From positions 416,001 to 480,000 of the forward strand of contig CAVSBQ010000002.1 in NCBI GenBank assembly GCA_963726265.1: a stretch of 64,000 nucleotides of DNA, in the 5' to 3' direction. Source of the DNA: Candidatus Aenigmatarchaeota archaeon (GTDB lineage Archaea > Aenigmatarchaeota > Aenigmatarchaeia > QMZP01 > QMZT01). The position numbers and the translations under genes were made by a program. The notes beneath the pieces are model-generated. The model searched no databases and was not told where the DNA came from. It saw only the letters and a program-made list of their open reading frames with translations. Each line of letters begins with the position of its first letter. Position 1 is the stretch's first letter. Below are positions 1 through 64,000 of the stretch, piece by piece.

Positions 1-489
1 CACATCCTCCCCGAAGCTCAGGTCGATGATGTCCGAGTTCTCGCTCAGCAGCCTGCATATGTCCGTCGTGTTGGTTGCGTCCACGCCAGTGTCAACATCT
101 GCATAATTTGAAACGCACAGTCCGCCTGAAATGGAATTCGAAACTCCGAGCTCATCCGAGGAAAGGCTTATGCTGTAAAAGGAGAATTCCCCTTCCTGCT
201 TATCCGAATAATAAAAGCACACCGGGTTTTTGTTCAGGATGCCGGGCGTCATTACGACGCGGCTGTAGGTCGTGTCCACCCATGGGTTGCTGCTCCTGTC
301 GGCCTGTATTATGGTCTCGGATTCCCTGTCGACGCTGCTAAGGCCGAGGTCCTGTGGCAGGTTGATGTAAACGCATTTGTAATCTGCGCCCGGCTCTGCG
401 GAAAATATCAGGCCGCTGTCAAGCGCGTTCGCGACACAGGCGAACGCCAGAAACGTCAGGAAAAGCGCGGCGAAGGGCAAAATCCTCAT
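1..489 (-). CDS. Secreted/surface protein, 3' part outside window
   Basis: Read manually: MRILPFAALFLTFLAFACVANALDSG... signal peptide, open to window edge; TATA-like TTTATATC ~20 nt upstream. Confidence 0.75.
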   Translation of the reverse strand, partial: MRILPFAALFLTFLAFACVANALDSGLIFSAEPGADYKCVYINLPQDLGLSSVDRESETIIQADRSSNPWVDTTYSRVVMTPGILNKNPVCFYYSDKQEGEFSFYSISLSSDELGVSNSISGGLCVSNYADVDTGVDATNTTDICRLLSENSDIIDLSFGEDV

Positions 490-630
490 ATATTCTAATT
501 GTTATGGGGGATATAAATTGCAGCCATTCGCAGATGGCGCTGGCATCGGGCTGCGGCTGCGAGCAGACCTTCGTGAGTGCAAAGCCTGAGTGCAACACAA
601 CTTTATAAATTTTATTCATATATTTCAATA

Positions 631-966
631 ATGCCTGAAAATCTCGACGGCTTCGTGTCCCCGAGGAGAATGCCCGCCTACGAAAAGAGGATAGCTGAAA
701 TAACCAAAAGCGACGTGCGCGTGCGCCTGCTGGGCACGGTCATCGACATAAACGACAACGTGGTAGTGCTCGACGACGGAACCGGCAAAATCAATGTCGT
801 CTTCAACGAACCTGTCGAAGCCGGAACGAACAGCATCGTGCGCGTGTTCGGCAGGGTCATGCCAGCGGAGGACGGCTTCGAAATCGATGGCGAAATACTT
901 CAGGATATGAAAGGCGTCGATGTCGCTCTCTACAGGAAGGCCGCCGATCTGGAGAGAAGCTTATAA
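631..966 (+). CDS. Replication protein A small subunit (RPA14/RPA3-like OB fold)
   Basis: RVRLLGTV...LDDGTG...VRVFGRV OB-fold pattern; next to PCNA; ATG 631 follows TTTATAAA. Confidence 0.75.
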   Translation: MPENLDGFVSPRRMPAYEKRIAEITKSDVRVRLLGTVIDINDNVVVLDDGTGKINVVFNEPVEAGTNSIVRVFGRVMPAEDGFEIDGEILQDMKGVDVALYRKAADLERSL

Positions 967-1005
967 GATTTTGAAGCAACTTAAGTTTGTGTGGAGGTGT
1001 GTGAG

Positions 1006-1755
1006 ATGTTCAAGATAACTTTGGGGGATGCGGATCTGCTTAAGAATTCAATACCGATAATTGCGGAGATTATAGACGAAGGAGTATTCAAGGTGGACGC
1101 GAAAGGGTTATCGCTCATCTCGCCGGACAGGAGCATGATAGCGCTTGTCGATTTCCAACTCCTGTCGACCGCATTCGAGGATTTCAAGGTGACGGGCGAG
1201 AACATGCTCGGCCTCAACCTAGAGAACCTCGTCGCCGTCATAAAGAGGATAAAGACGGGGGAAAAGGTCGTTCTTACGAAGGAAGACGGCTCGAACATCC
1301 TTGAAGTCGTCATGAAGGGCAAGGGAACGAGGAAGTTCGAAATCCCGCTGCTGAACATCTCGACGGAGAAGCCGCCTCTGGACCAGCTCAAGTTCAAGGG
1401 CAAGATAGAAGTCGACGCCAGAGTGCTTGAAGAGGGCATAACGGACGCGGACATAGTCGACGACTCCATCGTGTTCGAAAGCGAGCCGCATTTCTTCAAG
1501 ATATGGGCCAAGGGCGACATGAACTCGTCCCAGCTCGAGCTGAAGAAAGGCGAGGAAGGCCTCGATAAGATCGAGGTCCACGAGCCCATGAGGTCGCGCT
1601 ACCCGCTTGAATACCTGAAGAAAATGATGAAGGCCTCGAAGTTCTCGGACAAGGTCCTTCTGGAATTCTCGAACGACTATCCGCTGAAGCTGATCTTCAA
1701 GGACATCGACAAGATACATCTTTCATTTGTCCTTGCGCCGCGCGTCGAGGAGTAG
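1006..1755 (+). CDS. pcn: DNA sliding clamp PCNA
   Basis: N-terminal MFK..., DRSMIALVDF, YPLEYLKK, C-terminal FVLAPRVEE; GGAGGTG RBS. Confidence 0.97.
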   Translation: MFKITLGDADLLKNSIPIIAEIIDEGVFKVDAKGLSLISPDRSMIALVDFQLLSTAFEDFKVTGENMLGLNLENLVAVIKRIKTGEKVVLTKEDGSNILEVVMKGKGTRKFEIPLLNISTEKPPLDQLKFKGKIEVDARVLEEGITDADIVDDSIVFESEPHFFKIWAKGDMNSSQLELKKGEEGLDKIEVHEPMRSRYPLEYLKKMMKASKFSDKVLLEFSNDYPLKLIFKDIDKIHLSFVLAPRVEE

Positions 1756-1772
1756 TTTACGCGGCTCCGGCT

Positions 1773-1961
1773 CTAGTGAATAATAGAAGTTATAAAAAGC
1801 ATTGCCAGGCCTATTATCACAAGGATTATGCCAAGCCAGAACACGATCGGCGCCGTGAAGAACGCGATCGCGAGGTAAGCGCCCAGGACCAGGAAGATGA
1901 AGCCGAGAATCGCGGTCGCCCAGAGCGGCATCAGGCCTTTTTGGCCCAGACTTTTGTCCAT
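1773..1961 (-). CDS. Small two-TM membrane protein
   Basis: Two hydrophobic segments, 62 aa. Confidence 0.6.
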   Translation of the reverse strand: MDKSLGQKGLMPLWATAILGFIFLVLGAYLAIAFFTAPIVFWLGIILVIIGLAMLFITSIIH

Positions 1962-2012
1962 GTTTATCTTTTGAGCGCGAACCAATAAAAATACCAGAAA
2001 CATAGATAATTT

Positions 2013-2564
2013 ATGGATTTTGCGCGCGTGCTCAAGACAGGTGCAGCCGCCGGCGCCATCTACGGCGTCCTGCAGGGCATAGTTGCCGTCCTGTCTTTCG
2101 TTTTCTACAGGGAGCAGATAATAGAGGTGATGAGGGCAGCGATACCATCTGGCGTCAACATAGGCATGACCATGGACCAGCTCGCAAACATCAGCATGAT
2201 GACTGCGATACCGGGCTCGGTTATAGGCGGCATAATATCGGGCATAATCGTGAGCTTCATTTTTTCGCTGATGTACGGGGAGCTCATGGGGAAGGATTCG
2301 AGAAGGAAGGGCATTTTCCTGTGCATCCTCCTGACGATAGGCGTAGTGCTCGGCGAACTCGCATACCCCGGAGGCTTCGTGGGCAGCATACTGCTCATCC
2401 AGACAGGATATCTCATGCTCGCCCCGCTCAGCATCGCATTCTTCTTATGCCTCGGCTACCTCACGGGCATTTTCTACGACAGGTTCGAAGACAGCAAACA
2501 TAGGAAAAAGGCAGCGGAATGCAAGCCGGACGAGGAAAAGGAAAAGTCCCACAAGAAAAAATAA
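2013..2564 (+). CDS. Hypothetical multi-pass membrane protein
   Basis: About 4 hydrophobic segments, charged C-terminal tail. Confidence 0.7.
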   Translation: MDFARVLKTGAAAGAIYGVLQGIVAVLSFVFYREQIIEVMRAAIPSGVNIGMTMDQLANISMMTAIPGSVIGGIISGIIVSFIFSLMYGELMGKDSRRKGIFLCILLTIGVVLGELAYPGGFVGSILLIQTGYLMLAPLSIAFFLCLGYLTGIFYDRFEDSKHRKKAAECKPDEEKEKSHKKK

Positions 2565-2580
2565 ACCGGCAATGTAATAA

Positions 2581-2598
2581 AAAAATCAATTTATAAAC
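2581..2598 (+). promoter_or_regulatory. BRE/TATA promoter for the tRNA-iMet/endonuclease locus
   Basis: AAAAATCAATTTATAAA ~25 nt upstream of AGCGGGGTGGAG at 2623. Confidence 0.6.
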
Positions 2599-2622
2599 AC
2601 TCCTCTTTATAAAATATAACAC

Positions 2623-2634
2623 AGCGGGGTGGAG
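2623..2634 (+). repeat. Isolated copy of tRNA-iMet nucleotides 1-12 (AGCGGGGTGGAG), doubling as RBS of the endonuclease
   Basis: Exact match to the spliced 5' end of the tRNA at 3207-3303; its GGAG ends 5 nt before ATG 2640. Confidence 0.85.
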
Positions 2635-2639
2635 AAATA

Positions 2640-3224
2640 ATGACACTGAATAAAATATTTTTAGAAAATTTAACGGAAACTGAAAAGGGATATATTATCG
2701 GTTTGTTTATTGGAGATGGCTATTCTTATTATGATAAAAAACATAGACATTATACAATTGAATTTTATTTGAATTCAGAACGCAACAAGAAAATACAAAA
2801 ACAATTAATTTTCTTATTGGAAAAAATTGGATTGAAGTGTTTTGTTTTAAAGGACAAGAGGTTTAATTGCAATAGAATAAGAGTTTATTCAAAACATCTA
2901 GTTAACTTTTTGAATTCATCTGTGATAAGAAATTGTAAAATCGATTTCGGTATTGGTTATGTATCAGGTATTATAGATTCTGAAGGCTATGTAAATCATG
3001 AAAAAAGTTTTGTTAATGTAGTTAGCACAAACAAAGACGTATTGAAAAATTGCAAGAATATTTTGAAAAAATTTAAAATTGAAGCTAAAATTAGAAATAG
3101 AAAAAAATCTAGCAAAGATAAAAAGAAATCTTATATATTACACATATCATACAAGATTAAAGATATAAAGTTAAATTCGATTAAGATGAACAGCGGGGCA
3201 ATGCTTAGCGGGGATTGTCTTTGA
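2640..3224 (+). CDS. LAGLIDADG homing endonuclease (two-motif)
   Basis: Motifs GYIIGLFIGDGY and GYVSGIIDSEGY; very AT-rich versus flanks; no Hint/extein context. Confidence 0.9.
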   Translation: MTLNKIFLENLTETEKGYIIGLFIGDGYSYYDKKHRHYTIEFYLNSERNKKIQKQLIFLLEKIGLKCFVLKDKRFNCNRIRVYSKHLVNFLNSSVIRNCKIDFGIGYVSGIIDSEGYVNHEKSFVNVVSTNKDVLKNCKNILKKFKIEAKIRNRKKSSKDKKKSYILHISYKIKDIKLNSIKMNSGAMLSGDCL

Positions 3225-3303
3225 GACAACCGCAATGGAGCAGCCTGGAGTGCTCGCTGGGCCCATAACCCAGAGGTCGATGGTTCAAATCCATCCCCCG
3301 CTA
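3207..3303 (+). tRNA. tRNA-iMet(CAT) with 22-nt intron 3214-3235 at position 7/8
   Basis: Spliced AGCGGGG|TGGAGCAGCCTGGAGTGCTCGCTGGGCCCATAACCCAGAGGTCGATGGTTCAAATCCATCCCCCGCTA; A1-U72 and three G-C pairs in the anticodon stem indicate initiator; BHB: GCGG/CCGC helix, bulges GG^A and AA^T. Confidence 0.92.
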
Positions 3304-3335
3304 TAATATTTTATAATATTCCATCAGGTGGTCGT

Positions 3336-3665
3336 CTGAAGTGGCTGTTGCTTCTGATCGCAGGCATTATTCTTGTTTCCGGGTGCGTTCAGACGCAGCA
3401 GGCTTCGCAGGATATTTCCGAGCAGGCGAAAGAGAAATGCATCGGGATATGCATGACTATCAGCTCCGACCTTTCGGGCAGAAGCCCATGCCTTTCCGAC
3501 AACAATTCCGAATGGAACATAAGCGGCTGGGTCTGCGACGTCGCGCATTCGCCGAGGCAGGCGATGGATGACCTGCCAGAGAACCAGTGCAGCGAATTCC
3601 GCGAGGGGAAGGCGAGCCATTTCGTCGAAGTCGATGCGGCCTGCGAATTCATACGCGCCGTATGA
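3336..3665 (+). CDS. Small Cys-rich lipoprotein (start probably CTG 3336 or TTG 3348)
   Basis: KWLLLLIAGIILVSGC lipobox-like; several further Cys; GGTGG RBS before CTG. Confidence 0.7.
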   Translation: MKWLLLLIAGIILVSGCVQTQQASQDISEQAKEKCIGICMTISSDLSGRSPCLSDNNSEWNISGWVCDVAHSPRQAMDDLPENQCSEFREGKASHFVEVDAACEFIRAV

Positions 3666-3679
3666 GGCGCTTCTGGATT

Positions 3680-4702
3680 CTAGAGATTCTTGGCGTATTC
3701 GAGCGCGAGCTGGAAGTAGAGCTTCGCCGTGTTCCTCGCCTCGTCCTTCTCGTAGTCGAAGACGTGCGGGTCGCTTAGCCTGAAGCCGACGACTTTGCCC
3801 CTCACATACGCCCTGTAGCACCTGTAGAAGTCGAGCAGTTTCGTCACCTCGCTGTCGCCGCTCTCCTGCATGTATTTTTTCACGAAATAGTCCGAGAAGA
3901 ATTTCCTGTGGCGGAAGTCGAGGTCCATCGAGAGGAACGCGACGTCATTCGCTACGTCAGAGCAGGCGAAGCGCTCGTTGAACTCTATCGCGTCGAAGAT
4001 GTAGACCTTCCCTCCGACGATGAATATGTTGCCCGAGTGCAGGTCGCCGTGGCACCATTTGACAAAGCCATCCTTAAGGCGCCTGTCGAAGAGCGGCCTG
4101 TTCTTATCCATGAATTCCGTGACCTTCGCTTTTATCGCATCGTACGCTTTCGCATCGATGGTCTTACCTACGAAAGCGAGAGTCTGGCTGAAGTTCTCCT
4201 TCCAGTTGAATTTCACCGTGTCCAGCGAGCCGACGGAACCCGGCAGCTTGAAGGTCTGCGTCCTGGCATAAAAGTCGGTGATGATGTCCACGATTTTGTC
4301 CATTACCTCGGTCGTCACCTCGTTCCTGTCCAGGAGCCTGTCCATCAGCTTCTCCTGCGGGAACTGCCTCATCTTGATGGCGTATTCTATGGCCTGGCCC
4401 TTCCCGTTTATCTTTATGGCGTCATCGGCCATATTGACAGGCACGACGCCCACATACATTTCCGGCGAGAAGAGCCGGTTTATCTCCAGCTCGCGCTTAC
4501 AAAAGCGCCTGCGCTTTTCCAGAGTGGTGTAGTCGAGGAAGCCGAAATCGACCGGCTTCTTAATCTTGTAGGCGAAATCTCCCGCGAGGAAGATCCATGA
4601 AATGTGGGTCTGCACCATCTTTATCTCGTTTTCATCCACGGGCTCGTCATACGCCCTCGGAGTTTTCATGGCTGCGAGCAGCTGGTCGGTCTGGCCTGGC
4701 AT
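3680..4702 (-). CDS. APH-like phosphotransferase (Rv2004c N-terminal-domain type)
   Basis: QTHISW, AYKIKKPV, CHGDLHSGNIF, DAIEFNERF motifs. Confidence 0.85.
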   Translation of the reverse strand: MPGQTDQLLAAMKTPRAYDEPVDENEIKMVQTHISWIFLAGDFAYKIKKPVDFGFLDYTTLEKRRRFCKRELEINRLFSPEMYVGVVPVNMADDAIKINGKGQAIEYAIKMRQFPQEKLMDRLLDRNEVTTEVMDKIVDIITDFYARTQTFKLPGSVGSLDTVKFNWKENFSQTLAFVGKTIDAKAYDAIKAKVTEFMDKNRPLFDRRLKDGFVKWCHGDLHSGNIFIVGGKVYIFDAIEFNERFACSDVANDVAFLSMDLDFRHRKFFSDYFVKKYMQESGDSEVTKLLDFYRCYRAYVRGKVVGFRLSDPHVFDYEKDEARNTAKLYFQLALEYAKNL

Positions 4703-4778
4703 ACTATTATTTTTTATATCAAGAATTATATAAAATGTAGATTGACTGTCATATTGACATGTATAATGGTGATTGGTT

Positions 4779-6029
4779 ATGAGCAAGGTTAAGGATGCGA
4801 AGCTGGCGGAAGAAGGGAGGATGAAGATAAGGTGGGCGGAAGACCACATGCCCGTTCTCACCAGCATAAGGAAGCGCTTCGCAAAGGAGAAGCCGCTGAA
4901 AGGCCTGACCATCGCATGCTGCCTGCACGTGACGAAGGAAACCGCAGTCCTAGCCAGGACGCTTAAGGCAGGAGGCGCGGACGTCTACCTTTGCGGCTCG
5001 AACCCGCTCAGCACGCAGGACGACGTTTCAGCCGCCCTCGTCAGCGACGGCATAAACGTATTCGCCTGGCGGGGCGTTACGAATGACGAGTATTACTGGT
5101 GCATAGACCAGGTGCTTGATGCCAAACCGAACATCACCATGGACGACGGCGGCGACCTCGTCACACGAATAATTTCAAAGAGGCCGGAGCTGCTAAAGAA
5201 TGTCGTGGCAGGAACGGAGGAGACGACGACCGGCGTGATACGCTTCCGCGCCATGGAAAGGGACGGCGTCCTGAAATATCCGATAATAGCTGTAAATGAT
5301 GCCTACACGAAACACCTGTTTGACAACCGCTACGGCACCGGCCAGTCCACCATAGACGGCATCATGCGCGCAACGTCCGTTCTCATCTCTGGCAAGAATT
5401 TCGTCGTTTCGGGTTACGGCTGGTGCTCGCGTGGGATAGCCATGCGCGCAAGGGGCATGGGAGCGAACGTCATAGTGACGGAAGTCGACCCGCTGAAGGC
5501 GCTGGAAGCAGTGATGGACGGCTTCAGCGTGATGGCGCTGCTTGATGCGGCAAAGGTCGGCGACATATTCGTGACGGCGACGGGCTGCAAGGACATAATC
5601 AGGAAGGAACATATTTCAAAAATGAAGAATGGCGCGATTCTTGCGAACTCGGGCCATTTCGACGCCGAGATAAACAAGAAGGACCTCCAGGCGCTTACGA
5701 AGTCGAAGCAGGTCATAAGGCCGAACGTGGAGGAGATCACCCTGAAAAACGGCAAGAAAGTTTATTTCCTTGCGGAGGGCAGGCTTGTCAACCTCGCCGC
5801 CGCAGAAGGCCATCCCAGCGAAGTGATGGACATGAGCTTCGCCAACCAGGCCTTGTCTGCAGAATACATAGTAAGGAACAAAGGCAAGCTCGCCGCTAAG
5901 GTTTACGGCGTACCTGAAGACATCGACAGGAACATCGCAAAGCTTAAGCTTGAATCTATGAGCGTGAAAATCGACGCGCTCACGCCGGAGCAGAAGCGCT
6001 ATCTCTCCGACTGGAAAGAAGGGACCTGA
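4779..6029 (+). CDS. ahcY: Adenosylhomocysteinase
   Basis: [53 protein letters not shown]. Confidence 0.98.
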
Positions 6030-6030
6030 T

Positions 6031-6978
6031 TCATTTTCCGTAAAGCTCTTTTCCAACGGTCGAAAGCATGCCGAGGCCTTTGACCTCGTTCTTGTAAAGC
6101 GGTATCTGGAGGATTTCCAAACCCCTGAACTTGCCGCGTATTTCCCTGAGCCGCTCCTGCTGGATTCTTCGTCGCTCGCTGCAGAAGGGGCATTTCCTGT
6201 TGTCCGGAATGAGCTGGTTGACGAAGACCGCGTTCACGAGTATGCCGTATTCGGCCAGTATCTTGACCGAGCGCTCTGACTCGTATATGCTCATGGCCTC
6301 GGGTATCATGACCAGGTTGAAGCGCGTCCTCTTCCTGTCGCCGAGGATTTTTCTTGCCTCGGCTATGCGCTTTTTCATCAGCTCGAGTTCCTCCGTCCCG
6401 AATTTCGTTTCCTTGCCTTCCTCGCCGAAGGGCAGCATCTTCTTGAACATGCCCATGACGCCCGCGAGCTTCAGGCGTATGTTTATCATCTTGCCGACCC
6501 AGGAATCGAGCAGGTCAGGAAGCGAGAGGAAGCGTATGGTGTGGCCGAAGGGCGCGGTATCGAAAACGATGATGTCGTAATCCCTTGACTGCATGTATTG
6601 CAGGAACTTGTCAAACGCCGCTAGCTCGTCTATGCCCGGCGTGTTGCCGGCGAAGTCGAAGGCGTCGCCAAGGTCGAGGCCTTTCAGGAAATCAACGTTG
6701 TCAAGCTTGGGCGCTATCTTATTCTTGTATTCGGCCATCGCCTTCTTGGGGTCTATCTCAACCGCGAAAAGGTTCTTGCTTACCCCGATGATGTCGCCGC
6801 CTATGCTCTTCTCAAACGAGTCGGAAAGCGAATGCGCGGGGTCCGTAGATATTATCAGGGTCTTTTTGCCACGGCCTGCGAAATGCAGCGCCGTCGCCGC
6901 GGCTATGCTTGTCTTGCCCACGCCGCCCTTGCCGGCGAAAAGATAGAACTGCGTTTCCTTTTTACCCAGGTGCACCAT
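6031..6978 (-). CDS. Get3/TRC40/ArsA family ATPase
   Basis: GKGGVGKT, STDPAHSLSD, DTAPFGH, CPFC, Met-rich helical insert. Confidence 0.93.
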   Translation of the reverse strand: MVHLGKKETQFYLFAGKGGVGKTSIAAATALHFAGRGKKTLIISTDPAHSLSDSFEKSIGGDIIGVSKNLFAVEIDPKKAMAEYKNKIAPKLDNVDFLKGLDLGDAFDFAGNTPGIDELAAFDKFLQYMQSRDYDIIVFDTAPFGHTIRFLSLPDLLDSWVGKMINIRLKLAGVMGMFKKMLPFGEEGKETKFGTEELELMKKRIAEARKILGDRKRTRFNLVMIPEAMSIYESERSVKILAEYGILVNAVFVNQLIPDNRKCPFCSERRRIQQERLREIRGKFRGLEILQIPLYKNEVKGLGMLSTVGKELYGK

Positions 6979-6999
6979 AACCAACCCCTCAAAGGCGAA

Positions 7000-7251
7000 T
7001 TACATGTTGAAAAGGAAAGTCCAGCTCACTATCCATACGAGGATGTACAGCAGCGCGCCGTTAGATACCCACCACTTGATGCCTTTTTTCTTCAGGGCGA
7101 ATTCTGTCGCATACCCTGTTATCAGAAGTATGATCACCATCGCGCCGAATGCGTAAAGGCCGTCAGCCAGCACGTGCGCGGCGTATCCCGCTGCTATCCC
7201 GGCGACCGTGTGGATCCCGAGCGAAACCCTCGAAGCCTTCAAATCATCCAT
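7000..7251 (-). CDS. Archaeal EMC6-like three-TM membrane protein
   Basis: 83 aa, 3 TMs, KKGIKWWVSNG...WIVSWTFLFN C-terminus as recalled for archaeal EMC6-like proteins. Confidence 0.6.
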   Translation of the reverse strand: MDDLKASRVSLGIHTVAGIAAGYAAHVLADGLYAFGAMVIILLITGYATEFALKKKGIKWWVSNGALLYILVWIVSWTFLFNM

Positions 7252-7539
7252 TTTATAGAATTTGTATGCGGGGTTTAAAGGATTTAATTAGAGTAATGTG
7301 AGTTGTCCTGTTTTTTGTGAGGGTTCGGGCTTCTTTTTTCTTTTTTTGATGATTCGTGGCTGAATTGGCTTGTATTTCTCTGGGGTGAATTAAAAATCCT
7401 GTTCTTATCTCTTTCCGGAAGCGGCATTATAAGTTGCTGGCAGTATAATCTTCTTTCGCTCACTATCTTCTCCCATTTTTTTGGCATCAAAACCCGTAGT
7501 TTTACGTAATATGCGGATATGCTTGATCCACGAAAATCA

Positions 7540-8072
7540 GCGAGGAAAAAAGAATGCGGCATCGAATTTTATATCTGTTATTCTAACATCTCCAATTCTC
7601 CGAGAAGCAAGCTCCGCATCACAGCAGCCTTCGCAATAATAATTTTCCGGTTCAATTGCATCGAAATAAATAAACCTCTCTCCCGTTTTTAAAGTCTATT
7701 GGTATTGTAATTTTTTCTGCGGGCTTGTTTTTGCACACGCTGCAATTATAGATAGGGTACAAAGTTGGTTCAATTTTCGAATTGTTCTTCCTTGTAACTC
7801 CTCCGAAAATATTTTTCAATACGGCGAAGTTCTTTTTCGTTTTTTGGTTTGTAAAATGAAAGATCAAGAAGCGGCGTATCATTGCCCTCTCTTCTTCGGA
7901 TAAACATTTTAAAAAGGATTGAGGATTTAAAATTTGCACCAAAGCCGTCTCAGCAAACGTTTGAGAGATCTGTATGTTTTCTGGGCCGATAAAGAGCTGC
8001 CTCTTCTATGCTAAGGTGTTTTATCCTTAAGCTGCTTCCGTATCCCTTCTCAAAGCCGATAATATAAATCAT
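7540..8072 (-). pseudogene. Fragmented hypothetical gene(s) with CxxC motifs
   Basis: ATG just after repeat copy 1 gives a 48-aa ORF; ORF 7652-7942 (CSVC) and a CEGC-containing frame continue in other frames; AT-rich. Confidence 0.35.
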
Positions 8073-8075
8073 TCT

Positions 8076-8267
8076 TTAAGTCTTCTCGGAAGTATTTAAA
8101 TACTTTTTTACCCTCTAAAAGTAGTGATATTTTGTTAATGCCATTACTTTCTTCGATGGCGTCATCTTCTTGCGTCTATTCTTCAGCTTGTGCTTCTTTA
8201 TCTTTTTCCTTTTCCTTTTCCTTCCGCAGGGAATACGAATCACCTGTATTATATTTGCCTTTACATC
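8076..8267. repeat. Direct repeat copy 1 (~192 bp)
   Basis: Near-identical to 8916-9105. Confidence 0.95.
8115..8234 (-). pseudogene. bS22/AURKAIP1-COX24-like basic micro-protein, copy 1 (+1 frameshift near the end)
   Basis: (M/I)PCGRKRKRKKIKKHKLKNRRKKM... after GGTGA RBS. Confidence 0.6.
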
Positions 8268-8538
8268 ATAGAGGTTATCGATTATGACAAACTAAACTTC
8301 TCAGTTTAGCGTAAACTTTCCCTTTATCCATGATTCCATTCTCTATTTTCCGGATTGAACCTGCGAGTCTTACAGGATCATTATACTGAGGAAGGTAATC
8401 TGAAGCTTATATCCATGAGCTGTGCAACACTTGTACATATTTGATAAAAAAGATTTCGACCACTAGATCTTTGGATATCAACTTGCTCCTCTGCGCACGA
8501 ATCGAGCAAAACAGGCTTAGCTGAAGGATATGTCTGGT

Positions 8539-8913
8539 TTACCTTTCAGGAGCGCCTCTCCATATCTTTTCATCAGCATTAGGCTCGTAACGATAAGGCA
8601 AAGTCCACACCCTTGCTTCATTTCCGCAGGCCCCATACCTGCCCTCGCACTTGACATGAACTCCCAGTTGTTTTCCCAGCGCATTGTCAATTTCTTGGAT
8701 GCTTGCCAGATCATCATCGATTACAATATTTGTCCGTAATGTTCTATCTGGACGTGCCAGATAGCTATGAATATAGTTGAAACCGTCAAAGCCATCGAGC
8801 AAGGGCAGCTGAGCTAAAGAATACAACCGTGAGTCAGGCAATCTTTTTTCTTCCGCATCCTTCGCGTATTGGCCAAAATTTATCAAAACTATGGCCCTCG
8901 GATCGAATGACAT
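8539..8913 (-). CDS. Hypothetical protein, probably the 5' part of a frameshifted gene running towards ~8280
   Basis: ATG directly after repeat copy 2; downstream frames stay partly open. Confidence 0.45.
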   Translation of the reverse strand: MSFDPRAIVLINFGQYAKDAEEKRLPDSRLYSLAQLPLLDGFDGFNYIHSYLARPDRTLRTNIVIDDDLASIQEIDNALGKQLGVHVKCEGRYGACGNEARVWTLPYRYEPNADEKIWRGAPER

Positions 8914-8915
8914 GC

Positions 8916-9105
8916 TTAAGTCTTCTCGGAAGTATTTAAATACTTTTTTACCCTCTAAAAGTAGTGATATTTTGTTATTTTCATTACTTTCTTCGATGGC
9001 GCATCTTCTTGCGTCTCTTCTTCAGCTTGTGCTTCTTTATCTTTTTCCTTTTTCTTTTCTTCCGCAGGGAATACAAATCACCTGTATTATATTTGCATTT
9101 ACATC
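8916..9105. repeat. Direct repeat copy 2 (~190 bp)
   Basis: Near-identical to 8076-8267; 840-bp spacing. Confidence 0.95.
8984..9072 (-). pseudogene. bS22/COX24-like micro-protein, copy 2 (-1 frameshift in an A-run)
   Basis: Adding one A restores (M/I)PCGRKRKRKKIKKHKLKKRRKKMRHRRK*. Confidence 0.6.
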
Positions 9106-9129
9106 TTAATATTTGAATTGTGACCCCAA

Positions 9130-9273
9130 AGCCCCGGGCGAGGATTGAACTCGCGACCTTTCGCTTTCTGGAAGTCGAGTGACCAGCGAAGCGAAGCTAC
9201 TGGTTTTCGCTTAAGCCTTTTGAGTAAAAGGCTATTATACCAAGCGAACGCTCTACCACTGAGCTACCGAGGC
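9130..9273 (-). tRNA. tRNA-Thr(GGT) with 72-nt intron 9166-9237 at 37/38
   Basis: GCCTCGGTAGCTCAGTGGTAGAGCGTTCGCTTGGTA|AGCGAAAGGTCGCGAGTTCAATCCTCGCCCGGGGCT. Confidence 0.93.
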
Positions 9274-9327
9274 GGATAATATACAATAAGCTATCTTCTT
9301 TTTATTTGTTAGAACACGGCAGAACGC

Positions 9328-10122
9328 TTAAAACAGAAAAACCCTTTCCGTTTTTATTTTATCGCCCGCTTTTTTGCCGAGCGCTATTATCGAGCCGCTT
9401 CCGTCGAAGATGCCCACTGTCTGGTTTTCTTCCGCTTTTTCCATGCTCACTATGAAGTCGGAAAAAACTGGGCTGCCGTTCCTTATTTTCGCGATGGCTT
9501 CGTCGTTGACGACGACCTTTTTCAGGCCGACCCTTTTCAGCGCCTCTTCAAGGGGAAAAACGTTTTTTTCCGAGAGTTCGGAAAGTGGAATTGCCTCGCT
9601 GATTTCGAAAGGTCCTATCTTCGTCCTGCGCAGCTCCGTCATGTGGGCGCCGCAACCGAGGGACTGGCCTATGTCATGGACGAGCTTGCGTATGTATGTC
9701 CCCGCCTCGCACAGGACTTCGAACCCGATTTCGCGGCCTTCGATTTTCAGAATCTTAAGCGAGTGAATCGTTCGCTTGCGCTCGATACGTGCGACGCGCG
9801 ATTTCACGGGCGGCTTCTGCATTATCTCTCCAGTAAATTTTCTGAAGGCTTTTTCAAGCGCGGATTTTTCGATGTCTCCGTGGAGAAGCATTTCACCGAC
9901 GTATTCTTTGTCCATGCCCATGAGGACTGGCATCGCCTTCCTCGCTTCCTCGAGCGCGATGAGCATGAGACCCGTGACGTTCGGGTCAAGCGTCCCAGTA
10001 TGGCCGCCGCGGCTGGCGCCGAGGATTTTGCACGTCTTTTCCACGACGTCAAAACTGGTCATGCCAGCTGGCTTGTCAACAAGGACTACGCCTTTTTTCA
10101 GAATCTGGCCTGCCATATTCAT
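9328..10122 (-). CDS. cbf5: Cbf5/TruB pseudouridine synthase
   Basis: VDKPAGMTS, GHTGTLDPNVTG, EAGTYIRKL, C-terminal PUA domain. Confidence 0.93.
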   Translation of the reverse strand: MNMAGQILKKGVVLVDKPAGMTSFDVVEKTCKILGASRGGHTGTLDPNVTGLMLIALEEARKAMPVLMGMDKEYVGEMLLHGDIEKSALEKAFRKFTGEIMQKPPVKSRVARIERKRTIHSLKILKIEGREIGFEVLCEAGTYIRKLVHDIGQSLGCGAHMTELRRTKIGPFEISEAIPLSELSEKNVFPLEEALKRVGLKKVVVNDEAIAKIRNGSPVFSDFIVSMEKAEENQTVGIFDGSGSIIALGKKAGDKIKTERVFLF

Positions 10123-10754
10123 TCAATCAATTTTACAATCTTAGGGATTTCATCCTCAACTTTTATCAGATTCAGATCGATTTTGCTTATGTAATTGTCC
10201 CTTAAGGCAGTGGATTCAAGCCAATCAAAAAGACCTTCCCAGTACTTTTTACCAACGCAAATCAGCGGCACCTGGTCGACGATGCCGTTCTGCATCAGCA
10301 TTGCGTTTTCGAGCAGCTCGTTAAGCGTGCCGAAGCCGCCGGGATAGTATATGATTGCCTCTGATTTTATCAGCATTATGAACCTCCTCGCAAAGAAGAA
10401 GTGAAAACGCAGGACGTCTGTATATAGCTTTTCCGTGACTTTTTCATTCACCAGTAAATCAGCCTTGCACCCTATGGATTTCGTTTTCGCGTCCATCGCA
10501 CCCGAGTTCGCCGCGTGCATTATTCCCGGTCCTCCGCCGGTCATTATCGCATAGTCCTTCTTGCCCAATTCAAAGGCAAGTTTTCTTGCATGCTCGTAAT
10601 ATTTGTTTCCGGGCTTGATTCTGGCAGAGCCCTGAAAAACAACGATTTCTGAATCTATCTTTCTGAGCAGACCCAAGCCGGCTTTTATTTCGCTGCTAGC
10701 CTTGCCCACTGTCCATTCGTCGTGATAAATCTTGTTCTTGTGGAATCTGACCAT
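10119..10754 (-). CDS. LOG family nucleotide phosphoribohydrolase
   Basis: GSAR, TGGGPGIM, PGGFGTLNE. Confidence 0.9.
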   Translation of the reverse strand: MVRFHKNKIYHDEWTVGKASSEIKAGLGLLRKIDSEIVVFQGSARIKPGNKYYEHARKLAFELGKKDYAIMTGGGPGIMHAANSGAMDAKTKSIGCKADLLVNEKVTEKLYTDVLRFHFFFARRFIMLIKSEAIIYYPGGFGTLNELLENAMLMQNGIVDQVPLICVGKKYWEGLFDWLESTALRDNYISKIDLNLIKVEDEIPKIVKLIE

Positions 10755-10788
10755 AATAATAATTGAGATTATTTTTAAAAAGAAAAAA

Positions 10789-11622
10789 CTATTCAGCTTC
10801 CTGCTTTTTCTTGTTTTCCTTCGTTTCTGCTTTCTCAACCTTCTGTTTCCTGACCGCCTTTTTCCTTTCTTTATTCGGGGCCGCTTCCTTTTCAGCGGGC
10901 TTTTCCTCGGCCACCGCCTCTTCCTCGGCCTTCTCGGGCCTGGCGGCGTGGAACTCCGGCGATTTAAGCACCTTTATCCTCGCTATTTCAGAGAACCTGA
11001 CGGGATAAACCTTGCTGCCCGTCTTCTTGAGCATCATCTGCATTTCCGTCGTAAGCACTTTCCTCACGAACTCGCCCATGTCGCTTTTGCCAGCGAAATC
11101 GTTGAAGAAGCTGGCCGTAAGGTGTCTCATTTTGGTTTCTATGTTGGCCACCGGCTTGCCGTTGAGTATGGTCCACGGCTTTATCCTGAGTATCCATCCG
11201 TCCTTGGTTGTGACGTCGACGACCGTCTCGACCTTCTGGTTCCTTTTCCTGATCATCCTTAACAGGTGGTCCCTCGTGCATTCCAGACCTCCGAAGGATG
11301 TCAGGCACGTCTTGCCCTCGACCTTCATGATTCTTACAAGTATCTTCATGTAGTATTTGGCGCCGTCTCCTGTTATGTCAGGGACGCCGACTTCCATCAA
11401 TCTTCCTATCAGCGATTCCGGGTCGGTCGCAGGCGTCTGGCCCAGGACTTTCGCTCCGAATTCCCTAGGAGCCAATATATTGAACCAGTCCTTGCCTTTC
11501 CATTTTTTGACCAGTATCTTTTCTTCCAACTGGTCCGGAGTGGCTTCCTTCTCCAGCTTCGCTTCCTTCTTCTCTTCCTTCTGTTCCTCTTCCTTCAGCC
11601 TCGGTTTGTTCTTCATGCCCAT
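10789..11622 (-). CDS. rps3ae: 30S ribosomal protein eS1 (S3Ae) with charged extensions
   Basis: KWKGKDWFNILAP..., KVYPVRFSEIARIKV. Confidence 0.92.
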   Translation of the reverse strand: MGMKNKPRLKEEEQKEEKKEAKLEKEATPDQLEEKILVKKWKGKDWFNILAPREFGAKVLGQTPATDPESLIGRLMEVGVPDITGDGAKYYMKILVRIMKVEGKTCLTSFGGLECTRDHLLRMIRKRNQKVETVVDVTTKDGWILRIKPWTILNGKPVANIETKMRHLTASFFNDFAGKSDMGEFVRKVLTTEMQMMLKKTGSKVYPVRFSEIARIKVLKSPEFHAARPEKAEEEAVAEEKPAEKEAAPNKERKKAVRKQKVEKAETKENKKKQEAE

Positions 11623-13027
11623 GTTTTGCACCAATAACAGATGTAAGTATTAGTTCAGTCATATTTATAAATTCCTCCTGCTTCTCCCGGGGTATCACGG
11701 CCGCCGCGGCGCCCATGTGGCCGCCGCCCTCACCGCCCAGCTTTTCTGAGACCGAGCTCATTATCTCGTTCAGCCTGAGGCCGTTCGCAACGAGCGCATC
11801 GCTCGCCCTGGCGGATATCTTTATCCCGTCCTCGGCATGCGCTATGCCGAACAGCGGCTTCTCCGGGAAGAGACCGGAATGGTTCATTATGGATATGACG
11901 TTCGATATCATGTGCTCCGAAACTTTGTCTCCGGCGAACACGTAAATGCCGTTCCTGCTCTTTACGATTTCGGGATTTTTCATGTTGGCCTCTATCCAGT
12001 TCACTCCTCGTCCTATCTCCCGCCTGTAGCTCTCGAGTATCGTTTTCACGTTTTCGAAGGCGCTTTTCACGTTCAGGCAAAGGGCGATTCCCAGGCTCGC
12101 GCGCTCCATCTTGCCGCAGGCGTTGAGCATGGTGGCGAACTCGTTCGCGTCGCGGAAGTCGCCTTCCTTGTCCAGCAGCTCGTAGACGTCGCCGAAGATG
12201 TATTCGGGGTTCTCGCGATTCGCTATGACGCGCTCCTTTATTATGCCGCCCGCGAGCGTCTGCTGCTCCTCCGGCGAAAGGTCGGCTATGGTCCTCCAAT
12301 CCTCGCCCTTCTTGGCGGGGATGCCGAGATCGTGAAGGAACTGGATGCCCGACGACTCGGAACCGGTTATGCCCGGAATGTAGGGGTCGATCGAATACGC
12401 GAGCGCCTTGTGCAACGGGCGCGTATAACGCCCCCATAAACGAAGGCCCTTTGAGACGCGTATCTTGCCCTTCGCCTCCGAGTCTTTCAATATCTCCCTG
12501 TTAAGGCCGGAAAGCCCCCAGTTGACGCCTATCGCGTCTATCTGGGAGTCGCCTATCGCGCCTATGACTGCGAGAGGCGCGAGGTCCGTGTTGTTCGCAT
12601 CGATGGTCTTCGCAAGAAGATACGTCACGCCCGAGCCGGCTATGTTGCTCTCCACGCCGAGCGCCGTGGAATTTATGTGGACTATGTTTTCATTCGCTTC
12701 TCCGCCAGGCTGGTGGTGGTCGCATATTATGACCTTTGAGCCAGGCAGGTGATGTTTTATGAGCTCTATCTGACCGGAGCCCATGTCAAGAAAGACGAAA
12801 AGATTTCGCTTCTCGTTCGCGAGCGCTTCCAGGACGCGCCTGCTCAGCTGCTTCACGTTCGTGGCGTGGAAATCCTTGCCGAGGCGCGAAAGCGTTTTGA
12901 TCATTATCGCCGCCGAGCATATGCCGTCCGCGTCGTAATGCGAGACGACGCGTATCTGCTGCGCTTCGCTTATCCATGTCTTCGCCTTTTCTGCTTCGCC
13001 TGTGATGCGCTTCAGACCTTCCTGCAT
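11465..13027 (-). CDS. RecJ-like DHH phosphoesterase
   Basis: HYDADG, DMGSG, CDHH, GAIGD, GGGH motifs; upstream of rps3ae as in many archaea. Confidence 0.92.
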   Translation of the reverse strand: MQEGLKRITGEAEKAKTWISEAQQIRVVSHYDADGICSAAIMIKTLSRLGKDFHATNVKQLSRRVLEALANEKRNLFVFLDMGSGQIELIKHHLPGSKVIICDHHQPGGEANENIVHINSTALGVESNIAGSGVTYLLAKTIDANNTDLAPLAVIGAIGDSQIDAIGVNWGLSGLNREILKDSEAKGKIRVSKGLRLWGRYTRPLHKALAYSIDPYIPGITGSESSGIQFLHDLGIPAKKGEDWRTIADLSPEEQQTLAGGIIKERVIANRENPEYIFGDVYELLDKEGDFRDANEFATMLNACGKMERASLGIALCLNVKSAFENVKTILESYRREIGRGVNWIEANMKNPEIVKSRNGIYVFAGDKVSEHMISNVISIMNHSGLFPEKPLFGIAHAEDGIKISARASDALVANGLRLNEIMSSVSEKLGGEGGGHMGAAAAVIPREKQEEFINMTELILTSVIGAKHGHEEQTEAEGRGTEGREEGSEAGEGSHSGPVGRKDTGQKMERQGLVQYIGS

Positions 13028-13125
13028 TGCGACCAGTTTTATAATGAAATGTCCAGTTATTTATTCTTGAGTCACGCCTTCGCCATCCGATTATTTTTTT
13101 AAGCCAGTGATGAAAACTAATTGTT

Positions 13126-15210
13126 ATGACCGGCAAGACTCTCATAACCGCGGCCCTGATTTACGCGAACGGGCCAGTCCATCTCGGACATCTGGTGGAA
13201 TACATCCAGACCGACGTCTATACCCGCTACCTGAAGCTCAAGGGCATCGACGCCGTCTACTGCTGCGCTGACGATACGCATGGCACGCCCATCGAAGTCG
13301 CGGCGATGAAGGCCGGCCTCGCTCCGGAGGAATTCATAAAGACCTGGTACAAACAGCACACCAGGGATTTCGCCGGCTTCCTCATCCACTTCGACAGCTA
13401 TTACACCACTCACTCGAAGGAGAACGAGAACTTCACCAACATGATTTTCAAGGCGCTCAAGGAGGGCGGCCACATCTACAAGAAGAACCTGAAGCAGCTC
13501 TACTGCGAGAAGTGCAAACGCTTTCTTCCGGACAGGTTCGTGAAAGGCGTATGCCCGAAATGCGGGGCAGAGGACCAGTATGGCGACGTATGCGAGGCGT
13601 GCGGCTCGACCTACAAGCCCATAGACCTGAAAGCGCCGTTCTGCAGCATATGCAAGGCCAGGCCGGTGATGAAAGATTCCGACCATTACTTCTTTAAACT
13701 GAGCGCGTTCTCCGATCGTCTGCGCGAGTGGCTGAAAGCGAACGACGCGCTTCAGAGCGACATAAAGAATTACGTGCTCTCATGGATAGATAAGGGCCTG
13801 GAAGACTGGTGCATTTCGAGGGACGCGCCTTATTTCGGCTTCAAAATCCCGGGCGAGAAGGACAAGTATTTCTACGTCTGGCTGGACGCGCCGATAGGCT
13901 ACATCGCATCGACCGAAAACTTCTGCACCCACAGCTACTGCTCGACGCTCGGTGATTACTGGAAGTCCAAGCATTCGAGAATCGTCCATTTCATCGGCAA
14001 GGATATCGCCTACTTCCATCTTATATTCTGGCCCGCGGTCCTCATGGGCGCTGGTTTCAAGACTCCGGATAACGTCGTGGTCCACGGCTTCCTTACAGTG
14101 AACGGGGAGAAGATGTCCAAGTCGAGGGGGACGTTCATCACGGCGCGCGAATACCTGGAAACGCTGGACCCGGAGTTCCTGCGCTATCATTATGCCTCGA
14201 ACCTCACCCACACGACGAGCGACATCGACCTGAGCTTCGAGGACTTCAAGAGCAGGGTCAACAACGAGCTCATAGGCAACATAGCTAACTTCTGCTATCG
14301 AACCCTGAGTTTTGTCGATAAATATGCCGGCGGCAAGGTAGGCAAGCTCGGCAAGAAGAACAGCGACCTCATGGTTCTGGAAAGGATAAACGACATCGTG
14401 AGGAAGATGGACAAGCAGTACTCGGCCTTCGAGTTCCGCGAGGCGCTGAAATGCGTAATAGAGATAAGCAACATCGGCAACCGCTACTTCCAGGACAACG
14501 AACCGTGGAGGCTCGCCAAGGAGAAGAACAAGGAGCGCCTGGAAGAGGTGCTTGCGCTTTCCGTGAACATAGTCAGGAAGCTCGCGATATTGCTGAACCC
14601 GGTCCTGCCGAAGTTCTCCGATAAAATAGCGAAGCAGCTTAACCTCAAGGAGCTTAAATGGGACGACGTACGGCATTCGCTAGAAGACCACAAGATAGGC
14701 AAGCCGGAGATAGTCTTCAGAAAGGTCGAGAAAATCGAGTTCTCCGACCCGTTCGCGACGCTCGATCTGCGCGTCGCGAAGATAGACAAGGTCGAGGACC
14801 ATCCTGATGCAGAAAAATTATACGTGCTCTACGTCGACCTCGGCAGCGAGAAACGAACGCTGGTCGCAGGCCTGAAAGACAAGTATTCGAAAAGCGAGCT
14901 CAAGGGGAAGCACATAGTCGTCGTATGCAACCTGAAGAAGGCGAAGCTTAAGGGCGTCGAATCGGAAGGCATGCTGCTCGCCGCAGATGACGGGAAGGAC
15001 GTCGGTCTCATCTTATCGAAGGGCAGGCCGGGCGCGAGCGTGACCATCGACGGCGTGGAAAAACGACCGGCGAAAGAGCTCACCATCAAGGACTTCGAGA
15101 AGTTTGAGCTGAAGAGCAGGGACGGCAAGGTTTATTACAAGGACAAAATTCTGAAGACGCAAGAAGGCGACGTGCACGTCGACAAGAAGATAGAAGGCAA
15201 AGTTAGATGA
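13126..15210 (+). CDS. metG: Methionine-tRNA ligase
   Basis: YANGPVHLGH, zinc knuckles, KMSKS, C-terminal tRNA-binding OB domain. Confidence 0.98.
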   Translation: MTGKTLITAALIYANGPVHLGHLVEYIQTDVYTRYLKLKGIDAVYCCADDTHGTPIEVAAMKAGLAPEEFIKTWYKQHTRDFAGFLIHFDSYYTTHSKENENFTNMIFKALKEGGHIYKKNLKQLYCEKCKRFLPDRFVKGVCPKCGAEDQYGDVCEACGSTYKPIDLKAPFCSICKARPVMKDSDHYFFKLSAFSDRLREWLKANDALQSDIKNYVLSWIDKGLEDWCISRDAPYFGFKIPGEKDKYFYVWLDAPIGYIASTENFCTHSYCSTLGDYWKSKHSRIVHFIGKDIAYFHLIFWPAVLMGAGFKTPDNVVVHGFLTVNGEKMSKSRGTFITAREYLETLDPEFLRYHYASNLTHTTSDIDLSFEDFKSRVNNELIGNIANFCYRTLSFVDKYAGGKVGKLGKKNSDLMVLERINDIVRKMDKQYSAFEFREALKCVIEISNIGNRYFQDNEPWRLAKEKNKERLEEVLALSVNIVRKLAILLNPVLPKFSDKIAKQLNLKELKWDDVRHSLEDHKIGKPEIVFRKVEKIEFSDPFATLDLRVAKIDKVEDHPDAEKLYVLYVDLGSEKRTLVAGLKDKYSKSELKGKHIVVVCNLKKAKLKGVESEGMLLAADDGKDVGLILSKGRPGASVTIDGVEKRPAKELTIKDFEKFELKSRDGKVYYKDKILKTQEGDVHVDKKIEGKVR

Positions 15211-15265
15211 ATATCATCTCTGGAAACGATTTTTAAACCCAAAACCGATTATTCTTGGTGATTCC

Positions 15266-16468
15266 ATGCTCATAGGTCTGATTGGCAAGACAAATACTGG
15301 CAAATCGACTTTTCTAAAGGCATTAACCCTTGTAGATGTGGAAATTTCGAACAGGGTTTTCACCACAATTGAGCCGAATCACGCGGTCGGTTATGTCAAG
15401 GCGAAATGCCCTGCGGTCAAGGTCGGAACGCCCTGCAAGCCGAACGTCGGCTACTGCAAGCACGGGATAAGATTCATTCCAGTCGAACTGCTTGACGTCG
15501 CAGGTCTCGTGCCGGGCGCGCACATGGGCAAAGGTCTCGGCCTCAAATTCCTTGATGACCTCCGCCAGGCGGACGCATTTATTCACGTTATTGATGCATC
15601 GGGCTCGACGAACGAGAACGGCGAGCCGGTCGCATGCGGCAGCTATGACCCTGCGAAGGACGTCCGCTTCCTCGAGGAGGAGATTGGCTACTGGTTCTTC
15701 GGCATGCTTAAGAAGAACTGGACGAAGTTCTCGAAGGAAGTCGAGATGAACAAGAAGAACATCACAGAGTCGCTGGTCCAGCAGTTTTCAGGCCTCAAGG
15801 TAACCGAAGACCAGATAAAGAAAACGCTGGATAAATTAGGCCTCCACGGCACGTCACCGGTGAAGTGGAGCGACAGCGACCTCTGCCGCTTCGCCTTCGA
15901 ACTGCGCAAGCTCTCGAAGCGCATGATAATCGCCGCGAACAAAATCGACGTGCCGGGCGCGGACAAAAATGTCGAGCGGCTGAGGGAAGAATTCCCCAAC
16001 TACACGATAATCCCCTGCTCGGCCGAAAGCGAGCTCGCGCTGAAGGAGGCGGAGAAACACGACCTCATAAAATATCTGCCTGGCAGCAGGGATTTTGAAA
16101 TAACGCAGCCGGATAAGCTCACCGACAAGCAGAAGAAGGCGCTGGACTTCGTGAAAAGGAACATCCTGGAAAAACACGGCTCTACGGGCGTGCAGGAGTG
16201 CCTGGACAAGGTCATATTCGGCGTGATGGATTACATCGTGGCTTATCCCGTCGCCAACCTGAACAAGATGACGGACAAGAAAGGCAACGTCCTTCCCGAT
16301 GCGCTGCTCGTGCCGAAGGGAACGAGCCTGAAAGAATTCGCCGCAAAGATCCACACCGCAATGGCGGACAAGTTCATCGGAGGCATCGATTTCGAGACGA
16401 AGCGCAAGCTCGGCGCGGAGCACGAGGTCAGGGACGGCGACGTGATAGAGATTCTTTTCGGGAAGTAA
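15266..16468 (+). CDS. ychF: YchF/Ola1-related Obg-family NTPase
   Basis: [33 protein letters not shown] domain. Confidence 0.93.
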
Positions 16469-16476
16469 TCATTTCT

Positions 16477-17754
16477 CTACCTGTATTCGCTGTCTGTCTG
16501 GTATTCGGACTTGAAGACGTATTCGCTCTTGACGCTGTATGTGTTATCCAGAATCGTCTCGGCGCTGACTTCGTACCTGTTCTTTTCCTCATCTTTGATT
16601 TCCTCGATTTTGGGCGGCTTGAACTCAACCAGCGTTTCCTCTTCATATTCGTATTTTGTCTGGTTCAGGGTTGATGACTGGAATCTCCATAACAGCTTCC
16701 CTTCCATGGTAAGGCAATACAGGTGACAGTCATATGAACCGAAATAAATTCTGTTGTTGGCTATCAGCGGGTTGCTCCATATTTTGCCGCCTGTTCTTAA
16801 TCTCCATATTTCTTTGCCCGTGTTTTTGTCGAGGCAATAAAAATTGTCATCAGAAGAACCAAAAAACAACTTCTCTCCGAAAATGATCGCGTCGCTTCCT
16901 CCTTCGTCATGCCCTGTCTCAAATCTCCAGATTACTTTCACTGTTCCAATATCAACTGCGTACAAAGTCTTGTCATGGGAATGAATGTAGAGCACTCCAT
17001 TGTGCGCAATCGGAACAGCGTTGACGAATCCGCCTGTCCTGAACCTGAATTTTTCCTTTCCATTGTGAATGTCGACGCCGTAGACGTTGAAATCATCAGA
17101 ACCGAAATATATGACTCCGTCCTCCGCAGAAAACCTGTTCTGCGAGAATATGTTGCCCGATGTTTTGAAGCGCCATTTCTCCTTCCCTTCCAGATCAAGG
17201 CAGTAAAAGTTTGTATCAGACGAACCAACGAAAATCCTGCCATCTGCAAATGTGGGGCTTGACGCTGTCCAGCCGCCGGTTCTGAAAGCCCATATCATTC
17301 TGCCACTTTCGCAGTCCAGACAATAAATGTGGAAATCCTTCGACGTGAATATCACTTTGTTCCCGACGACCAAGGCAGAAGAACCGAATATCTTGTCTCC
17401 TGTGCGGAAGCGCCAGATCTCTTTGCCTGTCTTTGAATCTATGCAATAGAAGTTGTGGTCGTAATTGCCTACGAACAATTTTCCCTTCCAGTATGCGGGA
17501 AACGGGTCAACAAAAGGCGCCTCTGCTTTGAATTTCCAAACCAATTTGCCTGTTTCAGGGTTTATGGCATACAGGTATCCGTCCTGGGCGGCGATGAAAA
17601 GCTTATCCTCGTAAATCACAGGAGCGGCGTCTATGCTTCCGCCACCCTCATGTATGTGCCATATCCTGTAGGCTTTTTTGTTTTTCTTCGCAAAATCGCC
17701 CAGGTCGAACTCTGAACCAATGGTCGACATGAACAGATCGTCGCGTGGAGCCAT
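16477..17754 (-). CDS. PQQ-binding-like beta-propeller repeat protein
   Basis: Repeated GSxDxxxYCLDxxTGKEIWRFxT. Confidence 0.92.
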   Translation of the reverse strand: MAPRDDLFMSTIGSEFDLGDFAKKNKKAYRIWHIHEGGGSIDAAPVIYEDKLFIAAQDGYLYAINPETGKLVWKFKAEAPFVDPFPAYWKGKLFVGNYDHNFYCIDSKTGKEIWRFRTGDKIFGSSALVVGNKVIFTSKDFHIYCLDCESGRMIWAFRTGGWTASSPTFADGRIFVGSSDTNFYCLDLEGKEKWRFKTSGNIFSQNRFSAEDGVIYFGSDDFNVYGVDIHNGKEKFRFRTGGFVNAVPIAHNGVLYIHSHDKTLYAVDIGTVKVIWRFETGHDEGGSDAIIFGEKLFFGSSDDNFYCLDKNTGKEIWRLRTGGKIWSNPLIANNRIYFGSYDCHLYCLTMEGKLLWRFQSSTLNQTKYEYEEETLVEFKPPKIEEIKDEEKNRYEVSAETILDNTYSVKSEYVFKSEYQTDSEYR

Positions 17755-17811
17755 AACCAAGTTTTATTTAAAAGATTAATAATGTTTAAGTGGAGTAGTA
17801 AAAGGGATTGT

Positions 17812-18537
17812 ATGCTTTATTTGATTGGCCTTGGCCTGTGGGACGAGAATGACATTTCCCTTCGTGGCGTCGAAGCCTGCAAACGGGCGGACAGGGTCTA
17901 CTGCGAGCTCTACACGGCCGCGTGGGGCGGCGACCTGGAAAAACTGGGAAAAATAATCGGCAAAGGGATTGAGCCGCTCGAGCGGGCGGACGTCGAGGAG
18001 CGTTCGGGGAAACTTATAGCAGAAGCGAAGGTGAAAAACATCGCGCTCCTCGTTCCGGGCGACCCGCTCACTGCGACGACGCACGTCCATCTCCTGATGG
18101 AATGCAGGGGAAAGCACATCGCCTTCGAAATTGTTCATTCTTCTTCGATTTATACAGCAGTCGCGAGGACCGGGCTGCAGCTCTACAAGTTCGGCAGGAC
18201 CGCGACCGTGATTACGCCTAAAAAGGGTTACGAGAGCATCGGTTTCTACGATACTATTGCTGAAAACCAGAAACTGGGACTGCACACGCTCCTGCTGCTC
18301 GACAGGGACATGGGCACCAGGCAGGCGCTCGAAATCCTCAGCGGCATCGAAAAAAAGAAAAGGGGGAAGCTGCTGAAGCACGCCGTCATCTGCTCCGCGC
18401 TGGGCTCGGAGAACGAAAGGATGATGTACGGGAAGGTTGACAGCCTGCTCAGGATCGACCTGCCTCCGCCGGCAGCCGTAATCGTGCCTGGGAAGCTGCA
18501 TTTCTTGGAGAAGGAGTTTCTGGATACTTTTCGTTAG
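17812..18537 (+). CDS. dph5: Diphthine synthase
   Basis: MLYLIGLGL, GDPLTATTH, GLQLYKFG, GLHTLLLLD, PGKLHFLE. Confidence 0.96.
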   Translation: MLYLIGLGLWDENDISLRGVEACKRADRVYCELYTAAWGGDLEKLGKIIGKGIEPLERADVEERSGKLIAEAKVKNIALLVPGDPLTATTHVHLLMECRGKHIAFEIVHSSSIYTAVARTGLQLYKFGRTATVITPKKGYESIGFYDTIAENQKLGLHTLLLLDRDMGTRQALEILSGIEKKKRGKLLKHAVICSALGSENERMMYGKVDSLLRIDLPPPAAVIVPGKLHFLEKEFLDTFR

Positions 18538-18539
18538 AT

Positions 18540-18785
18540 TCAGCTGATTTCCCTGTAGAACGAGACGTCTATCGCGACTATTATTATGCCCGCGACCAGT
18601 ATGAGGATTATCAGGAGCAAAACGGTGACCAACGGGCTGACGTAAGCGAAGGAGTAGGCGGCCAGGTATATCAGAAGCGATACGACGGCGATGGCCAGTA
18701 TCACGACTATGTATCTCAGCTTCCTGCTGAACTGCTTCACATGGACCTCGTCCGGTTTGAATGCCATAACATAACCCGATATCAT
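18540..18785 (-). CDS. Small two-TM membrane protein
   Basis: Hydrophobic ORF. Confidence 0.6.
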   Translation of the reverse strand: MISGYVMAFKPDEVHVKQFSRKLRYIVVILAIAVVSLLIYLAAYSFAYVSPLVTVLLLIILILVAGIIIVAIDVSFYREIS

Positions 18786-18858
18786 AACCCGGAATCACAA
18801 TACATATATATATTTAAATAATGTTAACATAAATAATTGTCATTCGCGGAGCCAGAAT

Positions 18859-19674
18859 ATGCACTCGTTGCCTGTATTCGATTTGAGCGGGAAGGAAACC
18901 GGCAAGATTTCCCTACCGCAGGCTTTCTCGGAGAAAGTCAGGCACGACATAATACAGAAAGCGGTCGTCGCCGAAGCGAGCAAGCTGCGCCAGCCGTATG
19001 GCAGCGACCCGCTCGCAGGCCATCGAACGTCGGCTCATTACCACGGCATGCGCCACAGGAATGACACGCAGATGAACAGGGAGATGTCGCGCATGCAGAG
19101 AATCCATGGCCAGGGCTATCTCAACATGACCGCGCGCTTCGTGCCGCAGGCCGTGAAGGGGAGGAAGGTAAATCCGCCGACGGCCGAAAAGATATGGAAG
19201 CTGAAGATTAACAAAAAAGAACGCATCAAGGCACTGAAAGCGGCGCTTTCCGCGACGCTTGACAAGAGCCTCGTCGCCAAGAGGGGCCACATGATTTCGA
19301 ACGTCATACACGTCCCGCTGATTCTCGAGGATGACTTCCAGAAGATAAACAGGACGAGCGAAGTGGTAAAAATCCTCGAAAAGCTCGGCTTCTCTGACGA
19401 GCTTAAGAGATGCGGCCAGAGGAAGATAAGGGCCGGCCGCGGCAAGATGAGGGGCAGGAGATACAGGGTGAAGAAAGGCCCGATTGTGATAATAGGCAAG
19501 GACGAAGGCGTGCGCAGGGCGCTGGAGAACATTCCCGGCGTTGACGTGTCGCTTTCGAAAGAGTTGAATGTGCGATTGCTCGCACCGGGAACGCATCCGG
19601 GAAGGCTGGCGATTTTCACCAGAGCGGCGATAGAAGAGCTCAAGGGACTTGATTCTTATGGAAAAGCAAAGTAA
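18859..19674 (+). CDS. rpl4: 50S ribosomal protein uL4
   Basis: RQPYGSDPLAG, VPQAVKGR, RAGRGKMRGRR, LAPGTHPGRL. Confidence 0.97.
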   Translation: MHSLPVFDLSGKETGKISLPQAFSEKVRHDIIQKAVVAEASKLRQPYGSDPLAGHRTSAHYHGMRHRNDTQMNREMSRMQRIHGQGYLNMTARFVPQAVKGRKVNPPTAEKIWKLKINKKERIKALKAALSATLDKSLVAKRGHMISNVIHVPLILEDDFQKINRTSEVVKILEKLGFSDELKRCGQRKIRAGRGKMRGRRYRVKKGPIVIIGKDEGVRRALENIPGVDVSLSKELNVRLLAPGTHPGRLAIFTRAAIEELKGLDSYGKAK

Positions 19675-20026
19675 ACAACCGGAAAAGGTAGCGAGACAGG
19701 AGAAGGAAGCCGGGCAGGAGAAAGGCAAGGGAACGAAGGCTGAAGCGAAAATCCAGAAAAGATTCAAAGAGGTCTGGGACATCCTGGTTTACCCGCATCT
19801 TACCGAAAAGTCGATGAACATGGTCGAGCTGGAAAACAAGCTCGTTTTCATAGTCAGCAAGAAAGCGGACAAAGAGGAGATAAAGGAAGCGATAGAGAAG
19901 GAGTTCGAGGTCAAGGTCATGTGGGTCAGGACTGAGATAACGACCCGCGGGCAGAAGAAGGCGTATGTCAAGATAAGCCCTGAATTCTCGGCCGCGGACA
20001 TCGCGTCTAAGCTTGGGATGATATAA
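19658..20026 (+). CDS. rpl23: 50S ribosomal protein uL23
   Basis: YPHLTEK, ENKLVFIV, KKAYVK. Confidence 0.96.
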   Translation: MEKQSKQPEKVARQEKEAGQEKGKGTKAEAKIQKRFKEVWDILVYPHLTEKSMNMVELENKLVFIVSKKADKEEIKEAIEKEFEVKVMWVRTEITTRGQKKAYVKISPEFSAADIASKLGMI

Positions 20027-20044
20027 AAATCATGTTGATGTAAT

Positions 20045-20716
20045 ATGGGAAAAAGGATAAGGGCGCAAAGGAAGGGGCGGGGAACGCCTACTTACAGGGT
20101 TCCGAGGCGGGGAAAGATTATTAATGTCGAATACAGAACGTTCGGCGGCATCGTAGTCGACATAGTCGACGAGCAGACCAGAAACACGCCGCTTGCAAAG
20201 GTCAGGTATTCTGACGGTAAAGTAAGCTACCTTCTAGCCCCGCTTGGCGTGAGGGTCGGCGACAAGACCGATTTCATCAAGACGCTGTCGGATATTCCGA
20301 TAGGTGCCCAGGTGTTCGGCATAGAGATGTTCCCGTACTCCGGACCAAAGCTCTGCAACACGCCCGGGACTTTCGCGACCGTGCTTTCAAAGGACGAGAA
20401 AAACTGCATAGTTACCCTGCCTTCGAAGAAGACGAAAGAGTTCAACCTCAACTGCAGGGCAAGCATCGGAACGCCCGCAGGCGACGGCCTGAAGGACAAG
20501 CCGTGGATGAAGGCGGGCAAAAAATGGATTGCCATGCACAGGAAAGGCAAGCTTTACCCGAGAACGTCGGGGGTCGCGATGAACGCGCTCAACCACCCGT
20601 TCGGCGGTCCCACGAAACCGGGCACGCCCAAGACCGTGAGCAGGCATGCGCCGCCCGGGGCGAAAACCGGGTCATGGGGCGCAAGAAGGTCAGGGAGGAG
20701 AAGGGGTAAGGTATAA
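20045..20716 (+). CDS. rpl2: 50S ribosomal protein uL2
   Basis: MGKRIRAQRKG, GVAMNALNHPFGG. Confidence 0.97.
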   Translation: MGKRIRAQRKGRGTPTYRVPRRGKIINVEYRTFGGIVVDIVDEQTRNTPLAKVRYSDGKVSYLLAPLGVRVGDKTDFIKTLSDIPIGAQVFGIEMFPYSGPKLCNTPGTFATVLSKDEKNCIVTLPSKKTKEFNLNCRASIGTPAGDGLKDKPWMKAGKKWIAMHRKGKLYPRTSGVAMNALNHPFGGPTKPGTPKTVSRHAPPGAKTGSWGARRSGRRRGKV

Positions 20717-20746
20717 AAAGGGTAGTGACAAGCTTAATGTGATGCT

Positions 20747-21127
20747 ATGGCGAAATTTGAATTCCGCGGCAAAAGCTTCGAGGCAATAAAAGAGATGAAC
20801 CTGGAGGAGTTCAGCATGATGCTGAAGTCGCGCCAGCGCAGAAGCCTTAAACGCGGCCTGACGGAGAAGCAGAAGAAGCTGCTCGAGAAGATAAGGAAGA
20901 ACCCGAAGAAATTCCACAGAACCATGAGCAGGGATATGATCATTCTGCCGGAAATGGTCGGCGTTAGGATAGGCGTCCACAGCGGCAAGGAATACGTGGC
21001 GCTAGACATAAAGCCGGAGATGCTGGGCCATCGCCTAGGGGAATTTGTCATGACCAGGAAAACGGTCAAGCACTCCGCACCCGGTTTCGGCGCCACCAGG
21101 TCTTCGAAGTTCGTGCCGCTCAAGTAA
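20747..21127 (+). CDS. rps19: 30S ribosomal protein uS19
   Basis: [30 protein letters not shown]. Confidence 0.97.
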
Positions 21128-21136
21128 GTGATTATT

Positions 21137-21520
21137 ATGTTGAAATACGCGCTCGAGCTCAATCCGAAGAAATCGGCGAAAGCGTATGGCAGGGCGCTTA
21201 ACATCTCCACGAAGCATTCCGTCATCGTGTGCCGCGCGGTTTCAGGCATGAACCTTGTGAAGGCGAAAAGCCTGCTCCAGGACATGCTGGACGGCAAAAG
21301 GAGCATGGAGGGGAAATATTACACGAACGTGACCACGGAGATGCTGAACCTCCTGAAATCGGCCGAGTCGAACGCGGAGTTCAAGGGGCTTGACACGGCG
21401 AGGCTGATAGTGTTCGCGTCCGCGCACCAGGGCTTCACGTTCCACAGGCCGAGGCGGACGAAAATGAAGAGCATGGAGAAGAAGGTGACGAACCTGCAGG
21501 TTGTCCTGCAGCAGAAGTAG
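21137..21520 (+). CDS. rpl22: 50S ribosomal protein uL22
   Basis: AKAYGRALNISTKHS, SAESNAEFKGLD; operon position. Confidence 0.95.
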   Translation: MLKYALELNPKKSAKAYGRALNISTKHSVIVCRAVSGMNLVKAKSLLQDMLDGKRSMEGKYYTNVTTEMLNLLKSAESNAEFKGLDTARLIVFASAHQGFTFHRPRRTKMKSMEKKVTNLQVVLQQK

Positions 21521-21543
21521 GCTGATATGGAAAGTGGAAAATT

Positions 21544-22194
21544 ATGCTGATGAAAAAGTTTTTCGTGGATTATGCGGTAAGGAAGACGAAGATAGAGGCT
21601 TTCATAAAGGCTTACCTGCCTGATGAAAGCTATTCAAAAATCGATCTCGAAAGGACGCCGCTCGGCGTGAAGATAATCATACACACAGACAGGCCGGGCA
21701 GGATAATAGGCTCGGGCGGCAGGAAGATAAACGAGATGACGGACAAGCTGAAGGAGGTCTTCAAGCTCGAAAACCCGCAGGTCGACGTCAAGTCGATAGA
21801 ACGCCCGGACCTTGACGCGAAAATCATAGCCAAGAAGATAACGGCCGCGCTGGAGAAGGGCTACAACTACAAAAAAATAGGCAACATCATGATGAAGAAG
21901 GTAATGGACGCGGGCGCGGTGGGCGTTGAAATAGTGATAGCGGGAAAGCTTGGCGGCTCCAAGGGGAGGACTGGCAAATTCATACGCGGCTACATGAAGC
22001 ACTGCGGCCAGCCGGCGAAGGAGCTTGTCGATTACGGTTTTGAAGAAGCGGAGACGAAACCTGGAAAGATCGGGGTGAAGGTCAAGATAATGAAGTCCGT
22101 GCCGATACTGGCAACGGACAAGCCCGAGCCAAAGGAAACCAAGAAGGAAAAGGATAAAAGCCGGGAAACGAAAAATAAAGAAGAGCAGGTTTAA
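21544..22194 (+). CDS. rps3: 30S ribosomal protein uS3
   Basis: RTPLG, RPGRIIG KH domain, GKIGVKVKI. Confidence 0.97.
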   Translation: MLMKKFFVDYAVRKTKIEAFIKAYLPDESYSKIDLERTPLGVKIIIHTDRPGRIIGSGGRKINEMTDKLKEVFKLENPQVDVKSIERPDLDAKIIAKKITAALEKGYNYKKIGNIMMKKVMDAGAVGVEIVIAGKLGGSKGRTGKFIRGYMKHCGQPAKELVDYGFEEAETKPGKIGVKVKIMKSVPILATDKPEPKETKKEKDKSRETKNKEEQV

Positions 22195-22199
22195 TGTTT

Positions 22200-22397
22200 A
22201 TGGCGATTCTGAGAATCAAAGACATAAGAAAAATGGACGACAAGGAGCTCGAAAAGCACGTAAGGAACCTTAACCTTGAACTTTCTAAGGAGCGCGCCAA
22301 CATCCACATAGGCGCATCCGTGACGTCGCCTGGCAGGCTGAGGGAGATTCGAAGGACATTAGCCAGGATAAAGACCATCAAGAACGAGAAAAGGTAA
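22200..22397 (+). CDS. rpl29: 50S ribosomal protein uL29
   Basis: MAILRIKDIR..., PGRLREIRRTLARIKT. Confidence 0.96.
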   Translation: MAILRIKDIRKMDDKELEKHVRNLNLELSKERANIHIGASVTSPGRLREIRRTLARIKTIKNEKR

Positions 22398-22490
22398 GAA
22401 TGAAAGCTGACGCGAATTCGCGGCGGACTGGCTCTCCGAATTCTAGCTGTATGTTCATATTCTCTGGAAAAAGGAGCGTGGGATCGGAAA

Positions 22491-22796
22491 ATGACTGAAA
22501 TATGCCCAAACTGCGGTCTGCCCAGGGACATCTGCGCCTGCGAAACGATAGCGAAGGAAGAGGAAAAGGTGAAGGTGTCCTCGATAAGGAAGAGGTTCGG
22601 CAAAAGCGTGACGACCATCGCAGGCATAAGCAGGGACGTGGACATGAAGAACGTCCTCAGGGAGCTGAAGACTAAGCTCGCATGCGGAGGCACCATGAAG
22701 GACGGCGTAATCGAGCTGCAGGGAGACCACAGGAAGAAGATAAAAGACATTCTGGTGAAAATCGGCTTCCCGCCGGAAAAGATAGAGGTTTCGTGA
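22491..22796 (+). CDS. sui1: Translation factor aIF1/SUI1
   Basis: CPNCGLP, LACGGT, IELQGDHR. Confidence 0.97.
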   Translation: MTEICPNCGLPRDICACETIAKEEEKVKVSSIRKRFGKSVTTIAGISRDVDMKNVLRELKTKLACGGTMKDGVIELQGDHRKKIKDILVKIGFPPEKIEVS

Positions 22797-22894
22797 ATCC
22801 GTAAAAACCTGACGCCACGAAGGGATAGATTTTCACAACCCTTGGATTCCTTATTTTATATTAATTGCTGCGCCAATCTTAACTGTGATTGTCC

Positions 22895-23173
22895 ATGAGA
22901 ACTCCTGAGAATCTGGTGAGGCACGAGCTCATAGGCCTGAGGGTCAGGGTGGCTGAAAGCCTGAACCCGAAAAGCGCGGGGCTTAGCGGGAAGGTTGTGG
23001 ATGAGACCAGGAACACGTTCGTGATAGAAAAGGCGGACGGGAAGGAGGTCACGCTCTCCAAGGAAGAGCACGTTTTTTCTTTCGAGATCGGTTCTGCCTG
23101 GGTGAAGATAGACGGCAGGCTGCTGGTCGCCAGGCCGGAGGACCGCATCAGGAAAAAATTCAGGAAGTGGTAA
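22895..23173 (+). CDS. rnp1: RNase P protein Rpp29
   Basis: HELIGL, GKVVDETRNT, RPEDRI. Confidence 0.95.
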   Translation: MRTPENLVRHELIGLRVRVAESLNPKSAGLSGKVVDETRNTFVIEKADGKEVTLSKEEHVFSFEIGSAWVKIDGRLLVARPEDRIRKKFRKW

Positions 23174-23293
23174 TGCGGGCTTAATGCAGGCGGAATCACT
23201 TTTATAAATATTGTTATTAGTATATCTCCATACTACCTGTCCATATATATTTAAATAATAGATTCATCAATTATTGGATTACAGGCAAAGATT

Positions 23294-23647
23294 ATGAAAG
23301 CCATAAAAGTCGCGAAAGCGAGGGACATAGGGCTCGGCCTTCCTGAGCCCAAGGAATCCTGCGAGGACATCAAGTGCGCGTGGCACGGCAGGCTGCCGGT
23401 GCGCGGCAGGGTTTTCAAGGGCGAAGTGAGATCGGCGAAGTCGAAGAATACGGTCATAGTCGAATGGGGCTACAACAGGTTCGTGAAGAAATACGAGAGG
23501 TTCGAGAAGCGCAAGTCGCGGGTCGTGGCGTATAACCCTCCATGCATGAAGGCAAAGGAAGGCGATACGGTAACGATAGCGGAATGCAGGCCACTCTCGA
23601 AGACGAAAAACTTCGTAGTGGTTAATGTTGCAAGAGGCAAAAAATGA
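23294..23647 (+). CDS. rps17: 30S ribosomal protein uS17
   Basis: CAWHGRLPVRG, KYERFEKR, ECRPLSKTK. Confidence 0.97.
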   Translation: MKAIKVAKARDIGLGLPEPKESCEDIKCAWHGRLPVRGRVFKGEVRSAKSKNTVIVEWGYNRFVKKYERFEKRKSRVVAYNPPCMKAKEGDTVTIAECRPLSKTKNFVVVNVARGKK

Positions 23648-24042
23648 AGGGCATACCGACCAAGATGGCATACGGACTTTTCACCAAATCCAGGCTCAAA
23701 TGCGCCGACAACAGCGGCGCCAAGATACTGGAAATCATAGCAGTCAAAGGCTACAAAGGCCGCAGGAGAATGCGGCCGAAAGCCGGCGTGGGAGGCCTCG
23801 TCTTCTGCAGGGTTTACAGCGGTGAGGAGAAGGTAAGGCATCAGGTATTCCGCGCCGTGATTATCAGGCAGAGAAGGGAATTCAGGCGCGCGGACGGCAT
23901 ACGCGTCCAGTTCGAGGACAACGCGGCTGTCATAGTTGACGAGAAGGGCGATCCCAAGGGAACGCAGATAAAGGGGCCTGTCGCCAAGGAAGCGATAGAA
24001 AGGTTCCCGACTGTGGGCAAGATCGCGACGATAGTGGTGTAG
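23644..24042 (+). CDS. rpl14: 50S ribosomal protein uL14
   Basis: CADNSGAK, FEDNAAVI, GPVAKE. Confidence 0.97.
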   Translation: MKGIPTKMAYGLFTKSRLKCADNSGAKILEIIAVKGYKGRRRMRPKAGVGGLVFCRVYSGEEKVRHQVFRAVIIRQRREFRRADGIRVQFEDNAAVIVDEKGDPKGTQIKGPVAKEAIERFPTVGKIATIVV

Positions 24043-24043
24043 C

Positions 24044-24496
24044 ATGAAAACGTGGTCAAAAAACTGGGTTTCGAGCGTGCAGCCGAGGAAGCAGAGGAAA
24101 TACAGGTATAACGCTCCCATGCACGTGAGGCAGAAATTCGTTTCCGCCCACCTCTCCGAAGCCCTGCGCGGCAGGTTCGGGCGTCGCTCTTTGCCGCTGA
24201 GGGCGGGCGATGAAGTCAAGATCATGCGCGGCTCCAAAAGCGGCTTCAAGGGCAAGGTGGACAACATTGACCTGAAGAGGAGCAAGATTTATGTTGAAGG
24301 CTTCAACGTGAAAAAGGTCGACGGCTCGGAAGTTCTCAGACCGATCGACCCGTCGAATCTTCTGATAGTCGAACCGAAGATGGACGACAAGAGAAGGCAG
24401 ATGATTGTTGAAAGGTCAAGGGGCCGGGAAAAGAAGGCCAATGGAGAAAAGGCTAAAGCCAAGGAAGCCGGAAAGGCGAAAGAGAAGAGTGAATGA
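24044..24496 (+). CDS. rpl24: 50S ribosomal protein uL24
   Basis: QPRKQRK, GDEVKIMRG, PIDPSN. Confidence 0.97.
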   Translation: MKTWSKNWVSSVQPRKQRKYRYNAPMHVRQKFVSAHLSEALRGRFGRRSLPLRAGDEVKIMRGSKSGFKGKVDNIDLKRSKIYVEGFNVKKVDGSEVLRPIDPSNLLIVEPKMDDKRRQMIVERSRGREKKANGEKAKAKEAGKAKEKSE

Positions 24497-24498
24497 TT

Positions 24499-25176
24499 AT
24501 GCATCTCAAGAGATACTCAATACCGAAATACTGGAAGATGAGCAAGAAGGAACGCAAGTTCGTGATTGCCCCAAGGCCGGGACCGCACAGGAAGCTGGAA
24601 TGCATACCGCTTCGCGTGCTGCTCAGGGACGTCCTTAAAGTCTGCAGCGACGCAAGGGAAGCGGACAGCATGATAAGCAGGGGCGAGATACTGGTTGACA
24701 AGAAGGCAAGGAAGGACGCGGCGTATCCCGTCGGCCTGATGGACGTGGTTGAAATGCCGAGGGTGCACAAATGCTACAGGGTTTCAGTCCACAGGCAGGG
24801 GCTGTTCCTCGAGGAAATAACGCACGAGGAAGCCGCCAAAAAGCTGTGCAGGATACAGGGCAAGAGGAAGGTGCGCGGAGGCATGATACAGCTCAACCTC
24901 CACGACGGCAGGAACGTGCTCACGCAAAATAATGATTACAGGCCGAACGACTCGCTGCTCATAGAGCTGCCGGGCCAGAAAGTCCTCGAGCATTTCAAAT
25001 TTGACAGGAATTCCCCGGCCATGATAATAGCCGGAAAAAACCTCGGCGCAAAGGGCAAGATAAAGGAGATATTCGACCGCAAGACGATGATTGAAAGGAG
25101 CAGGATTGTCCTGCAGACGAAAGAAGGGGAGATAGAAACGGTCAAGCAATACGTTCTGGTTGGTGAAATCAAATGA
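24499..25176 (+). CDS. rps4e: 30S ribosomal protein eS4
   Basis: MHLKR, PRPGPH, PVGLMDV, HDGRN. Confidence 0.97.
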   Translation: MHLKRYSIPKYWKMSKKERKFVIAPRPGPHRKLECIPLRVLLRDVLKVCSDAREADSMISRGEILVDKKARKDAAYPVGLMDVVEMPRVHKCYRVSVHRQGLFLEEITHEEAAKKLCRIQGKRKVRGGMIQLNLHDGRNVLTQNNDYRPNDSLLIELPGQKVLEHFKFDRNSPAMIIAGKNLGAKGKIKEIFDRKTMIERSRIVLQTKEGEIETVKQYVLVGEIK

Positions 25177-25697
25177 GCCATACGAATCCGATGAGAGAGA
25201 TACGCCTGGAAAAGGTTACCATCAACATAGGCGCTGGGGAGGCGGGAGCGAAGCTCGAAATGGCGAAAAAGCTGCTCGAAAAGCTCTCCGGCATCAAAAT
25301 CGTCGTGACCAAGACTCACAAGAGGTCGACCTTCGGCGTCGCCAAGAACAGGCCGATTGGCGTCAAGGTCACGCTGCGCGGCGAGAAGGCGAAGGCGTTC
25401 CTTGTGAACGCGCTCAAGGCGAACGAGAACAGGCTGAAGCCGTCCCAGTTCGACAGCAGCGGCAACTTCTCGCTGGGCGTCAAGGAATACATCGACCTCC
25501 CCGGCATCAGATACGACCCGGAGATAGGCATCATGGGCATGGACGTATGCATCACGCTCACCAGGCCGGGATACGGCATAAGCAAGAGGATGATAAGGCC
25601 GAAAAAGGTCGGCAAGGCCCACAGGATAACGCCCGAGGAGGCGAAGGAGTGGGTGCAGAAGGAATTCAGCGTTAAAATAGGGGGAGAGGAAGAGTAA
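25173..25697 (+). CDS. rpl5: 50S ribosomal protein uL5
   Basis: [33 protein letters not shown]. Confidence 0.97.
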
Positions 25698-25713
25698 GAT
25701 AGCAGGTGCCGTT

Positions 25714-25935
25714 ATGAGTTTCGAGAATGCCAAAAAGCAGATTCAGAACAAGCCGGTGAAACTGGCGAGGTTCATGAAATTCAACAAACCCAAGGACAGG
25801 AAATTCGGGCACGCGGCGAAGCCGTGCAGGCGCTGTGGCAAGACCGAAGGCGTCATACACAAATACGGCCTGTGCTACTGCAGGCAGTGCTTCAGGGAAG
25901 TCGCAAGGGAACTGGGCTTTGAAAAATTCCAGTGA
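25714..25935 (+). CDS. rps14: 30S ribosomal protein uS14
   Basis: CRRCG...CRQCFRE zinc motif. Confidence 0.96.
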
Positions 25936-25945
25936 GGTTTAGATT

Positions 25946-26332
25946 ATGAAACACGACACTTTGTCTGACATGTTCACGGTGATAAAGAACGCGGAGAGCA
26001 TCGGCAAGACGGAATGCACGGTGCCGAGTTCGAAAATCATAAAGGAAATACTCAAAATCATGCAGAAAAACAAATACATAGGCTCTTTTGAGTTCATAGA
26101 CGACGGCAAGAGCGGCAAGTTCAGGGTCGAGCTGCTCGGCAGGATAAACGACTGCGGCGCGATAAGGCCGCGCTTCTACATAAACAAAATGGAGTTCATA
26201 CAGTGGGAAAAGAAATTCCTCCCCTCAGTCAGCATAGGGATGCTTTTTGTCACCACGCCAAAGGGCGTGCTTGACCACAGGAACGCGAAAAAGGAAGGCG
26301 TCGGCGGGGCGCTGCTGGGCTACATTTACTGA
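25946..26332 (+). CDS. rps8: 30S ribosomal protein uS8
   Basis: GRINDCGAIRPR, TTPKGV, GGALLGYIY. Confidence 0.97.
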   Translation: MKHDTLSDMFTVIKNAESIGKTECTVPSSKIIKEILKIMQKNKYIGSFEFIDDGKSGKFRVELLGRINDCGAIRPRFYINKMEFIQWEKKFLPSVSIGMLFVTTPKGVLDHRNAKKEGVGGALLGYIY

Positions 26333-26335
26333 GCG

Positions 26336-26605
26336 ATGCTTATGACCATAGAAAAGGAAATCAAGGAAGCGATGAAGGAGAAGAAGCTGGTAATCGGCAG
26401 CGAAAAGGTCATCGAAGGCATAAAGCACAGCTCGATAAAATACGTCATCGTGCCTGTCAACTGCAGCGATGACATGCTCGGCGACCTGGCTTATTACGTC
26501 AAGAACTTCGGGGTCGAGAGGAAGAGTTTCGAAGGCAATTCCAGGCAGCTCGGCGAAATATGCGGAAAGCCGTTCAACATAATGCTGCTGGGCGTGAAGA
26601 AGTGA
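26336..26605 (+). CDS. rpl30e: 50S ribosomal protein eL30
   Basis: L7Ae fold, LVIGS, LGEICGKPF; upstream of nusA. Confidence 0.9.
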   Translation: MLMTIEKEIKEAMKEKKLVIGSEKVIEGIKHSSIKYVIVPVNCSDDMLGDLAYYVKNFGVERKSFEGNSRQLGEICGKPFNIMLLGVKK

Positions 26606-26606
26606 G

Positions 26607-27020
26607 ATGGTGCCAATGACGATAAAGCTGACCACCGAGGACGTGCGCGTCGTGGGAACCTTCGAGAGGCTTGTTGGCGTGCACGTAAGGGACTGCCTCA
26701 TGGACGAGGACACGGTTTACTTCCTCGTAGAGCCGGGCAACATGGGAAAGGCCATAGGCAGGAACGGCAGCCACATAAGAAGCATATCCAGTGCGCTGGG
26801 CAGGAAGGTCAAGATATTCGAATACGCGGACACTCCGGAAAAGCTTGCGCGCAGCCTCATACCGAACATTGGCTCGTTCGAGCTCAGCAACGAAGTGATA
26901 ACGATCACAGTGCCTGTATCCGACAGGTCCGCCGTAATAGGCAAGGGCGGCAAGAACATAAAGATGGTGAGGCAATTCCTCAGCAGGCACTTCAATATAA
27001 AGAATTTAAGGCTGAAATAA
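26607..27020 (+). CDS. nusA: Archaeal NusA
   Basis: Two KH motifs, AIGRNG and VIGKGG. Confidence 0.95.
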   Translation: MVPMTIKLTTEDVRVVGTFERLVGVHVRDCLMDEDTVYFLVEPGNMGKAIGRNGSHIRSISSALGRKVKIFEYADTPEKLARSLIPNIGSFELSNEVITITVPVSDRSAVIGKGGKNIKMVRQFLSRHFNIKNLRLK

Positions 27021-27054
27021 TATAAGATGATAATTCAAACTGGTGTTGATTGAT

Positions 27055-27483
27055 ATGGCAGGAACATTTGCGGCAAGGAACCTGAAGAGAAGAAGGAAAA
27101 GGTTCAAATGGATGTCTGACAAGAAGAAGAGGAAGCTGCTCAAGCTCTGGAAGAAAGGTCCTTTAAAAGGCGCGCCGATGGGCAAGGCCCTCGTGCTCAA
27201 GAAGAAGGGCATAGAGCAGAAGCAGCCGCACTCGGGCATAATAAAGGCTGTCAGATGCCAGCTCATCAAGAACGGCATACAGGTCACTGCATTCGTCCCC
27301 AGGACCGGGGCCATAAAGCACATAGACGAGCACGACGAAGTCCTTATCCAGGGTCTCGGCGCTTCGCAGGGAGGAGCGGTCGGCTCCATGCACGGCGTGA
27401 AGTTCAAGGTCGTTTCAGTCAACGGCGTCGCGCTGGCCGAAATCCTCAAAGGCAAGAAAGAGAAGGCCAAAGGGAGCGGATGA
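27055..27483 (+). CDS. rps12: 30S ribosomal protein uS12
   Basis: KQPHSG, QLIKNG, VTAFVP, IDEHDEV. Confidence 0.96.
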   Translation: MAGTFAARNLKRRRKRFKWMSDKKKRKLLKLWKKGPLKGAPMGKALVLKKKGIEQKQPHSGIIKAVRCQLIKNGIQVTAFVPRTGAIKHIDEHDEVLIQGLGASQGGAVGSMHGVKFKVVSVNGVALAEILKGKKEKAKGSG

Positions 27484-27486
27484 TAA

Positions 27487-28083
27487 ATGGCTGTTCTTCT
27501 TTTCAATAGGTGGGACTTCTCGAACGTCGAGTCCAGGGACCCCGGCCTCAAGAAATACATTAACCTGAGACCTGTGATAGTGCCGAAAACATGCGGCAGG
27601 TATGGCACGGTTTCGATACACAAGGCCAAGATGTGCATAGTCGAGAGGTTCATAACCAAGCTTTTCGTGCCGGGCCACAGGGGCAAGAAGCACAAGCTGA
27701 CATCAGGCCACGTCGTCGGCAATTACCAGAGGATTTTCGGCGCCTTGGTCGAGGCTTTCGATATCATAGACAAGAAAACCAAGAAAAACCCGATCCAGGT
27801 GCTTGTTGACGCCATAGAGAACGGCGCGCTCTACGAGGAGGTCATGGGTTACAGGATGGGAGGCATGATCGCGCGAAAGGCGGTAGTCGTCGCGCCACAA
27901 AGGCGACTGGACATATCGCTCAGGCTGATAGCCCAGAACATTTTTTCAAAATCATTCCATAGCAAGAAAACGTTCCCGCATGTCATTGCGGACGAGCTTA
28001 TCGAAATCGCCAGCAACGACCAGAGGAACAACGTCATCCGCGAGAGGCAGAGGATAGAGAAGGAAGCGGAAGGTGCCAGGTAA
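27487..28083 (+). CDS. rps7: 30S ribosomal protein uS7
   Basis: NPIQVLVDAIEN, PQRRLD, EKEAEGAR. Confidence 0.96.
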   Translation: MAVLLFNRWDFSNVESRDPGLKKYINLRPVIVPKTCGRYGTVSIHKAKMCIVERFITKLFVPGHRGKKHKLTSGHVVGNYQRIFGALVEAFDIIDKKTKKNPIQVLVDAIENGALYEEVMGYRMGGMIARKAVVVAPQRRLDISLRLIAQNIFSKSFHSKKTFPHVIADELIEIASNDQRNNVIRERQRIEKEAEGAR

Positions 28084-28148
28084 GCGGGGACGCTGTAAAA
28101 TTTATATGTGCTTATGCACAAAGTGAAGAAATTACGGACAGGTGTCAT

Positions 28149-30329
28149 ATGGCAACCAAAGACGTGACCTTGGTCATCAAGGAACTGATGAGAAAGCCGG
28201 AGCAGATACGCAACATTGGCATCGTTGCCCACATAGACCACGGCAAGACTACGTTCTCCGATAATCTTCTCGCCGGAGCGGGCATGATCTCGCAGGACCT
28301 GGCCGGAAAGCAACTCGCGATGGACTTCGACGAGCAGGAGCAGGAACGCGGCATCACCATATTCGCCGCGAACGTGAGCATGGTCCACGAGATTGGCAAT
28401 CAGAACTACCTGATCAACCTCATAGACACGCCGGGTCACGTCGACTTCGGCGGCGACGTAACGAGGGCGATGCGCGCTGTGGACGGAGTCGTAATACTCA
28501 TAGACGCGGTCGAGGCAGTCATGCCCCAGACCGAAACGGTCATACGCCAGGCGCTTAAGGAGCGCGTAAAACCCGTCCTTTTCATAAACAAGGTCGACCG
28601 CCTCATAAAAGAACTGAAACTCACGCCGGAGGAGATGCAGGAGAGGTTCAAAAAAATCATAACCGACGTGAACATCCTCATGCAAAAATATGCGGAAAGG
28701 GAATTCGCGGAAAGGTGCATTGTCAGCGTCAACGACGGCAGCGTGGCCTTCGGCTCGGCGGTCAAGAACTGGGCGATTTCTGTTTCTTACATGATGAAGA
28801 GCAAGCTGACCTTCAAGGATATCATAGACTACACGAACATGGGCGAGCAGGGCGAGAAAGAGCTCGCGAAACGCGCGCCGCTCCACACCATAGTCCTTGA
28901 CATGATAATAAAGCACCTGCCGAACCCGCTTGTTGCCCAGAAATACCGCATTGCAAAGATATGGCCGGGCGATAAGGATTCGGAGGTCGCCAGAGACATG
29001 GCTTCATGCAACCCGAACGGAAAGCTTGCTGCGGTCGTTACGAAGCTTTACCCTGACCCGCACGCCGGCTACGTCGCAACTGTCCGCATATTCTCAGGCA
29101 AGATGAAAACCGGCCAGGAGGTTTATCTGGTAGGGACCGGCAAGAGCCAGAAAATACAGCAGGTGTCCGTTTACAAGGGGGCGCAAAGGGTGACGATGGA
29201 AGAAGTCGATGCCGGCAACATCGTAGGCATAGTCGGCCTTAAGGAATCTTACTCCGGCGAGACCTTATGCGACCCGGATAACATCATCCCCGGCTTCGAG
29301 TCCATAACCCACATTTTCGAGCCTGTCGTGGTCAAGGCGATAGAGCCGAAGAAGCCGCAGCAGCTCGCGAAGCTTATAGACTTCCTCAGAAAGGTCGGCA
29401 AGGAAGATCCTACCCTGAGGATAAAGATAAACGAGGAGACGGGGGAATATCTCGTTTCAGGTCTCGGCGAACTGCACATTGACGCGAAGATAGAGCGCCC
29501 GCTAAAGGACGCGGAAATAGAAGTCGATGTCTCGCCTCCGATTGTGATTTACAGGGAATCCGTGAGAAGCGCAAGTCCGCAGGCCGTCGAAGGCAAATCG
29601 CCGAACAAGCACAACAGGTTCTACATAATCGCCGAGCCGCTTGACCCGAAAATACACGAGGCCATGGTCAGGGGCGATATCCCGTCAACGATGGAGCTGA
29701 AGAAAAAGGAAGTGGAGCTCCAGGACAAGCTCACGAACCTCGGCTTCGACAGGGACGAAGCAAAGAAGGTGAAGCTCATACACAACCGCAACATGTTCGT
29801 TGACGCGACGCGCGGGGTGCATGCGATACTTGAAGTCATGGAAATGCTGAAGGAGTCGTTCGTCGAGGCGATGGACGAGGGGCCGCTTGCAAGGGAGCCG
29901 TGCGACGGGGTGAAAATAAAGCTGATTGACGCGAAGCTCCACGAGGACGCGATACACAGGGGCCCTGCGCAGGTCATTCCCGCCGTCCGCGCGGCCGTAA
30001 GGGACGCGATGATTGCCGCAAAGGCATTTATCCTTGAACCCAAGCAGGTGATAAGGATAGACGTCCCGACAGAACAGATGAGCGGCGCGATGAAGGAAGT
30101 CCAGAACAGGAGGGGCCAGATCCTGGAAATAAGCGAGGAACGAGGAACAACAACGATAACCGCGAAACTCCCGGTCGCTGAGATGTTCGGCTTCAACTCG
30201 GCGCTGAAATCGTCCACAGGAGGCAAGGGCTTCTACTGGCTGATAGACGTTACCTATGAGCCGATGCCAAGGGAGCTTGAACCAAGGATCGTCGGCCAGA
30301 TAAGGCAAAGGAAAGGCATAAACGAATAA
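28149..30329 (+). CDS. fusA: Elongation factor aEF-2
   Basis: AHIDHGKTT, RGITI, DTPGHVDF, NKVD; diphthamide site HEDAIHRG. Confidence 0.98.
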   Translation: MATKDVTLVIKELMRKPEQIRNIGIVAHIDHGKTTFSDNLLAGAGMISQDLAGKQLAMDFDEQEQERGITIFAANVSMVHEIGNQNYLINLIDTPGHVDFGGDVTRAMRAVDGVVILIDAVEAVMPQTETVIRQALKERVKPVLFINKVDRLIKELKLTPEEMQERFKKIITDVNILMQKYAEREFAERCIVSVNDGSVAFGSAVKNWAISVSYMMKSKLTFKDIIDYTNMGEQGEKELAKRAPLHTIVLDMIIKHLPNPLVAQKYRIAKIWPGDKDSEVARDMASCNPNGKLAAVVTKLYPDPHAGYVATVRIFSGKMKTGQEVYLVGTGKSQKIQQVSVYKGAQRVTMEEVDAGNIVGIVGLKESYSGETLCDPDNIIPGFESITHIFEPVVVKAIEPKKPQQLAKLIDFLRKVGKEDPTLRIKINEETGEYLVSGLGELHIDAKIERPLKDAEIEVDVSPPIVIYRESVRSASPQAVEGKSPNKHNRFYIIAEPLDPKIHEAMVRGDIPSTMELKKKEVELQDKLTNLGFDRDEAKKVKLIHNRNMFVDATRGVHAILEVMEMLKESFVEAMDEGPLAREPCDGVKIKLIDAKLHEDAIHRGPAQVIPAVRAAVRDAMIAAKAFILEPKQVIRIDVPTEQMSGAMKEVQNRRGQILEISEERGTTTITAKLPVAEMFGFNSALKSSTGGKGFYWLIDVTYEPMPRELEPRIVGQIRQRKGINE

Positions 30330-30436
30330 GCCACCTTTCTCCAACCATTCTTTTTTAATATATCATTTACAAAATAATCTGTATCTAGCAAGTCGACAGC
30401 TTGGATTCACAATATAAGCTGTCCTTCGCATAACAC

Positions 30437-30576
30437 GGGGTCGTGGTGTAGCTAAGCCCTTTCACGGCAGCTTTCGCTTGCACGAAAGCGCTTGCGGAAA
30501 ACGTGAACGGCTCTGCAATGGTTCAGCATTCAGGCTTCGGGAGCCTGCGACCTGAGTTCGAATCTCAGCGACCCCA
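30437..30576 (+). tRNA. tRNA-Pro(CGG) with 65-nt D-loop intron 30454-30518
   Basis: GGGGTCGTGGTGTAGCT|TGGTTCAGCATTCAGGCTTCGGGAGCCTG...; BHB: GTAG/CTGC, bulges CT^A and AA^T, inner helix AGCC/GGCT. Confidence 0.93.
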
Positions 30577-30618
30577 TAAACCCTTTTTGATTTATATTTT
30601 GCATGGAGAATAATTATT

Positions 30619-31452
30619 ATGCTTGATTATGTTTTTCTGGCCATCGGGCTTGCCGGTTTCGGCCTTGCCGCATACTGGGACCTGAGATATACTGAATTCC
30701 CTGACTGGCTCCCGTATTCGATGATAATGCTTACGATTGCAACCAAGGCTGCTGCGTCCTTTCTTGCGGATGACTGGTGGATATTGCTGAACTCATTTCT
30801 TGTCGGCACCCTCTTCCTGGGCCTCGGGCTTCTGCTCTACTTCTCAAGGCAGTGGGGTGACGGCGACGCGTGGCTTATGGGAGCCATGGGTTTCCTGCTG
30901 CCCGCCCAGATGGGCTTCGGCACACAGACCGTGCTGCCTTTCCCCATGGGCGTCCTTTTCAATTTCCTGCTGATTTCGCTTGTTTATCTGATAGCCTATT
31001 CCGTTTTTCTGGGCCTGAAAAACAGAAGCATCAACAAAAAATATGCAGATGTATTGAGGGATGAAAAATACAAGCTAATTGGCATGAGCGCGTTTTTCTT
31101 TGCCTTCTCATGGGGCTTCGCCTTCTTCATGGATTCCCTCTATTTCAGCGACGTGAACATAATGCAGATGTTTTTACTCCCCTTCCTCCTGACATTCATC
31201 CTTTTCTTCTCCTATTACGCGAAAACCGTGGAAAAGAACCTTTTCAAGAGGAAAATAAGGACTTCCGAGCTGAGGGAAGGCGACGTTATCCTGGACGGGA
31301 GATGGAAAGGCGTGACCAAAAGGGATATTGCCATGTTGAAGAGGAAAACCAAGCACGTGTGGATAAAGGAAGGCGTGAGATTCGCTCCCGTATTCGTAAT
31401 TACCATGCTGATAAGCATTTTTTACGGAGATTTGTTGTTTTTATTGGTTTAG
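30619..31452 (+). CDS. A24 prepilin/prearchaellin peptidase (FlaK/PibD-like)
   Basis: YWDLR..E.PD, WGDGD, C-terminal VWIKEGVRFAP. Confidence 0.9.
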   Translation: MLDYVFLAIGLAGFGLAAYWDLRYTEFPDWLPYSMIMLTIATKAAASFLADDWWILLNSFLVGTLFLGLGLLLYFSRQWGDGDAWLMGAMGFLLPAQMGFGTQTVLPFPMGVLFNFLLISLVYLIAYSVFLGLKNRSINKKYADVLRDEKYKLIGMSAFFFAFSWGFAFFMDSLYFSDVNIMQMFLLPFLLTFILFFSYYAKTVEKNLFKRKIRTSELREGDVILDGRWKGVTKRDIAMLKRKTKHVWIKEGVRFAPVFVITMLISIFYGDLLFLLV

Positions 31453-31687
31453 AATGCTTATTTTTTGTTTATAACGATTTTTTATGCTTTTGGAACGTTA
31501 AAAATATGTTTTTAGGTTATATGGAACGATAAGAAGTATTTTATCCATGTGTTCGTATTGTTTCGAAACCGTTTCAGACAACTTATATATACCCAGTTCG
31601 GACAACTATACATCAAGACTTCGAACCTGTCATGCCTAGCGATAGGCATTCAAAAAAGGTTTGATGTTTAAAAATAGGAGGAAAAAT

Positions 31688-34075
31688 ATGAAAATAAAGA
31701 GATTAATTGCAGGAGGTTTAGCGACACTAGCAATAGGAGCTACATTAGTTGCAGGAGGTTTAGCAGCAACGACTTTTGACAAGGGAATGGGCGAGTTCGT
31801 CACCATAAGCGGCGGTGCCCTCACGTCTCCGGTAATAGTTGTCGGAGCCGGCGTGGACACGACCGACGTTCTTGGTGCAGCGGACATAGCAGCGAGCTTG
31901 GTATCAAACTACGCTGTGACAGCAAAGACCGTCCCTTCGGCAGGAGCAGCAACAGGAGTTACCAACGGAGTATTGGTTGACAGCAGCCTTAACAGGACAT
32001 ACATGGCAGCCAAACTGGGCCTTGTGAAGAGCGTCATAACGGAAACCGACATGCCGGAACTTCTGGTGACAGGAACATTCACGGACATGAACGCCACGAC
32101 ATCGACATACACACAGAAAATCGCTCTTAATGGCGGTACAACTGGCGCGTCAGCAACATTCGGCATCCCAAGCGGCGAGACAGAGCCATTCCTGTACGTA
32201 CCGGTGACAACGTCAACGACACCATACAACCTTACGATAACGTTCATCGGTGGCCTTGACCCGACAGCAGTGGACTCGACATACGGCATGAAACTGTTCG
32301 GCAAGGACTACACGTTCGGCAACACGCACAACAACCTAACGCTTGAGCTCTATTCGTCTGCAGGAGCGCAGGTTCTGGATCTTAGCGGCGCAGGAGACGA
32401 AAAAACAGTGACAGTAGGCAGCCAGTCATTCACGATAAAGCTGAATGGTTGGAACAGCGGCGGAACGACAGCGTACCTGTCAGTCAACGGCGTATCATAC
32501 ACGTGGAACGAGGCCGGAACATACACAGTCAGCGGCACCAAGTTCTATGTGCAGTCCGTCGATGTCATATACACAGGCGCGCAGGAAGCGACAGGCATGG
32601 TGAAGCTTTTCGTCGGAACGGACAAGCTCTACCTGTCTAACGGCAACCAGATACAGAAGAACGACGTTACGAAGAACAGCTACGTCTACTTCAGTTCGCC
32701 ATCGGCAGCCAAGATAAACTCGATAACATTCCAGGTTTTCCCGGATGACGACGTCAACGTGAAGGAAGGCACAGCGTTCACAGATCCAGTCTTCGGTTCG
32801 TTCAAGACCGTGATCGGAGGTATGACACCAGGAGTAACGGATACTTCCAGGGATCTGATAAAGATAGCGTCGGACAACACGAACACGAAACTGTCGTTCA
32901 AGAACTACGATGGCATGCAGTACACCAACATACCGTTCGCCTACTTTAACAGCACGAACTCGTATGCGCAGATAAGCAACGTAAACGCTTTCCGCACCCA
33001 GGAATGCAACGTGTCTGCAGGAACATACAACATAACGAAGGGCGATTACTTCGTCCTTACGAGCGGCGACTACTCTTACATCCTGAAGTACACCAACTAC
33101 AACTACGACACGGCAGATTCGACGAAGACCTACGTAACCCTTACCGACCTTGCAACCAGCGGTAACTACAAGATATACCCGAACGCTGGCGAAAGGTTGA
33201 CGATCGGTTCGCAGGAATTCGGGGTCCAGTGGAACGGCAACACGCTGAAGACGATCTGTGTGAGCTTTGACGCAGGCACGACATACAACGGAGCAATAGT
33301 GAACATAACGACAGGCGGCAGGGCGCAGATGTCGTTTAATAAGGGAACCGGTGGCAACGGAGCAGTATCGTATGCAAACGTGACATACGTATCTGAAGTG
33401 CCACTATACACACTCTCAGGTTCCAACGAGGCGACAAACGCCTACTCGACGACCTACACAGTGACGGGAAGCTACAGTTCAACGACCGGCGTAAGGCTAA
33501 CAAACAGCCCAACGCCAGACCAGGTCGGCAGCAACAACGAGTGGAAAGACGTTCTACCCTACGGCACCTATGTATACATGACAGGTGACACGAATGGTGC
33601 AAACAGTCTGTCATTATACAGCGCAGGCAAAAGACCGGCACCGGTCAACATTGCCATGGGTACGAACCCAGTGATATCAACGACGGCAGGAGCTGCAGGC
33701 GGAACCTACAACGAGGCTGTTCCGGTAACGAACCCGATAGCCAAGTTCCCAAGCGAGGTAACGCAGACCGCTTCGCTCGACAAGGACCTCATCTTAGTTG
33801 GTGGTCCATGCGCGAACGCGCTTGTGAAGACTTTGCTTGACACGGCTTGGACTTCAACGGACTCTTGCGCAGCTTGGCTGGCAGATGCAGACCTGAAAGA
33901 CAACGGAAAGGGTCTCATCCAGGTGGTCGAAGACATCTTCGGCTCGGGCAAGAAGGCGTTGATAGTAGCGGGTACGAGCGCCCAGGACACCAGGAACCTG
34001 ATAGCCAACAAGGTTATCAAGCCAACTGAGTTCAAGGGACTCGGAGCAGTTGCACAATACAAGGGAGCCGCGTAA
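31688..34075 (+). CDS. S-layer protein
   Basis: Signal peptide, IVVGAG..DVLGAADIA N-terminal domain and LILVGGPCAN...ALIVAG C-terminal domain; Thr/Gly-rich with many NxS/T; strong RBS. Confidence 0.92.
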   Translation: MKIKRLIAGGLATLAIGATLVAGGLAATTFDKGMGEFVTISGGALTSPVIVVGAGVDTTDVLGAADIAASLVSNYAVTAKTVPSAGAATGVTNGVLVDSSLNRTYMAAKLGLVKSVITETDMPELLVTGTFTDMNATTSTYTQKIALNGGTTGASATFGIPSGETEPFLYVPVTTSTTPYNLTITFIGGLDPTAVDSTYGMKLFGKDYTFGNTHNNLTLELYSSAGAQVLDLSGAGDEKTVTVGSQSFTIKLNGWNSGGTTAYLSVNGVSYTWNEAGTYTVSGTKFYVQSVDVIYTGAQEATGMVKLFVGTDKLYLSNGNQIQKNDVTKNSYVYFSSPSAAKINSITFQVFPDDDVNVKEGTAFTDPVFGSFKTVIGGMTPGVTDTSRDLIKIASDNTNTKLSFKNYDGMQYTNIPFAYFNSTNSYAQISNVNAFRTQECNVSAGTYNITKGDYFVLTSGDYSYILKYTNYNYDTADSTKTYVTLTDLATSGNYKIYPNAGERLTIGSQEFGVQWNGNTLKTICVSFDAGTTYNGAIVNITTGGRAQMSFNKGTGGNGAVSYANVTYVSEVPLYTLSGSNEATNAYSTTYTVTGSYSSTTGVRLTNSPTPDQVGSNNEWKDVLPYGTYVYMTGDTNGANSLSLYSAGKRPAPVNIAMGTNPVISTTAGAAGGTYNEAVPVTNPIAKFPSEVTQTASLDKDLILVGGPCANALVKTLLDTAWTSTDSCAAWLADADLKDNGKGLIQVVEDIFGSGKKALIVAGTSAQDTRNLIANKVIKPTEFKGLGAVAQYKGAA

Positions 34076-34094
34076 GTCAAACAACCTAAAAATT

Positions 34095-34130
34095 GGGGTC
34101 TAAAAAACCCCTCCCCTTCTTTTTTATTTT
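34095..34130 (+). terminator. Probable terminator after S-layer gene
   Basis: GGGGT...ACCCC hairpin followed by T-rich tract. Confidence 0.5.
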
Positions 34131-34193
34131 AATGCTGCAGACGTGAGAATAGAAAAGTGATTCGGCAGTTTCGCTTCCGTTTCTGATAACTGC

Positions 34194-35588
34194 TCATGTT
34201 CTGACCCTGTATATCACGGCCGCATTCTCGTCGCCCCACTGCAGAAAACTTTTAACCCGGTCGAACTCGTCTCTGTTTTCGAAATAATGCTGCGTATAGG
34301 TGGGATTCTTTGGCTCGAACTTGTAGAGCAGGACGTATTTTATGCCGTTTTCCCTGACGTATCCTGGCACGTCGCTCTCGTTCTTGGGAAACACGAACGC
34401 CCTTCTGCCGGAAAGATAATACACGTAGGGGTAGGATTCGGACATTACGGCGTCATTTTCGCTGGTTATGCTATTCAAAAAAAGCGATGTCTCGACCAGG
34501 CCGCTGGACGAATCCCTGTCCTTCCATGCAATAGCGAAGCCGCTGAGGGCGCAATAGAGACACACTATCAAAGCAGCTGCACGCATATATCCTGCATATC
34601 TGGATTCATGCTTGAGCGCAAAGCCTGCGAAAATGGCGTATATGGCAAGATATGACAGCAGATACCTAGGTTCGGCATACGGCATCAGCAGGACGAAGGC
34701 CAGAGGCAGAATGAAGAGCGCGAACAATAAAATGTTCCTGGCTTCGTTTTTCTTTGCCCTAGCGGCGAAAAAGCAAAGGCCGGCCAGCATGAAAACGGCC
34801 TGGAAACCAAGAATTTCCGCCGTGCCCGAAAGGTTGCCGAGGAAATTGTAGGCAGGCAGCTCCTCCGCATAAACCGCGAAATTCGTGAGATAAGAGCCGA
34901 GGAAATTGCCGTAATAAAAATGGCTCGCGGCCAGCCAGGGCGAAAGGGCGAGTAAAAGGCCGGAAATATAAACCATCGTCTTTTTAGCAATGTCCGTTTT
35001 TTCCTTGCCCTTCTTTTCTTTGCTTTTCAGGAACAGGAAAAGGAAATAAAGCATGCATGCAGCTATCAGAAGCGTCCCCAGATATCGTGTAAGCAGCGTC
35101 AGCCCTGCAAGCGCGCCCGCGACGAAAAAATTAGCCCGTTTCTTCTGGCTTTTTGTGAGGAAAAGCAAGGAAAGGCAAAACAGAGCGATAAACAGCGGTT
35201 CGCTCAGGGCCTTTATGCTGAAAAAGACGAACAGCTGGTTTGCCGAAACGAACAGCGAGGCCCACAAGGCGGCGTCCTTTCCGAGAAGCTGCCTGCATAG
35301 CAGATAGACTGTGTACACAGAAAATATTGAAACCAGCGCGACAAACAGCCGCGCAAGCATCACATCATTGGAAAACGGGGAAACCAAAAGAGGAAGGAGC
35401 GGGGGCCTGAACGTTTCAAGCGCTTTCGCCTGGTCCAGGGAATAGTAACCTTTCTGGACGTTTCTGCCCAGCTGGAGATAAACGGCCTCGTCCCACCACA
35501 TGCCCTCGTTTATGAATATGAAGTAGAATTTGGCCGCGAGGGAAAACAGAATCAGAACGATTATAGCGTATTTAAAATATTTCTCCAT
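34194..35588 (-). CDS. GT-C glycosyltransferase (ArnT/PMT, GT39/83-like)
   Basis: WWDEAVY, RPPLLP, many TMs. Confidence 0.88.
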   Translation of the reverse strand: MEKYFKYAIIVLILFSLAAKFYFIFINEGMWWDEAVYLQLGRNVQKGYYSLDQAKALETFRPPLLPLLVSPFSNDVMLARLFVALVSIFSVYTVYLLCRQLLGKDAALWASLFVSANQLFVFFSIKALSEPLFIALFCLSLLFLTKSQKKRANFFVAGALAGLTLLTRYLGTLLIAACMLYFLFLFLKSKEKKGKEKTDIAKKTMVYISGLLLALSPWLAASHFYYGNFLGSYLTNFAVYAEELPAYNFLGNLSGTAEILGFQAVFMLAGLCFFAARAKKNEARNILLFALFILPLAFVLLMPYAEPRYLLSYLAIYAIFAGFALKHESRYAGYMRAAALIVCLYCALSGFAIAWKDRDSSSGLVETSLFLNSITSENDAVMSESYPYVYYLSGRRAFVFPKNESDVPGYVRENGIKYVLLYKFEPKNPTYTQHYFENRDEFDRVKSFLQWGDENAAVIYRVRT

Positions 35589-35626
35589 ATTTATTAGAAT
35601 CGTTTCAAATATTAATTACGATTCGC

Positions 35627-36880
35627 ATGTCCGTGGAATTCTGGTCGATGGCGGTTAACTATGCAGCCTGGTATGTTTTCGTATTCATAGCTGTCATGTG
35701 GATGCTCGTCCTTTTCACCAACGGCGACAGGTTCTCCGAGAGAAGGGAAAAAAGGCCCAAAAGGCTTCCGTCGGTCTCGGTCCTCATACCCGCGCATAAC
35801 GAGGAAAAAAACATAGCAATGACCCTGAAATCCGTGCTTGCCCTGGATTATCCGAAAAGTCTCCTGGAGGTTATGGTGATAGACGACGCCTCGACCGACA
35901 GGACAAAGGAAGTTGTAAGAAGCTTCGACGGCGTCAAACTGTTGCGCAACAAAAGGAACATGGGCAAGGCGCATTCCCTCAACAGGGCAATAAAGCTTGC
36001 GAGGGGAGAAATAATAGCGTGCATAGACGCCGATTCGACAGTCGACGGCAAAATACTCATTAAAATGGTAGGGTATTTCGAGGAGCCTGAAGTCGCGTCC
36101 GTGACGCCCGCGCTAAAGGTGCTGAAACCGAGAAAATTTCTTGAGAAAATCCAGGCCACCGAATATCTCCTCAACATATTCCTGAGGAAATCGCTTGACA
36201 TAATCGATTCGATTCATGTTACCCCGGGAGTTTTCTCCGTCTACAGGAAAAGCGTCCTTGTCGAAGTCGGCGGCTTCGACGAAAAAAACCTGACCGAGGA
36301 CATGGAAATCGCGCTGAGGCTGCACGACGCTGGCTACAAAATAAAGAACAGGCTGGATGCCGTGTCCTATACTATATGCCCTTCCAGCCTCCGCTCGCTG
36401 TTCAAGCAGCGCCTGAGGTGGTACAGGGGCGCCCTGCAGAACACTGCGAAATACAGGCACATGCTTTTCAGGCCGAAATACGGCAACCTCGGCATGTTCC
36501 TCCTGCCTTTCAACTTCATCTCCATACTGGCCGTGATAACGCTGTTCATGTTCCTTTTTTGGAACGTGGTGGACACCTCATGGAAGCTGTTAAGGCAGCT
36601 TTACCTCATAGACTGGAACTTCCTCGTGTTTTTGAAGAGCCTGGAAATCGATTTACAGACGCTGTTCATAAACACCATCACCACGCCGATGATATTCATG
36701 TTTATGGGCCTGCTGCTCGGGGGCTACCTGCTCCTGAAAAGCTTCAGTATAACGCACGAGAAGTTCCGTTTAAACAAGCTCGGCTATTTCACATACCTCG
36801 TGATATACCCAGTCATAATGATGTCCTTCTGGTTCACGGCCATGGTTTTCGAGATACTGAGGATTAAAAGAAAGTGGTGA
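35627..36880 (+). CDS. Membrane GT2 glycosyltransferase (processive type)
   Basis: IPAHNEE, DDASTD, DAD, TED, QRLRW. Confidence 0.93.
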   Translation: MSVEFWSMAVNYAAWYVFVFIAVMWMLVLFTNGDRFSERREKRPKRLPSVSVLIPAHNEEKNIAMTLKSVLALDYPKSLLEVMVIDDASTDRTKEVVRSFDGVKLLRNKRNMGKAHSLNRAIKLARGEIIACIDADSTVDGKILIKMVGYFEEPEVASVTPALKVLKPRKFLEKIQATEYLLNIFLRKSLDIIDSIHVTPGVFSVYRKSVLVEVGGFDEKNLTEDMEIALRLHDAGYKIKNRLDAVSYTICPSSLRSLFKQRLRWYRGALQNTAKYRHMLFRPKYGNLGMFLLPFNFISILAVITLFMFLFWNVVDTSWKLLRQLYLIDWNFLVFLKSLEIDLQTLFINTITTPMIFMFMGLLLGGYLLLKSFSITHEKFRLNKLGYFTYLVIYPVIMMSFWFTAMVFEILRIKRKW

Positions 36881-36883
36881 ATT

Positions 36884-37552
36884 ATGAAAAAAAAGCAGCT
36901 TAACAGCGGGACCATAATATCAGCCGTGATAATATCGGCCATACTTTTCATTTCCGGGATTTATGTGGGATATTCGATAAACAGGGAGAAGCTTTCTTCG
37001 ATAGAAACGACGATGAAAAAAATAACCTCGGACGTCCAGAACTTCCAGCTGGAATTCCTTTTCCTTGACATCCTCGGAGAAAACGCGACCTGCCCCCTGC
37101 TTTCCGGGACGCTTTCGGAAATAAACCAGGAAAGCTATGACATAGGCACGAGGCTTTCATCATACGGCAAGGAGGGGGAAATACAGGATTACAACGAATA
37201 CCTGAGCACGAAGAGGGAGTATTCGAGGCTGCTCATAGGCTACTGGCTGCTCGCAAACAAGCTCAAGAAATCGTGCAGGCTCGAGGCCAACACCGTGGTT
37301 TACTTTTATTCAAAGGAATGCGAGAAATGCGACGACCAGGGCTTCATCCTTACGTATTTCAAGAAGGACCTGGGCGAGAAGCTCATGGTTTTCACGCTTG
37401 ACGGCGAACTTGACGAGCCATCCATACAGGTCTTAAAAAGGAACTACAACATAACCTCCTACCCGCACCTGATAGTCAACGGCGAAAGCTACAGCGGCTT
37501 CCTGTCAAAAAGCGAACTGGAAAATTTGTTCAACGTCAATCAAATGGCGTAA
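36884..37552 (+). CDS. Membrane-anchored protein with thioredoxin-like C-terminus
   Basis: N-terminal TM, YFYSKECEKC, YPHLIVNG. Confidence 0.7.
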   Translation: MKKKQLNSGTIISAVIISAILFISGIYVGYSINREKLSSIETTMKKITSDVQNFQLEFLFLDILGENATCPLLSGTLSEINQESYDIGTRLSSYGKEGEIQDYNEYLSTKREYSRLLIGYWLLANKLKKSCRLEANTVVYFYSKECEKCDDQGFILTYFKKDLGEKLMVFTLDGELDEPSIQVLKRNYNITSYPHLIVNGESYSGFLSKSELENLFNVNQMA

Positions 37553-38979
37553 ACGAACCATCCGTCTCCGGAATGGACCACGTCGAGGTCTGCCTCCTCC
37601 TTTGTTATGACGTATTTTAATCCGGCATTGCGCGCAAGGGCGGACACGTCCTCATTGTTCCTGAGTTTTTCCTTTATCATCCCGTTTATTTGCTGCTGTT
37701 CAACGTAATTTTCTGAAAATCTTTCCAGATATGAAATTTCAGGCTCGAGCGGTATTTTGTGCGAGAGCGCCCCAAACCAGGCAGGAGCGGAATCGACATA
37801 GATTCTGGCCTCTGTTTTATCGTATTCCCCAAGCCATAAAGCGGTTGCGTAAAGCGATGGTTCAGGAGAAATTCCAGGATCGGCCCAGAAATTCTTTGCA
37901 TGATAAAAATGGTATATCTGGGATGATGACATGATTATGATGAAAGCTGCGACTGCCAGAAATCCGTATTTTGGGCTGCATTTTCTTAAACGCTTGGCTA
38001 TTTCAAGAATTCCTATAGGGGCCAATATCAGGGAAGGCACTGCCATTACGTCGAAAACTTTCAGCTGGGTGTAAGGCAAGTGGAAAACGGAAAACAAAAA
38101 TGCAGCCACGAAAAATGAACGCAGGAATTTGTCTTCTGTTTTTGCCAAGCCGACGAAACAAAGCAGCAGTACTATCGGGGTGAAATAGTTGAAGTCAAAA
38201 AGGTATTTTGCCAGCGTATCCGCAGGCCAGAACCAGAAAGCGGGCTGATATTCGTTGTAAACGGTATTCTGCCACGCACCTGAATACACGTTGAAAAATA
38301 TCTGCATGTATTTCGTAATCCACGGGAGAGAGACCGCGAAAGGCAGCGGTATCAACAGGGAGTTTTTAAGTTTCCTGAATGAAATTGGCAGAACGAAATA
38401 AAGGTAAACCATGAATGAGATTACCGCAATGAACGGGTGCGAAAGGATGGCGAGGCCGACGGCTATGCCCGAATATGCATACTTCCCTTTTTTAAGGAAG
38501 TATATCTCCATGATGAGCAGCTCCATCGCCATGAGCTGCGGGAATTCCCCGAAAATGAAGACGTTGGACAGGAACGGAAGGGACAGGGACATGAAAGCGG
38601 AAAGCATCGCCGTTTTTCTCCCGTAAACCGAGCCTAAAATATAGGCTGCAACGGGCAGCAAGGCCCATAAAATTATGCCGATTACCCTCACGGAATCGAT
38701 GGCTGGCACACCCAATAAATTTAACACAAGAGCGAAAAAATGGAAAAGTGGCGGATACGTGAAATCATTGGCTGCATATGGCTCCCATGTATTAGGATAG
38801 CCCTGATGCTGCATCACATTAATTATCTCGCTGTGTATTGCCGGGTCGTTTGTTATAGACACGGGGTAATGGGCATATGTCCCTGAAAGCAGCGAAATCA
38901 AAAACAAGGGGATAATAACAATAAGATCCGCTCTTCTCTTTTTTATAGAATTCTTGATCAAAGATATCATATTATTCAT
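37540..38979 (-). CDS. GT-C-like polytopic membrane protein
   Basis: NDPAIH, YPPLFH, many TMs. Confidence 0.7.
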   Translation of the reverse strand: MNNMISLIKNSIKKRRADLIVIIPLFLISLLSGTYAHYPVSITNDPAIHSEIINVMQHQGYPNTWEPYAANDFTYPPLFHFFALVLNLLGVPAIDSVRVIGIILWALLPVAAYILGSVYGRKTAMLSAFMSLSLPFLSNVFIFGEFPQLMAMELLIMEIYFLKKGKYAYSGIAVGLAILSHPFIAVISFMVYLYFVLPISFRKLKNSLLIPLPFAVSLPWITKYMQIFFNVYSGAWQNTVYNEYQPAFWFWPADTLAKYLFDFNYFTPIVLLLCFVGLAKTEDKFLRSFFVAAFLFSVFHLPYTQLKVFDVMAVPSLILAPIGILEIAKRLRKCSPKYGFLAVAAFIIIMSSSQIYHFYHAKNFWADPGISPEPSLYATALWLGEYDKTEARIYVDSAPAWFGALSHKIPLEPEISYLERFSENYVEQQQINGMIKEKLRNNEDVSALARNAGLKYVITKEEADLDVVHSGDGWFVYAI

Positions 38980-40072
38980 TTATCTTGTGCCAGTACAGTT
39001 TGGCAAGATGCAGCAGGTATTCCATGTTCTCCTTCATGCCAAGCTTGCTCTTGCCTTTCCTGCGGTCGACGAATACGTAAGGTATTTCGGTTATTTTTTT
39101 CGAGCCGCTTTTAACGAATACTTCCAGGCCTATTTTATAGCCGCTGGGATTAAGAGTTTTCCCTTCCATGACGCCTCTCTTGAAAAAAAAGAAGCCTGAC
39201 ATGGGATCCTTGACTCCCGTGAGCGGCTTTGCCAGAAGCCCCGCCGTTTTCGAGACCACTTTTCTTTTTACCGACCAGCCGCTTATGCTGCCGCCGGCGG
39301 CGTATCTGCTGCCTATTGTTATGTCTGCTTTGTCCTCCAGCAAAGGCCTTACAAGGTCCGGTATGGCTTCGGGCGGGTGCGACAGGTCAGCGTCCATGAC
39401 GCCTATTATTTCCCCGTCTGCCGCCTTGAACCCCTCGATTACGGCGGAAGAAAGCCCGAGCTTGCCTGCCCTGCGAACTATCTTTAAAGCGTATTCCCCT
39501 TTCATCTTTTCGGCAGCTTCTGCTGTCCCGTCCGGAGAATTGTCGTCGACGATTACAACCTCACCCTTTATTTTATGGCTGTCAAGGGCACGGAAAACTC
39601 CTGCAACAAGCGCGGCTATGTTTTCGGCCTCGTTGTAAGTCGGCACTATAATCGAGACCAGAGGGTTGCTGCCTATGCCGAACGTCTTCTCCGGCCCGTC
39701 ATAGCGCCATGTGAACCTGATGTTGACAAAATAGTTCCAGGAAAAAACGACAATTATCGCCAATATGTTTGAAACAAGATAATAGATGCCAAAGAACATC
39801 GTGAAACAGAAAAGGAGCGTAACATTTATCGCGAGGGCCGCCAGTGAAACTGCATTGTATTTGCCGAACCTTTTCTTCACACTGTCCTTTTTATTTCTGT
39901 CGCTGAACGTCCATCTCTCGTTAAGCAGGAAATTGGTTATTATGCTCGTTTCGACTGCGATAATGCCGGACAAGACGAAATAAAAGCCGAAAGTGTCAGT
40001 CAGCAGGAACAGCAGTATTTCGTTCACGGCAAGGCCGCTCAGGCCGACTGCAGCGAATTTGCCTATCCTCAT
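38972..40072 (-). CDS. GtrA-domain + polyprenol-phosphate mannose synthase (GT2) fusion
   Basis: N-terminal GtrA (NFLLNERWTF), VPTYNE, DDNSPDGT, MDADLSH. Confidence 0.92.
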   Translation of the reverse strand: MRIGKFAAVGLSGLAVNEILLFLLTDTFGFYFVLSGIIAVETSIITNFLLNERWTFSDRNKKDSVKKRFGKYNAVSLAALAINVTLLFCFTMFFGIYYLVSNILAIIVVFSWNYFVNIRFTWRYDGPEKTFGIGSNPLVSIIVPTYNEAENIAALVAGVFRALDSHKIKGEVVIVDDNSPDGTAEAAEKMKGEYALKIVRRAGKLGLSSAVIEGFKAADGEIIGVMDADLSHPPEAIPDLVRPLLEDKADITIGSRYAAGGSISGWSVKRKVVSKTAGLLAKPLTGVKDPMSGFFFFKRGVMEGKTLNPSGYKIGLEVFVKSGSKKITEIPYVFVDRRKGKSKLGMKENMEYLLHLAKLYWHKINE

Positions 40073-41163
40073 TTCAGGACCTCGCTTATCAAAACCGTGG
40101 CATACGCGCCTTTCGGGAGCGCGAATTTCAGAGTGCACTTAAGCTTGCCTTCATTGATATCGTCGTCCGCGAATGCCCAGTCAAGGCCTTCCGCATTCGC
40201 CATCCTCTGCCTCTCAGTCCCCTCGCTGGAAAGCTCCGGCATGGATTTTATCCTGAAATCCCCGGCGCGAACGCCCTCGCCGTCCAGGATTTTTTCTATT
40301 TGTTTTGCTGTCTTATATTTCGAGACGTCGGTGTTAAAGCCTATCACAGGCAGCACGTCCTCTTTCGATGTCTTCGCAATCTCGTTCCACAGGTAAGACT
40401 GGTAAGCATGCACAAGCATCATGCGCATCTTCTTCGGCAGCCTGCGCAACGCGCCTGCGTAATCGTTCGCTTCGCGCGCGAGATGATTGAGAAGCGTTAT
40501 TTCGTTTCCGAGCACACGAGGACATTCCCTGAGGCCCTGGTGCACGTCCTTCGTTTCTTTCAGGCGTTTCCTGAATTCCACTATATGCTCGTCTTTATCG
40601 CCCTCGTTGGTAAGATATAGCCACACGGCTTCGCCAAGCCTGTTCCTGATTATCTCCCTGCCGACCAGATGCGTATCTCCTCGAATGCCGAACCTCTGCT
40701 CCCCGAAGTAATTTATGAAGCCGTTTTTCCTGATTTTTTCGAGGTTGCCTTCGATTTTTTTCATCTCGTTTTTTTCGATATCCCTGACCGTTATCTCAAA
40801 CTCGTTCCCGCGCAGGTCGCCCAAGTTTATGCGTTCCTGCGATTCTTCGAAGTTCGAAAGCTCGATGTCCCTGAGCCTGACTTCCTTAAGCTTCTCAATG
40901 GACACATTCCAAACCGATATCTTCTGCGTCGTTACGCCGCGCTTGTCCTTTGTGCCGGCATAGCCGAAGCGCTTTGGAGACACGCCGAGCCTGCGCGACA
41001 GGATTTTCAGGCAGCGGAAAAGGTCGTAATTGCGCTTCGTCAGGTTGAACCAGACGTAAGACCCGTTCTTCTCTTCGCCTGACTTCCACCCTTCCCTCGG
41101 CGCCTGCTTCTCGAAAATTTCGCGCACGACAAAATCCTCCGGAAGCTGCTTTATTGTTACCAT
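40069..41163 (-). CDS. truD: tRNA pseudouridine(13) synthase TruD
   Basis: PEDFVVRE, YAGTKDK, NYFGEQRFG, LPKGAYAT. Confidence 0.96.
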   Translation of the reverse strand: MVTIKQLPEDFVVREIFEKQAPREGWKSGEEKNGSYVWFNLTKRNYDLFRCLKILSRRLGVSPKRFGYAGTKDKRGVTTQKISVWNVSIEKLKEVRLRDIELSNFEESQERINLGDLRGNEFEITVRDIEKNEMKKIEGNLEKIRKNGFINYFGEQRFGIRGDTHLVGREIIRNRLGEAVWLYLTNEGDKDEHIVEFRKRLKETKDVHQGLRECPRVLGNEITLLNHLAREANDYAGALRRLPKKMRMMLVHAYQSYLWNEIAKTSKEDVLPVIGFNTDVSKYKTAKQIEKILDGEGVRAGDFRIKSMPELSSEGTERQRMANAEGLDWAFADDDINEGKLKCTLKFALPKGAYATVLISEVLK

Positions 41164-41265
41164 GCTAAGTATATTGTATAATTAATTTTAAAGGGAAGAC
41201 CAACACCAAACTGAAAATTTATAAATCCGAAACCGGTTATAGATAAACTCGGGGAAGGGAACACC

Positions 41266-42909
41266 ATGGATTTCAGAAAAAAGCTCGATGCAGCGCTTTC
41301 GAAGCACAATGACGTCAGGAGGAACACGAGGCGCGAGGAGCTCATACAGGACGTCATAGAAAAGAAAGAAGCGATTGTTTCAGCGAACGGCGCGCTTGCC
41401 AAATGGACGCCGCCCGAGTCTACTGGCCGCAGCCCGAAAGACACGTACATCGTCAAGGACAAAGAGACGACGAAGACCGTGGACTGGGATTCGCCGAACA
41501 GCAATCCTATGACCTTCGAAACCTTTTCCATGCTTCTCGAGGACGCACTGAAAACGCTCTCGAAGAAAAAGACGCTTTACGTCAAGAACCGCACGCTTGG
41601 AGCCGACACTTCATATTCGCTGCCCGTCCGGATAGTCACGGACAGCGCGCTGACGTCGCTTTTCACCTACCACATGTTCAGGCCCGTGCAGAAGGGCATA
41701 GAAAAAAGCGTGCTCGCGGACATGGAGTTCGTCCTGCTCGCGGTGCCATATGACAAGCTCAATCCCGAAATATACAAAGGCAGGCTTCGCGTGACGGAAA
41801 ACGGAGCAACGTCTAACATGGCAATCGCCATCGACTTCGCCAACAGGATAGGCGTCGTATTCGGCTCTTCATACTGCGGCAGCGTAAAGAAACTGATGTT
41901 CACAGTCATGAATTACATCCTCCCATCGAAGGGCATACTCCCTTTGCATTGCTCCGCCAACGAAGGAAAGCGAGGCGACATGGCACTCTTCCTCGGGCTT
42001 TCAGGAACGGGCAAGACCACGCTTTCAGCCGATCCCGAACGCTCGCTGCTCGGCGATGACGAGCACGGCTGGAATGAAAGAGGCATAGCGAATTTCGAGA
42101 ACGGCTGCTACGCGAAGCTGATAAACCTGAACCCGAAGAAGGAGCCGGAGATATACAACGCCATAATGCACAAGGATATCCACACGCAGCACGGCGCAAT
42201 CGTGGAAAACGCGATGATTTATCCTGACGGCACGTTCGATTTCTCCGACGCTCGTTTCACCGAGAATTCGAGGGGCTCGTATCCGCTCGAATACCTCTCA
42301 AACACAAAGGCGTCGTCCGTAGGCGGCCATCCGAAGACCATCATATTCCTGACGGCGGACGCGAATGGCGTGCTGCCGCCTGTTGCCAGGCTCACCGAAG
42401 CCCAGGCAATGATGTGGTTCCTGATGGGCTACACGAGCAAACTGGCAGGAACGGAGACGGGCATAATAGAACCGAAGACGACGTTCTCCCGCTTCTTCGG
42501 CGAACCGTTCATGCCGAGGAACCCGGACGTATATGCGGGCATGCTCGGGGAGAAAATGAAGAAACATAAAGCGAACGTTTATCTCGTCAACACGGGTTGG
42601 AGCGGCGGGCCATACGGTGTCGGCAAAAGAATCGATATTGACGTCACGAGAAAAATAATCACCGCTGCTCTCAACGGCGATCTTGAAAAGGCGAAATGTG
42701 AGGAAAACAAACTATTCCACGTCATGGTTCCAAGGTCATGCCCTGGCGTGCCGAGCGAAATGCTCGACCCGAGGCACACGTGGAGCGACAAAAGCGCATA
42801 CGACGAGCGCGCTAAGAAGCTCGCCGGCGAGTTCTCGAAACATTTCGACAAGGCGTACGGCAAGAAGGGCTTGGACAAGGCGATCGAGAGCGAATGCCCG
42901 GGAAAATGA
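41266..42909 (+). CDS. pckA: PEP carboxykinase (ATP)
   Basis: TGRSPKD, HCSAN, GLSGTGKTTLS, GDDEHGW, GCYAK, YLVNTGW. Confidence 0.97.
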   Translation: MDFRKKLDAALSKHNDVRRNTRREELIQDVIEKKEAIVSANGALAKWTPPESTGRSPKDTYIVKDKETTKTVDWDSPNSNPMTFETFSMLLEDALKTLSKKKTLYVKNRTLGADTSYSLPVRIVTDSALTSLFTYHMFRPVQKGIEKSVLADMEFVLLAVPYDKLNPEIYKGRLRVTENGATSNMAIAIDFANRIGVVFGSSYCGSVKKLMFTVMNYILPSKGILPLHCSANEGKRGDMALFLGLSGTGKTTLSADPERSLLGDDEHGWNERGIANFENGCYAKLINLNPKKEPEIYNAIMHKDIHTQHGAIVENAMIYPDGTFDFSDARFTENSRGSYPLEYLSNTKASSVGGHPKTIIFLTADANGVLPPVARLTEAQAMMWFLMGYTSKLAGTETGIIEPKTTFSRFFGEPFMPRNPDVYAGMLGEKMKKHKANVYLVNTGWSGGPYGVGKRIDIDVTRKIITAALNGDLEKAKCEENKLFHVMVPRSCPGVPSEMLDPRHTWSDKSAYDERAKKLAGEFSKHFDKAYGKKGLDKAIESECPGK

Positions 42910-42982
42910 ATTTTTAATTGGTCAAATAACCCATAATGGTAGATAATTAGAATTTAAAGTGCGAAATAATGAATTATAAAAT

Positions 42983-43528
42983 ATGGGGTATGCAATCCTC
43001 ATATTTTCATTAGTAATATTAGTTGTCATTTTTAGTTCTGGATGTACAAGTCTGGATTCTTTCAGAAATAATTTAAATGAATCTGGCTTGCCAAATACCT
43101 GCGGAAACAGCGTCATAGACAACGGCGAACTTTGCGACAATCCTGATTTAAATGGAAGGAATTGCCAAAGTTTTGGCTTTTCTAATGGAACTCTTCTATG
43201 TACTAATTGTAATTTTGATACTAGCAAATGTTTCAATGATTTCTGCAATCACGATTTGTTTTGCGATATTAAAGAAGATTATCAGAATTGCCCATCAGAT
43301 TGTGAAGCACCTAACAATATTTCAAATGAGACAAATGGTTCGGTTATCGTAGGCGATGGAGGGATCAGCGGAAGCGGTTCGTCTAAGGATAAAGTTGAAG
43401 AACAAACTCAAACTAGCGTAACTATTTGTCAAAATGCGCAAAATGGTGGTTTATGCAATGGATTGGATTTGACTTACGGGGATGGCTACAAGAATTTGTG
43501 TTGTGGTGAGCATGGAATTTGTTGCTAA
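42983..43528 (+). CDS. Cys-rich lipoprotein
   Basis: Lipobox IFSSGC; CGNSVIDNGELCD and NCPSDC motifs; low GC. Confidence 0.75.
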   Translation: MGYAILIFSLVILVVIFSSGCTSLDSFRNNLNESGLPNTCGNSVIDNGELCDNPDLNGRNCQSFGFSNGTLLCTNCNFDTSKCFNDFCNHDLFCDIKEDYQNCPSDCEAPNNISNETNGSVIVGDGGISGSGSSKDKVEEQTQTSVTICQNAQNGGLCNGLDLTYGDGYKNLCCGEHGICC

Positions 43529-45917
43529 AGTAATGTCATTAGGCATCTTTGCGCTTCTTTCAATAGTAATTACGGCTAGTGTGGTATCCGCAGTGGTTGA
43601 AGTATGTGATATTTCCGAGTTAAAACATGCATTGAAGAATGGACTTTTAGACTACTATCAAAATCCATATGGAAGCACACTAGACAATAAAGAGTTGAAG
43701 GATTTGCTCTATTTTTACCAGAACACATCTGAAAATGTGACTGCTTACTGCAACGGTGTGGGAGCATATTCCAATATGCCTTACAAAAACATTTTCGAGG
43801 AAGCAAAGGATATTGATGTAAATTTCCTTACATGTTCTGATGGAACTCCATTTGGTGAATGCTCTGCGCAAAAACCAAAATATTGCTTTATCGGAATATT
43901 GATAAACTTTTGCGGAAGATGCGGATGCCCAGAAGGGCAGGTCTGCGAAAGGGATAAAAATTGGTTCCCGAAGTTTAGCAGATGGCTTGGCGAATGCATT
44001 CCCACTGTAAATAACGTCACATGCAATGTTAATTCGGACTGCGGAGATAATGGGTTTATAGGAGACTTTTTCTGCAAAAACAACGATGTTTACAGAAATT
44101 ATATATATTATAACTGCACAAGTCCTGGGGCTTCTAATTCTTCTTGTATTAATCGTACTTCATCAGTCATTATCGATGATTGCGGAAATAATGAATACTG
44201 TTTGGAAGGAAATTTTACTTGTCAAATAAACAAAACAAACATGTGTTCAGATGGCACATTAAATAATGAGTGTTCCTTGGACAAGCCATTTTATTGCCTA
44301 AATAGCAATTTAACCAAAAGATGCGATATTTGCGGCTGCTTTGGAAATTTGATTTGCCAGTCCAACGGAAGCTGTGAATCTCCCAAGTGTTCTGATGGAA
44401 CTGAGTATGACCATTGTTCGATAAATAAGCCGAAATTTTGCGCGAATGGAAATCTGATTGATAACTGCACCATATGCGGATGCACTTCGGGTTACACCTG
44501 CAAGTTAAACAGAACATGCATGCAGACGTGCAATGATAGCACGCAATATGATACATGTTCCCAGACGAAACCACTATATTGCAGCAACGGCACGTTAATT
44601 AGCAAATGCGATGTTTGTGGGTGCAATTCATATGAAGAATGCAACAGCAATGGCACTTGTTCTGTATTAAGATGTTCGGACGGAACCCCATACAATCAAT
44701 GCTCTGCGACAAAGCCTCTCTACTGTAAAGCAAATGCTTATGCTAGCTATTTAAAAACCAATTGTTCATTTTGTGGTTGCGAGCCAAATACAGTATGCAA
44801 TCCTGAAGGTGGAAATTGTATAAGCAATTCCTTTGAAGTCAATCCTGGATGCGACTTTGATGTTATTACTAACGGTATAGATGCTATGACAGATTGCGGG
44901 TTGGATTGCTTTAGAATAACCAAAGGTACGAAACATTGGCTGAGATGGGGGAATAGTTGGGTATATTACGGAGAGGATACTGGCAGCGCCGAAGGTGATA
45001 GGGAAACCACTAAAAATGATGTTACTGCTTATTGGAGGAAGTATAACACTCCAGCGTGCAAGAATGATGGTTCTTTCGAGGTGAATCCTGGTTGTGATTC
45101 GGATGTTATAGCAAGTGGAATTGATGATATGAGCGATTGTGGTGTTGATTGTTTGAGAATAATAAAAGGTAATAAATATTGGTTGAGGTGGGGAGAAACA
45201 TGGTTGTATTATGGAGAAAATCCAACAAAAGGTGAAGGGGATAGGGAAACTTCAAAACAGGATATAACTGCTTATTGGAGGAAATACAACTCTCCAGCAT
45301 GTAAAAATGATGGTTCTTTCGAGGTGAATCCTGGTTGTGATTCGGATGTTATTGCGAATGGTGTTGATTCTATGACCGATTGTGGTATTGATTGCTTTGC
45401 AATTACAAAGGGTAAAAAACTATGGAGAAGATGGGGAGAGACCTGGATTTTTTACGGAGAAGATTTAGGTTATGCTGAAGGAGATAGGGAAACTACGAAG
45501 CAAGATATCACTGCATACTGGAGAAAATACAATACTCCGGCATGCAAGAATAATGGTTCATTTGAAGTAAACCCAGGATGCGATCCTGATGTCATGACAG
45601 AGGGAATTGACTCAATGACAGATTGCGGGTTGGATTGCTTTAGAATAACCAAAGGTACGAAACATTGGCTGAGATGGGGGAATAATTGGGTATATTACGG
45701 AGAGGATGCAGGCCAGGAAGATGATAGAGAAACCAGTAAAAATGATATCACTGCATACTGGAGAAAATACAATACTCCGGCATGCAGCAATGGCAATATT
45801 TCATTTGCTTCTATTGATGATGTGCAAAATATTTATGGTTCAAGAATATCATTTTCTGGTATGATAACCAATTCGATAAATTCGATTTTGAAATTTATTT
45901 ATTCGTTGATGACTTAA
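43512..45917 (+). CDS. Large secreted Cys-rich repeat protein with four hemopexin-like repeats
   Basis: Signal peptide; about 5 CSDGT...KPxYC...CxxCGC repeats; four ~81-aa repeats. Confidence 0.85.
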   Translation: MEFVAKVMSLGIFALLSIVITASVVSAVVEVCDISELKHALKNGLLDYYQNPYGSTLDNKELKDLLYFYQNTSENVTAYCNGVGAYSNMPYKNIFEEAKDIDVNFLTCSDGTPFGECSAQKPKYCFIGILINFCGRCGCPEGQVCERDKNWFPKFSRWLGECIPTVNNVTCNVNSDCGDNGFIGDFFCKNNDVYRNYIYYNCTSPGASNSSCINRTSSVIIDDCGNNEYCLEGNFTCQINKTNMCSDGTLNNECSLDKPFYCLNSNLTKRCDICGCFGNLICQSNGSCESPKCSDGTEYDHCSINKPKFCANGNLIDNCTICGCTSGYTCKLNRTCMQTCNDSTQYDTCSQTKPLYCSNGTLISKCDVCGCNSYEECNSNGTCSVLRCSDGTPYNQCSATKPLYCKANAYASYLKTNCSFCGCEPNTVCNPEGGNCISNSFEVNPGCDFDVITNGIDAMTDCGLDCFRITKGTKHWLRWGNSWVYYGEDTGSAEGDRETTKNDVTAYWRKYNTPACKNDGSFEVNPGCDSDVIASGIDDMSDCGVDCLRIIKGNKYWLRWGETWLYYGENPTKGEGDRETSKQDITAYWRKYNSPACKNDGSFEVNPGCDSDVIANGVDSMTDCGIDCFAITKGKKLWRRWGETWIFYGEDLGYAEGDRETTKQDITAYWRKYNTPACKNNGSFEVNPGCDPDVMTEGIDSMTDCGLDCFRITKGTKHWLRWGNNWVYYGEDAGQEDDRETSKNDITAYWRKYNTPACSNGNISFASIDDVQNIYGSRISFSGMITNSINSILKFIYSLMT
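44829..45790 (+). repeat. Four intragenic 243-bp tandem repeats
   Basis: Units start at 44829, 45072, 45315, 45558. Confidence 0.95.
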
Positions 45918-45920
45918 ATT

Positions 45921-46580
45921 TTATACAAATCCCAGACCTTCAGCTATCAGCCCCATCTCCGCCCCGCTCGTGTGGTCACCTGCAATGAAGCCATGCGAGT
46001 TCGCAATCAGGCCGGACTTGACCCACTGGTTGCCGAAATTTATGGAACCCGGAAGGACAGGGACGCCCAGTATCTTCTCGAGCAGCTTCTTCTCCTTCTC
46101 GCTCGCCTCCTTGTAAACCAGGCAGCCTTTAGAATTAGCGACGGCGAGAGAGCCGACGAGCTCCATGTCGCCGATGGTCCCGACGGCTGTTTCAACATCA
46201 AGGAAGTCACTTATGGCCTTCCTGTACTCTCCGATTTCTTTCGAGATGATGCAGCCCTTGTCGTTCGCCAAAATCAGATTGCCCATGGCAGTGTGCCTTG
46301 CTTCGAGCACGAGCACGTCGACCTGATGCCTTAGCTGGGCTATCTCATCGTCGTAAAGCTTGTCGGATACGATGATGCCGCGTGAGTTGCCTGCGCAGAA
46401 GATGCCGAGGAACCCGGTTTGCAGGACGCTCGCCTGGTGGACAGGAACCTTGAGCGTGTTTCCAAGGAGTTTCGCATCCCTGCCGCGCAGGAACCTGCTC
46501 ATGAGGCAGAACTTGTCAGTCGCGAAGGCGAAAAGTCCTATGTTCGGGTTGCTCTGGAAATTGAGCGTGGAGAATTTCAT
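45921..46580 (-). CDS. eif6: Translation initiation factor aIF6
   Basis: NPNIGLF, GNLILANDKG, ANSKG, ANSHG repeats; next to rpl31e. Confidence 0.95.
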   Translation of the reverse strand: MKFSTLNFQSNPNIGLFAFATDKFCLMSRFLRGRDAKLLGNTLKVPVHQASVLQTGFLGIFCAGNSRGIIVSDKLYDDEIAQLRHQVDVLVLEARHTAMGNLILANDKGCIISKEIGEYRKAISDFLDVETAVGTIGDMELVGSLAVANSKGCLVYKEASEKEKKLLEKILGVPVLPGSINFGNQWVKSGLIANSHGFIAGDHTSGAEMGLIAEGLGFV

Positions 46581-46649
46581 AACAATCATTCCATAAGAAC
46601 CAATTGTTTTTGAATTGGATTAAGCGGCTTAAACGCACGGGCGCGAAGC

Positions 46650-47192
46650 TCATGCCTTCTGTTTTTCTTCCGAGGCTTCGACTTTTTCGAGCGCTTTTTC
46701 CACGGCGTCTTCCGCCTTCTTGGCTTTGGCCGGCATGGCTTTATCCTGCTTCGTTTCCTCTTCCTTTATAGCCTTCTCGACGATAGCATCGACCTTTTCC
46801 TTGGTGAGCTCCTTGTCGATGCGCTCTTTGAGGGCTTTCTTTGCGTCCTCTTTCTTCGAGCCTTTCCCGGTCAGCCTGTCCCTAAGGCCCTCTATGCCTC
46901 CTCCCTTCTTCGCCTTTTTCTCGGCTATCGCCTCGCCGGGAAGCTTGACGCTGACGCCTTCGATATCTCCGCTGACCTCGACTTTTATCCTGCCTGGCGG
47001 TTTCTGGAAACCGCGCGCAAATATGAGCTCGTTTATGCCTTTCGACAGCGTTATCTTGTCCACCTTCGTGTGGCGCCTCACAAAGTCTCTCACGTCCCTC
47101 ACGGCGCGGTTGCTTCTCTTCGTCCTCGGCTGGCTGACCCATCCGCTTCTGAGCGGGATCGTGTAAACCCTTTCTATCGTCTTTTCTGCCAT
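46650..47192 (-). CDS. rpl31e: 50S ribosomal protein eL31 with long charged C-tail
   Basis: ERVYTIPLR, KRSNRAV, RGFQKPP. Confidence 0.93.
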   Translation of the reverse strand: MAEKTIERVYTIPLRSGWVSQPRTKRSNRAVRDVRDFVRRHTKVDKITLSKGINELIFARGFQKPPGRIKVEVSGDIEGVSVKLPGEAIAEKKAKKGGGIEGLRDRLTGKGSKKEDAKKALKERIDKELTKEKVDAIVEKAIKEEETKQDKAMPAKAKKAEDAVEKALEKVEASEEKQKA

Positions 47193-47197
47193 AAGCA

Positions 47198-47365
47198 TCA
47201 AACCCTCAGCGGGCCGCTCCTCCTGCTCCTCGTGTGGACGCGTATCCTTCTGGTCCTCGCCCTCTTGAGCCCGTATTTCTTTATGTCAGCCCATCTGGGA
47301 GCGGACCTTATCTTGCCCTTCGCAGCCAGGCGAAGCTTCTTTCCGGCCGGTTTGTTCCTGCTCAT
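47198..47365 (-). CDS. rpl39e: 50S ribosomal protein eL39 (not in ORF track)
   Basis: MSRNKPAGKKLRLAAKGKIRSAPRWADIKK...; upstream of rpl31e. Confidence 0.88.
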   Translation of the reverse strand: MSRNKPAGKKLRLAAKGKIRSAPRWADIKKYGLKRARTRRIRVHTRSRRSGPLRV

Positions 47366-47396
47366 AATATCATCCAAGTTAATACTCTTTAATCTC

Positions 47397-47666
47397 TCAT
47401 GCCTTTTTTATCCTGAAATCCTTACTGCCCGAAATCTGCCTCAGGATTTCCGTCATCTGCTCGTCCGTCACGCTGCTTTTCAGCCTTCCCGCCTGGTAAA
47501 CCTGTAGCAGGTAAATTTCTGCCTGCGCGGCGAGTTCGGGGTTTGCGAAGCGCACGCGGCCGAGCCTTTCAAACGCGTCCTTCGTCAGGATGCTGCCCAT
47601 TATTTTTTTCTTCATCATCTCAAGCTGTTCCATCTGCCTGAGCTGATTGTAGTCAACATAATCCAT
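47397..47666 (-). CDS. PDCD5-like DNA-binding protein
   Basis: ILTKDAFERLGRVR, AEIYLLQ; between rps19e and rpl39e. Confidence 0.92.
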   Translation of the reverse strand: MDYVDYNQLRQMEQLEMMKKKIMGSILTKDAFERLGRVRFANPELAAQAEIYLLQVYQAGRLKSSVTDEQMTEILRQISGSKDFRIKKA

Positions 47667-47680
47667 AGTGAACCCGCTGC

Positions 47681-48100
47681 CTATTTGCCCGGGCTTTTAG
47701 AGCCTTTGGCGGCTTCCTTAAGCAACGCTTTTCCCTTCTCGGTAAGCGTCCGCCCTTTGCGCTTCTCCGTCTTTACGAAGCCCGCCTTCTCAAGCTGCTG
47801 CAATATCTCGCGTATCACGGAACCGGAAGCGGGATACCTGTGCTCGGGCTTGTGCCCCCTTCTTTTGCGATGGCCGTAAACCCTTCTGAGCCTCGCCACG
47901 CCAGTGGGGCTTTCGAGATAAAGCTTCCTGAGTATGGAGGCCGACCTGACATACCACCAGTTCTTCTGGGTCGGCGGCCGCTCCATGCATACGCCCGTCT
48001 TCACGAATCTCGCCCACTCCGGCGGCTTCATCTCTTCAAGCTTCTCGAGCTCATGCGAAAGTTTCTCGATAAGCTCGCCTGCTTCCATTTCCTTTATCAT
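47681..48100 (-). CDS. rps19e: 30S ribosomal protein eS19
   Basis: PPEWARFVKTG, WWYVRSASILRK, LQQLE. Confidence 0.96.
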   Translation of the reverse strand: MIKEMEAGELIEKLSHELEKLEEMKPPEWARFVKTGVCMERPPTQKNWWYVRSASILRKLYLESPTGVARLRRVYGHRKRRGHKPEHRYPASGSVIREILQQLEKAGFVKTEKRKGRTLTEKGKALLKEAAKGSKSPGK

Positions 48101-48180
48101 AATGACACCTGTGGTATAATTCTAATGGGTGTATTTATATTGATTTGCCTTTTTTAAGCTTTTAGAGACAAAACAGAAAT

Positions 48181-49104
48181 ATGGAAAGGGGATGGGAAAG
48201 GGACAAAAACGTCCTCGCCGAGAGGTTCGGGAAGGACGAAATCCCCGGTTTTCTTAAGAAGGAATTCGTGGCGAAGGGCAACGAATTCGTCGTTCTCGAG
48301 AAGGACGGCGAGATATACATTGAGAGGGGAGCGGGAAAGCTGATCATAAGCAGCTTCGGCGAGGCTTTCACGGACATCATTCTTGTAGACAAGGCGGAGA
48401 AGACCATCGAAACGTGCATAAAAAACTTCTGCCTTGCCGACGGCAGGGGCGTGGGCATAAAAATCACGCTGAAATTCAGGATATTAAACTCCGACCACAT
48501 GTCGAAAAACCTCATGGGAGAAAGGGGGAAGCTGTTCGCCGAGGACGTGGGCGACCAGCTCATGTCAGACGTCCTGTGCAGGGATGTCCTGCCGAAGCTG
48601 CAGAAAAAGCGGGCCAACGATTTCCTAAAGGAGGACCACAGGGAGAAAACAAAAAGCGATATAGAGGCCGCTGTGAAAAGGAAGTTCAGGGAATGGGGCC
48701 TAATCCTGACATCCGCATCGGTTGACTTCGTCATGCAGACCCTTTCCAGCGAAGCAAGCGAATGCAGCGAAACGCAGAAGACGGGAGAAGAGCTGTCCGG
48801 CCTCGAAAAGGAAAGGCTTGAGAAGGAAGTGAGGATGACGCTCGATAAGAAGCAGATGCAGAGGGACATGGAAGACGCGCTTGAGGCTATCAGACTGAAG
48901 GGCGTGAAGAAAAATGAAAGGAATCTGGACGAAGCCGAAAGTGAGAAGAAGCTGAACGAGGAGCTTGAAACGCTGAAAAAGGCGAAGGAAATAACGGAAA
49001 GGAAGTTCTACAAGAAAGAGCTCTCGGAGGAATCGTTCCAGCGCATGATGGAAGATTTCGAAAAAAGGATGATAGAAATAGAGACCAGGCTGAAACGGAA
49101 ATGA
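48181..49104 (+). CDS. SPFH/band-7-like protein with C-terminal coiled coil
   Basis: EFVVLEKDGE, LADG..V.I, REWGLIL pattern. Confidence 0.6.
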   Translation: MERGWERDKNVLAERFGKDEIPGFLKKEFVAKGNEFVVLEKDGEIYIERGAGKLIISSFGEAFTDIILVDKAEKTIETCIKNFCLADGRGVGIKITLKFRILNSDHMSKNLMGERGKLFAEDVGDQLMSDVLCRDVLPKLQKKRANDFLKEDHREKTKSDIEAAVKRKFREWGLILTSASVDFVMQTLSSEASECSETQKTGEELSGLEKERLEKEVRMTLDKKQMQRDMEDALEAIRLKGVKKNERNLDEAESEKKLNEELETLKKAKEITERKFYKKELSEESFQRMMEDFEKRMIEIETRLKRK

Positions 49105-49150
49105 AACAAAGCTGAAAAAATGGATAAAACTTTTTCTGAACTCTGACGTT

Positions 49151-50179
49151 TTAATCCATTGTTTCTATCATCAGGGCCATGAAGGCGAGGACGAAGCCGA
49201 CGGCTATCGAAAGCATGAAGCTGAACGATGACATTTCAGGCGCGAGTATGAGATCCGACGCATTGTAGATGACGAGCGTCGCCGAAAGCCCGAAGAGCGG
49301 GACCGAAACTATCCTGGATGTCTTCTTGTCCTTCAGGCGCAGGCTCTTGCCCAGCCACGCTATCGTGCCAGCTATCCAGAAGAAGTAAATGGACGCTACG
49401 AAGAATGCGGCCGCCGCCTCGAAGATGCCGAGGCTCATGAAGTCCATCACGGAATTGTAGCCCCTGTAAACCGCTAGGCAGGCGACAGCGATGGAAACTA
49501 TGTACATGAAAAAGGCGAACCTGCGACGGGCGAGCGATTCCTTCATCTCGCCGATGGCGCTGAAGAGATAGTCCTCCAGCTTGAAGCCCTTCGCGAAGAG
49601 ATACGCTCCCACGACGATGACTATGACCCTCCAGCCGGTTTCGCCCAGCGCGGCGTAAAGCAGCAGCGCTATCGCTGGCAGGCCGAAGAAAAGCCTCGCG
49701 AACTTCGGGTTGTCCAGCGTCTCCTTCAGAAAGTCCTTTATCGCGTAATAGTTCGACTCGAGCTGCTCCGCCTGGCGCACGACAATCCTCTTGACAGAAA
49801 GTATGGGTATGCGCGACTGGATGATGGGAATGACGTACTCGTCATCCATGCCATCCGTGACTAGAATGACGAAATCGCTGGGCCTCTTGTCCATGACGTG
49901 TTCCAGCTGTTTCGCTATCTCGCGGTCCGCATCGATGCCCCTGTTCTTGTGGCCGGTTAGCACTACGACTTCAGGATCGTATTTCTCGCCCAGCTCCTCC
50001 ATGAGCTTGACCGCGCCGAATATGGCATTACTGTCGCTGTCTTCCGGGTCTTTCAGGCTGAGCTTAGTCGCCGCTTCGAGGACCTTTTCCCTGCCGATTA
50101 CAGGTCCTTCTATGCCTGTTTTTTGCCCTATGTCGTTGTCCCTGTCAACGCTCATCACCAGAATTTTTTCCTTCGTCAT
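49151..50179 (-). CDS. DUF373 family membrane protein
   Basis: VDRDNDIG, DPEDSDSN, VTDGMDDE, RIVVRQ. Confidence 0.9.
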   Translation of the reverse strand: MTKEKILVMSVDRDNDIGQKTGIEGPVIGREKVLEAATKLSLKDPEDSDSNAIFGAVKLMEELGEKYDPEVVVLTGHKNRGIDADREIAKQLEHVMDKRPSDFVILVTDGMDDEYVIPIIQSRIPILSVKRIVVRQAEQLESNYYAIKDFLKETLDNPKFARLFFGLPAIALLLYAALGETGWRVIVIVVGAYLFAKGFKLEDYLFSAIGEMKESLARRRFAFFMYIVSIAVACLAVYRGYNSVMDFMSLGIFEAAAAFFVASIYFFWIAGTIAWLGKSLRLKDKKTSRIVSVPLFGLSATLVIYNASDLILAPEMSSFSFMLSIAVGFVLAFMALMIETMD

Positions 50180-50332
50180 GGCACATCACTTTAGCAAGTT
50201 ACTTAATTAATTAATGATTTTGTTTTTAAAGCATTTGCCGCTTTTACGCGTTTCGACGAACTTTCCGCGAAGGAATCGGGGAGTTCAGATAAAACAGGTG
50301 AAATATTTAAGTAAAAAAATCAATTTGGTATT

Positions 50333-51130
50333 ATGCCATTAAGCATTGCGGACATCGGGATAATAGGCGGGACTGGCATTTATTCCGAGGACATGCTCAA
50401 ATTTGTAAAAAAGCTGGACGTTTCAACGCCGTACGGAAAACCATCGAGCAGGATAACGGTCGGCTCATACAACGGGGTGAAAGTCGCCTTCCTTTTCAGG
50501 CATGGCGAAACGCATGCGCTTCCGCCGCACAAGGTCAATTACCGCGCGAACATCGCGGCGCTCGAAAAGCTCGGGGTGAAAAGGATTATAGGCATTGCTG
50601 CGGTCGGCTCGCTGAGGAAAGACATGAAGCCCGGCGACATTGTCATACCCGACCAGTTCATAGACATGACGAAGCTACGCAACGCGACTTTCTACGACGG
50701 CCCGAAAACCGTCCACGTCTCGCTGGCCGACCCGTTCTGCGAGGATATGAGGACAGCCGCCTCGAAAACCATCGAAAACCTTTTCCGCATACGCTTCCAC
50801 GAAAGGGGGACGTATGTCTGCGTCGAAGGCCCGCGCTTCTCGACCAGGGCGGAATCGCACCTCTGGAGGCGCATGAAAGCCGACGTAGTCGGCATGACCC
50901 TCGTGCCGGAGGTTACGCTTGCGAGGGAGAAGGAGATGTGTTATCTCACGCTCGCGACGGTCACGGACTACGACTGCTGGAAGGCAGGAGCGGTCTCGGC
51001 CGAGGAAGTGATAAAGACGATGAAAAGGAGCACGGAGAACGTCAAGAAAATCCTGGAAAAGCTTGTCATGAAATTGCCCAGGGAAAGAAGATGCGCCTGC
51101 AGCACCGCCCTGCGCGGCGCCGAAATCTGA
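50333..51130 (+). CDS. mtnP: S-methyl-5'-thioadenosine phosphorylase
   Basis: GIIGGTG, RHG..H..PPH.VNYRAN, EGPRFSTRAES, VGMT, VTDYDCW. Confidence 0.95.
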   Translation: MPLSIADIGIIGGTGIYSEDMLKFVKKLDVSTPYGKPSSRITVGSYNGVKVAFLFRHGETHALPPHKVNYRANIAALEKLGVKRIIGIAAVGSLRKDMKPGDIVIPDQFIDMTKLRNATFYDGPKTVHVSLADPFCEDMRTAASKTIENLFRIRFHERGTYVCVEGPRFSTRAESHLWRRMKADVVGMTLVPEVTLAREKEMCYLTLATVTDYDCWKAGAVSAEEVIKTMKRSTENVKKILEKLVMKLPRERRCACSTALRGAEI

Positions 51131-51136
51131 GCGGTG

Positions 51137-51562
51137 CTAGCATTTCAACTTCTCGTTTATTATCGCAGGGCAGATTTTCGTTACGCCGTCTGTTTTCTCC
51201 AGTGCTTTCACGAATTTTGCAAGCGCGCCGGAATTCTCGAACCAGCACTCTACCATGAGCATGTGGTCGCCGGACGACGAACACAATCTCATCACTTCAT
51301 TCATGCCCTTCAGCCTCTCTAGAACCTGGATGTATTTCTCCGGACGCGTGTCCACGCCGATGAGCGCGTCGACTTCGAAGCCTATCTTTTTCGGGTCGAC
51401 GTCAACGGTGTATTTCCTTATCACGCCTTTCGCTTCAAGGCTTTTCATGCGCTTGCGCACGGCGGTCTCGCTGACGCCGAAATGCTTCGCCAGGTCGACA
51501 TAGGAAACCCTCGCATTCTCCTTCAGTTTCTTTACCAGCTCTAAGTTTGAAATCCGAACCAT
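51137..51562 (-). CDS. lrpA: Lrp/AsnC regulator, LrpA-like
   Basis: SETAVRKR, GVDTRPEK, SSGDHM, GVTKICPAII as in Pyrococcus LrpA. Confidence 0.9.
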   Translation of the reverse strand: MVRISNLELVKKLKENARVSYVDLAKHFGVSETAVRKRMKSLEAKGVIRKYTVDVDPKKIGFEVDALIGVDTRPEKYIQVLERLKGMNEVMRLCSSSGDHMLMVECWFENSGALAKFVKALEKTDGVTKICPAIINEKLKC

Positions 51563-51603
51563 AATGTTTATATATTCGAACGTGTTTATATACTTATCTG
51601 AAC
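51552..51603. promoter_or_regulatory. Three ATYYGAAC repeats at 22-bp spacing in the divergent lrpA/grx promoter
   Basis: ATCCGAAC 51552, ATTCGAAC 51574, ATCTGAAC 51596, interleaved with two TGTTTATATA boxes. Confidence 0.6.
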
Positions 51604-51628
51604 TTATCACATTTGCGAGAGTGATTTT

Positions 51629-51877
51629 ATGAAAGCAGAAAAAGGGAAAGTCAAGGTCTATTCAACCCCCACATGTCCGTATTGCCACATGCTGAAGGAT
51701 TACCTGAGAGCGAAAGGCGTGAAATTCCAGGACATAGACGTCTCCTCTGATCATGATGCAGCGCAGGAAATGATAAGCAAGTCCGGTTTCACTGGCGTGC
51801 CGCAGACGGAAATCAACGGCAAAATGATAATCGGCTTTGACAGGGCGGCGCTGGAGAAGGAGTTAAAAAATTTATAA
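51629..51877 (+). CDS. Glutaredoxin-like protein (YruB/NrdH)
   Basis: YSTPTCPYC, GVP, IIGFD. Confidence 0.94.
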   Translation: MKAEKGKVKVYSTPTCPYCHMLKDYLRAKGVKFQDIDVSSDHDAAQEMISKSGFTGVPQTEINGKMIIGFDRAALEKELKNL

Positions 51878-51911
51878 AGCGATTTGGCTTTGAATAATAA
51901 GGGGTGGGAGT

Positions 51912-52589
51912 ATGGAAAACGCTATTCCGTTGCTGGGAGAAAGCGTGCCGAGTTTCGAGGCGCAGACGACGCAGGGTATGATAAATTTCCCTTCGGATTA
52001 CAAGGGCAGGTGGATTGTGCTTTTTTCGCATCCTGCGGATTTCACGCCGGTATGCACGACCGAATTCTATGCGTTCCAGAAAAGATACGACGAGTTCAAG
52101 CAGTTCAACACCGAACTCGTCGGCCTGAGCATAGACCAGGTCTTCAGCCACATCAAGTGGATCGAGTGGATAAAGGAAAAGCTGGGGACTGAAATAAAGT
52201 TTCCCGTCATAGCGGACGACCAGGGAAAAATAGCGAAGATGATGGGCATGATACACCCGGGCAAGGGCACGAACACGGTGCGCGCTGTTTTCATAGTAGA
52301 CCCGAAAGGGGTGCTGCGCGCCATGATATACTACCCGCAGGAGCTTGGAAGGAACATGGACGAGATACTGCGCGCCGTTAAGGGCCTGCAGACAGTCGAC
52401 GAGCACAAGGTCGCCGTGCCAGCTAACTGGCCCAACAACGAGCTGATTGGTGACCACGTGATAGTCCCTCCGGCGAAGGACGAGAAGACAGCGAAAGAGC
52501 GCTTTGAGAGCGCGGCCAGGAAGGAAATCGAATGCTACGACTGGTGGCTCTGCCACAAGAAGCTCGAGCCGGCGCACCACAAGAAATGA
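51912..52589 (+). CDS. Peroxiredoxin (Prx6/archaeal type)
   Basis: [26 protein letters not shown]. Confidence 0.96.
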
Positions 52590-52630
52590 TAAATTATAAA
52601 TGATATTGCAGTTTCGAGGAGGTAGAAAAT

Positions 52631-52894
52631 ATGATGTCGGACATACCGAAAAGGATAGGCAAGGAAAATATAGACGAGCAGATAACACGCGTGGGCATGA
52701 TAGCCGAGCTCGACGCAGTAAACCTTTACGAGCAGATGGCGGCCATGGCGACTGACAACAAGCTCAAGGAAGTGCTTCTGGACATAGCGAAGGAAGAGAA
52801 GACCCACATGGGCGAGTTCCAGGCGATGCTTCTGAAATTCGACAAACAACTGTCAAAAGAGCTGGAAAACGGCAGGAAAGAAGTTGATAGTTGA
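52631..52894 (+). CDS. Small ferritin-like protein (encapsulated-ferritin type)
   Basis: AELDAVNLYEQ, EEKTHMGEF. Confidence 0.85.
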   Translation: MMSDIPKRIGKENIDEQITRVGMIAELDAVNLYEQMAAMATDNKLKEVLLDIAKEEKTHMGEFQAMLLKFDKQLSKELENGRKEVDS

Positions 52895-52916
52895 AATTGT
52901 CTGAGATGGTGATAAT

Positions 52917-53435
52917 ATGGTAGTGCTGTGGAGATGCGAGATTTGCGGCGATCCTTACATAGGCGATGCGCCACCCAAGAACTGCCCGTTCTGCGGAGCG
53001 CACCAGAAATACATAAAGGTCGCGAAAGCTGCGAAAGCGAATTTCGACGTGAATCTCAACGCGAAAGACAAAGCGAACGCAGAGCACGCACTGAAAGTCG
53101 AAGTCGGCAACTCAACTTTTTACTTCTGCGCTGCGAACGAGACTGACGACGCGGAGGGAAAGCTGTTGTTCAAGGCGCTCGGCAAAATCGAAGCCGAGCA
53201 CGCGACCATATGGAGAAAGATACTGAAGCTCGGCAAGACTCCTGAGGGGAATGAGCAGTGCCATTCAAAGAACCGGGAAAACCTTGAAGACTCGCATGCC
53301 CGCGAGACGAGGGCAATCGAGTTCTACGGCAGGGCTGCCAAGGAAGCGCAGAACAACCGCGTGAAACAGATATTCGAGGCGCTGGTCGAGGTGGAAACGG
53401 ACCATCTGCAGCTTTCGGAGGAGAGATTAAAATGA
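52917..53435 (+). CDS. Rubredoxin-domain + ferritin-like protein (reverse rubrerythrin-like)
   Basis: WRCEICG...CPFCG, then EAEH and ETDH di-iron motifs. Confidence 0.9.
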
Positions 53436-53560
53436 CGCATAAAGGCGAAACTTACAGGTGCCTGATATGCGGCAACTTCGTGCAGGTCGTCGAAGCGGGC
53501 GCAGGCACGCTGGTTTGCTGCGGCCAGCCCATGAAGCTGGAAAAGGCGAAGAAGAAGTAG
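53432..53560 (+). CDS. Desulforedoxin-like protein (not in ORF track)
   Basis: [34 protein letters not shown]. Confidence 0.9.
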
Positions 53561-53589
53561 CCATGATTATAGGATGAAGATGTGGAATT

Positions 53590-54198
53590 ATGGAAAAGGG
53601 TTTTTACGCACTGCCAAAACTTAATTTCAATTATGGTGACCTCGCACCTCATATCTCAGAGGAGCAACTGAAAATCCATTACGAAAAGCATCATCAGGCA
53701 TATGTTAATGGCGCAAACGCCATATTGCAAAAGCTGGACAAAACCAGAAGCGACGGAAGCGATGTAGACATGAAGGCGACCCTGAAGGAGCTGTCGTTCC
53801 AGATAGGCGGCCATCTGCTCCACTCGCTGTTCTGGGGCAATCTCTCACCAAAAGGCGGCGGCCAGCCGAAAGGCAGGATTGCGGAAGCGCTGGAAAAGGA
53901 ATTCGGTAGCTTCGAGCGCTTCAAAAAGGAATTTACCCAGGCCGCGGCGAGCGTCGAAGGCTCGGGATGGGCGGCTCTCGCCTTCTGCAGGCAGACCGGA
54001 CGCCCTATAATCATGCAGGTGGAAAAGCACAATACCAACGTTTACCCCATGTTCAAAATACTGATGGTCATCGACGTCTTCGAGCACGCTTACTATCTCG
54101 ACTACAAGAACGACCGCGCGAAATTCGTCGAGAACTTCTGGAGCATCGTGGACTGGAACGCCGTCAACAAGCGCCTGGAAGAGCTGCTGAAAAGTTAG
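53590..54198 (+). CDS. sod: Fe/Mn superoxide dismutase
   Basis: [26 protein letters not shown]. Confidence 0.97.
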
Positions 54199-54239
54199 CA
54201 AACGAGGCACTGGTAATTTTCAATTTCTGAATCCCTGGC

Positions 54240-54980
54240 TTACACCAGGGTTTCCAGCAAAAACGCCAGCCCCATGCCAAAGATGATGCCGATGCTTATC
54301 GAGTGCAGATCGCATTCCTTGTTGGCAAGGGGTATGAGCTCGTCCACGACCAGGTAAACCATTACGCCGGCCGTGAACGCGAGGGCAATGGGCACTATGC
54401 CAGCCACGGTCGAGAGGAAAACCACCGCGACTAGCGCCCCGAACGGCTCCACCAGGCCTGAGGCAAGCGTTATCAAAAATGTCTTCGACTTTTTCATGCC
54501 GCTCGCCCTTAAAGGCAGGGCGATTGCAACGCCCTCCGGTATGTTGTGAATCGCTATGGCAAGGGCAAGCACGAAACCGAAAGCAGGAAGCACGGTGTAG
54601 CCGATGCCGACTATCGCTCCCTCGGGGAAATTGTGCAGCGTCATGCCGATGGCAACCATCATTCCAACTCTCAGGAATCTCACGCGGCTTTCCTTTTCGA
54701 AGCGTTCTTCCTTTATGAAATACTGGTGCGGCACGAAGAAGTCAAGGGCCATCATTATCAGCGCACCCGCCATGAATGACATGACGGCAATCTCATATGT
54801 GCCGAACTGCACCGCCTTGAAAAAGAGGCTGAGGAAAGCTATTATTATCATCACGCCGCTGGAAAATCCCAGACCGAAGCCCAGCGTGCGCTGGCCAATC
54901 TTCCTGAAATAAATGACTATAAGGCCACCAAGCGCGGTCGCGAGGCCCGCAAGGAGGCTGACTATGAAAATTTCATACAT
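54240..54980 (-). CDS. ZIP family metal transporter (ZupT/GufA-like)
   Basis: HNFPEG, HNIPEG, DELIP. Confidence 0.94.
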   Translation of the reverse strand: MYEIFIVSLLAGLATALGGLIVIYFRKIGQRTLGFGLGFSSGVMIIIAFLSLFFKAVQFGTYEIAVMSFMAGALIMMALDFFVPHQYFIKEERFEKESRVRFLRVGMMVAIGMTLHNFPEGAIVGIGYTVLPAFGFVLALAIAIHNIPEGVAIALPLRASGMKKSKTFLITLASGLVEPFGALVAVVFLSTVAGIVPIALAFTAGVMVYLVVDELIPLANKECDLHSISIGIIFGMGLAFLLETLV

Positions 54981-55065
54981 AATATTATTAATTGGGCATG
55001 GTTCATTAAATGTCTCGGCGTTGCTCGCTGAGAGAGTTTTAAATAACTAAAACCAAAATATTTTC

Positions 55066-55932
55066 ATGGCAAAGAAAAAAAGCAGAAAAGTTTCCAGAAA
55101 GAACGATGCTTTTGAGCGAAGGATGGAAGACTTCGGCGATGAAATGGGGGAAATCGGCGAAAGGTTCGGCAGGCGGATGGAGAGGCACGGCAGAAGGTGG
55201 GAAAGGCGTGGCGAGGAATGCGACACGTGGTTCCGCAACACCTTCGGCCTCGTCGGCCCGCTCATTTCGGGCGTCCTGGGCATTATCATATTGTCGCTGG
55301 TCATATGGCTGATTAATTTTTTAAACTCGAAAATAGGAAGCTGGTTCCTGGCCGAGATAAGCCTGTTCCTGATAACCAACATCGGCCTGTTTTTCCTGAT
55401 ATTCCTGTTCTTCTCATATACCTCGTATTTCTCCAAGTTCCACCGCAGGACATACGTTATCTTTTCGCCCATCCCCGTTGCGGTGGGAGCGGCGGTGTGC
55501 ATGTGGATAGCGGCCAGCGCAATAAACACCGTGAACATCCAGCTGGGCAATCCGCTGCTGGCAGCATTCGCCTTAAACCTGAACGAAAACCTGTTTTGGG
55601 TGTCCTGGCTTTTCCTTTGCATCGGCTATCTTGTTTTGGCAGTGATTCTTGCCACAAAGGGGCATTACAAGCCCGAGGAGGGAGCTGAAAGAATGACGAG
55701 AACAAAATCTTACCATAAAAAGGAAGAAGCAGGAATTCGCAGGCTTTACAGGTCGGGCAAAGACCGCATCCTTGGCGGGGTGTGCGGAGGGATAGCGGAG
55801 TATCTCGGCGTCGACCCCGTCATCATCAGGCTCCTGTGGGTGGTGGGCAGCCTTGCATGGGGCTTTGGCATCCTGCTTTACATAATATGCTGGATAATCA
55901 TCCCAAGGAACCCGAACCACAAATGGAAGTAG
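55066..55932 (+). CDS. Membrane protein with C-terminal PspC domain
   Basis: RLYRSGKDRILGGVCGGIAEYLGVDP. Confidence 0.88.
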   Translation: MAKKKSRKVSRKNDAFERRMEDFGDEMGEIGERFGRRMERHGRRWERRGEECDTWFRNTFGLVGPLISGVLGIIILSLVIWLINFLNSKIGSWFLAEISLFLITNIGLFFLIFLFFSYTSYFSKFHRRTYVIFSPIPVAVGAAVCMWIAASAINTVNIQLGNPLLAAFALNLNENLFWVSWLFLCIGYLVLAVILATKGHYKPEEGAERMTRTKSYHKKEEAGIRRLYRSGKDRILGGVCGGIAEYLGVDPVIIRLLWVVGSLAWGFGILLYIICWIIIPRNPNHKWK

Positions 55933-55999
55933 GTTTTTATTGCCTCCTGCCGTTTTCTTATTATTCTGGCTGAATGCCATTGAAAATCCAAGGTGCTGC

Positions 56000-56626
56000 A
56001 TGAAAAACGACATGGAACGCGCTTGCGACCTGATGAACAGCGATATCAGGAGGACAGTCGACGGCCGCATAGCGGAATTCGCCGAAATGGGCAGGAAAGA
56101 CGAGAACGAACTGTTCAAGGAGTTGTGCTTCTGCATACTCACCGCGAACTACAGCGCTGCCGGCGGGATAAGGATACAGCAGGCGATAGGAGACGGCTTC
56201 ATAACGCTCCCGGAAAACGAACTGGCGGAACGACTTAAGACGCTTGGCCACCGCTATCCCAACGCGCGGGCGCAATACATCGTCGAGGCAAGGAGACATC
56301 TCGGCTCGCTCAAAAGGATAATTGACGCATCAGCAGACAACGCGCGCCTGCGCGAGTGGCTGGTGACTAATGTCAAAGGCCTGGGTTACAAGGAGGCGAG
56401 CCATTTCCTGCGCAACATCGGCTTCAGCGACCTCGCGATTCTCGACTTCCACATAATCGATCTGCTTGAAAGATGCGGCGCTATCGTCCGGCCGAAAACG
56501 CTCACGAAAAACAAATACATGGAAATCGAGCGCGTCCTCAGGAAGTTCGCGGCAAAACGCGGCATGAACCTCGCGGAACTAGACCTCTATCTCTGGTATG
56601 TGGAAACCGGCAAGGTGCTGAAATAA
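56000..56626 (+). CDS. ogg: 8-oxoguanine DNA glycosylase/lyase (Ogg2 type)
   Basis: ELCFCILTAN, KGLGYKEASHFLRN, ILDFHI, C-terminal TGKVLK. Confidence 0.95.
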   Translation: MKNDMERACDLMNSDIRRTVDGRIAEFAEMGRKDENELFKELCFCILTANYSAAGGIRIQQAIGDGFITLPENELAERLKTLGHRYPNARAQYIVEARRHLGSLKRIIDASADNARLREWLVTNVKGLGYKEASHFLRNIGFSDLAILDFHIIDLLERCGAIVRPKTLTKNKYMEIERVLRKFAAKRGMNLAELDLYLWYVETGKVLK

Positions 56627-56715
56627 AATCGCCACCCTCCGCGGCCTCTGGTTAATTAATATTTAAATATATAATAGCATAAGATTATCCTATCGATTAG
56701 GGTATTGGTGCAGGC

Positions 56716-57075
56716 ATGAAAGTGAAGAACAAGAACGAGCCCCTGAAGGCGCTGGTGGAAAAAATCCATGCAGATGCCATGCGGAACGGCTCGGGTATCT
56801 GGGCAGCGGTAGCCGAGGAGCTGAACAGGTCCAGGAGGATAAGATTCGAGATCAACCTGGGCGAAATCGAGAAATACGCGCAGCCCAAGGAAACGCTTGT
56901 TGTCCCCGGCATAGTGCTCGGCAGCGGAGAGCTCAGTAAGCACGTAACTGTCGCCGCTGTCAGGTTTTCCGGAAGCGCGAAAGCCAAGATAGAGAAGGCC
57001 GGAGGCGCGTGCATGTCAATCGAGGAGCTCTACGGGAAAAACCCGAAAGGCAAGGGCATAAGGATTCTGGGCTGA
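56716..57075 (+). CDS. rpl18e: 50S ribosomal protein eL18
   Basis: VVPGIVLGSG, FSGSAKAKI. Confidence 0.95.
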   Translation: MKVKNKNEPLKALVEKIHADAMRNGSGIWAAVAEELNRSRRIRFEINLGEIEKYAQPKETLVVPGIVLGSGELSKHVTVAAVRFSGSAKAKIEKAGGACMSIEELYGKNPKGKGIRILG

Positions 57076-57084
57076 AACCGGGGG

Positions 57085-57501
57085 ATGCAAATGACTACTG
57101 TGATAAACGCCGAAAACTGCATTGCGGGAAGGCTGGCTTCTTTTGTGGCCAAGCGCCTGCTGAAAGGCGAAGAGATAGTCATCGTGAATGCTGAGAAGGC
57201 GATAGTCACGGGTAATCCCAAGGCGATAGAGGGGCTTTTTGACGAGAGAATAAAGAGGGGCGACCCATACCACGGGCCGTTCTACCCCAAGAAGCCGGAA
57301 AGGATCCTGAGACGGATCGTGCGCGGCATGCTGCCGTTCCACAAGCCGCGCGGCAGGGACGCATACAGGCGGCTTAAGGTTTATGTTGCTGTGCCCGAAG
57401 AATTCAGGAACGGGCAAGTGGAAAATATCAGCAAGGCGATGATAACGTCAGAAGGCAAGTTCATGTATCTCGGGGACATAACGAAAAAGTATGGTGGGTA
57501 A
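57085..57501 (+). CDS. rpl13: 50S ribosomal protein uL13
   Basis: GRLASFVAK, VNAEKA, VRGMLP. Confidence 0.96.
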   Translation: MQMTTVINAENCIAGRLASFVAKRLLKGEEIVIVNAEKAIVTGNPKAIEGLFDERIKRGDPYHGPFYPKKPERILRRIVRGMLPFHKPRGRDAYRRLKVYVAVPEEFRNGQVENISKAMITSEGKFMYLGDITKKYGG

Positions 57502-57969
57502 ATGACGGAAACGAAAAGGAAAACGAAGGCTGAGATGAAGGAAATCGCGGAAAAGAAAAAGGAACGGGAAGCGAGGCTCAAGACGGGCAAACGCAGGAGA
57601 GCTGTAGCCCAGGCCACCGTAAAGGCCGGAAGCGGCAGAATAGTCATCAACGGCGAGCTGCTTGAAAACTACAAGAACGCTGTCCTGAGGCTCAGGATAA
57701 TGGAGCCTTTCGTGCTCACCGACAAGAATGACTGGAAGTCTTATGATTTCATCGCTATGGCGAGAGGCGGCGGCATCATGGGCCAGGCCGACGCCGTGCG
57801 TCAGGCATTCTCAAGATGCCTTGTCGAGCTGTTCGGCGCCGAGCTGAAGCAGAAGTTCATGGAATACGACAGGAACCTGCTGGTCTACGACCCGCGAAGG
57901 ACGGAACCGCACAAGCCGCCGAGAAGCTCGCAGGGTCCGAGGAGATACAAGCAGAGGTCGAAGAGGTAA
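57502..57969 (+). CDS. rps9: 30S ribosomal protein uS9
   Basis: GKRRRAVA, GGGIMGQA, DPRRTEP, KQRSKR. Confidence 0.96.
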   Translation: MTETKRKTKAEMKEIAEKKKEREARLKTGKRRRAVAQATVKAGSGRIVINGELLENYKNAVLRLRIMEPFVLTDKNDWKSYDFIAMARGGGIMGQADAVRQAFSRCLVELFGAELKQKFMEYDRNLLVYDPRRTEPHKPPRSSQGPRRYKQRSKR

Positions 57970-57990
57970 GGTTTAAAAAACAAGAAGCGA

Positions 57991-58317
57991 ATGATGCTTA
58001 TGGAATACGCAAGGATTAAACTGGCTGGAAGGGACTACAGGAAGCTTGATGAAATATGCAGGCAAATCAAGGAAATCGCCGACAAGTATGGAGTTTCGAC
58101 GCGCGGGCCGATACCCCTGCCCACGAAGAGGATGAAGGTCGTGACCATGAAGACGCCGTGCGGCGACGGGACGGGCCACGGCAATGCAACCTACGATCGC
58201 TGGGAAATGAGGATACACAAGAGGATCATGGACATCGGCTCTAACGAACGCGCTCTCCGCCAGGTCGTGCGCATCCAGATACCCGAGGACGTCAAGATAG
58301 ACATAGAGCTAAGGTAA
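57991..58317 (+). CDS. rps10: 30S ribosomal protein uS10
   Basis: GPIPLPTK, WEMRIHKR. Confidence 0.96.
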   Translation: MMLMEYARIKLAGRDYRKLDEICRQIKEIADKYGVSTRGPIPLPTKRMKVVTMKTPCGDGTGHGNATYDRWEMRIHKRIMDIGSNERALRQVVRIQIPEDVKIDIELR

Positions 58318-58400
58318 ATTCATCTCCTGTTTTTCAGGCAAATTTTGTTCCAAAGCAGTTTAAAAGCCGCTGCTCTCAATATTTTAAAGGGGCTGCCAGA

Positions 58401-58820
58401 ATGCTTGTCGAAAAGGTCATGAACGGGCACGTTATCACCGCGGGTCCTGAGACCACGCTCCTTGAAGCCGCACAGATAATGGCGGACAACCACATAGGCT
58501 GCATCGTGGTTACGAAGGGAAAAAAGCCCGTAGGTATGCTGACCGAAAGGGACGTTCTTATCGCGGTGGCAGCGGAAGCCAATGTCAAGAAGACCAAAAT
58601 CGGCTCTGTCATGACCCACTATCTGATAACCATAGGTCCCAAGAGGCCGGTCAGCAAGGCGATAGCGCTGATGGCCGACAACAAAATAAAGAAGCTGCCC
58701 GTGGTCAACGACGAAGGCAAGCTCGTCGGCATAGTGACGGCGAGCGACATAATGTCCGTTGAGCCCGAAGCCGCAAAAAAGATAAAGCATCTGATTTCAA
58801 TGAGATTCTTCAGAAAGTGA
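58401..58820 (+). CDS. CBS-domain pair protein
   Basis: GMLTERD, LPVV..GKLVGIVT. Confidence 0.93.
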   Translation: MLVEKVMNGHVITAGPETTLLEAAQIMADNHIGCIVVTKGKKPVGMLTERDVLIAVAAEANVKKTKIGSVMTHYLITIGPKRPVSKAIALMADNKIKKLPVVNDEGKLVGIVTASDIMSVEPEAAKKIKHLISMRFFRK

Positions 58821-58827
58821 CGGCTCG

Positions 58828-59217
58828 CTACTTTTTCTCTTCGACCAAAACGCCGTTTATCACGCCGTCACGGCCCGGCTTTGACGTTACCCTGACCGAG
58901 CCTATGTCCGTCTTGACTATCGCGCCCCTCGTGATGACGTTCATCCTGACGAAGTGCGGATTGGCCGGGTTCTTTTCCACGGTGATTATTTTGGCCTTCC
59001 TGACTTTTTTCGTCTTCGGGTCGGCCACGTTTATCTCGTTCATGGCCAGGACATTGAGCTTGATGTTGCCGCCTCTCGCGCGGTTTATCTTCACCCTTCT
59101 TTCCCCGATCTTGGTCTGGATGAACTCGTTGCCCCTGTCCATCTTCCGTTTTTTCCTCGACCTTCTGAGCATCTTGCCCGTGGGTCCCCTTCTTGAACGC
59201 AAATGCCACTTGACCAT
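58828..59217 (-). CDS. rps8e: 30S ribosomal protein eS8
   Basis: RARGGN, NPANPHFVR, VTSKPGRDG. Confidence 0.96.
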   Translation of the reverse strand: MVKWHLRSRRGPTGKMLRRSRKKRKMDRGNEFIQTKIGERRVKINRARGGNIKLNVLAMNEINVADPKTKKVRKAKIITVEKNPANPHFVRMNVITRGAIVKTDIGSVRVTSKPGRDGVINGVLVEEKK

Positions 59218-59379
59218 GCCAGCACCGATTCTATATATTAATCGCATGTCTATTTAAATGAATATCAGATGAGGTCAAACACGGCAAAGCGATTCTCCTG
59301 GCAACATTTATAAATAAACAAGACAAGATAATTATAACTATTTTACCCGATTTTGAATTGGGTAGAAGGAGGTTATGAA

Positions 59380-59607
59380 ATGCAGCAAAGACCGTTGGAC
59401 GTTCTGGGAAACGCGGAACACAAGAGGCTGATAATCCAGGTAAAGAACAGGGACAAGATAATCGGAACGCTGAAAGCGTTTGATTCGCACCTCAACATAT
59501 GGCTTGACGATGCGGAAGTCCAGAGCGCGGACGGAGAGACTTCCGTGAAGCTCGGAACCGTCCTCGTCCGTGGAGACAACATAGTGCTTGTTTCTCCTAG
59601 CAAATAG
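59380..59607 (+). CDS. Sm-like archaeal protein (SmAP/Lsm)
   Basis: RPLDVL, GTLKAFDSHLN, VRGDNI; upstream of rpl37e. Confidence 0.95.
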   Translation: MQQRPLDVLGNAEHKRLIIQVKNRDKIIGTLKAFDSHLNIWLDDAEVQSADGETSVKLGTVLVRGDNIVLVSPSK

Positions 59608-59646
59608 GAGTTAAGCTTTTAAATAATTGACCCGAAGGATGATACT

Positions 59647-59835
59647 ATGACAAAGGGAACGCCCAGCATGGGCAAGAGGAACCAGAAGACGCATGTTCTT
59701 TGCAGACGATGCGGCCGCCATTCTTACCACGCGTCGAAAGGCGTGTGCTCAGCCTGCGGCTTCGGCGCCAGCAGCAAGATTAAGAAATTCAAGTGGCAGT
59801 GGAAATCCGTTGAGCGCGACGGCAGGATGAAGTAA
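59647..59835 (+). CDS. rpl37e: 50S ribosomal protein eL37
   Basis: [20 protein letters not shown]. Confidence 0.97.
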
Positions 59836-59883
59836 CACCGCCTAACCCATATAAATATACCATTACTTATATGTTATTACGAT

Positions 59884-60034
59884 GGGCCCGTAGCTCAACT
59901 GGCAGAGCACCAGACTCTTAGATGTTATGAGGCGCTTGCGCCCGTGACTGCGTGATATCTGGGGGTCGCGGGTTCGAGTAAGCTCTTTTCAGGAAAGTTC
60001 TTGAAAGAAGTTTTCGAAACCCCCGCCGGGCTCA
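59884..60034 (+). tRNA. tRNA-Lys(CTT) with two introns (59921-59956 at 37/38; ~59979-60020 in the T-loop)
   Basis: GGGCCCGTAGCTCAACTGGCAGAGCACCAGACTCTTA|ATCTGGGGGTCGCGGGTTCGAG|CCCCGCCGGGCTCA. Confidence 0.88.
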
Positions 60035-60086
60035 TTAAATCTTTTTAGAAAAGGGCTTTACCAAAAAAACGAACATACGCCGTGTT

Positions 60087-60740
60087 TTACACGTCTTCGT
60101 CGACAGAAGTGAGGATGCTCTTTATTGCCTTGTCCGCGGCCTTAAGGACGGGCTCGCCGTGGCCGGGGAGTATTTTATCCAGCTTGAGCGATGCCAGCTT
60201 TTCGAGCGATGCCGCCAGGGCGTCTTCGCTGCCGCCAGGCAGGTCCGTCCTTCCGACGCCGTCCGCGAATACCGTGTCGCCGGATATCAGGATCTTGTCC
60301 TTCGAGTCGAGCAGGCATATGGAGCCCTGCGTGTGGCCCGGGGTGTGAAGCACCTTGAAGCCGAACACCTGGTCGCCGTCCTTCAGCTTCACCGCGACCT
60401 TCACTGGTTTTATGCGGCCGCTGAAATAGGCGGAGTTGCTCATGCCGGCGTCGCCTTTCTCGAGCACGCCTGCGTCCTTCTCGTGTATGTGTATCTTCGC
60501 GTTCTTGAAGAAGCCGTTCCCTCCTATGTGATCCCAGTGCATGTGCGTGTTGATTATGTTCTTTATGTTTTCGAAATCGAGCTTCAGGACCTTGAACACG
60601 TCGTAGAGCCTGACGAAGTTCGAGCCGGTCCCGGAATCGATAAGCGTGTCGTTGCCTATGAGGTATATGTTGGAATCCAGATCGGAAAGGTGTATCAGCC
60701 TTATCCTGTCGTTTATCCTGGTTAGAATCCCCATCCCCAT
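60087..60740 (-). CDS. MBL-fold metallo-hydrolase
   Basis: THMHWDHIGG, TPGHT, SGD, PGHG. Confidence 0.94.
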   Translation of the reverse strand: MGMGILTRINDRIRLIHLSDLDSNIYLIGNDTLIDSGTGSNFVRLYDVFKVLKLDFENIKNIINTHMHWDHIGGNGFFKNAKIHIHEKDAGVLEKGDAGMSNSAYFSGRIKPVKVAVKLKDGDQVFGFKVLHTPGHTQGSICLLDSKDKILISGDTVFADGVGRTDLPGGSEDALAASLEKLASLKLDKILPGHGEPVLKAADKAIKSILTSVDEDV

Positions 60741-60852
60741 AATAATAATTTTTCAGCGAACAAATTTAAAGGGATAGCCAAAAGCGAAGAAAGGATAAAA
60801 GCTGATGCTGTTCCACAAAGGCGAAGATCCGCGCATAAGCCTGCGCCTGAAA

Positions 60853-61017
60853 TCAGACCAAAAACATGAACTTGAGCGCGATTTCTATTATGATTATCGC
60901 GGCCGCTATGCCGACGATGTGCTGCGGCTTGAGCTTTATCGCTTCCTCGGACTCTTCAAAATAGCGCACGAGGCCCGCAGTCGATTGCGGCATCAGGTTT
61001 CTGTCTTTCTTGCTCAT
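60853..61017 (-). CDS. secG: Preprotein translocase subunit Sec61beta (not in ORF track)
   Basis: QSTAGLVRYFEE...IKLKPQH followed by a C-terminal TM. Confidence 0.9.
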   Translation of the reverse strand: MSKKDRNLMPQSTAGLVRYFEESEEAIKLKPQHIVGIAAAIIIIEIALKFMFLV

Positions 61018-61051
61018 AATATCACATTATACTGGCCGGGTTTTTAAATAC

Positions 61052-62308
61052 CTAATACTTCATCTTCTGCTGGTATTCGACCTTGACCTGGTATTCGTTT
61101 TTCGCGTCATACTCGTCGCGCAGGCCGGCTGAAACATTGATTTCGTATCTCTCCTCTTCCATCGCCTCATCATCGGGGCTATCGATTTTCAGCACGGCCT
61201 CGAACATGTCGTATGGCTCGCCTATGTCGGATTGCGTAAGCGACGAAGTCTGGAAGCGCCAGATCTCCTTGCCCGTTTCCGCGTTAAGGCAATAAACGTG
61301 GCAGTCCATCGAGCCGAAATAGACCTTACCTTTGCTGAAAAACGGACAGGTATAAATCCCTCCGGATGTGCGGAATCTCCAGGTTTCCTTGCCTGCCAGG
61401 GTCAAACAATAAAAGTTTCCATCTTCATTGCCGAAATATAATTTTTGCATGTGGATTGCAGGCTGCATGACTATGCTGCCTGTTTCAAAACGCCATATTT
61501 CCTTGCCTGTTTCTGCATCCAGGCAGTAAGCTATGCCGTCACGGCAGCCCGTATATATTCTGTTTTCATGAAAAATGGGCGAACAGGTAATCCCATATTT
61601 ACCAGTCCTGAATCTCCATACTTCATGGCCTGTTTCTGTATCTATCGCATAGACGTTGTTGTCAAATGAGGCTACGTATATTTTGCCGTTGCTTATGTGA
61701 TATGGATTATCGCTAAGAATCTCATCGCTCGTCCTGAAGCGCCAGATAACTTTTGTGCTGTGCTTATCGATACAATACACGTAATTATCATAGGAGCCAA
61801 AAAATAGTTTATTGCCGAGGATAGTTACCGGTGTGCACACTGTGCCGCCGGTCTTGAAGCGCCAGATCTCCTTGCCGTTAAAAAGGTCGACCGCATAGAC
61901 GTAACCGTCTTTGGAACCGAAATAAATTATATCGTTATCAATACCTCCATGCGCTCCAAGCTTGTCGCCTGTTCTGAATATCCAGGCTATCTTACCTGTC
62001 TTCTTGTCAAGAGTGTATAAATTGTAGTCATGTGTTCCCATTATTACAAGCTTCTTCCAGAAAACAGGATTGTAAAAGGGTATCAGTCCGCCGAGTTTTG
62101 TTCTCCATATTTCCTTGCTTGTTTCTGGGTTGATTGCATAAATGTTTTGGTCCATAGAACCGAAGTAAAGGATGCCGTCATTTATTTTCGGAGAAGAAGC
62201 GACAGAGCCTCCGAAAGTTGCCTCCCAGCCGCGAATGAACGTCTTCGTCTTCCTGACCTCAAAGTCGGCCATCTCTATGAGAAAGTCGTCAAACTTCAAG
62301 TCGGTCAT
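61052..62308 (-). CDS. PQQ-binding-like beta-propeller repeat protein (paralog of 16477-17754)
   Basis: Same WRFxT repeats and C-terminal tail. Confidence 0.92.
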   Translation of the reverse strand: MTDLKFDDFLIEMADFEVRKTKTFIRGWEATFGGSVASSPKINDGILYFGSMDQNIYAINPETSKEIWRTKLGGLIPFYNPVFWKKLVIMGTHDYNLYTLDKKTGKIAWIFRTGDKLGAHGGIDNDIIYFGSKDGYVYAVDLFNGKEIWRFKTGGTVCTPVTILGNKLFFGSYDNYVYCIDKHSTKVIWRFRTSDEILSDNPYHISNGKIYVASFDNNVYAIDTETGHEVWRFRTGKYGITCSPIFHENRIYTGCRDGIAYCLDAETGKEIWRFETGSIVMQPAIHMQKLYFGNEDGNFYCLTLAGKETWRFRTSGGIYTCPFFSKGKVYFGSMDCHVYCLNAETGKEIWRFQTSSLTQSDIGEPYDMFEAVLKIDSPDDEAMEEERYEINVSAGLRDEYDAKNEYQVKVEYQQKMKY

Positions 62309-62338
62309 AGTAAAGATTTGAAAATAAGATTAAAAATG

Positions 62339-62674
62339 TGTTGTGCCGGGCATAGCCCATTTTCTGTCATCTCACGAGGTTTGATCCTCGAATGAGGCGA
62401 TAGCATTTTTCTAAGTCGTGTCCAAGCAGACCGGCATGCGAAACGCATGCCTTTCGCTTTTTCACTTTCATCCGTGCGGCGCGAACTATTTCACCCTTGC
62501 GCTCCTTCCACGCTTTTCCTTGCGGAAGCATCGCTCCGAAGCGAAGGTCATTTTCTGCGTTTGCGCGCGTTCTCTCGAACGCCGTCTTGCGACAGCACAC
62601 ACGCCATTTATTGGCTGGATGTATGGAACTTGCCTCCCTGCTTGCGCAAGGCGAGCTATCCACCCGGCTCAACA
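62339..62674 (-). ncRNA. rnpB: RNase P RNA
   Basis: P1 GTTGAGCCGGG/CCCGGCACAAC; CR-I GAGGCAAGTTCCAT pairs with CR-V ACAGAAAATGGGCTA; GNRA/UUCG hairpins; TTTAAA box upstream. Confidence 0.9.
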
Positions 62675-62727
62675 AGATTTCTTGCGTTTTGGGGTTTAAA
62701 AAGATTAAAATCGCCTTTCGCCGGCCC

Positions 62728-63627
62728 TCACAACAGCTGCGTGAGCAGGATGCCGGCTATTATGAGAACGATGCCCGCGATCTTCTGCAGCGACGCTTTC
62801 GTATCGAAATCCTCTTTCAGCAGATGCGGGAAATAACGCGTAAGCAAAAAAGCGGAAATGAATATGAATATGACCATCATGTTTCCGGCCGCCTCAACGA
62901 GCGTGACCGGCCCGAGGCTTATGGCAATATAGTTGAATATGAACGCGAGAACTGATGTTATTGCATCCAGAAAGATTAGCATTTTGCCTGTCCGATCGAG
63001 CTTTTTCATGCAAGTTTTCGCATTCTTCCTCACGTCGCGCAGTAAGAGCAAAGATGATATTATCGCTATATTAAGCAGCCATAACAGAATGGAGGCTCCC
63101 CAGTATTCCGTGCCGGACAGAACGAATTTCATTATGACATAGGAAACAGCAATCAAAAAACTTGATGCCGCCACCAGCCAGAAAATCCGTTCGACCTTGA
63201 GCAGCTTTGACATGCTCTTTGATGATATTACCAGCCCGCCCAAGACAATGACCACGAATCCTACGTAGTCAAAAAAACCAAGGACTTCTCCTATGAACAA
63301 AAACGAGATGAAAAGCACGAAAACGGGAATGAACTGGTAAAGAGGCAGGACTCTCGATGCTTCGCCTGCCTGCAAGGCCCTGTAAAAAAGTATTGTGCCC
63401 GCGGTGGAAAACAGCCCGGCCACGAATATCCAGCCTGCAAACTGCGGGCCAGGCATGGAAAATCCCATGAAAAGCGCGATAAAGCATATCGGTATTATGG
63501 ACGTTGCTCTCACAAAAATGGGCAGGACGATAGGCTTGTTCACTTTTTTGTCCACCAGGAACTTGTCCAGCATGTCCGTCGCTGTGTAAGCCAGCGCCGC
63601 CAGAACCACGAAATAAATCCAGTCCAT
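62728..63627 (-). CDS. EamA/DMT family transporter
   Basis: About 10 TMs, internal duplication, ALQAGEASRVLP. Confidence 0.9.
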   Translation of the reverse strand: MDWIYFVVLAALAYTATDMLDKFLVDKKVNKPIVLPIFVRATSIIPICFIALFMGFSMPGPQFAGWIFVAGLFSTAGTILFYRALQAGEASRVLPLYQFIPVFVLFISFLFIGEVLGFFDYVGFVVIVLGGLVISSKSMSKLLKVERIFWLVAASSFLIAVSYVIMKFVLSGTEYWGASILLWLLNIAIISSLLLLRDVRKNAKTCMKKLDRTGKMLIFLDAITSVLAFIFNYIAISLGPVTLVEAAGNMMVIFIFISAFLLTRYFPHLLKEDFDTKASLQKIAGIVLIIAGILLTQLL

Positions 63628-63663
63628 CTATATAATTTCTGATAATTCGTTTAAAACCAGAAT

Positions 63664-63760
63664 GAGGCATCCAAGGCATTTTGATCAGGGCAGCTAAATT
63701 ACAACCCTGAATCACGGGGGCTGATCAGCACACCCTTCTGACCAAGCCTTGGACTCGATT
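63664..63760 (-). ncRNA. Candidate structured small RNA
   Basis: GC-rich island in AT-rich spacer; TCCAAGGC/GCCTTGGA closing stem; own TTTAAAAA box upstream. Confidence 0.4.
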
Positions 63761-63939
63761 GCTAACTAATTAATAATTTGTCTGGGAGTTTTTTAAACAT
63801 TTCCGTTTGTGAAAATAGATTTTTGGAAATATACAAATCAAAGTATTCTTTTTTGTCTTTATTTTTGTCAATTAGAGCTTCCGCTGATAGCGGTTCAAAT
63901 GAAAAAAATAGAAATTAGGCGAGTTGTCCTTTTGACAAG

Positions 63940-64000
63940 GATCTGTCAGGGTATTGGTTAACGTGGGCTGAATGCCTCGCCGAAGCTTGGCACTTACACC
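63940..64000 (-). rRNA. rrl: 3' end of 23S rRNA (partial; end approximate)
   Basis: GGTGTAAGTGCCAAGCTTCGGCGAGGCATTCAGCCCAC resembles the archaeal 23S terminal helices. Confidence 0.8.

Follow-up and report, generated by a model that had tools for sequence, protein, structure and literature searches.

In this paper we describe a homing-endonuclease cassette that sits inside the sole initiator tRNA-Met gene of a tiny archaeon, directly after nucleotide (nt) 12 of the tRNA. Coordinates refer to the analysed stretch of 64,000 nucleotides (the window), and all features lie on its forward strand. The cassette (2635..3240) is AT-rich and amounts to 606 bp inserted relative to empty alleles; its limits could equally be drawn at 2630-3235, because TGGAG is repeated at both ends. 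Over 2550-3199 the GC content is 0.18-0.30, compared with 0.45-0.64 on either side and 52% in the host genome. Upstream of the cassette lies the stranded original 5' end of the tRNA, nt 1-12 (AGCGGGGTGGAG, 2623..2634). It starts 25 nt from the end of a TATA-like box (TTTATAAA, 2590..2597), the putative resident tRNA promoter, and both box and spacing are kept in four same-genus alleles. Within this stub, GGAG (2631-2634) is a likely Shine-Dalgarno motif 5 nt before the endonuclease start codon; the 16S rRNA of the same genome ends in ...GATCACCTCCT. The AGCGGGG of the stub recurs downstream at 3192-3198 and 3207-3213. The locus pairs an endonuclease gene with a duplicate of the gene end that it displaced: to the stub at 2623-2634 corresponds the replacement 3207-3213 and 3236-3240. 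An earlier reading of this DNA from its letters alone (the sequence-only reading) had proposed a LAGLIDADG gene inserted in the initiator tRNA gene, with a duplicated tRNA 5' end and an intron at the duplicated site. When we re-read the sequence every element of it was in place, and each of its tests that was run agreed with it. With a probability of roughly 70%, we consider this to be a mobile cassette whose DNA-level invasion of the initiator tRNA gene, behind nt 12, left the tRNA usable.

The endonuclease ORF (2640..3224; ATG at 2640, TGA at 3222-3224) occupies almost the entire insert. It is intact, is found in a single copy in the genome, and encodes a monomeric two-motif LAGLIDADG protein of 194 amino acids that matches the Pfam families LAGLIDADG_3 (3e-16, in two stretches) and Hom_end (7.5e-9). 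The motifs lie around residues 19-28 and 106-116 and each closes on a conserved acidic residue; among 40 homologs D26 is invariant and E115 is present in at least 90%. A profile built from the alignment of these 40 homologs matches I-DmoI at 5.7e-8. The AlphaFold2 model (pLDDT 89.6, pTM 0.85) has the pseudo-dimeric alpha-beta-beta-alpha-beta-beta-alpha fold, and its top Foldseek matches are I-DmoI-DNA complexes (E about 5e-11, TM 0.64-0.72). From sequence and model, the product is predicted to be an I-DmoI-like LAGLIDADG homing endonuclease, the expression of which would be driven by the resident promoter.

The relatives of this gene were gathered by profile search of metagenome contigs; a single-protein search of genome contigs returned L032 only. 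The tRNA linkage that the sequence-only reading proposed to look for is found throughout the family. The initiator tRNA lies directly downstream of the endonuclease in 56 of 60 metagenome loci, and two of the four exceptions are contigs that end inside the ORF. A tRNA body also follows the endonuclease in seven genome loci (L007, L012, L025, L026, L032, L033 and L035). A stub of tRNA nt 2-12, allowing at most 2 mismatches in 11 nt, is present at the ORF start in 42 of 58 distinct related loci and in none of the 58 when a control window inside the ORF is used, so that the duplication is not due to chance. The 16 loci with more than 2 mismatches, and hence without a recognisable stub, comprise most of those with an intron at tRNA position 4/5 (the 4/5 class) and a few others. 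In two loci, L052 and L056, a newer cassette is inserted after nt 12-13 of the tRNA start of an older cassette.

A single genus holds a variety of alleles. In five same-genus alleles the promoter flank and nt 1-12 are common to all, and the sequences part immediately behind nt 12. Endonucleases that are only 48% identical occupy two of them, one carries only an intron, and two are empty (G001 and G002). A further empty allele, which the sequence-only reading had also suggested looking for, is seen in a contig of run X2 from a second study, where 2629 is joined to 3236 and the 606 nt are skipped. Compared with the intron of the occupied allele of G003, those of the intron-only allele (G004) and of a strain in run X1 are identical or near-identical. 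A tree of 44 endonucleases requires 13 changes of intron class, compared with a mean of 27.4 after shuffling, and none of 200 shuffles was as low; the tree is from a quick search, 17 of 61 rows having been left out because they had stops within the matched range or were short or identical, and related entries are not independent of each other. Intron position and endonuclease clade cluster together. The window enzyme belongs to a supported clade (SH-aLRT 96) of five 7/8-class elements, one of them from a genome of another family, while the same-genus G003 enzyme falls in a different clade (SH-aLRT 99). Both a presence/absence polymorphism at one site and a phylogeny unlike that of the host, as in homing endonucleases, are seen here.

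It might be argued that the gene is resident and no longer mobile, a domesticated LAGLIDADG factor with a maturase-like or DNA-binding role, and that the duplications are old, functionless scars. The linkage is indeed ancient and wide, with endonucleases down to 34% identity beside the same tRNA, and WhiA-type LAGLIDADG proteins, to which there are weak Pfam matches, are non-nuclease relatives. However, the distribution is patchy, with a match in 10 of the 91 genomes of the order, and empty, intron-only and two differently occupied alleles coexist in one genus. The endonuclease tree cuts across host families, the cassette has a GC of 0.18-0.30 against 52% for the genome, the catalytic residues D26 and E115 are conserved, and the nearest folds are active I-DmoI structures. 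Furthermore, 7 of 68 loci show a broken profile match, and such decay is typical of homing-endonuclease genes. We regard domestication as unlikely.

The predicted working tRNA is itself interrupted. By spliced alignment, exon 1 (tRNA nt 1-7) lies at 3207..3213, followed by a 22-nt bulge-helix-bulge (BHB) mini-intron at tRNA position 7/8 (3214..3235). Exon 2 runs from nt 8 to the discriminator base (3236..3303, by Rfam and aragorn), and CCA is not encoded. Exon 2 matches the Rfam tRNA model with 32.2 bits over model positions 8-63 and is the only match of its kind in the genome; a whole-genome aragorn run with intron search made 36 calls, many of them doubtful, with a single Met(CAT). On the locus itself aragorn called only the body (3234-3303, Met(CAT)). 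When 3207-3213 and 3236-3303 are joined, aragorn recovers a full cloverleaf tRNA-Met(CAT). In the spliced tRNA, A1:U72 and the three basal G:C pairs of the anticodon stem are taken to be initiator marks. A group I intron was also considered and was rejected, as an Rfam scan of 2400-3500 with E values up to 1 returned the tRNA only.

The mini-intron has the geometry of an archaeal BHB motif. A central 4-bp helix, formed by GCGG (3208-3211) and CCGC (3230-3233), lies between two 3-nt bulges, GG|A and AA|T, one on each strand, and the predicted splice sites fall in the bulges; the nucleotide taken to be cut within each bulge follows the literature. The inner helix has 5 bp (TTGTC 3215-3219 with GACAA 3225-3229) and carries the ORF stop codon TGA (3222-3224) in its hairpin loop. 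The outer helix, by direct reading, pairs the leader strand TGCTT (3202..3206) with GAGCA (3238-3242) in 4 of 5 positions. The window therefore shows the strict hBHBh' form, and the local helices score H2 4/4, H3 4/4 and H1 4/5. In silico, the pair probability of the outer helix is 0.72-0.85 in a long precursor and about 0.1 in a short one, where the D stem forms instead. That the nuclease stop codon lies inside the 22-nt intron, as claimed from the letters, is true here and likewise in relatives L007, L043, L044 and L083. The same BHB motif is found in 10 other 7/8-class loci, in which base changes keep the pairs (GCGG:CCGT, and ACGG:CCGT in L033).

The host has both the splicing endonuclease and the ligase that such an intron requires. 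Its EndA (398 aa) is of the ε2 type, with a full-length match to the ARMAN-2 ε2 enzyme (PDB 4fz2, 2e-108), its RtcB scores 518 bits, and a candidate RNase P RNA matches the full model with 81.2 bits. According to PMC3239211, ε2 EndA cleaves relaxed and non-canonical BHB motifs in vitro.

Mini-introns of this kind accompany the endonuclease across the family. An intron at nt 4-17 is found in 55 of 61 scorable endonuclease loci versus 4 of 23 endonuclease-free loci of the same order. Three of these four share intron classes with the cassettes: L016 and L013 at 10/11, and L021 with an intron identical to that of L026; the fourth, L019, holds a masked N and is unreliable. Of 48 distinct mini-introns, 41 have H2 4/4, 40 have H3 4/4 and 36 have both. 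When the 3' partner is slid by 1-3 nt as a control, H2 4/4 is reached in at most 2 of the 48 and both in at most 1. The 10/11 class lacks the outer helix, a relaxed BHB form. The DNA breakpoint is constant at nt 12/13, whereas the mini-intron occupies seven positions, from nt 4/5 to 16/17, according to endonuclease lineage, all of them within 8 nt of the breakpoint. Positions were assigned by spliced alignment with a small intron-extension cost, which mis-assigned L033 to the spare AGCGGGG, so that its exon AACGGGG was read by eye. Seven of 68 loci scored too low to be classified, mostly where contigs end in or just after the ORF. In 6 of the 61 scorable loci (L064, L069, L081, L085, L086 and L091) the endonuclease lies directly upstream of a tRNA without a 5' intron, and the intron is thus not always needed. 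Four of these six tRNAs have A at nt 7, and three of their four stubs have G. That these four resist by substitution is speculation. In L012, the stub has G7 and the working tRNA A7, a mismatch that needs co-conversion or a later change.

A different account of the processing is that the transcript starts at 2623 and contains one large BHB intron, in which GCGG (2624-2627) pairs with CCGC (3230-3233) and EndA excises 2630-3235, 606 nt that include the ribosome-binding site, ORF and stop codon. The mature tRNA would be unchanged, the excised RNA would be a complete mRNA and no RNase P step would be necessary. The stub in the window is a perfect exon 1 and lies as far from the promoter as a tRNA start does, and family-wide it gives H2 4/4 in 19 of 21 testable loci. 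However, the long-range motif in the window scores H2 4 but H3 0/4 and H1 2/5, and the pairing probability of stub and CCGC is 0.000, compared with 0.33-0.50 for the local copy. In 13 of 55 intron-bearing loci the intron lies beyond nt 12 and the long excision is impossible, and in many loci it would give a wrong 5' end, the stub being ATGCGGGG with an extra T. From these two observations we conclude that long-intron use of the stub is not general. The large intron would also leave the conserved local exon-plus-hairpin unexplained. The quality of the local BHB motif, together with relatives in which the stub could not act as an exon, favours the inserted copy over the native one as the part that would enter the mature tRNA. 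The sequence-only reading had preferred the small intron, and the BHB helices and pairing probabilities bear this out; we consider excision of the 606 nt quite improbable. A spliced intron that holds the whole ORF was not found in the window, as the 22-nt intron covers only 3214-3224 of it and the 606-nt version has only the 4-bp helix. If the 606 nt were excised as one piece, the locus would resemble the ORF-bearing introns of archaeal rRNA genes and the inner AGCGGGG copies would be incidental.

A spare copy of tRNA nt 1-7 lies inside the ORF (AGCGGGG, 3192..3198, by direct reading). A TATA-like box, ATATAAA (3163..3169), stands in the 3' end of the ORF, 28-29 nt before this copy. Of 28 loci in relatives, 20-21 have a TATA-like hexamer that begins 28-29 nt upstream of the spare copy, and the distance to the functional tRNA start is scattered. 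For the upstream tRNA copy the family-wide distance is 29-31 nt, with a peak at 30 (18 of 34). The internal geometry thus matches that of a genuine tRNA promoter, which makes the box a candidate second promoter. Judging from these spacings, the 3' end of the ORF probably holds a promoter for the pre-tRNA, a signal that is confounded with a conserved protein motif. The spare copy is read in two different frames in relatives, as K-A-G and N-S-G. In the in silico fold of a precursor starting at 3192, it pairs with 3296-3302 with a probability of 0.87-0.98. It is a candidate transcription start region and/or a candidate stand-in partner of the 3' acceptor strand.

The spare copy could even be the true exon 1, transcribed leaderless from the internal TATA-like box, with an intron of 37 nt (3199-3235) that contains the 3207 copy. 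The mature product would be the same, the distance from box to start fits 3192, and the acceptor stem of the folded 115-nt precursor consists of 3192-3198 and 3296-3302. Against this, no inner helix adjoins a BHB motif placed at 3198|3199, the partner of CCGC is the local copy (probability 0.5) and not 3193-3196 (0.000-0.002), and the spare copies of the 10/11 class are only 6-7 nt long, too short for an exon 1 of 10 nt. We find this very unlikely. That assembly or chimera formation made the duplicated tRNA starts is hardly credible: the sequence comes from a metagenome-assembled genome, and assemblers can be misled by short repeats, but the same layout recurs in dozens of unrelated contigs and genomes, and independent Logan contigs of run X1, which may be the source sample, tile both junctions, covering 2450-2708, 2694-3155 and 3154-3311 with 0 differences, so that the duplication reported by the sequence-only reading is real.

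We propose the following course of events for the mobile cassette. On insertion, it would strand the first 12 nt of the tRNA behind the resident promoter, and this stub would provide the endonuclease mRNA with its 5' UTR and ribosome-binding site. A new tRNA 5' end, split at 7/8 by the 22-nt BHB intron, would come with the cassette behind the ORF, and the working tRNA would be made from 3207-3303. The pre-tRNA might be transcribed by read-through from the resident promoter or from the TATA-like box in the ORF 3' end, starting near 3192. The ε2 splicing endonuclease, with its broad specificity, would cut at 3213|3214 and 3235|3236, RtcB would join the exons and RNase P would remove the leader; which promoter is used and the order of these steps may be as we suggest here. 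The presumed recognition site of the endonuclease is a stretch of about 20 bp around nt 12/13 in the uninterrupted tRNA gene, and we infer that the enzyme cuts the intron-less tRNA gene there. The invaded allele would be immune, since the stub lacks the right half of the site and the new copy is split, the mini-intron acting as its shield. Intron-less alleles would be cut and converted, and endonuclease gene and mini-intron would travel together. Compared with the sequence-only reading, the probable internal promoter, the outer BHB helix formed with the leader and the fixed breakpoint set against seven intron positions are new.

A broader and more tentative suggestion, which we think somewhat less probable than even, is that such cassettes seed non-canonical mini-introns in DPANN tRNA genes, and that the spare copies at 2623 and 3192 are stand-ins for the acceptor strand and not scars. 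Every cassette would carry along a BHB mini-intron for its own immunity. Loss of the endonuclease gene by recombination between stub and replacement copy could then produce an allele that has the intron only and resists cleavage; G004 and the run X1 strain look like such products. The spare copies might pair with the 3' acceptor strand of the tRNA as long as the BHB motif engages the real 5' strand. We observe spare copies with introns that borrow acceptor-stem bases (the 4/5, 7/8 and 10/11 classes) and not with D-loop introns, which would be explained if they are stand-in strands.

Several known systems resemble parts of this arrangement. I-DmoI and I-Tsp061I are examples of monomeric LAGLIDADG enzymes whose genes lie in BHB introns within archaeal rRNA genes. 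The enzyme described here is like the I-DmoI type in its size of about 190 aa, its two LAGLIDADG motifs with an acidic pair and its best sequence and fold matches, and also in its archaeal host, the conserved RNA gene that is targeted and the repair of the RNA by BHB splicing enzymes. Unlike in that type, the ORF lies outside the spliced intron, with only its last 11 nt including the stop inside the 22-nt intron; the target is a tRNA with a duplicated 5' end, and a leader has to be removed besides splicing. In collaborative homing, reportedly represented by F-CphI with the psbA intron of cyanophage S-PM2 and by mobE with the I-TevIII intron of T4, an endonuclease gene lies outside an adjoining intron in the presumed target, so that the two would be co-inherited; in our family, endonuclease clade and intron position co-cluster. 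Those introns are said to be self-splicing group I introns in phage protein genes, with the endonuclease gene outside the target gene, whereas ours is a protein-spliced BHB intron and the cassette lies inside the target gene.

A parallel to the duplicated gene end comes from fungal mitochondria. According to PMC3630166, mORF hybrids combine an endonuclease gene with a replacement C-terminal piece in atp6, atp9, cox2 and nad3, with examples in Allomyces macrogynus (atp6) and Glomus sp. As in our locus, the endonuclease gene brings a substitute for the displaced gene end and the native end is stranded alongside; inserted and native copies differ (PMC3630166). In those hybrids it is the 3' end of a protein gene that is replaced, with 64-81% nucleotide identity in Glomus and the protein largely kept (PMC3630166), whereas here it is the 5' end of a tRNA, in which nearly every base matters, and the substitute is split by a BHB mini-intron. 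The highly disrupted tRNA genes of ARMAN-2 and Thermoproteales have similar short introns at non-canonical positions with two 3-nt bulges around a 4-bp helix, motifs of the kind that ε2 EndA, which our host also has, cleaves (PMC3239211); the descriptions of these introns mention no linked mobility gene. In our literature search we found no report that ties a non-canonical tRNA BHB intron to an endonuclease gene, and no description of an endonuclease in an initiator tRNA arranged in this way.

The origin and spread of archaeal tRNA introns at odd positions is a long-standing question, for which this family of loci offers a testable case. According to an older proposal, reportedly by Randau and Söll, a tRNA gene that is disrupted is thereby shielded against the elements aimed at it. 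Here a DNA-cutting selfish gene appears to be set against the most conserved tRNA of the cell, with a mini-intron that looks like an immunity device, and one genus holds natural alleles at every stage, namely empty, occupied by two lineages and intron-only. The locus also suggests how an RNA gene can be entered by an endonuclease gene that is not intron-borne, by means of a replacement gene end, a trick so far described for fungal mitochondrial protein genes. In practical terms, the enzymes of this family should be new compact nucleases with a specificity of roughly 20 bp. Genes of this kind are missed by tRNA finders, as shown by the aragorn call of the body alone. Relatives at about 30% identity, from the same order, are found inside SSU rRNA genes (L039 and L041), as is the case for enzymes of the I-DmoI type in rRNA genes.

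The initiator tRNA-Met gene of this archaeon is interrupted by a 606-bp AT-rich cassette, and all parts of the locus lie on the plus strand. A TATA-like box (TTTATAAA, 2590-2597) precedes a stub that corresponds to nucleotides 1-12 of an archaeal initiator tRNA (AGCGGGGTGGAG, 2623-2634). Five bases past the stub an ATG at 2640 opens an endonuclease ORF of 194 codons, which ends with TGA at 3222-3224. The final 33 nt of the ORF contain two AGCGGGG repeats, a spare copy at 3192-3198 and a second at 3207-3213, and the remainder of the tRNA begins 22 nt past the latter (3236-3303). This layout agrees exactly with the one proposed in the sequence-only reading. The GC content is 0.18-0.30 over 2550-3199, compared with 0.45-0.64 in both flanks. 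Rfam matches 3236-3295 to tRNA model positions 8-63, aragorn calls the tRNA body Met(CAT), and joining 3207-3213 to 3236-3303 completes the cloverleaf of a tRNA-Met(CAT). In the joined tRNA, A1 pairs with U72 and the anticodon stem is closed by three G:C pairs, features that we take to be initiator marks. The genome (G000; 1.13 Mb, 4 contigs, ~52% GC, 88% complete) holds one copy of the ORF and one match to the tRNA body. The genome thus seems to have no other initiator tRNA gene, so this one must work.

The ORF encodes a LAGLIDADG protein with two motifs (Pfam LAGLIDADG_3, 3e-16; Hom_end, 7.5e-9). These motifs end in the acidic residues D26 and E115; a profile built from 40 homologs that share 45-66% identity with the window's protein shows D26 as invariant and E115 as present in at least 90%. 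The best solved relative of this profile is I-DmoI (5.7e-8), and an AlphaFold model (pLDDT 89.6) best matches I-DmoI-DNA complexes (TM 0.64-0.72, ~21% identity). Given this conservation and the profile and fold matches, the product looks like an active monomeric homing endonuclease. Its ribosome-binding site could come from the tRNA fragment, as had been claimed: the 16S rRNA 3' end reads ...GATCACCTCCT, which makes GGAG at 2631-2634, 5 nt before the ATG, a putative modest Shine-Dalgarno supplied by the stub.

Related genomes contain the tRNA body in 39 of 41 cases, and an ORF homolog lies directly upstream at four of those loci (L007, L012, L026 and the decayed L025). Matches to the ORF at 1e-10 or better occur in 10 of 91 genomes of the order; in eight of the ten, the window included, they adjoin the initiator tRNA or lie at a contig end with a stub (L033, L035, L038). 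The two most distant matches, at ~30% identity, are inside SSU rRNA genes (L039 in G025 and L041 in G010). Because relatives from the same order sit in SSU rRNA genes, the tRNA-linked clade may be derived from, or sister to, rRNA-intron LAGLIDADG enzymes, the nearest known kind for the window's protein. The same endonuclease-tRNA layout is found in a Pacearchaeota genome (L032). A profile scan of metagenome contigs yielded 60 loci, and the expected tRNA linkage of homologs holds in 56 of them, where the ORF is immediately followed by an initiator tRNA body. Among the four exceptions are two contigs that break off within the ORF and two whose flanks are short or divergent.

Many homologs start with M-R-G-G/R-E, which is ATG plus tRNA nucleotides 3-12, and many finish with K-A-G or N-S-G, which is AGCGGG in two different reading frames. 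Since AGCGGG is read in two frames, what is conserved at both ORF ends is the nucleotide sequence and not the protein. Of 58 distinct loci whose flank is long enough, 42 have tRNA nucleotides 2-12 (at most 2 mismatches in 11) at the ORF start, whereas control windows taken within the ORF give 0 of 58. A clear stub is missing in the remaining 16, which counts against our best reading. In L012/L047, L026 and L079 the stub is duplicated in tandem upstream of the ORF (~46-nt repeat); the second copy starts with the ATG of the ORF, and a TATA-like box lies between the copies. In several metagenome loci (L055, L057, L049, L076, L078 and L101) another tRNA gene ends immediately upstream of the cassette promoter region, so the invaded initiator tRNA is part of a tRNA cluster.

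The 22 nt at 3214-3235 form a mini-intron with a strict BHB motif. Its outer helix pairs TGCTT (3202-3206) with GAGCA (3238-3242), its bulges (GG|A and AA|T) stand either side of the central helix GCGG with CCGC, and the loop of its inner hairpin (TTGTC/GACAA) contains the TGA stop at 3222-3224, where the nuclease stop had been placed. For comparison, a splice-aware aligner was used to match the window's spliced tRNA to 68 endonuclease-linked loci, and the register was refined by BHB geometry; 61 of the loci were scorable. A short intron of 17-53 nt lies within the first 17 nt of the tRNA in 55 of these, between nucleotides 4/5 (8 loci), 7/8 (11), 10/11 (20), 13/14 (1), 14/15 (4), 15/16 (8) or 16/17 (3); these counts take in related loci and are not independent. 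Where initiator tRNA loci of this order have no endonuclease, only 4 of 23 scorable cases show an intron no later than nucleotide 17, most introns being at 31-61. Three of these four (L013, L016, L021) share cassette intron classes, and the fourth contains masked N. Of 48 distinct mini-introns, 41 have a perfect 4-bp central helix, 40 have all of the first four inner-helix pairs and 36 have both. When the 3' partner was slid by 1-3 nt as a control, the central helix was perfect in at most 2 and both helices in at most 1 of 48. Central-helix variants of the 7/8 class retain pairing, with GCGG:CCGT in several loci and ACGG:CCGT in L033, whose tRNA itself has A at nucleotide 2.

Six of the 61 loci (L064, L069, L081, L085, L086, L091) lack an intron within nucleotides 1-17 of the tRNA, which also counts against our best reading. 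In several of them the ORF extends into the tRNA and stops in the D-loop. Four have A at nucleotide 7 of the tRNA, with G in three of their four stubs; resistance by substitution at this position is only a guess. Among relatives, endonuclease-free initiator tRNA genes with up to four short introns were also seen (L024 in G019, L013, L019, L021), those of L024 following linear positions 34, 39, 45 and 61, and a 21-nt T-loop intron is common to many genomes of the family.

A single 606-nt intron (2630-3235), excised through pairing of the stub with CCGC and with the whole ORF inside, would have the same 4-bp central helix available, but it reaches 0/4 in the inner and 2/5 in the outer helix, where the local motif scores 4/4 and 4/5, in support of the earlier preference for the small intron. 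In a partition-function fold of 2623-3306 the stub-CCGC pairing has p 0.000 and the local copy p 0.33 (0.50 in the short precursor), while the inner hairpin of the 22-nt intron is near-certain. Across the 55 intron-bearing loci, the stub is too short for this route in 13, was not found by a strict pattern in 21, and in the other 21 always gives a weaker inner helix (0-3 of 4). In many loci the stub is ATGCGGGG, from which the correct 5' end is not obtainable. Because BHB geometry, fold probabilities and stub defects disfavour the long intron, we conclude that the working exon 1 would be 3207-3213, with the stub and ORF as a 5' leader or a separate mRNA.

Comparison of the loci shows a TATA-like hexamer that begins 29-31 nt upstream of the stub, most often at 30 (18 of 34). 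In 20-21 of 28 loci a second one begins 28-29 nt ahead of the spare AGCGGGG within the ORF end; measured to the functional tRNA start, the distances are scattered. The window's inner box, ATATAAA (3163-3169, plus strand), lies 28-29 nt before 3192. This spacing suggests a possible second promoter that would start the pre-tRNA at ~3192 with a 15-nt leader, but it is confounded by the overlap of the box with a conserved protein motif. A BHB of the 7/8 class takes bases 2-5 of the acceptor stem. The 3' acceptor strand (3296-3302) set free in this way is predicted by folding to pair with the spare copy (p 0.87-0.98), and in the long transcript with the stub instead (p 0.85-1.0); spare copies possibly serve as pairing partners for this strand. 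By pattern matching and eye, the spare copy is present in 20/20 loci of the 10/11 class, 5/8 of the 4/5 class and 6/11 of the 7/8 class; a clear one is found in 0/16 of the 13/14 to 16/17 classes (three have a weak GCTGGC) and 0/6 of the intron-less class. This association with intron class is suggestive of such pairing and is confounded with endonuclease phylogeny.

Logan contigs of sequencing run X1 cover 2450-2708, 2694-3155 and 3154-3311 with 0 differences, tiling the cassette and its junctions, and the worry of an assembly artefact can be dismissed; X1 is possibly the source sample, and its agreement is that of an independent assembly, not of independent biology. Empty alleles, as expected for a mobile insert, do exist. 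A contig of run X2, from another study, joins 2629 straight to 3236 and represents the allele of a relative that lacks the 606 nt. Within the window's genus, five genomes are alignable over the promoter flank and tRNA nucleotides 1-12 and diverge right after: the tRNA continues in G001 and G002, which are empty, AAATA... and then the endonuclease ORF follow in the window and G003, and G004 has CA plus a 31-nt intron identical to that of G003. A low-depth X1 contig has the promoter, tRNA nucleotides 1-12, CA and a 31-nt D-loop intron, without an endonuclease gene. Since the enzymes of the window and G003 are only 48% identical and their mini-introns differ (7/8 versus 14/15), the two occupied alleles point to separate invasions of one genus at a common breakpoint. 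L052 and L056 carry a 28-residue C-terminal relic of an older endonuclease, then AGCGGGGTGGAG, C and the ATG of a complete second endonuclease, which amounts to re-invasion at the same place.

A quick maximum-likelihood tree was built from 44 endonucleases, after removal of 17 of 61 rows (11 because of stops within the matched range, 2 as short and 4 as identical). On this tree intron class changes 13 times, whereas shuffled labels need 27.4 on average and none of 200 shuffles comes as low. The window's enzyme belongs to a clade of five 7/8-class elements (SH-aLRT 96), one of them from a different family of the order; the G003 enzyme, from the same genus, falls in another clade with 14/15-class elements (SH-aLRT 99). 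Stops or frameshifts break the profile match in 7 of 68 loci. Patchy presence, decay, clade-host discordance and a common breakpoint, all seen in the cassette family, are reportedly (Goddard and Burt) the usual signature of the homing-endonuclease life cycle.

We propose that the cassette homes into the initiator tRNA gene at nucleotides 12/13 and brings along the endonuclease gene, a spare start, a replacement 5' exon and the mini-intron. The resident stub would provide promoter and ribosome-binding site, and with the replacement exon the tRNA would be rebuilt by BHB splicing and leader removal. LAGLIDADG enzymes typically have a footprint of ~20 bp. As all seven intron positions are at most 8 nt from the breakpoint, inside such a footprint, the mini-intron plausibly immunises the new tRNA copy. 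The nearest known kind for the adjacency of endonuclease and intron is collaborative homing in phages, where the endonuclease gene lies beside the intron. For the DNA logic it is the fungal mitochondrial mORF hybrids, which carry a replacement gene end (PMC3630166). A full-text search of papers accessible without subscription found none that describes an archaeal tRNA gene with an endonuclease gene inside it or next to it. Group I introns of archaea in the available part of PMC6125680 are all in rRNA genes, and a term search of PMC3239211 gave no mention of homing or of the initiator tRNA.

The tRNA-splicing endonuclease of G000 is a single 398-aa protein with a full-length match (2e-108) to the ARMAN-2 ε2-type enzyme (PDB 4fz2), and an RtcB ligase is present (518 bits). 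According to PMC3239211, the tRNA genes of ARMAN-2 show heavy disruption, and in vitro the ε2-type enzyme cuts BHB motifs at non-canonical positions whether they are strict or relaxed. A candidate at 62341-62672 on the minus strand matches RF00373 over its full length (81.2 bits, E 3e-23; gathering score 84) and is likely a divergent RNase P RNA gene. Aragorn reports one tRNA in the 64-kb window and 36 calls across G000, with a single Met(CAT) and many doubtful intron assignments; the majority of its tRNA genes are probably disrupted and overlooked by standard finders. About 0.9 kb upstream of the tRNA locus lies a PCNA homolog (991-1755, plus strand; PCNA_N 1e-16, PCNA_C 1e-9), and between the two is an ORF for a Yip1-like membrane protein (2013-2564), below the Pfam cut-off. 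The 3' end of an LSU rRNA gene is found at the right edge of the window (~63934-64000, minus strand; L103 3094-3332) and extends past it, with the SSU rRNA gene ~4 kb beyond that 3' end (G000:C2:483816-485373).

What the first reader, a model, noticed from the sequence alone, without database searches (positions are those of the whole stretch)
3201..3242. tRNA intron at position 7/8 with the outer BHB helix supplied by the 5' leader
The central helix GCGG/CCGC with bulges GG^A and AA^T exactly restores AGCGGGG-TGGAG. The inner helix is TTGTC/GACAA. The outer helix pairs leader TGCTT (nuclease coding sequence) with D-stem GAGCA across an A-G mismatch. This fold excludes the acceptor stem, so splicing would have to precede RNase P cleavage. 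An intron at the acceptor/D-arm junction is highly atypical and standard tRNA scans could report the gene as truncated.
Basis: partly seen in the sequence, partly recalled or inferred. Interest (0 to 1): 0.7.

Follow-up and report, generated by a model that had tools for sequence, protein, structure and literature searches.

The report
Mobile endonuclease cassette in initiator tRNA
The only initiator tRNA gene found in this tiny archaeon has been invaded by a selfish DNA-cutting-enzyme gene that brought along a spare copy of the tRNA's start and a 22-base intron at an unusual position, which shows one way that odd tRNA introns can spread.

Summary
The tRNA-iMet body (3236-3303) lacks its 5' strand. 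[quoted passage not shown] The same 7/8 intron occurs in 14 of 371 genomes of the class, against 0 for a reversed control pattern. Its central helix covaries, and a leader/D-stem outer helix is present in 15 of 17 distinct loci versus 2 of 41 loci of other intron classes.

The intron is the tail of a 606-nt AT-rich insertion (2630-3235) holding an I-DmoI-like LAGLIDADG endonuclease gene (2640-3224). The ancestral promoter and tRNA nt 1-12 are stranded at 2590-2634, and related DNA has the uninterrupted site. Homologous endonucleases sit directly 5' of tRNA-iMet in 68 of 93 loci examined, and 65 of those 68 have a mini-intron within about nt 3-20.

Inferred: an epsilon2-type EndA splices before RNase P trims the leader, and endonuclease and intron move together like collaborative homing.

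No RNA data exist. I found no description in print. Earlier notes of this scan report related cassettes on other DNA.

The parts
2590..2614 (+). Ancestral tRNA promoter region with two TATA-like boxes (2590-2597 and 2606-2614).
   Evidence: Sequence read. The box at 2590 starts 33 nt before A2623. By my reading of the printout, same-genus G004 (L028) shows the same spacing and a nearly identical sequence before its own tRNA +1. Promoter function is inferred.
2623..2634 (+). Distal, stranded copy of tRNA nt 1-12 (AGCGGGGTGGAG). It now forms the 5' UTR of the endonuclease gene, with GGAG 5 nt before the ATG.
   Evidence: It is continuous with the same-genus leader '...ataacacAGCGGGGTGGAG'. A loose search finds a distal copy in 48 of 67 loci that have upstream sequence.
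2630..3235 (+). The 606-nt insertion relative to uninterrupted alleles. The boundaries can slide by up to +5 nt because TGGAG is repeated. GC is about 25% against about 53% in the flanks.
   Evidence: DNA contigs in runs X2 and X3 join 2629 to 3236 (skip 606, 5 letters fit on either side). Composition. Same-genus G001 and G002 have the uninterrupted 5' region.
2640..3224 (+). Gene for a 194-aa single-chain, double-motif LAGLIDADG homing endonuclease. Its stop codon TGA (3222-3224) lies at the apical loop of the intron hairpin.
   Evidence: ORF. Pfam LAGLIDADG_3 3e-16 and Hom_end 7.5e-9. The family profile matches I-DmoI at E 5.1e-9 across both motifs. D26 and E115 are invariant in 21 homologues.
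3192..3198 (+). Middle AGCGGGG copy, a possible decoy 5' acceptor strand. It is also the codons for the N-S-G motif of the ORF.
   Evidence: In the MFE fold of 3190-3306 it pairs with the 3' acceptor strand while the true 5' strand sits in the BHB. A comparable 7-mer is found in 25 of 65 loci against 0 of 260 control windows, and it tracks lineage-specific acceptor variants.
3202..3206 (+). Leader strand (UGCUU) of the outer BHB helix. It lies inside the 3' end of the endonuclease ORF.
   Evidence: The helix appears in the MFE fold of the full transcript. Class-specific conservation is shown.
3207..3213 (+). Functional 5' exon, tRNA nt 1-7 (the proximal copy).
   Evidence: This is the only copy that gives a BHB. 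The proximal strand pairs 7/7 with the 3' acceptor strand in 54 of 54 evaluable loci, through 7 sequence variants.
3214..3235 (+). The 22-nt BHB intron at position 7/8. It holds the inner hairpin 3215-3229 and the 3' strand of the central helix, 3230-3233.
3236..3303 (+). 3' exon, tRNA-iMet nt 8-73. Anticodon CAU, A1:U72, three G:C pairs in the anticodon stem, and C33. Positions 3238-3242 form the 3' strand of the outer helix.
   Evidence: It is the only match to this exon in the genome and the only tRNA-Met that ARAGORN finds.

Best explanation
The initiator tRNA gene of this ARMAN-2-like (Micrarchaeota-type) archaeon carries a composite selfish element. The 606-nt AT-rich cassette holds an I-DmoI-like LAGLIDADG homing endonuclease gene, then a replacement copy of tRNA nt 1-7, then a 22-nt BHB mini-intron at position 7/8. 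Relative to uninterrupted alleles it sits after tRNA nt 7-12. The original promoter and nt 1-12 are left stranded upstream, where they now serve the endonuclease gene as promoter, 5' UTR and ribosome-binding site.

The mature tRNA is made from the proximal copy in three steps.
1. While the 3' acceptor strand is still untranscribed, or is held by an upstream AGCGGGG decoy, nt 2-5 pair with CCGC of the intron, the intron hairpin forms the inner helix, and leader UGCUU pairs with D-stem GAGCA as the outer helix.
2. The genome's epsilon2-type EndA cuts at G3213/A3214 and A3235/U3236, and a ligase joins G7 to U8.
3. The proximal strand then takes the acceptor stem, and RNase P removes the leader. 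That leader is either the whole endonuclease mRNA or a shorter one from an internal TATA-like box near 3163.

At the DNA level the endonuclease presumably cuts uninterrupted tRNA-iMet genes near nt 12/13. Repair then copies the endonuclease and the mini-intron together, and the mini-intron and the truncated distal copy protect the carrier. This is the collaborative-homing logic.

Shown: the architecture, the insertion polymorphism, covariation of the helices, co-inheritance of endonuclease lineage with intron position, and the presence of EndA and RNase P RNA.
Inferred: actual splicing, the order of steps, the transcription start, the endonuclease's activity and target, and the decoy role.
For: - Architecture.
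- Insertion: DNA contigs join 2629 to 3236, skipping 606 nt, in X2 and X3. X1 holds a D-loop mini-intron allele without the endonuclease. Same-genus genomes share the promoter and leader up to nt 12 and have no cassette.
- Proximal exon: only the proximal copy gives a BHB (central 4, inner 6, outer 5). The distal and middle copies give central 4, inner 0, outer 1. The proximal strand pairs 7/7 with the 3' strand in 54 of 54 loci across 7 variants. The distal copy does so in only 24 of 48, and in many loci its start has become ATG.
- 7/8 intron family: 14 of 371 genomes, control 0. All 14 have central helix 4/4, with G-C, G.U and A-U at one pair. Outer helix in 15 of 17 versus 2 of 41 loci; leader/D-arm duplex median -12.3 versus -8.2 kcal/mol.
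- Enzymes: a single 398-aa EndA matches 4FZ2 at E 2e-108 and keeps K161, Y236, H251 and K282 (residue roles from PMC3488258). RNase P RNA is present at 81.2 bits, E 3e-23.
- Energetics: with an upstream copy present, the MFE (-44.7) gives that copy to the 3' strand and keeps the central and inner helices. After splicing, the proximal strand forms the acceptor stem (-37.3).
- Cassette family: a tRNA-iMet lies directly 3' of the endonuclease in 68 of 93 loci, and 65 of these 68 are interrupted within about nt 3-20.
- Co-inheritance: the window's endonuclease falls in a clade of 8 rows, all with 7/8 introns (SH-aLRT 96), together with genomes of another family (f5). The same-genus G003 enzyme groups with the 14/15-intron type. 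Intron class needs 18 changes on the tree against a shuffled mean of 35.3 (as low in 0 of 200 shuffles).
Against: - No RNA run holds the locus, so splicing, transcript ends and the order of steps are unobserved.
- Without a decoy, the BHB conformers (-26.7 and -28.0 kcal/mol) are 8-13 kcal/mol less stable than the cloverleaf with the proximal acceptor stem (-36 to -40). The D-stem slightly beats the outer helix.
- 2 of 17 distinct 7/8 loci lack the outer helix.
- In the full-length MFE the distal copy pairs with the 3' acceptor strand, so thermodynamics alone does not exclude a role for it.
- Against the immunity idea: 3 of 68 endonuclease loci have an uninterrupted tRNA.
- 9 of the 14 genomes with a 7/8 intron have no endonuclease in the locus, and 10 of 26 endonuclease-free relatives also have 5' introns. 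So the intron neither needs the endonuclease nor proves its action.
- Loci are related by descent, so the Fisher and Mann-Whitney figures overstate support.
- The tree is the quick version; the careful search did not finish.
- The decoy 7-mer is missing in 40 of 65 loci.
Confidence: 0.75

Rival explanations
1. The whole 606 nt (2630-3235) is one large ORF-bearing BHB intron, like the archaeal rRNA introns that encode I-DmoI. On this reading the distal copy at 2623-2629 is the true 5' exon, and the proximal AGCGGGG is merely intron sequence.
For: Excising 2630-3235 would also restore the tRNA, and it corresponds exactly to the DNA-level insertion. The distal copy sits right after the native promoter. 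In the full-length MFE the distal copy pairs with the 3' acceptor strand.
Against: With the distal copy as the 5' site only the 4-bp central helix can form; the inner helix is 0 and the outer helix is 1. Across loci the distal copy matches the 3' strand 7/7 in only 24 of 48 and is often mutated to an ATG start, whereas the proximal copy matches in 54 of 54. Nine genomes have the same 7/8 intron with no ORF and no distal copy within 60 nt.
Confidence: 0.06
2. The endonuclease gene is not (or is no longer) mobile. It is a domesticated, stably linked neighbour of tRNA-iMet, for example helping processing or regulation, and the 7/8 intron is an old vertical feature unrelated to it.
For: The linkage is very widespread (68 of 93 loci). 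The 7/8 intron exists without the endonuclease in 9 of 14 genomes. Most ORFs are intact: of the 16 strongest genome hits, 2 have an in-frame stop.
Against: In this genus the cassette is present or absent at an otherwise orthologous site. In family f1 the 7/8 signature occurs only in G000, 0 of 22 others. The cassette has about 25% GC against about 53% in the flanks. The window's enzyme clusters with those of another family, not with its congener's. Decayed copies exist (G032 with 3 stops, G003 and G184 with 1 each), which fits a homing-endonuclease life cycle.
Confidence: 0.1
3. The interrupted gene is a dead copy, and the cell uses another initiator tRNA that was not assembled.
For: The genome is only 88% complete, and its tRNA census is plainly incomplete, since no elongator tRNA-Met was found.
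Against: The 3' exon has one match in the genome. The exon is identical or nearly identical to those of relatives, and the acceptor strands are perfectly complementary. The BHB is strict and covaries in 14 genomes. The cognate broad-specificity EndA is present.
Confidence: 0.03
4. The cassette arrived by integrase-type site-specific recombination into the tRNA gene, as proposed for the Caldiarchaeum tRNA-Thr locus, and the LAGLIDADG gene is only a passenger.
For: The layout is the same: a 5' tRNA fragment, then an element, then a reconstituted tRNA with an extra intron (PMC3293823).
Against: The 606-nt insert has room for only the one ORF, which is a LAGLIDADG protein and not a recombinase. 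The same small cassette recurs in dozens of loci without any integrase.
Confidence: 0.04

Closest known systems
Non-canonical BHB tRNA introns of ARMAN-2 and Thermoproteales, cut by broad-specificity EndA (epsilon2 or alpha2beta2)
   Same: The motif is a 4-bp helix flanked by two 3-nt bulges. The host is an ARMAN-2-like genome with many disrupted tRNAs, and its EndA is an epsilon2 type (PMC3239211 and PMC3488258 read as passages; PMC4090602 passages).
   Different: The position is 7/8, at the acceptor/D junction. It is not among the positions named in the review text I could read, where 3/4 is given as the extreme 5' case; the review's figure 2 could not be seen. The central helix is built from acceptor-stem nt 2-5 and the outer helix from the 5' leader, so the BHB and the mature fold exclude each other.
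I-DmoI and other LAGLIDADG endonucleases encoded inside archaeal rRNA BHB introns
   Same: It is the same protein family, with both motifs aligned to I-DmoI at E 5.1e-9 and a similar size. Weaker relatives of this family do sit in 16S rRNA introns.
   Different: Here the ORF is not between the two splice sites. It lies 5' of the 5' splice site, overlaps the 5' exon and stops in the intron loop. The host gene is a tRNA.
[quoted passage not shown]
   Same: An endonuclease gene sits next to a small ORF-less intron that interrupts the conserved gene where the enzyme is expected to cut, and the two are inherited together (PMC3984707 passages; tree).
   Different: This is an archaeal chromosome, a protein-spliced BHB intron and a tRNA host, with a duplicated 12-nt gene start. 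The endonuclease's target has not been tested here.
Caldiarchaeum subterraneum tRNA-Thr locus: mobile-element integration leaving a 5' tRNA fragment and adding an intron
   Same: A 5' tRNA fragment lies upstream, then an inserted element, then a complete tRNA with an added intron, with population heterogeneity at the locus (PMC3293823 abstract and discussion).
   Different: That element is 1.8 kb with a putative recombinase and att-type recombination. This one is 0.6 kb with a homing endonuclease, and it recurs across many DPANN lineages.
Split and permuted tRNA genes, whose leader and trailer sequences pair to build the BHB
   Same: Sequence outside the mature tRNA supplies a helix of the splicing motif, and RNase P acts on the 5' end (PMC4090602 passages).
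   Different: Here it is a cis intron in a contiguous gene, and the leader pairs with the D-arm of the same transcript.

Membership tests
Archaeal BHB (hBHBh') tRNA intron | A 4-bp central helix flanked by two 3-nt bulges on opposite strands (definition from PMC4090602) | tested here: met
   3208-3211/3230-3233 with bulges 3212-3214 and 3234-3236. The central helix is 4/4 in all 14 genomes with the signature.
Archaeal BHB (hBHBh') tRNA intron | Flanking inner and outer helices | tested here: met
   The inner helix is 6 bp. The outer helix is 5 bp, but it follows an A x G mismatch and is made with the leader. An outer helix of >=3 bp is present in 15 of 17 distinct 7/8 loci.
Archaeal BHB (hBHBh') tRNA intron | Cuts in the bulges restore a canonical tRNA | tested here: met
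   Joining 3213 to 3236 gives a 75-nt cloverleaf whose MFE uses the proximal acceptor strand.
Archaeal BHB (hBHBh') tRNA intron | A cognate splicing endonuclease is encoded | tested here: met
   A 398-aa EndA matches 4FZ2 at E 2e-108, with the catalytic and specificity residues kept.
Archaeal BHB (hBHBh') tRNA intron | Excision observed in RNA | not testable with these tools
   No RNA run is listed for the locus.
LAGLIDADG homing endonuclease (I-DmoI-like, single chain) | Two LAGLIDADG motifs with a conserved acidic residue, and a family profile match | tested here: met
   Pfam LAGLIDADG_3 3e-16 and Hom_end 7.5e-9. D26 and E115 are invariant. I-DmoI matches at E 5.1e-9 over both motifs. That these two residues are the catalytic ones is recalled, not tested.
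LAGLIDADG homing endonuclease (I-DmoI-like, single chain) | Presence/absence polymorphism at a fixed site in a conserved gene | tested here: met
   Uninterrupted alleles are seen in DNA runs and in same-genus genomes. The distribution is patchy: 73 of 371 genomes hit the family, with 16 strong hits.
LAGLIDADG homing endonuclease (I-DmoI-like, single chain) | Site-specific cleavage of the empty allele | not testable with these tools
   This needs the protein and a cleavage assay.
ORF-bearing BHB intron (rRNA-intron type) | The ORF lies between the two splice sites of one BHB | tested here: not met
   The BHB forms only with the proximal 5' strand, which is downstream of almost the whole ORF. 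With the distal copy the inner helix is 0 and the outer helix is 1.
Group I or group II self-splicing intron | Ribozyme core detectable | tested here: not met
   Rfam at E <= 1 on 2400-3450 finds only the truncated tRNA. The ORF fills 585 of the 606 nt.
Collaborative homing pair | A free-standing endonuclease next to an ORF-less intron, with the two co-inherited | tested here: met
   Architecture. Endonuclease clades track intron position: 18 changes against a shuffled mean of 35.3.
Collaborative homing pair | [quoted passage not shown] | not testable with these tools
   Indirect only. All mini-intron classes fall within about nt 3-20, around the constant cassette junction at 12/13, but 3 of 68 loci have no intron.
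Integrase-mediated insertion into a tRNA gene (pNOB8/SSV type) | A recombinase gene within the element | tested here: not met
   The only ORF in the insert is the LAGLIDADG protein.
Archaeal initiator tRNA | CAU anticodon, A1:U72, and three G:C pairs closing the anticodon stem (criteria recalled) | tested here: met
   Read. The loop is CCCAUAA, so position 33 is C, not U.

The most novel reading that the evidence does not exclude
Homing-endonuclease cassettes of this family may be a general engine that seeds and spreads non-canonical tRNA introns in DPANN archaea. Each cassette would carry a replacement 5' end with a mini-intron placed inside the enzyme's own target, and the intron stays behind when the endonuclease decays. 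These leader-dependent introns may further be spliced with the help of a decoy acceptor strand in the leader. The decoy would hold the 3' acceptor strand until EndA has cut, which imposes a fixed order of EndA first and RNase P second.
Probability: 0.35. Interest if true: 0.85.

Novelty: new variant of a known kind. Interest (0 to 1): 0.72.

Why it matters
How archaeal tRNA genes gain introns at odd positions is an open question. [quoted passage not shown] This locus and its roughly 70 relatives give a concrete, testable route: a homing endonuclease that travels with a small BHB intron and a spare tRNA start, with filled, empty, decayed and endonuclease-free states all visible in nature.

It also shows a tRNA intron whose splicing motif is built from the acceptor stem and the 5' leader. 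That predicts an obligatory processing order and a possible decoy-strand mechanism.

On the practical side, tRNA finders miss or truncate such genes, including the essential initiator tRNA.

Tried and rejected
- RNA evidence: no RNA holder is listed for 2560-3320, and only DNA contigs could be laid.
The profile search against solved structures answered the question instead. The single-sequence phmmer search against the PDB found nothing.
- The genome-contig scan with the single protein returned only one locus, L031.
- My first crude anticodon-loop scan missed even this gene because of C33, and it found no elongator tRNA-Met.
- ARAGORN's 'tRNA-Pyl with a 496-nt intron' elsewhere in the genome is a false positive in membrane-protein genes.
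- A group I or II intron was rejected.
- The distal or the middle AGCGGGG copy as the 5' splice site was rejected.
- AGCGGGG alone is not rare: 9 matches in the window against 9.07 expected. The argument therefore rests on the 12-mer, its position and homology, not on the 7-mer.
- Literature searches for a description of endonuclease-linked tRNA-iMet introns found nothing relevant. The library lacks most subscription papers. The review's figure of intron positions, and the supplement of the 2026 Asgard preprint that summarises acceptor-stem and junction introns, could not be seen. So I cannot say that 7/8 has never been catalogued.
Full report
**The observation**

Reading 2900-3500 shows a tRNA body from U8 (3236) to the discriminator A3303. 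It has anticodon CAU, three G:C pairs in the anticodon stem and an A1:U72 pair, so it is an initiator-type tRNA. Its 5' acceptor strand AGCGGGG lies at 3207-3213, separated from the body by 22 nt (3214-3235).

- central helix 3208-3211/3230-3233;
- 3-nt bulges 3212-3214 and 3234-3236;
- inner hairpin 3215-3220/3224-3229;
- outer helix 3202-3206/3238-3242, after an A x G mismatch.

This is the geometry the review gives for a BHB: a 4-bp helix flanked by two 3-nt bulges (PMC4090602, passages). ARAGORN reports a truncated gene at 3234-3303, and Rfam's tRNA model aligns only its positions 8-63. One of 20,000 shuffles of the leader plus insert reaches this motif quality, and 30 of about 6 million position pairs in the window do.

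**The surroundings change the picture**

- Positions of about 2565-3230 have about 25% GC, against about 53% in the flanks.
- They hold one ORF, 2640-3224, of 194 aa. It is a double-motif LAGLIDADG protein: Pfam LAGLIDADG_3 3e-16, and the family profile aligns with I-DmoI over both motifs at E 5.1e-9.
- Its stop codon lies at the apical loop of the intron hairpin.
- Directly before the ORF, at 2623-2634, stand the first 12 nt of the mature tRNA, uninterrupted, behind two TATA-like boxes.
- Same-genus genomes G004, G001 and G002 have a nearly identical promoter and leader directly in front of their own tRNA-iMet. So 2590-2634 is the ancestral start of this gene.
- DNA contigs of two metagenome runs join 2629 directly to 3236 (606 nt skipped, 5 letters ambiguous). 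A third allele, in run X1, has a D-loop mini-intron but no endonuclease.

The 606 nt are therefore one insertion: the endonuclease ORF, a second copy of nt 1-7, and the 22-nt intron.

**Which copy is the exon**

- With the distal (2623) or the middle (3192) AGCGGGG as the 5' site, only the 4-bp central helix can form. With the proximal copy, all three helices form.
- I evaluated 93 endonuclease loci: 16 from genomes (plus L031) and 77 from metagenomes. Of these, 68 have a tRNA-iMet directly downstream. The 25 misses are mostly the weakest homologues or contigs that end too soon. One (L043) has the tRNA on the other strand.
- The proximal 5' strand pairs 7/7 with the 3' acceptor strand in 54 of 54 evaluable loci, through seven sequence variants.
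- The distal copy was found in 48 of 67 loci by a loose search. By my reading about four of those are spurious and two real ones were missed. It pairs 7/7 in only 24 of the 48, and in many loci its start has become the ATG of the ORF. This explains the 'MRGGE' N-termini of homologues.

The proximal copy is the functional exon. The distal copy is a stranded relic that now supplies the promoter, the 5' UTR and a GGAG just upstream of the ATG.

**Is the 7/8 intron real?**

A pattern for the intron signature alone, blind to the endonuclease, hits 14 of 371 genomes of the class. Those 14 are G000 (the only one in family f1), 8 of 47 in f5, 1 of 14 in f6 and 4 of 70 in f21. The reversed control pattern hits none.

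- All 14 have a 4/4 central helix. Inner helices of 3-10 bp were scored in 12; in G188 and G192 the scorer took the wrong 5' copy, and by eye their inner helix is about 3 bp. The inner-helix sequences are unrelated between loci.
- The outermost central pair is G-C, G.U, or A-U in G347, where the acceptor strands carry the matching change.
- Four have an intact endonuclease next door, one has a decayed one (G032), and nine have none.
- Pooling these with the metagenome loci gives 17 distinct 7/8 loci. Fifteen have at least 3 bp of leader paired to nt 10 onward, against 2 of 41 loci of other intron classes. The leader/D-arm duplex energy has a median of -12.3 versus -8.2 kcal/mol.
- Kinship inflates the p-values (5.7e-10 and 0.0013), but the contrast is specific to this class.
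- By my reading of the printout, endonuclease-free 7/8 genes have their TATA-like box about 45 nt upstream. They also carry a second leader segment, CTCYRGG, complementary to the D-loop CCUGGAG, so they keep a long leader.

In the 4/5 class (13 loci) the central helix includes two leader nucleotides, and the outer helix (2-11 bp) is made entirely by the leader.

**The enzymes**

- The genome has one 398-aa EndA. It matches 4FZ2 over its full length at E 2e-108. PMC3488258 identifies 4FZ2 as the epsilon2 enzyme of ARMAN-2, which cuts strict and relaxed BHBs. The residues that paper shows to matter (K161, Y236, H251, K282) are conserved.
- An RNase P RNA lies in this same window at about 62341-62672 on the minus strand. 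It is a full-length match at E 3e-23 and 81.2 bits, just under the 84-bit cut-off.

**Energetics and order of steps**

- The central helix uses acceptor nt 2-5 and the outer helix uses the leader. So the BHB and the mature fold exclude each other, and RNase P must come second. This is an inference.
- With a leader starting at 3199, the cloverleaf with the proximal acceptor stem (-36 to -40 kcal/mol) beats the BHB conformers (-26.7 and -28.0).
- With the middle copy included (from 3190), the MFE (-44.7) gives that copy to the 3' acceptor strand and keeps the central and inner helices.
- After in-silico splicing, the proximal strand forms the acceptor stem (-37.3).
- In the 686-nt transcript from the native promoter, the distal copy takes that role and UGCUU/GAGCA forms. 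The z-score is only -1.8, and long AU-rich folds are unreliable.
- An acceptor-like 7-mer lies 11-37 nt upstream of the true start in 25 of 65 distinct loci, against 0 of 260 control windows, and it tracks lineage-specific acceptor variants.
- That 7-mer is present in 24 of 47 loci whose central helix uses acceptor nucleotides, against 1 of 18 where it does not.

This suggests a decoy-strand aid to splicing. Since 40 of 65 loci lack it, co-transcriptional formation of the BHB, before the 3' strand is made, is the simpler general explanation.

**The cassette as a mobile unit**

- Of the 68 endonuclease-linked tRNA-iMet genes, 65 have their first intron within about nt 3-20. By the position my aligner assigned, the counts are 3/4: 1, 4/5: 13, 7/8: 9, 8/9 and 9/10: 3, 10/11: 23, 13/14 and 14/15: 7, 15/16: 7, 20/21: 2. 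Fifty of the 65 have a 4/4 central helix plus an inner helix of at least 2 bp.
- The distal copy usually ends at nt 12, whatever the intron class. So the constant junction is 12/13, and all mini-introns lie within a span of roughly 20 bp around it, the size of a LAGLIDADG target (recalled). That the intron and the truncated distal copy protect the carrier is an inference.
- Three carriers have no intron, and all three have A7:U66 where the distal copy has G7.
- On a quick IQ-TREE of 61 endonucleases, the window's enzyme lies in a clade of eight (SH-aLRT 96), all beside 7/8 introns, with genomes of family f5. The congener G003's enzyme groups with G018's beside 14/15 introns (99). Intron class needs 18 changes against 35.3 for shuffled labels, and 0 of 200 shuffles were as low.
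- In a tRNA-anchored sample of 30 relatives, 4 of 4 endonuclease-bearing loci and 10 of 26 endonuclease-free loci are interrupted by nt 20. This fits introns outliving their endonuclease, but it does not prove it.

**Comparison with what is known**

The following are new as far as my searches reach:
- a LAGLIDADG family dedicated to the 5' end of tRNA-iMet across DPANN-type archaea;
- a cassette that is removed not as one intron but by a mini-intron plus RNase P;
- introns at 4/5 and 7/8 whose BHB is built from the acceptor stem and the leader.

I could not see the review's figure of intron positions or the supplement of the 2026 Asgard preprint. Earlier notes of this scan describe related cassettes in other genomes. 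I treat them as leads only.

**Verdict**

The best explanation is a homing-endonuclease cassette with a leader-dependent 7/8 BHB intron (confidence about 0.75). No RNA or enzymatic evidence exists yet.

Noticed in passing
window 62341-62672 (-): Archaeal RNase P RNA: a full-length match to RF00373 at 81.2 bits, just under the 84-bit cut-off, so a gathering-threshold scan of the window misses it.
   Followed up: partly
window 30437-30577 (+): tRNA-Pro(CGG) with a 65-70-nt intron in the D-arm. Rfam aligns only model positions 10-63, and ARAGORN on the window misses it. Two alternative BHB registers are possible, and the D-stem has G.U pairs.
   Followed up: partly
window 9130-9273 (-): A 144-nt tRNA gene with one long intron or two introns. 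ARAGORN in intron mode calls it Ser(GGA) with a 72-nt intron, but the sequence also allows other readings. GCGAA occurs twice.
   Followed up: no
window 59884-60035 (+): A tRNA with a CUU anticodon and two introns, one in the anticodon loop and one in the T-loop. It scores only 24.8 bits with Rfam and is absent from the ARAGORN list.
   Followed up: no
window 3261-3267: The initiator tRNA's anticodon loop reads CCCAUAA, so position 33 is C instead of the near-universal U. Many relatives share this, while others have CUCAUAA.
   Followed up: no
L089, L096, L113: Three endonuclease cassettes with a distal copy and an intact ORF but an entirely uninterrupted tRNA-iMet. All three have A7:U66 where the distal copy keeps G7, which may be a point-mutation route to immunity.
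   Followed up: partly
L036 (G018) and L037 (G003), upstream of the ORF: Two distal copies in tandem, an intact AGCGGGGTGGAG and about 45 nt later ATGCGG(G/A)GTGGAG as the ORF start. This suggests repeated rounds of insertion.
   Followed up: no
L043 (G110): A strong endonuclease homologue lies tail-to-tail with a multi-intron tRNA-iMet on the opposite strand, an exception to the 5'-side arrangement.
   Followed up: no
L048, L050-L052, L056; L049, L054, L057, L059: Weaker relatives of the endonuclease (27-34% identity) sit inside 16S rRNA introns, or directly upstream of other tRNA genes.
   Followed up: no
10/11- and 15/16-class loci, e.g. L100, L103, L094, L118: The leaders of other intron classes carry CCAG, CTCCAGG or GACUCC segments complementary to the D-loop CCUGGAGU. 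Leader/D-arm pairing may therefore be general in these cassettes.
   Followed up: partly
window 63163-63207 (-): A strong BHB-like motif (central helix 4, inner 6, outer 10) turned up in the background scan. What it belongs to was not examined.
   Followed up: no
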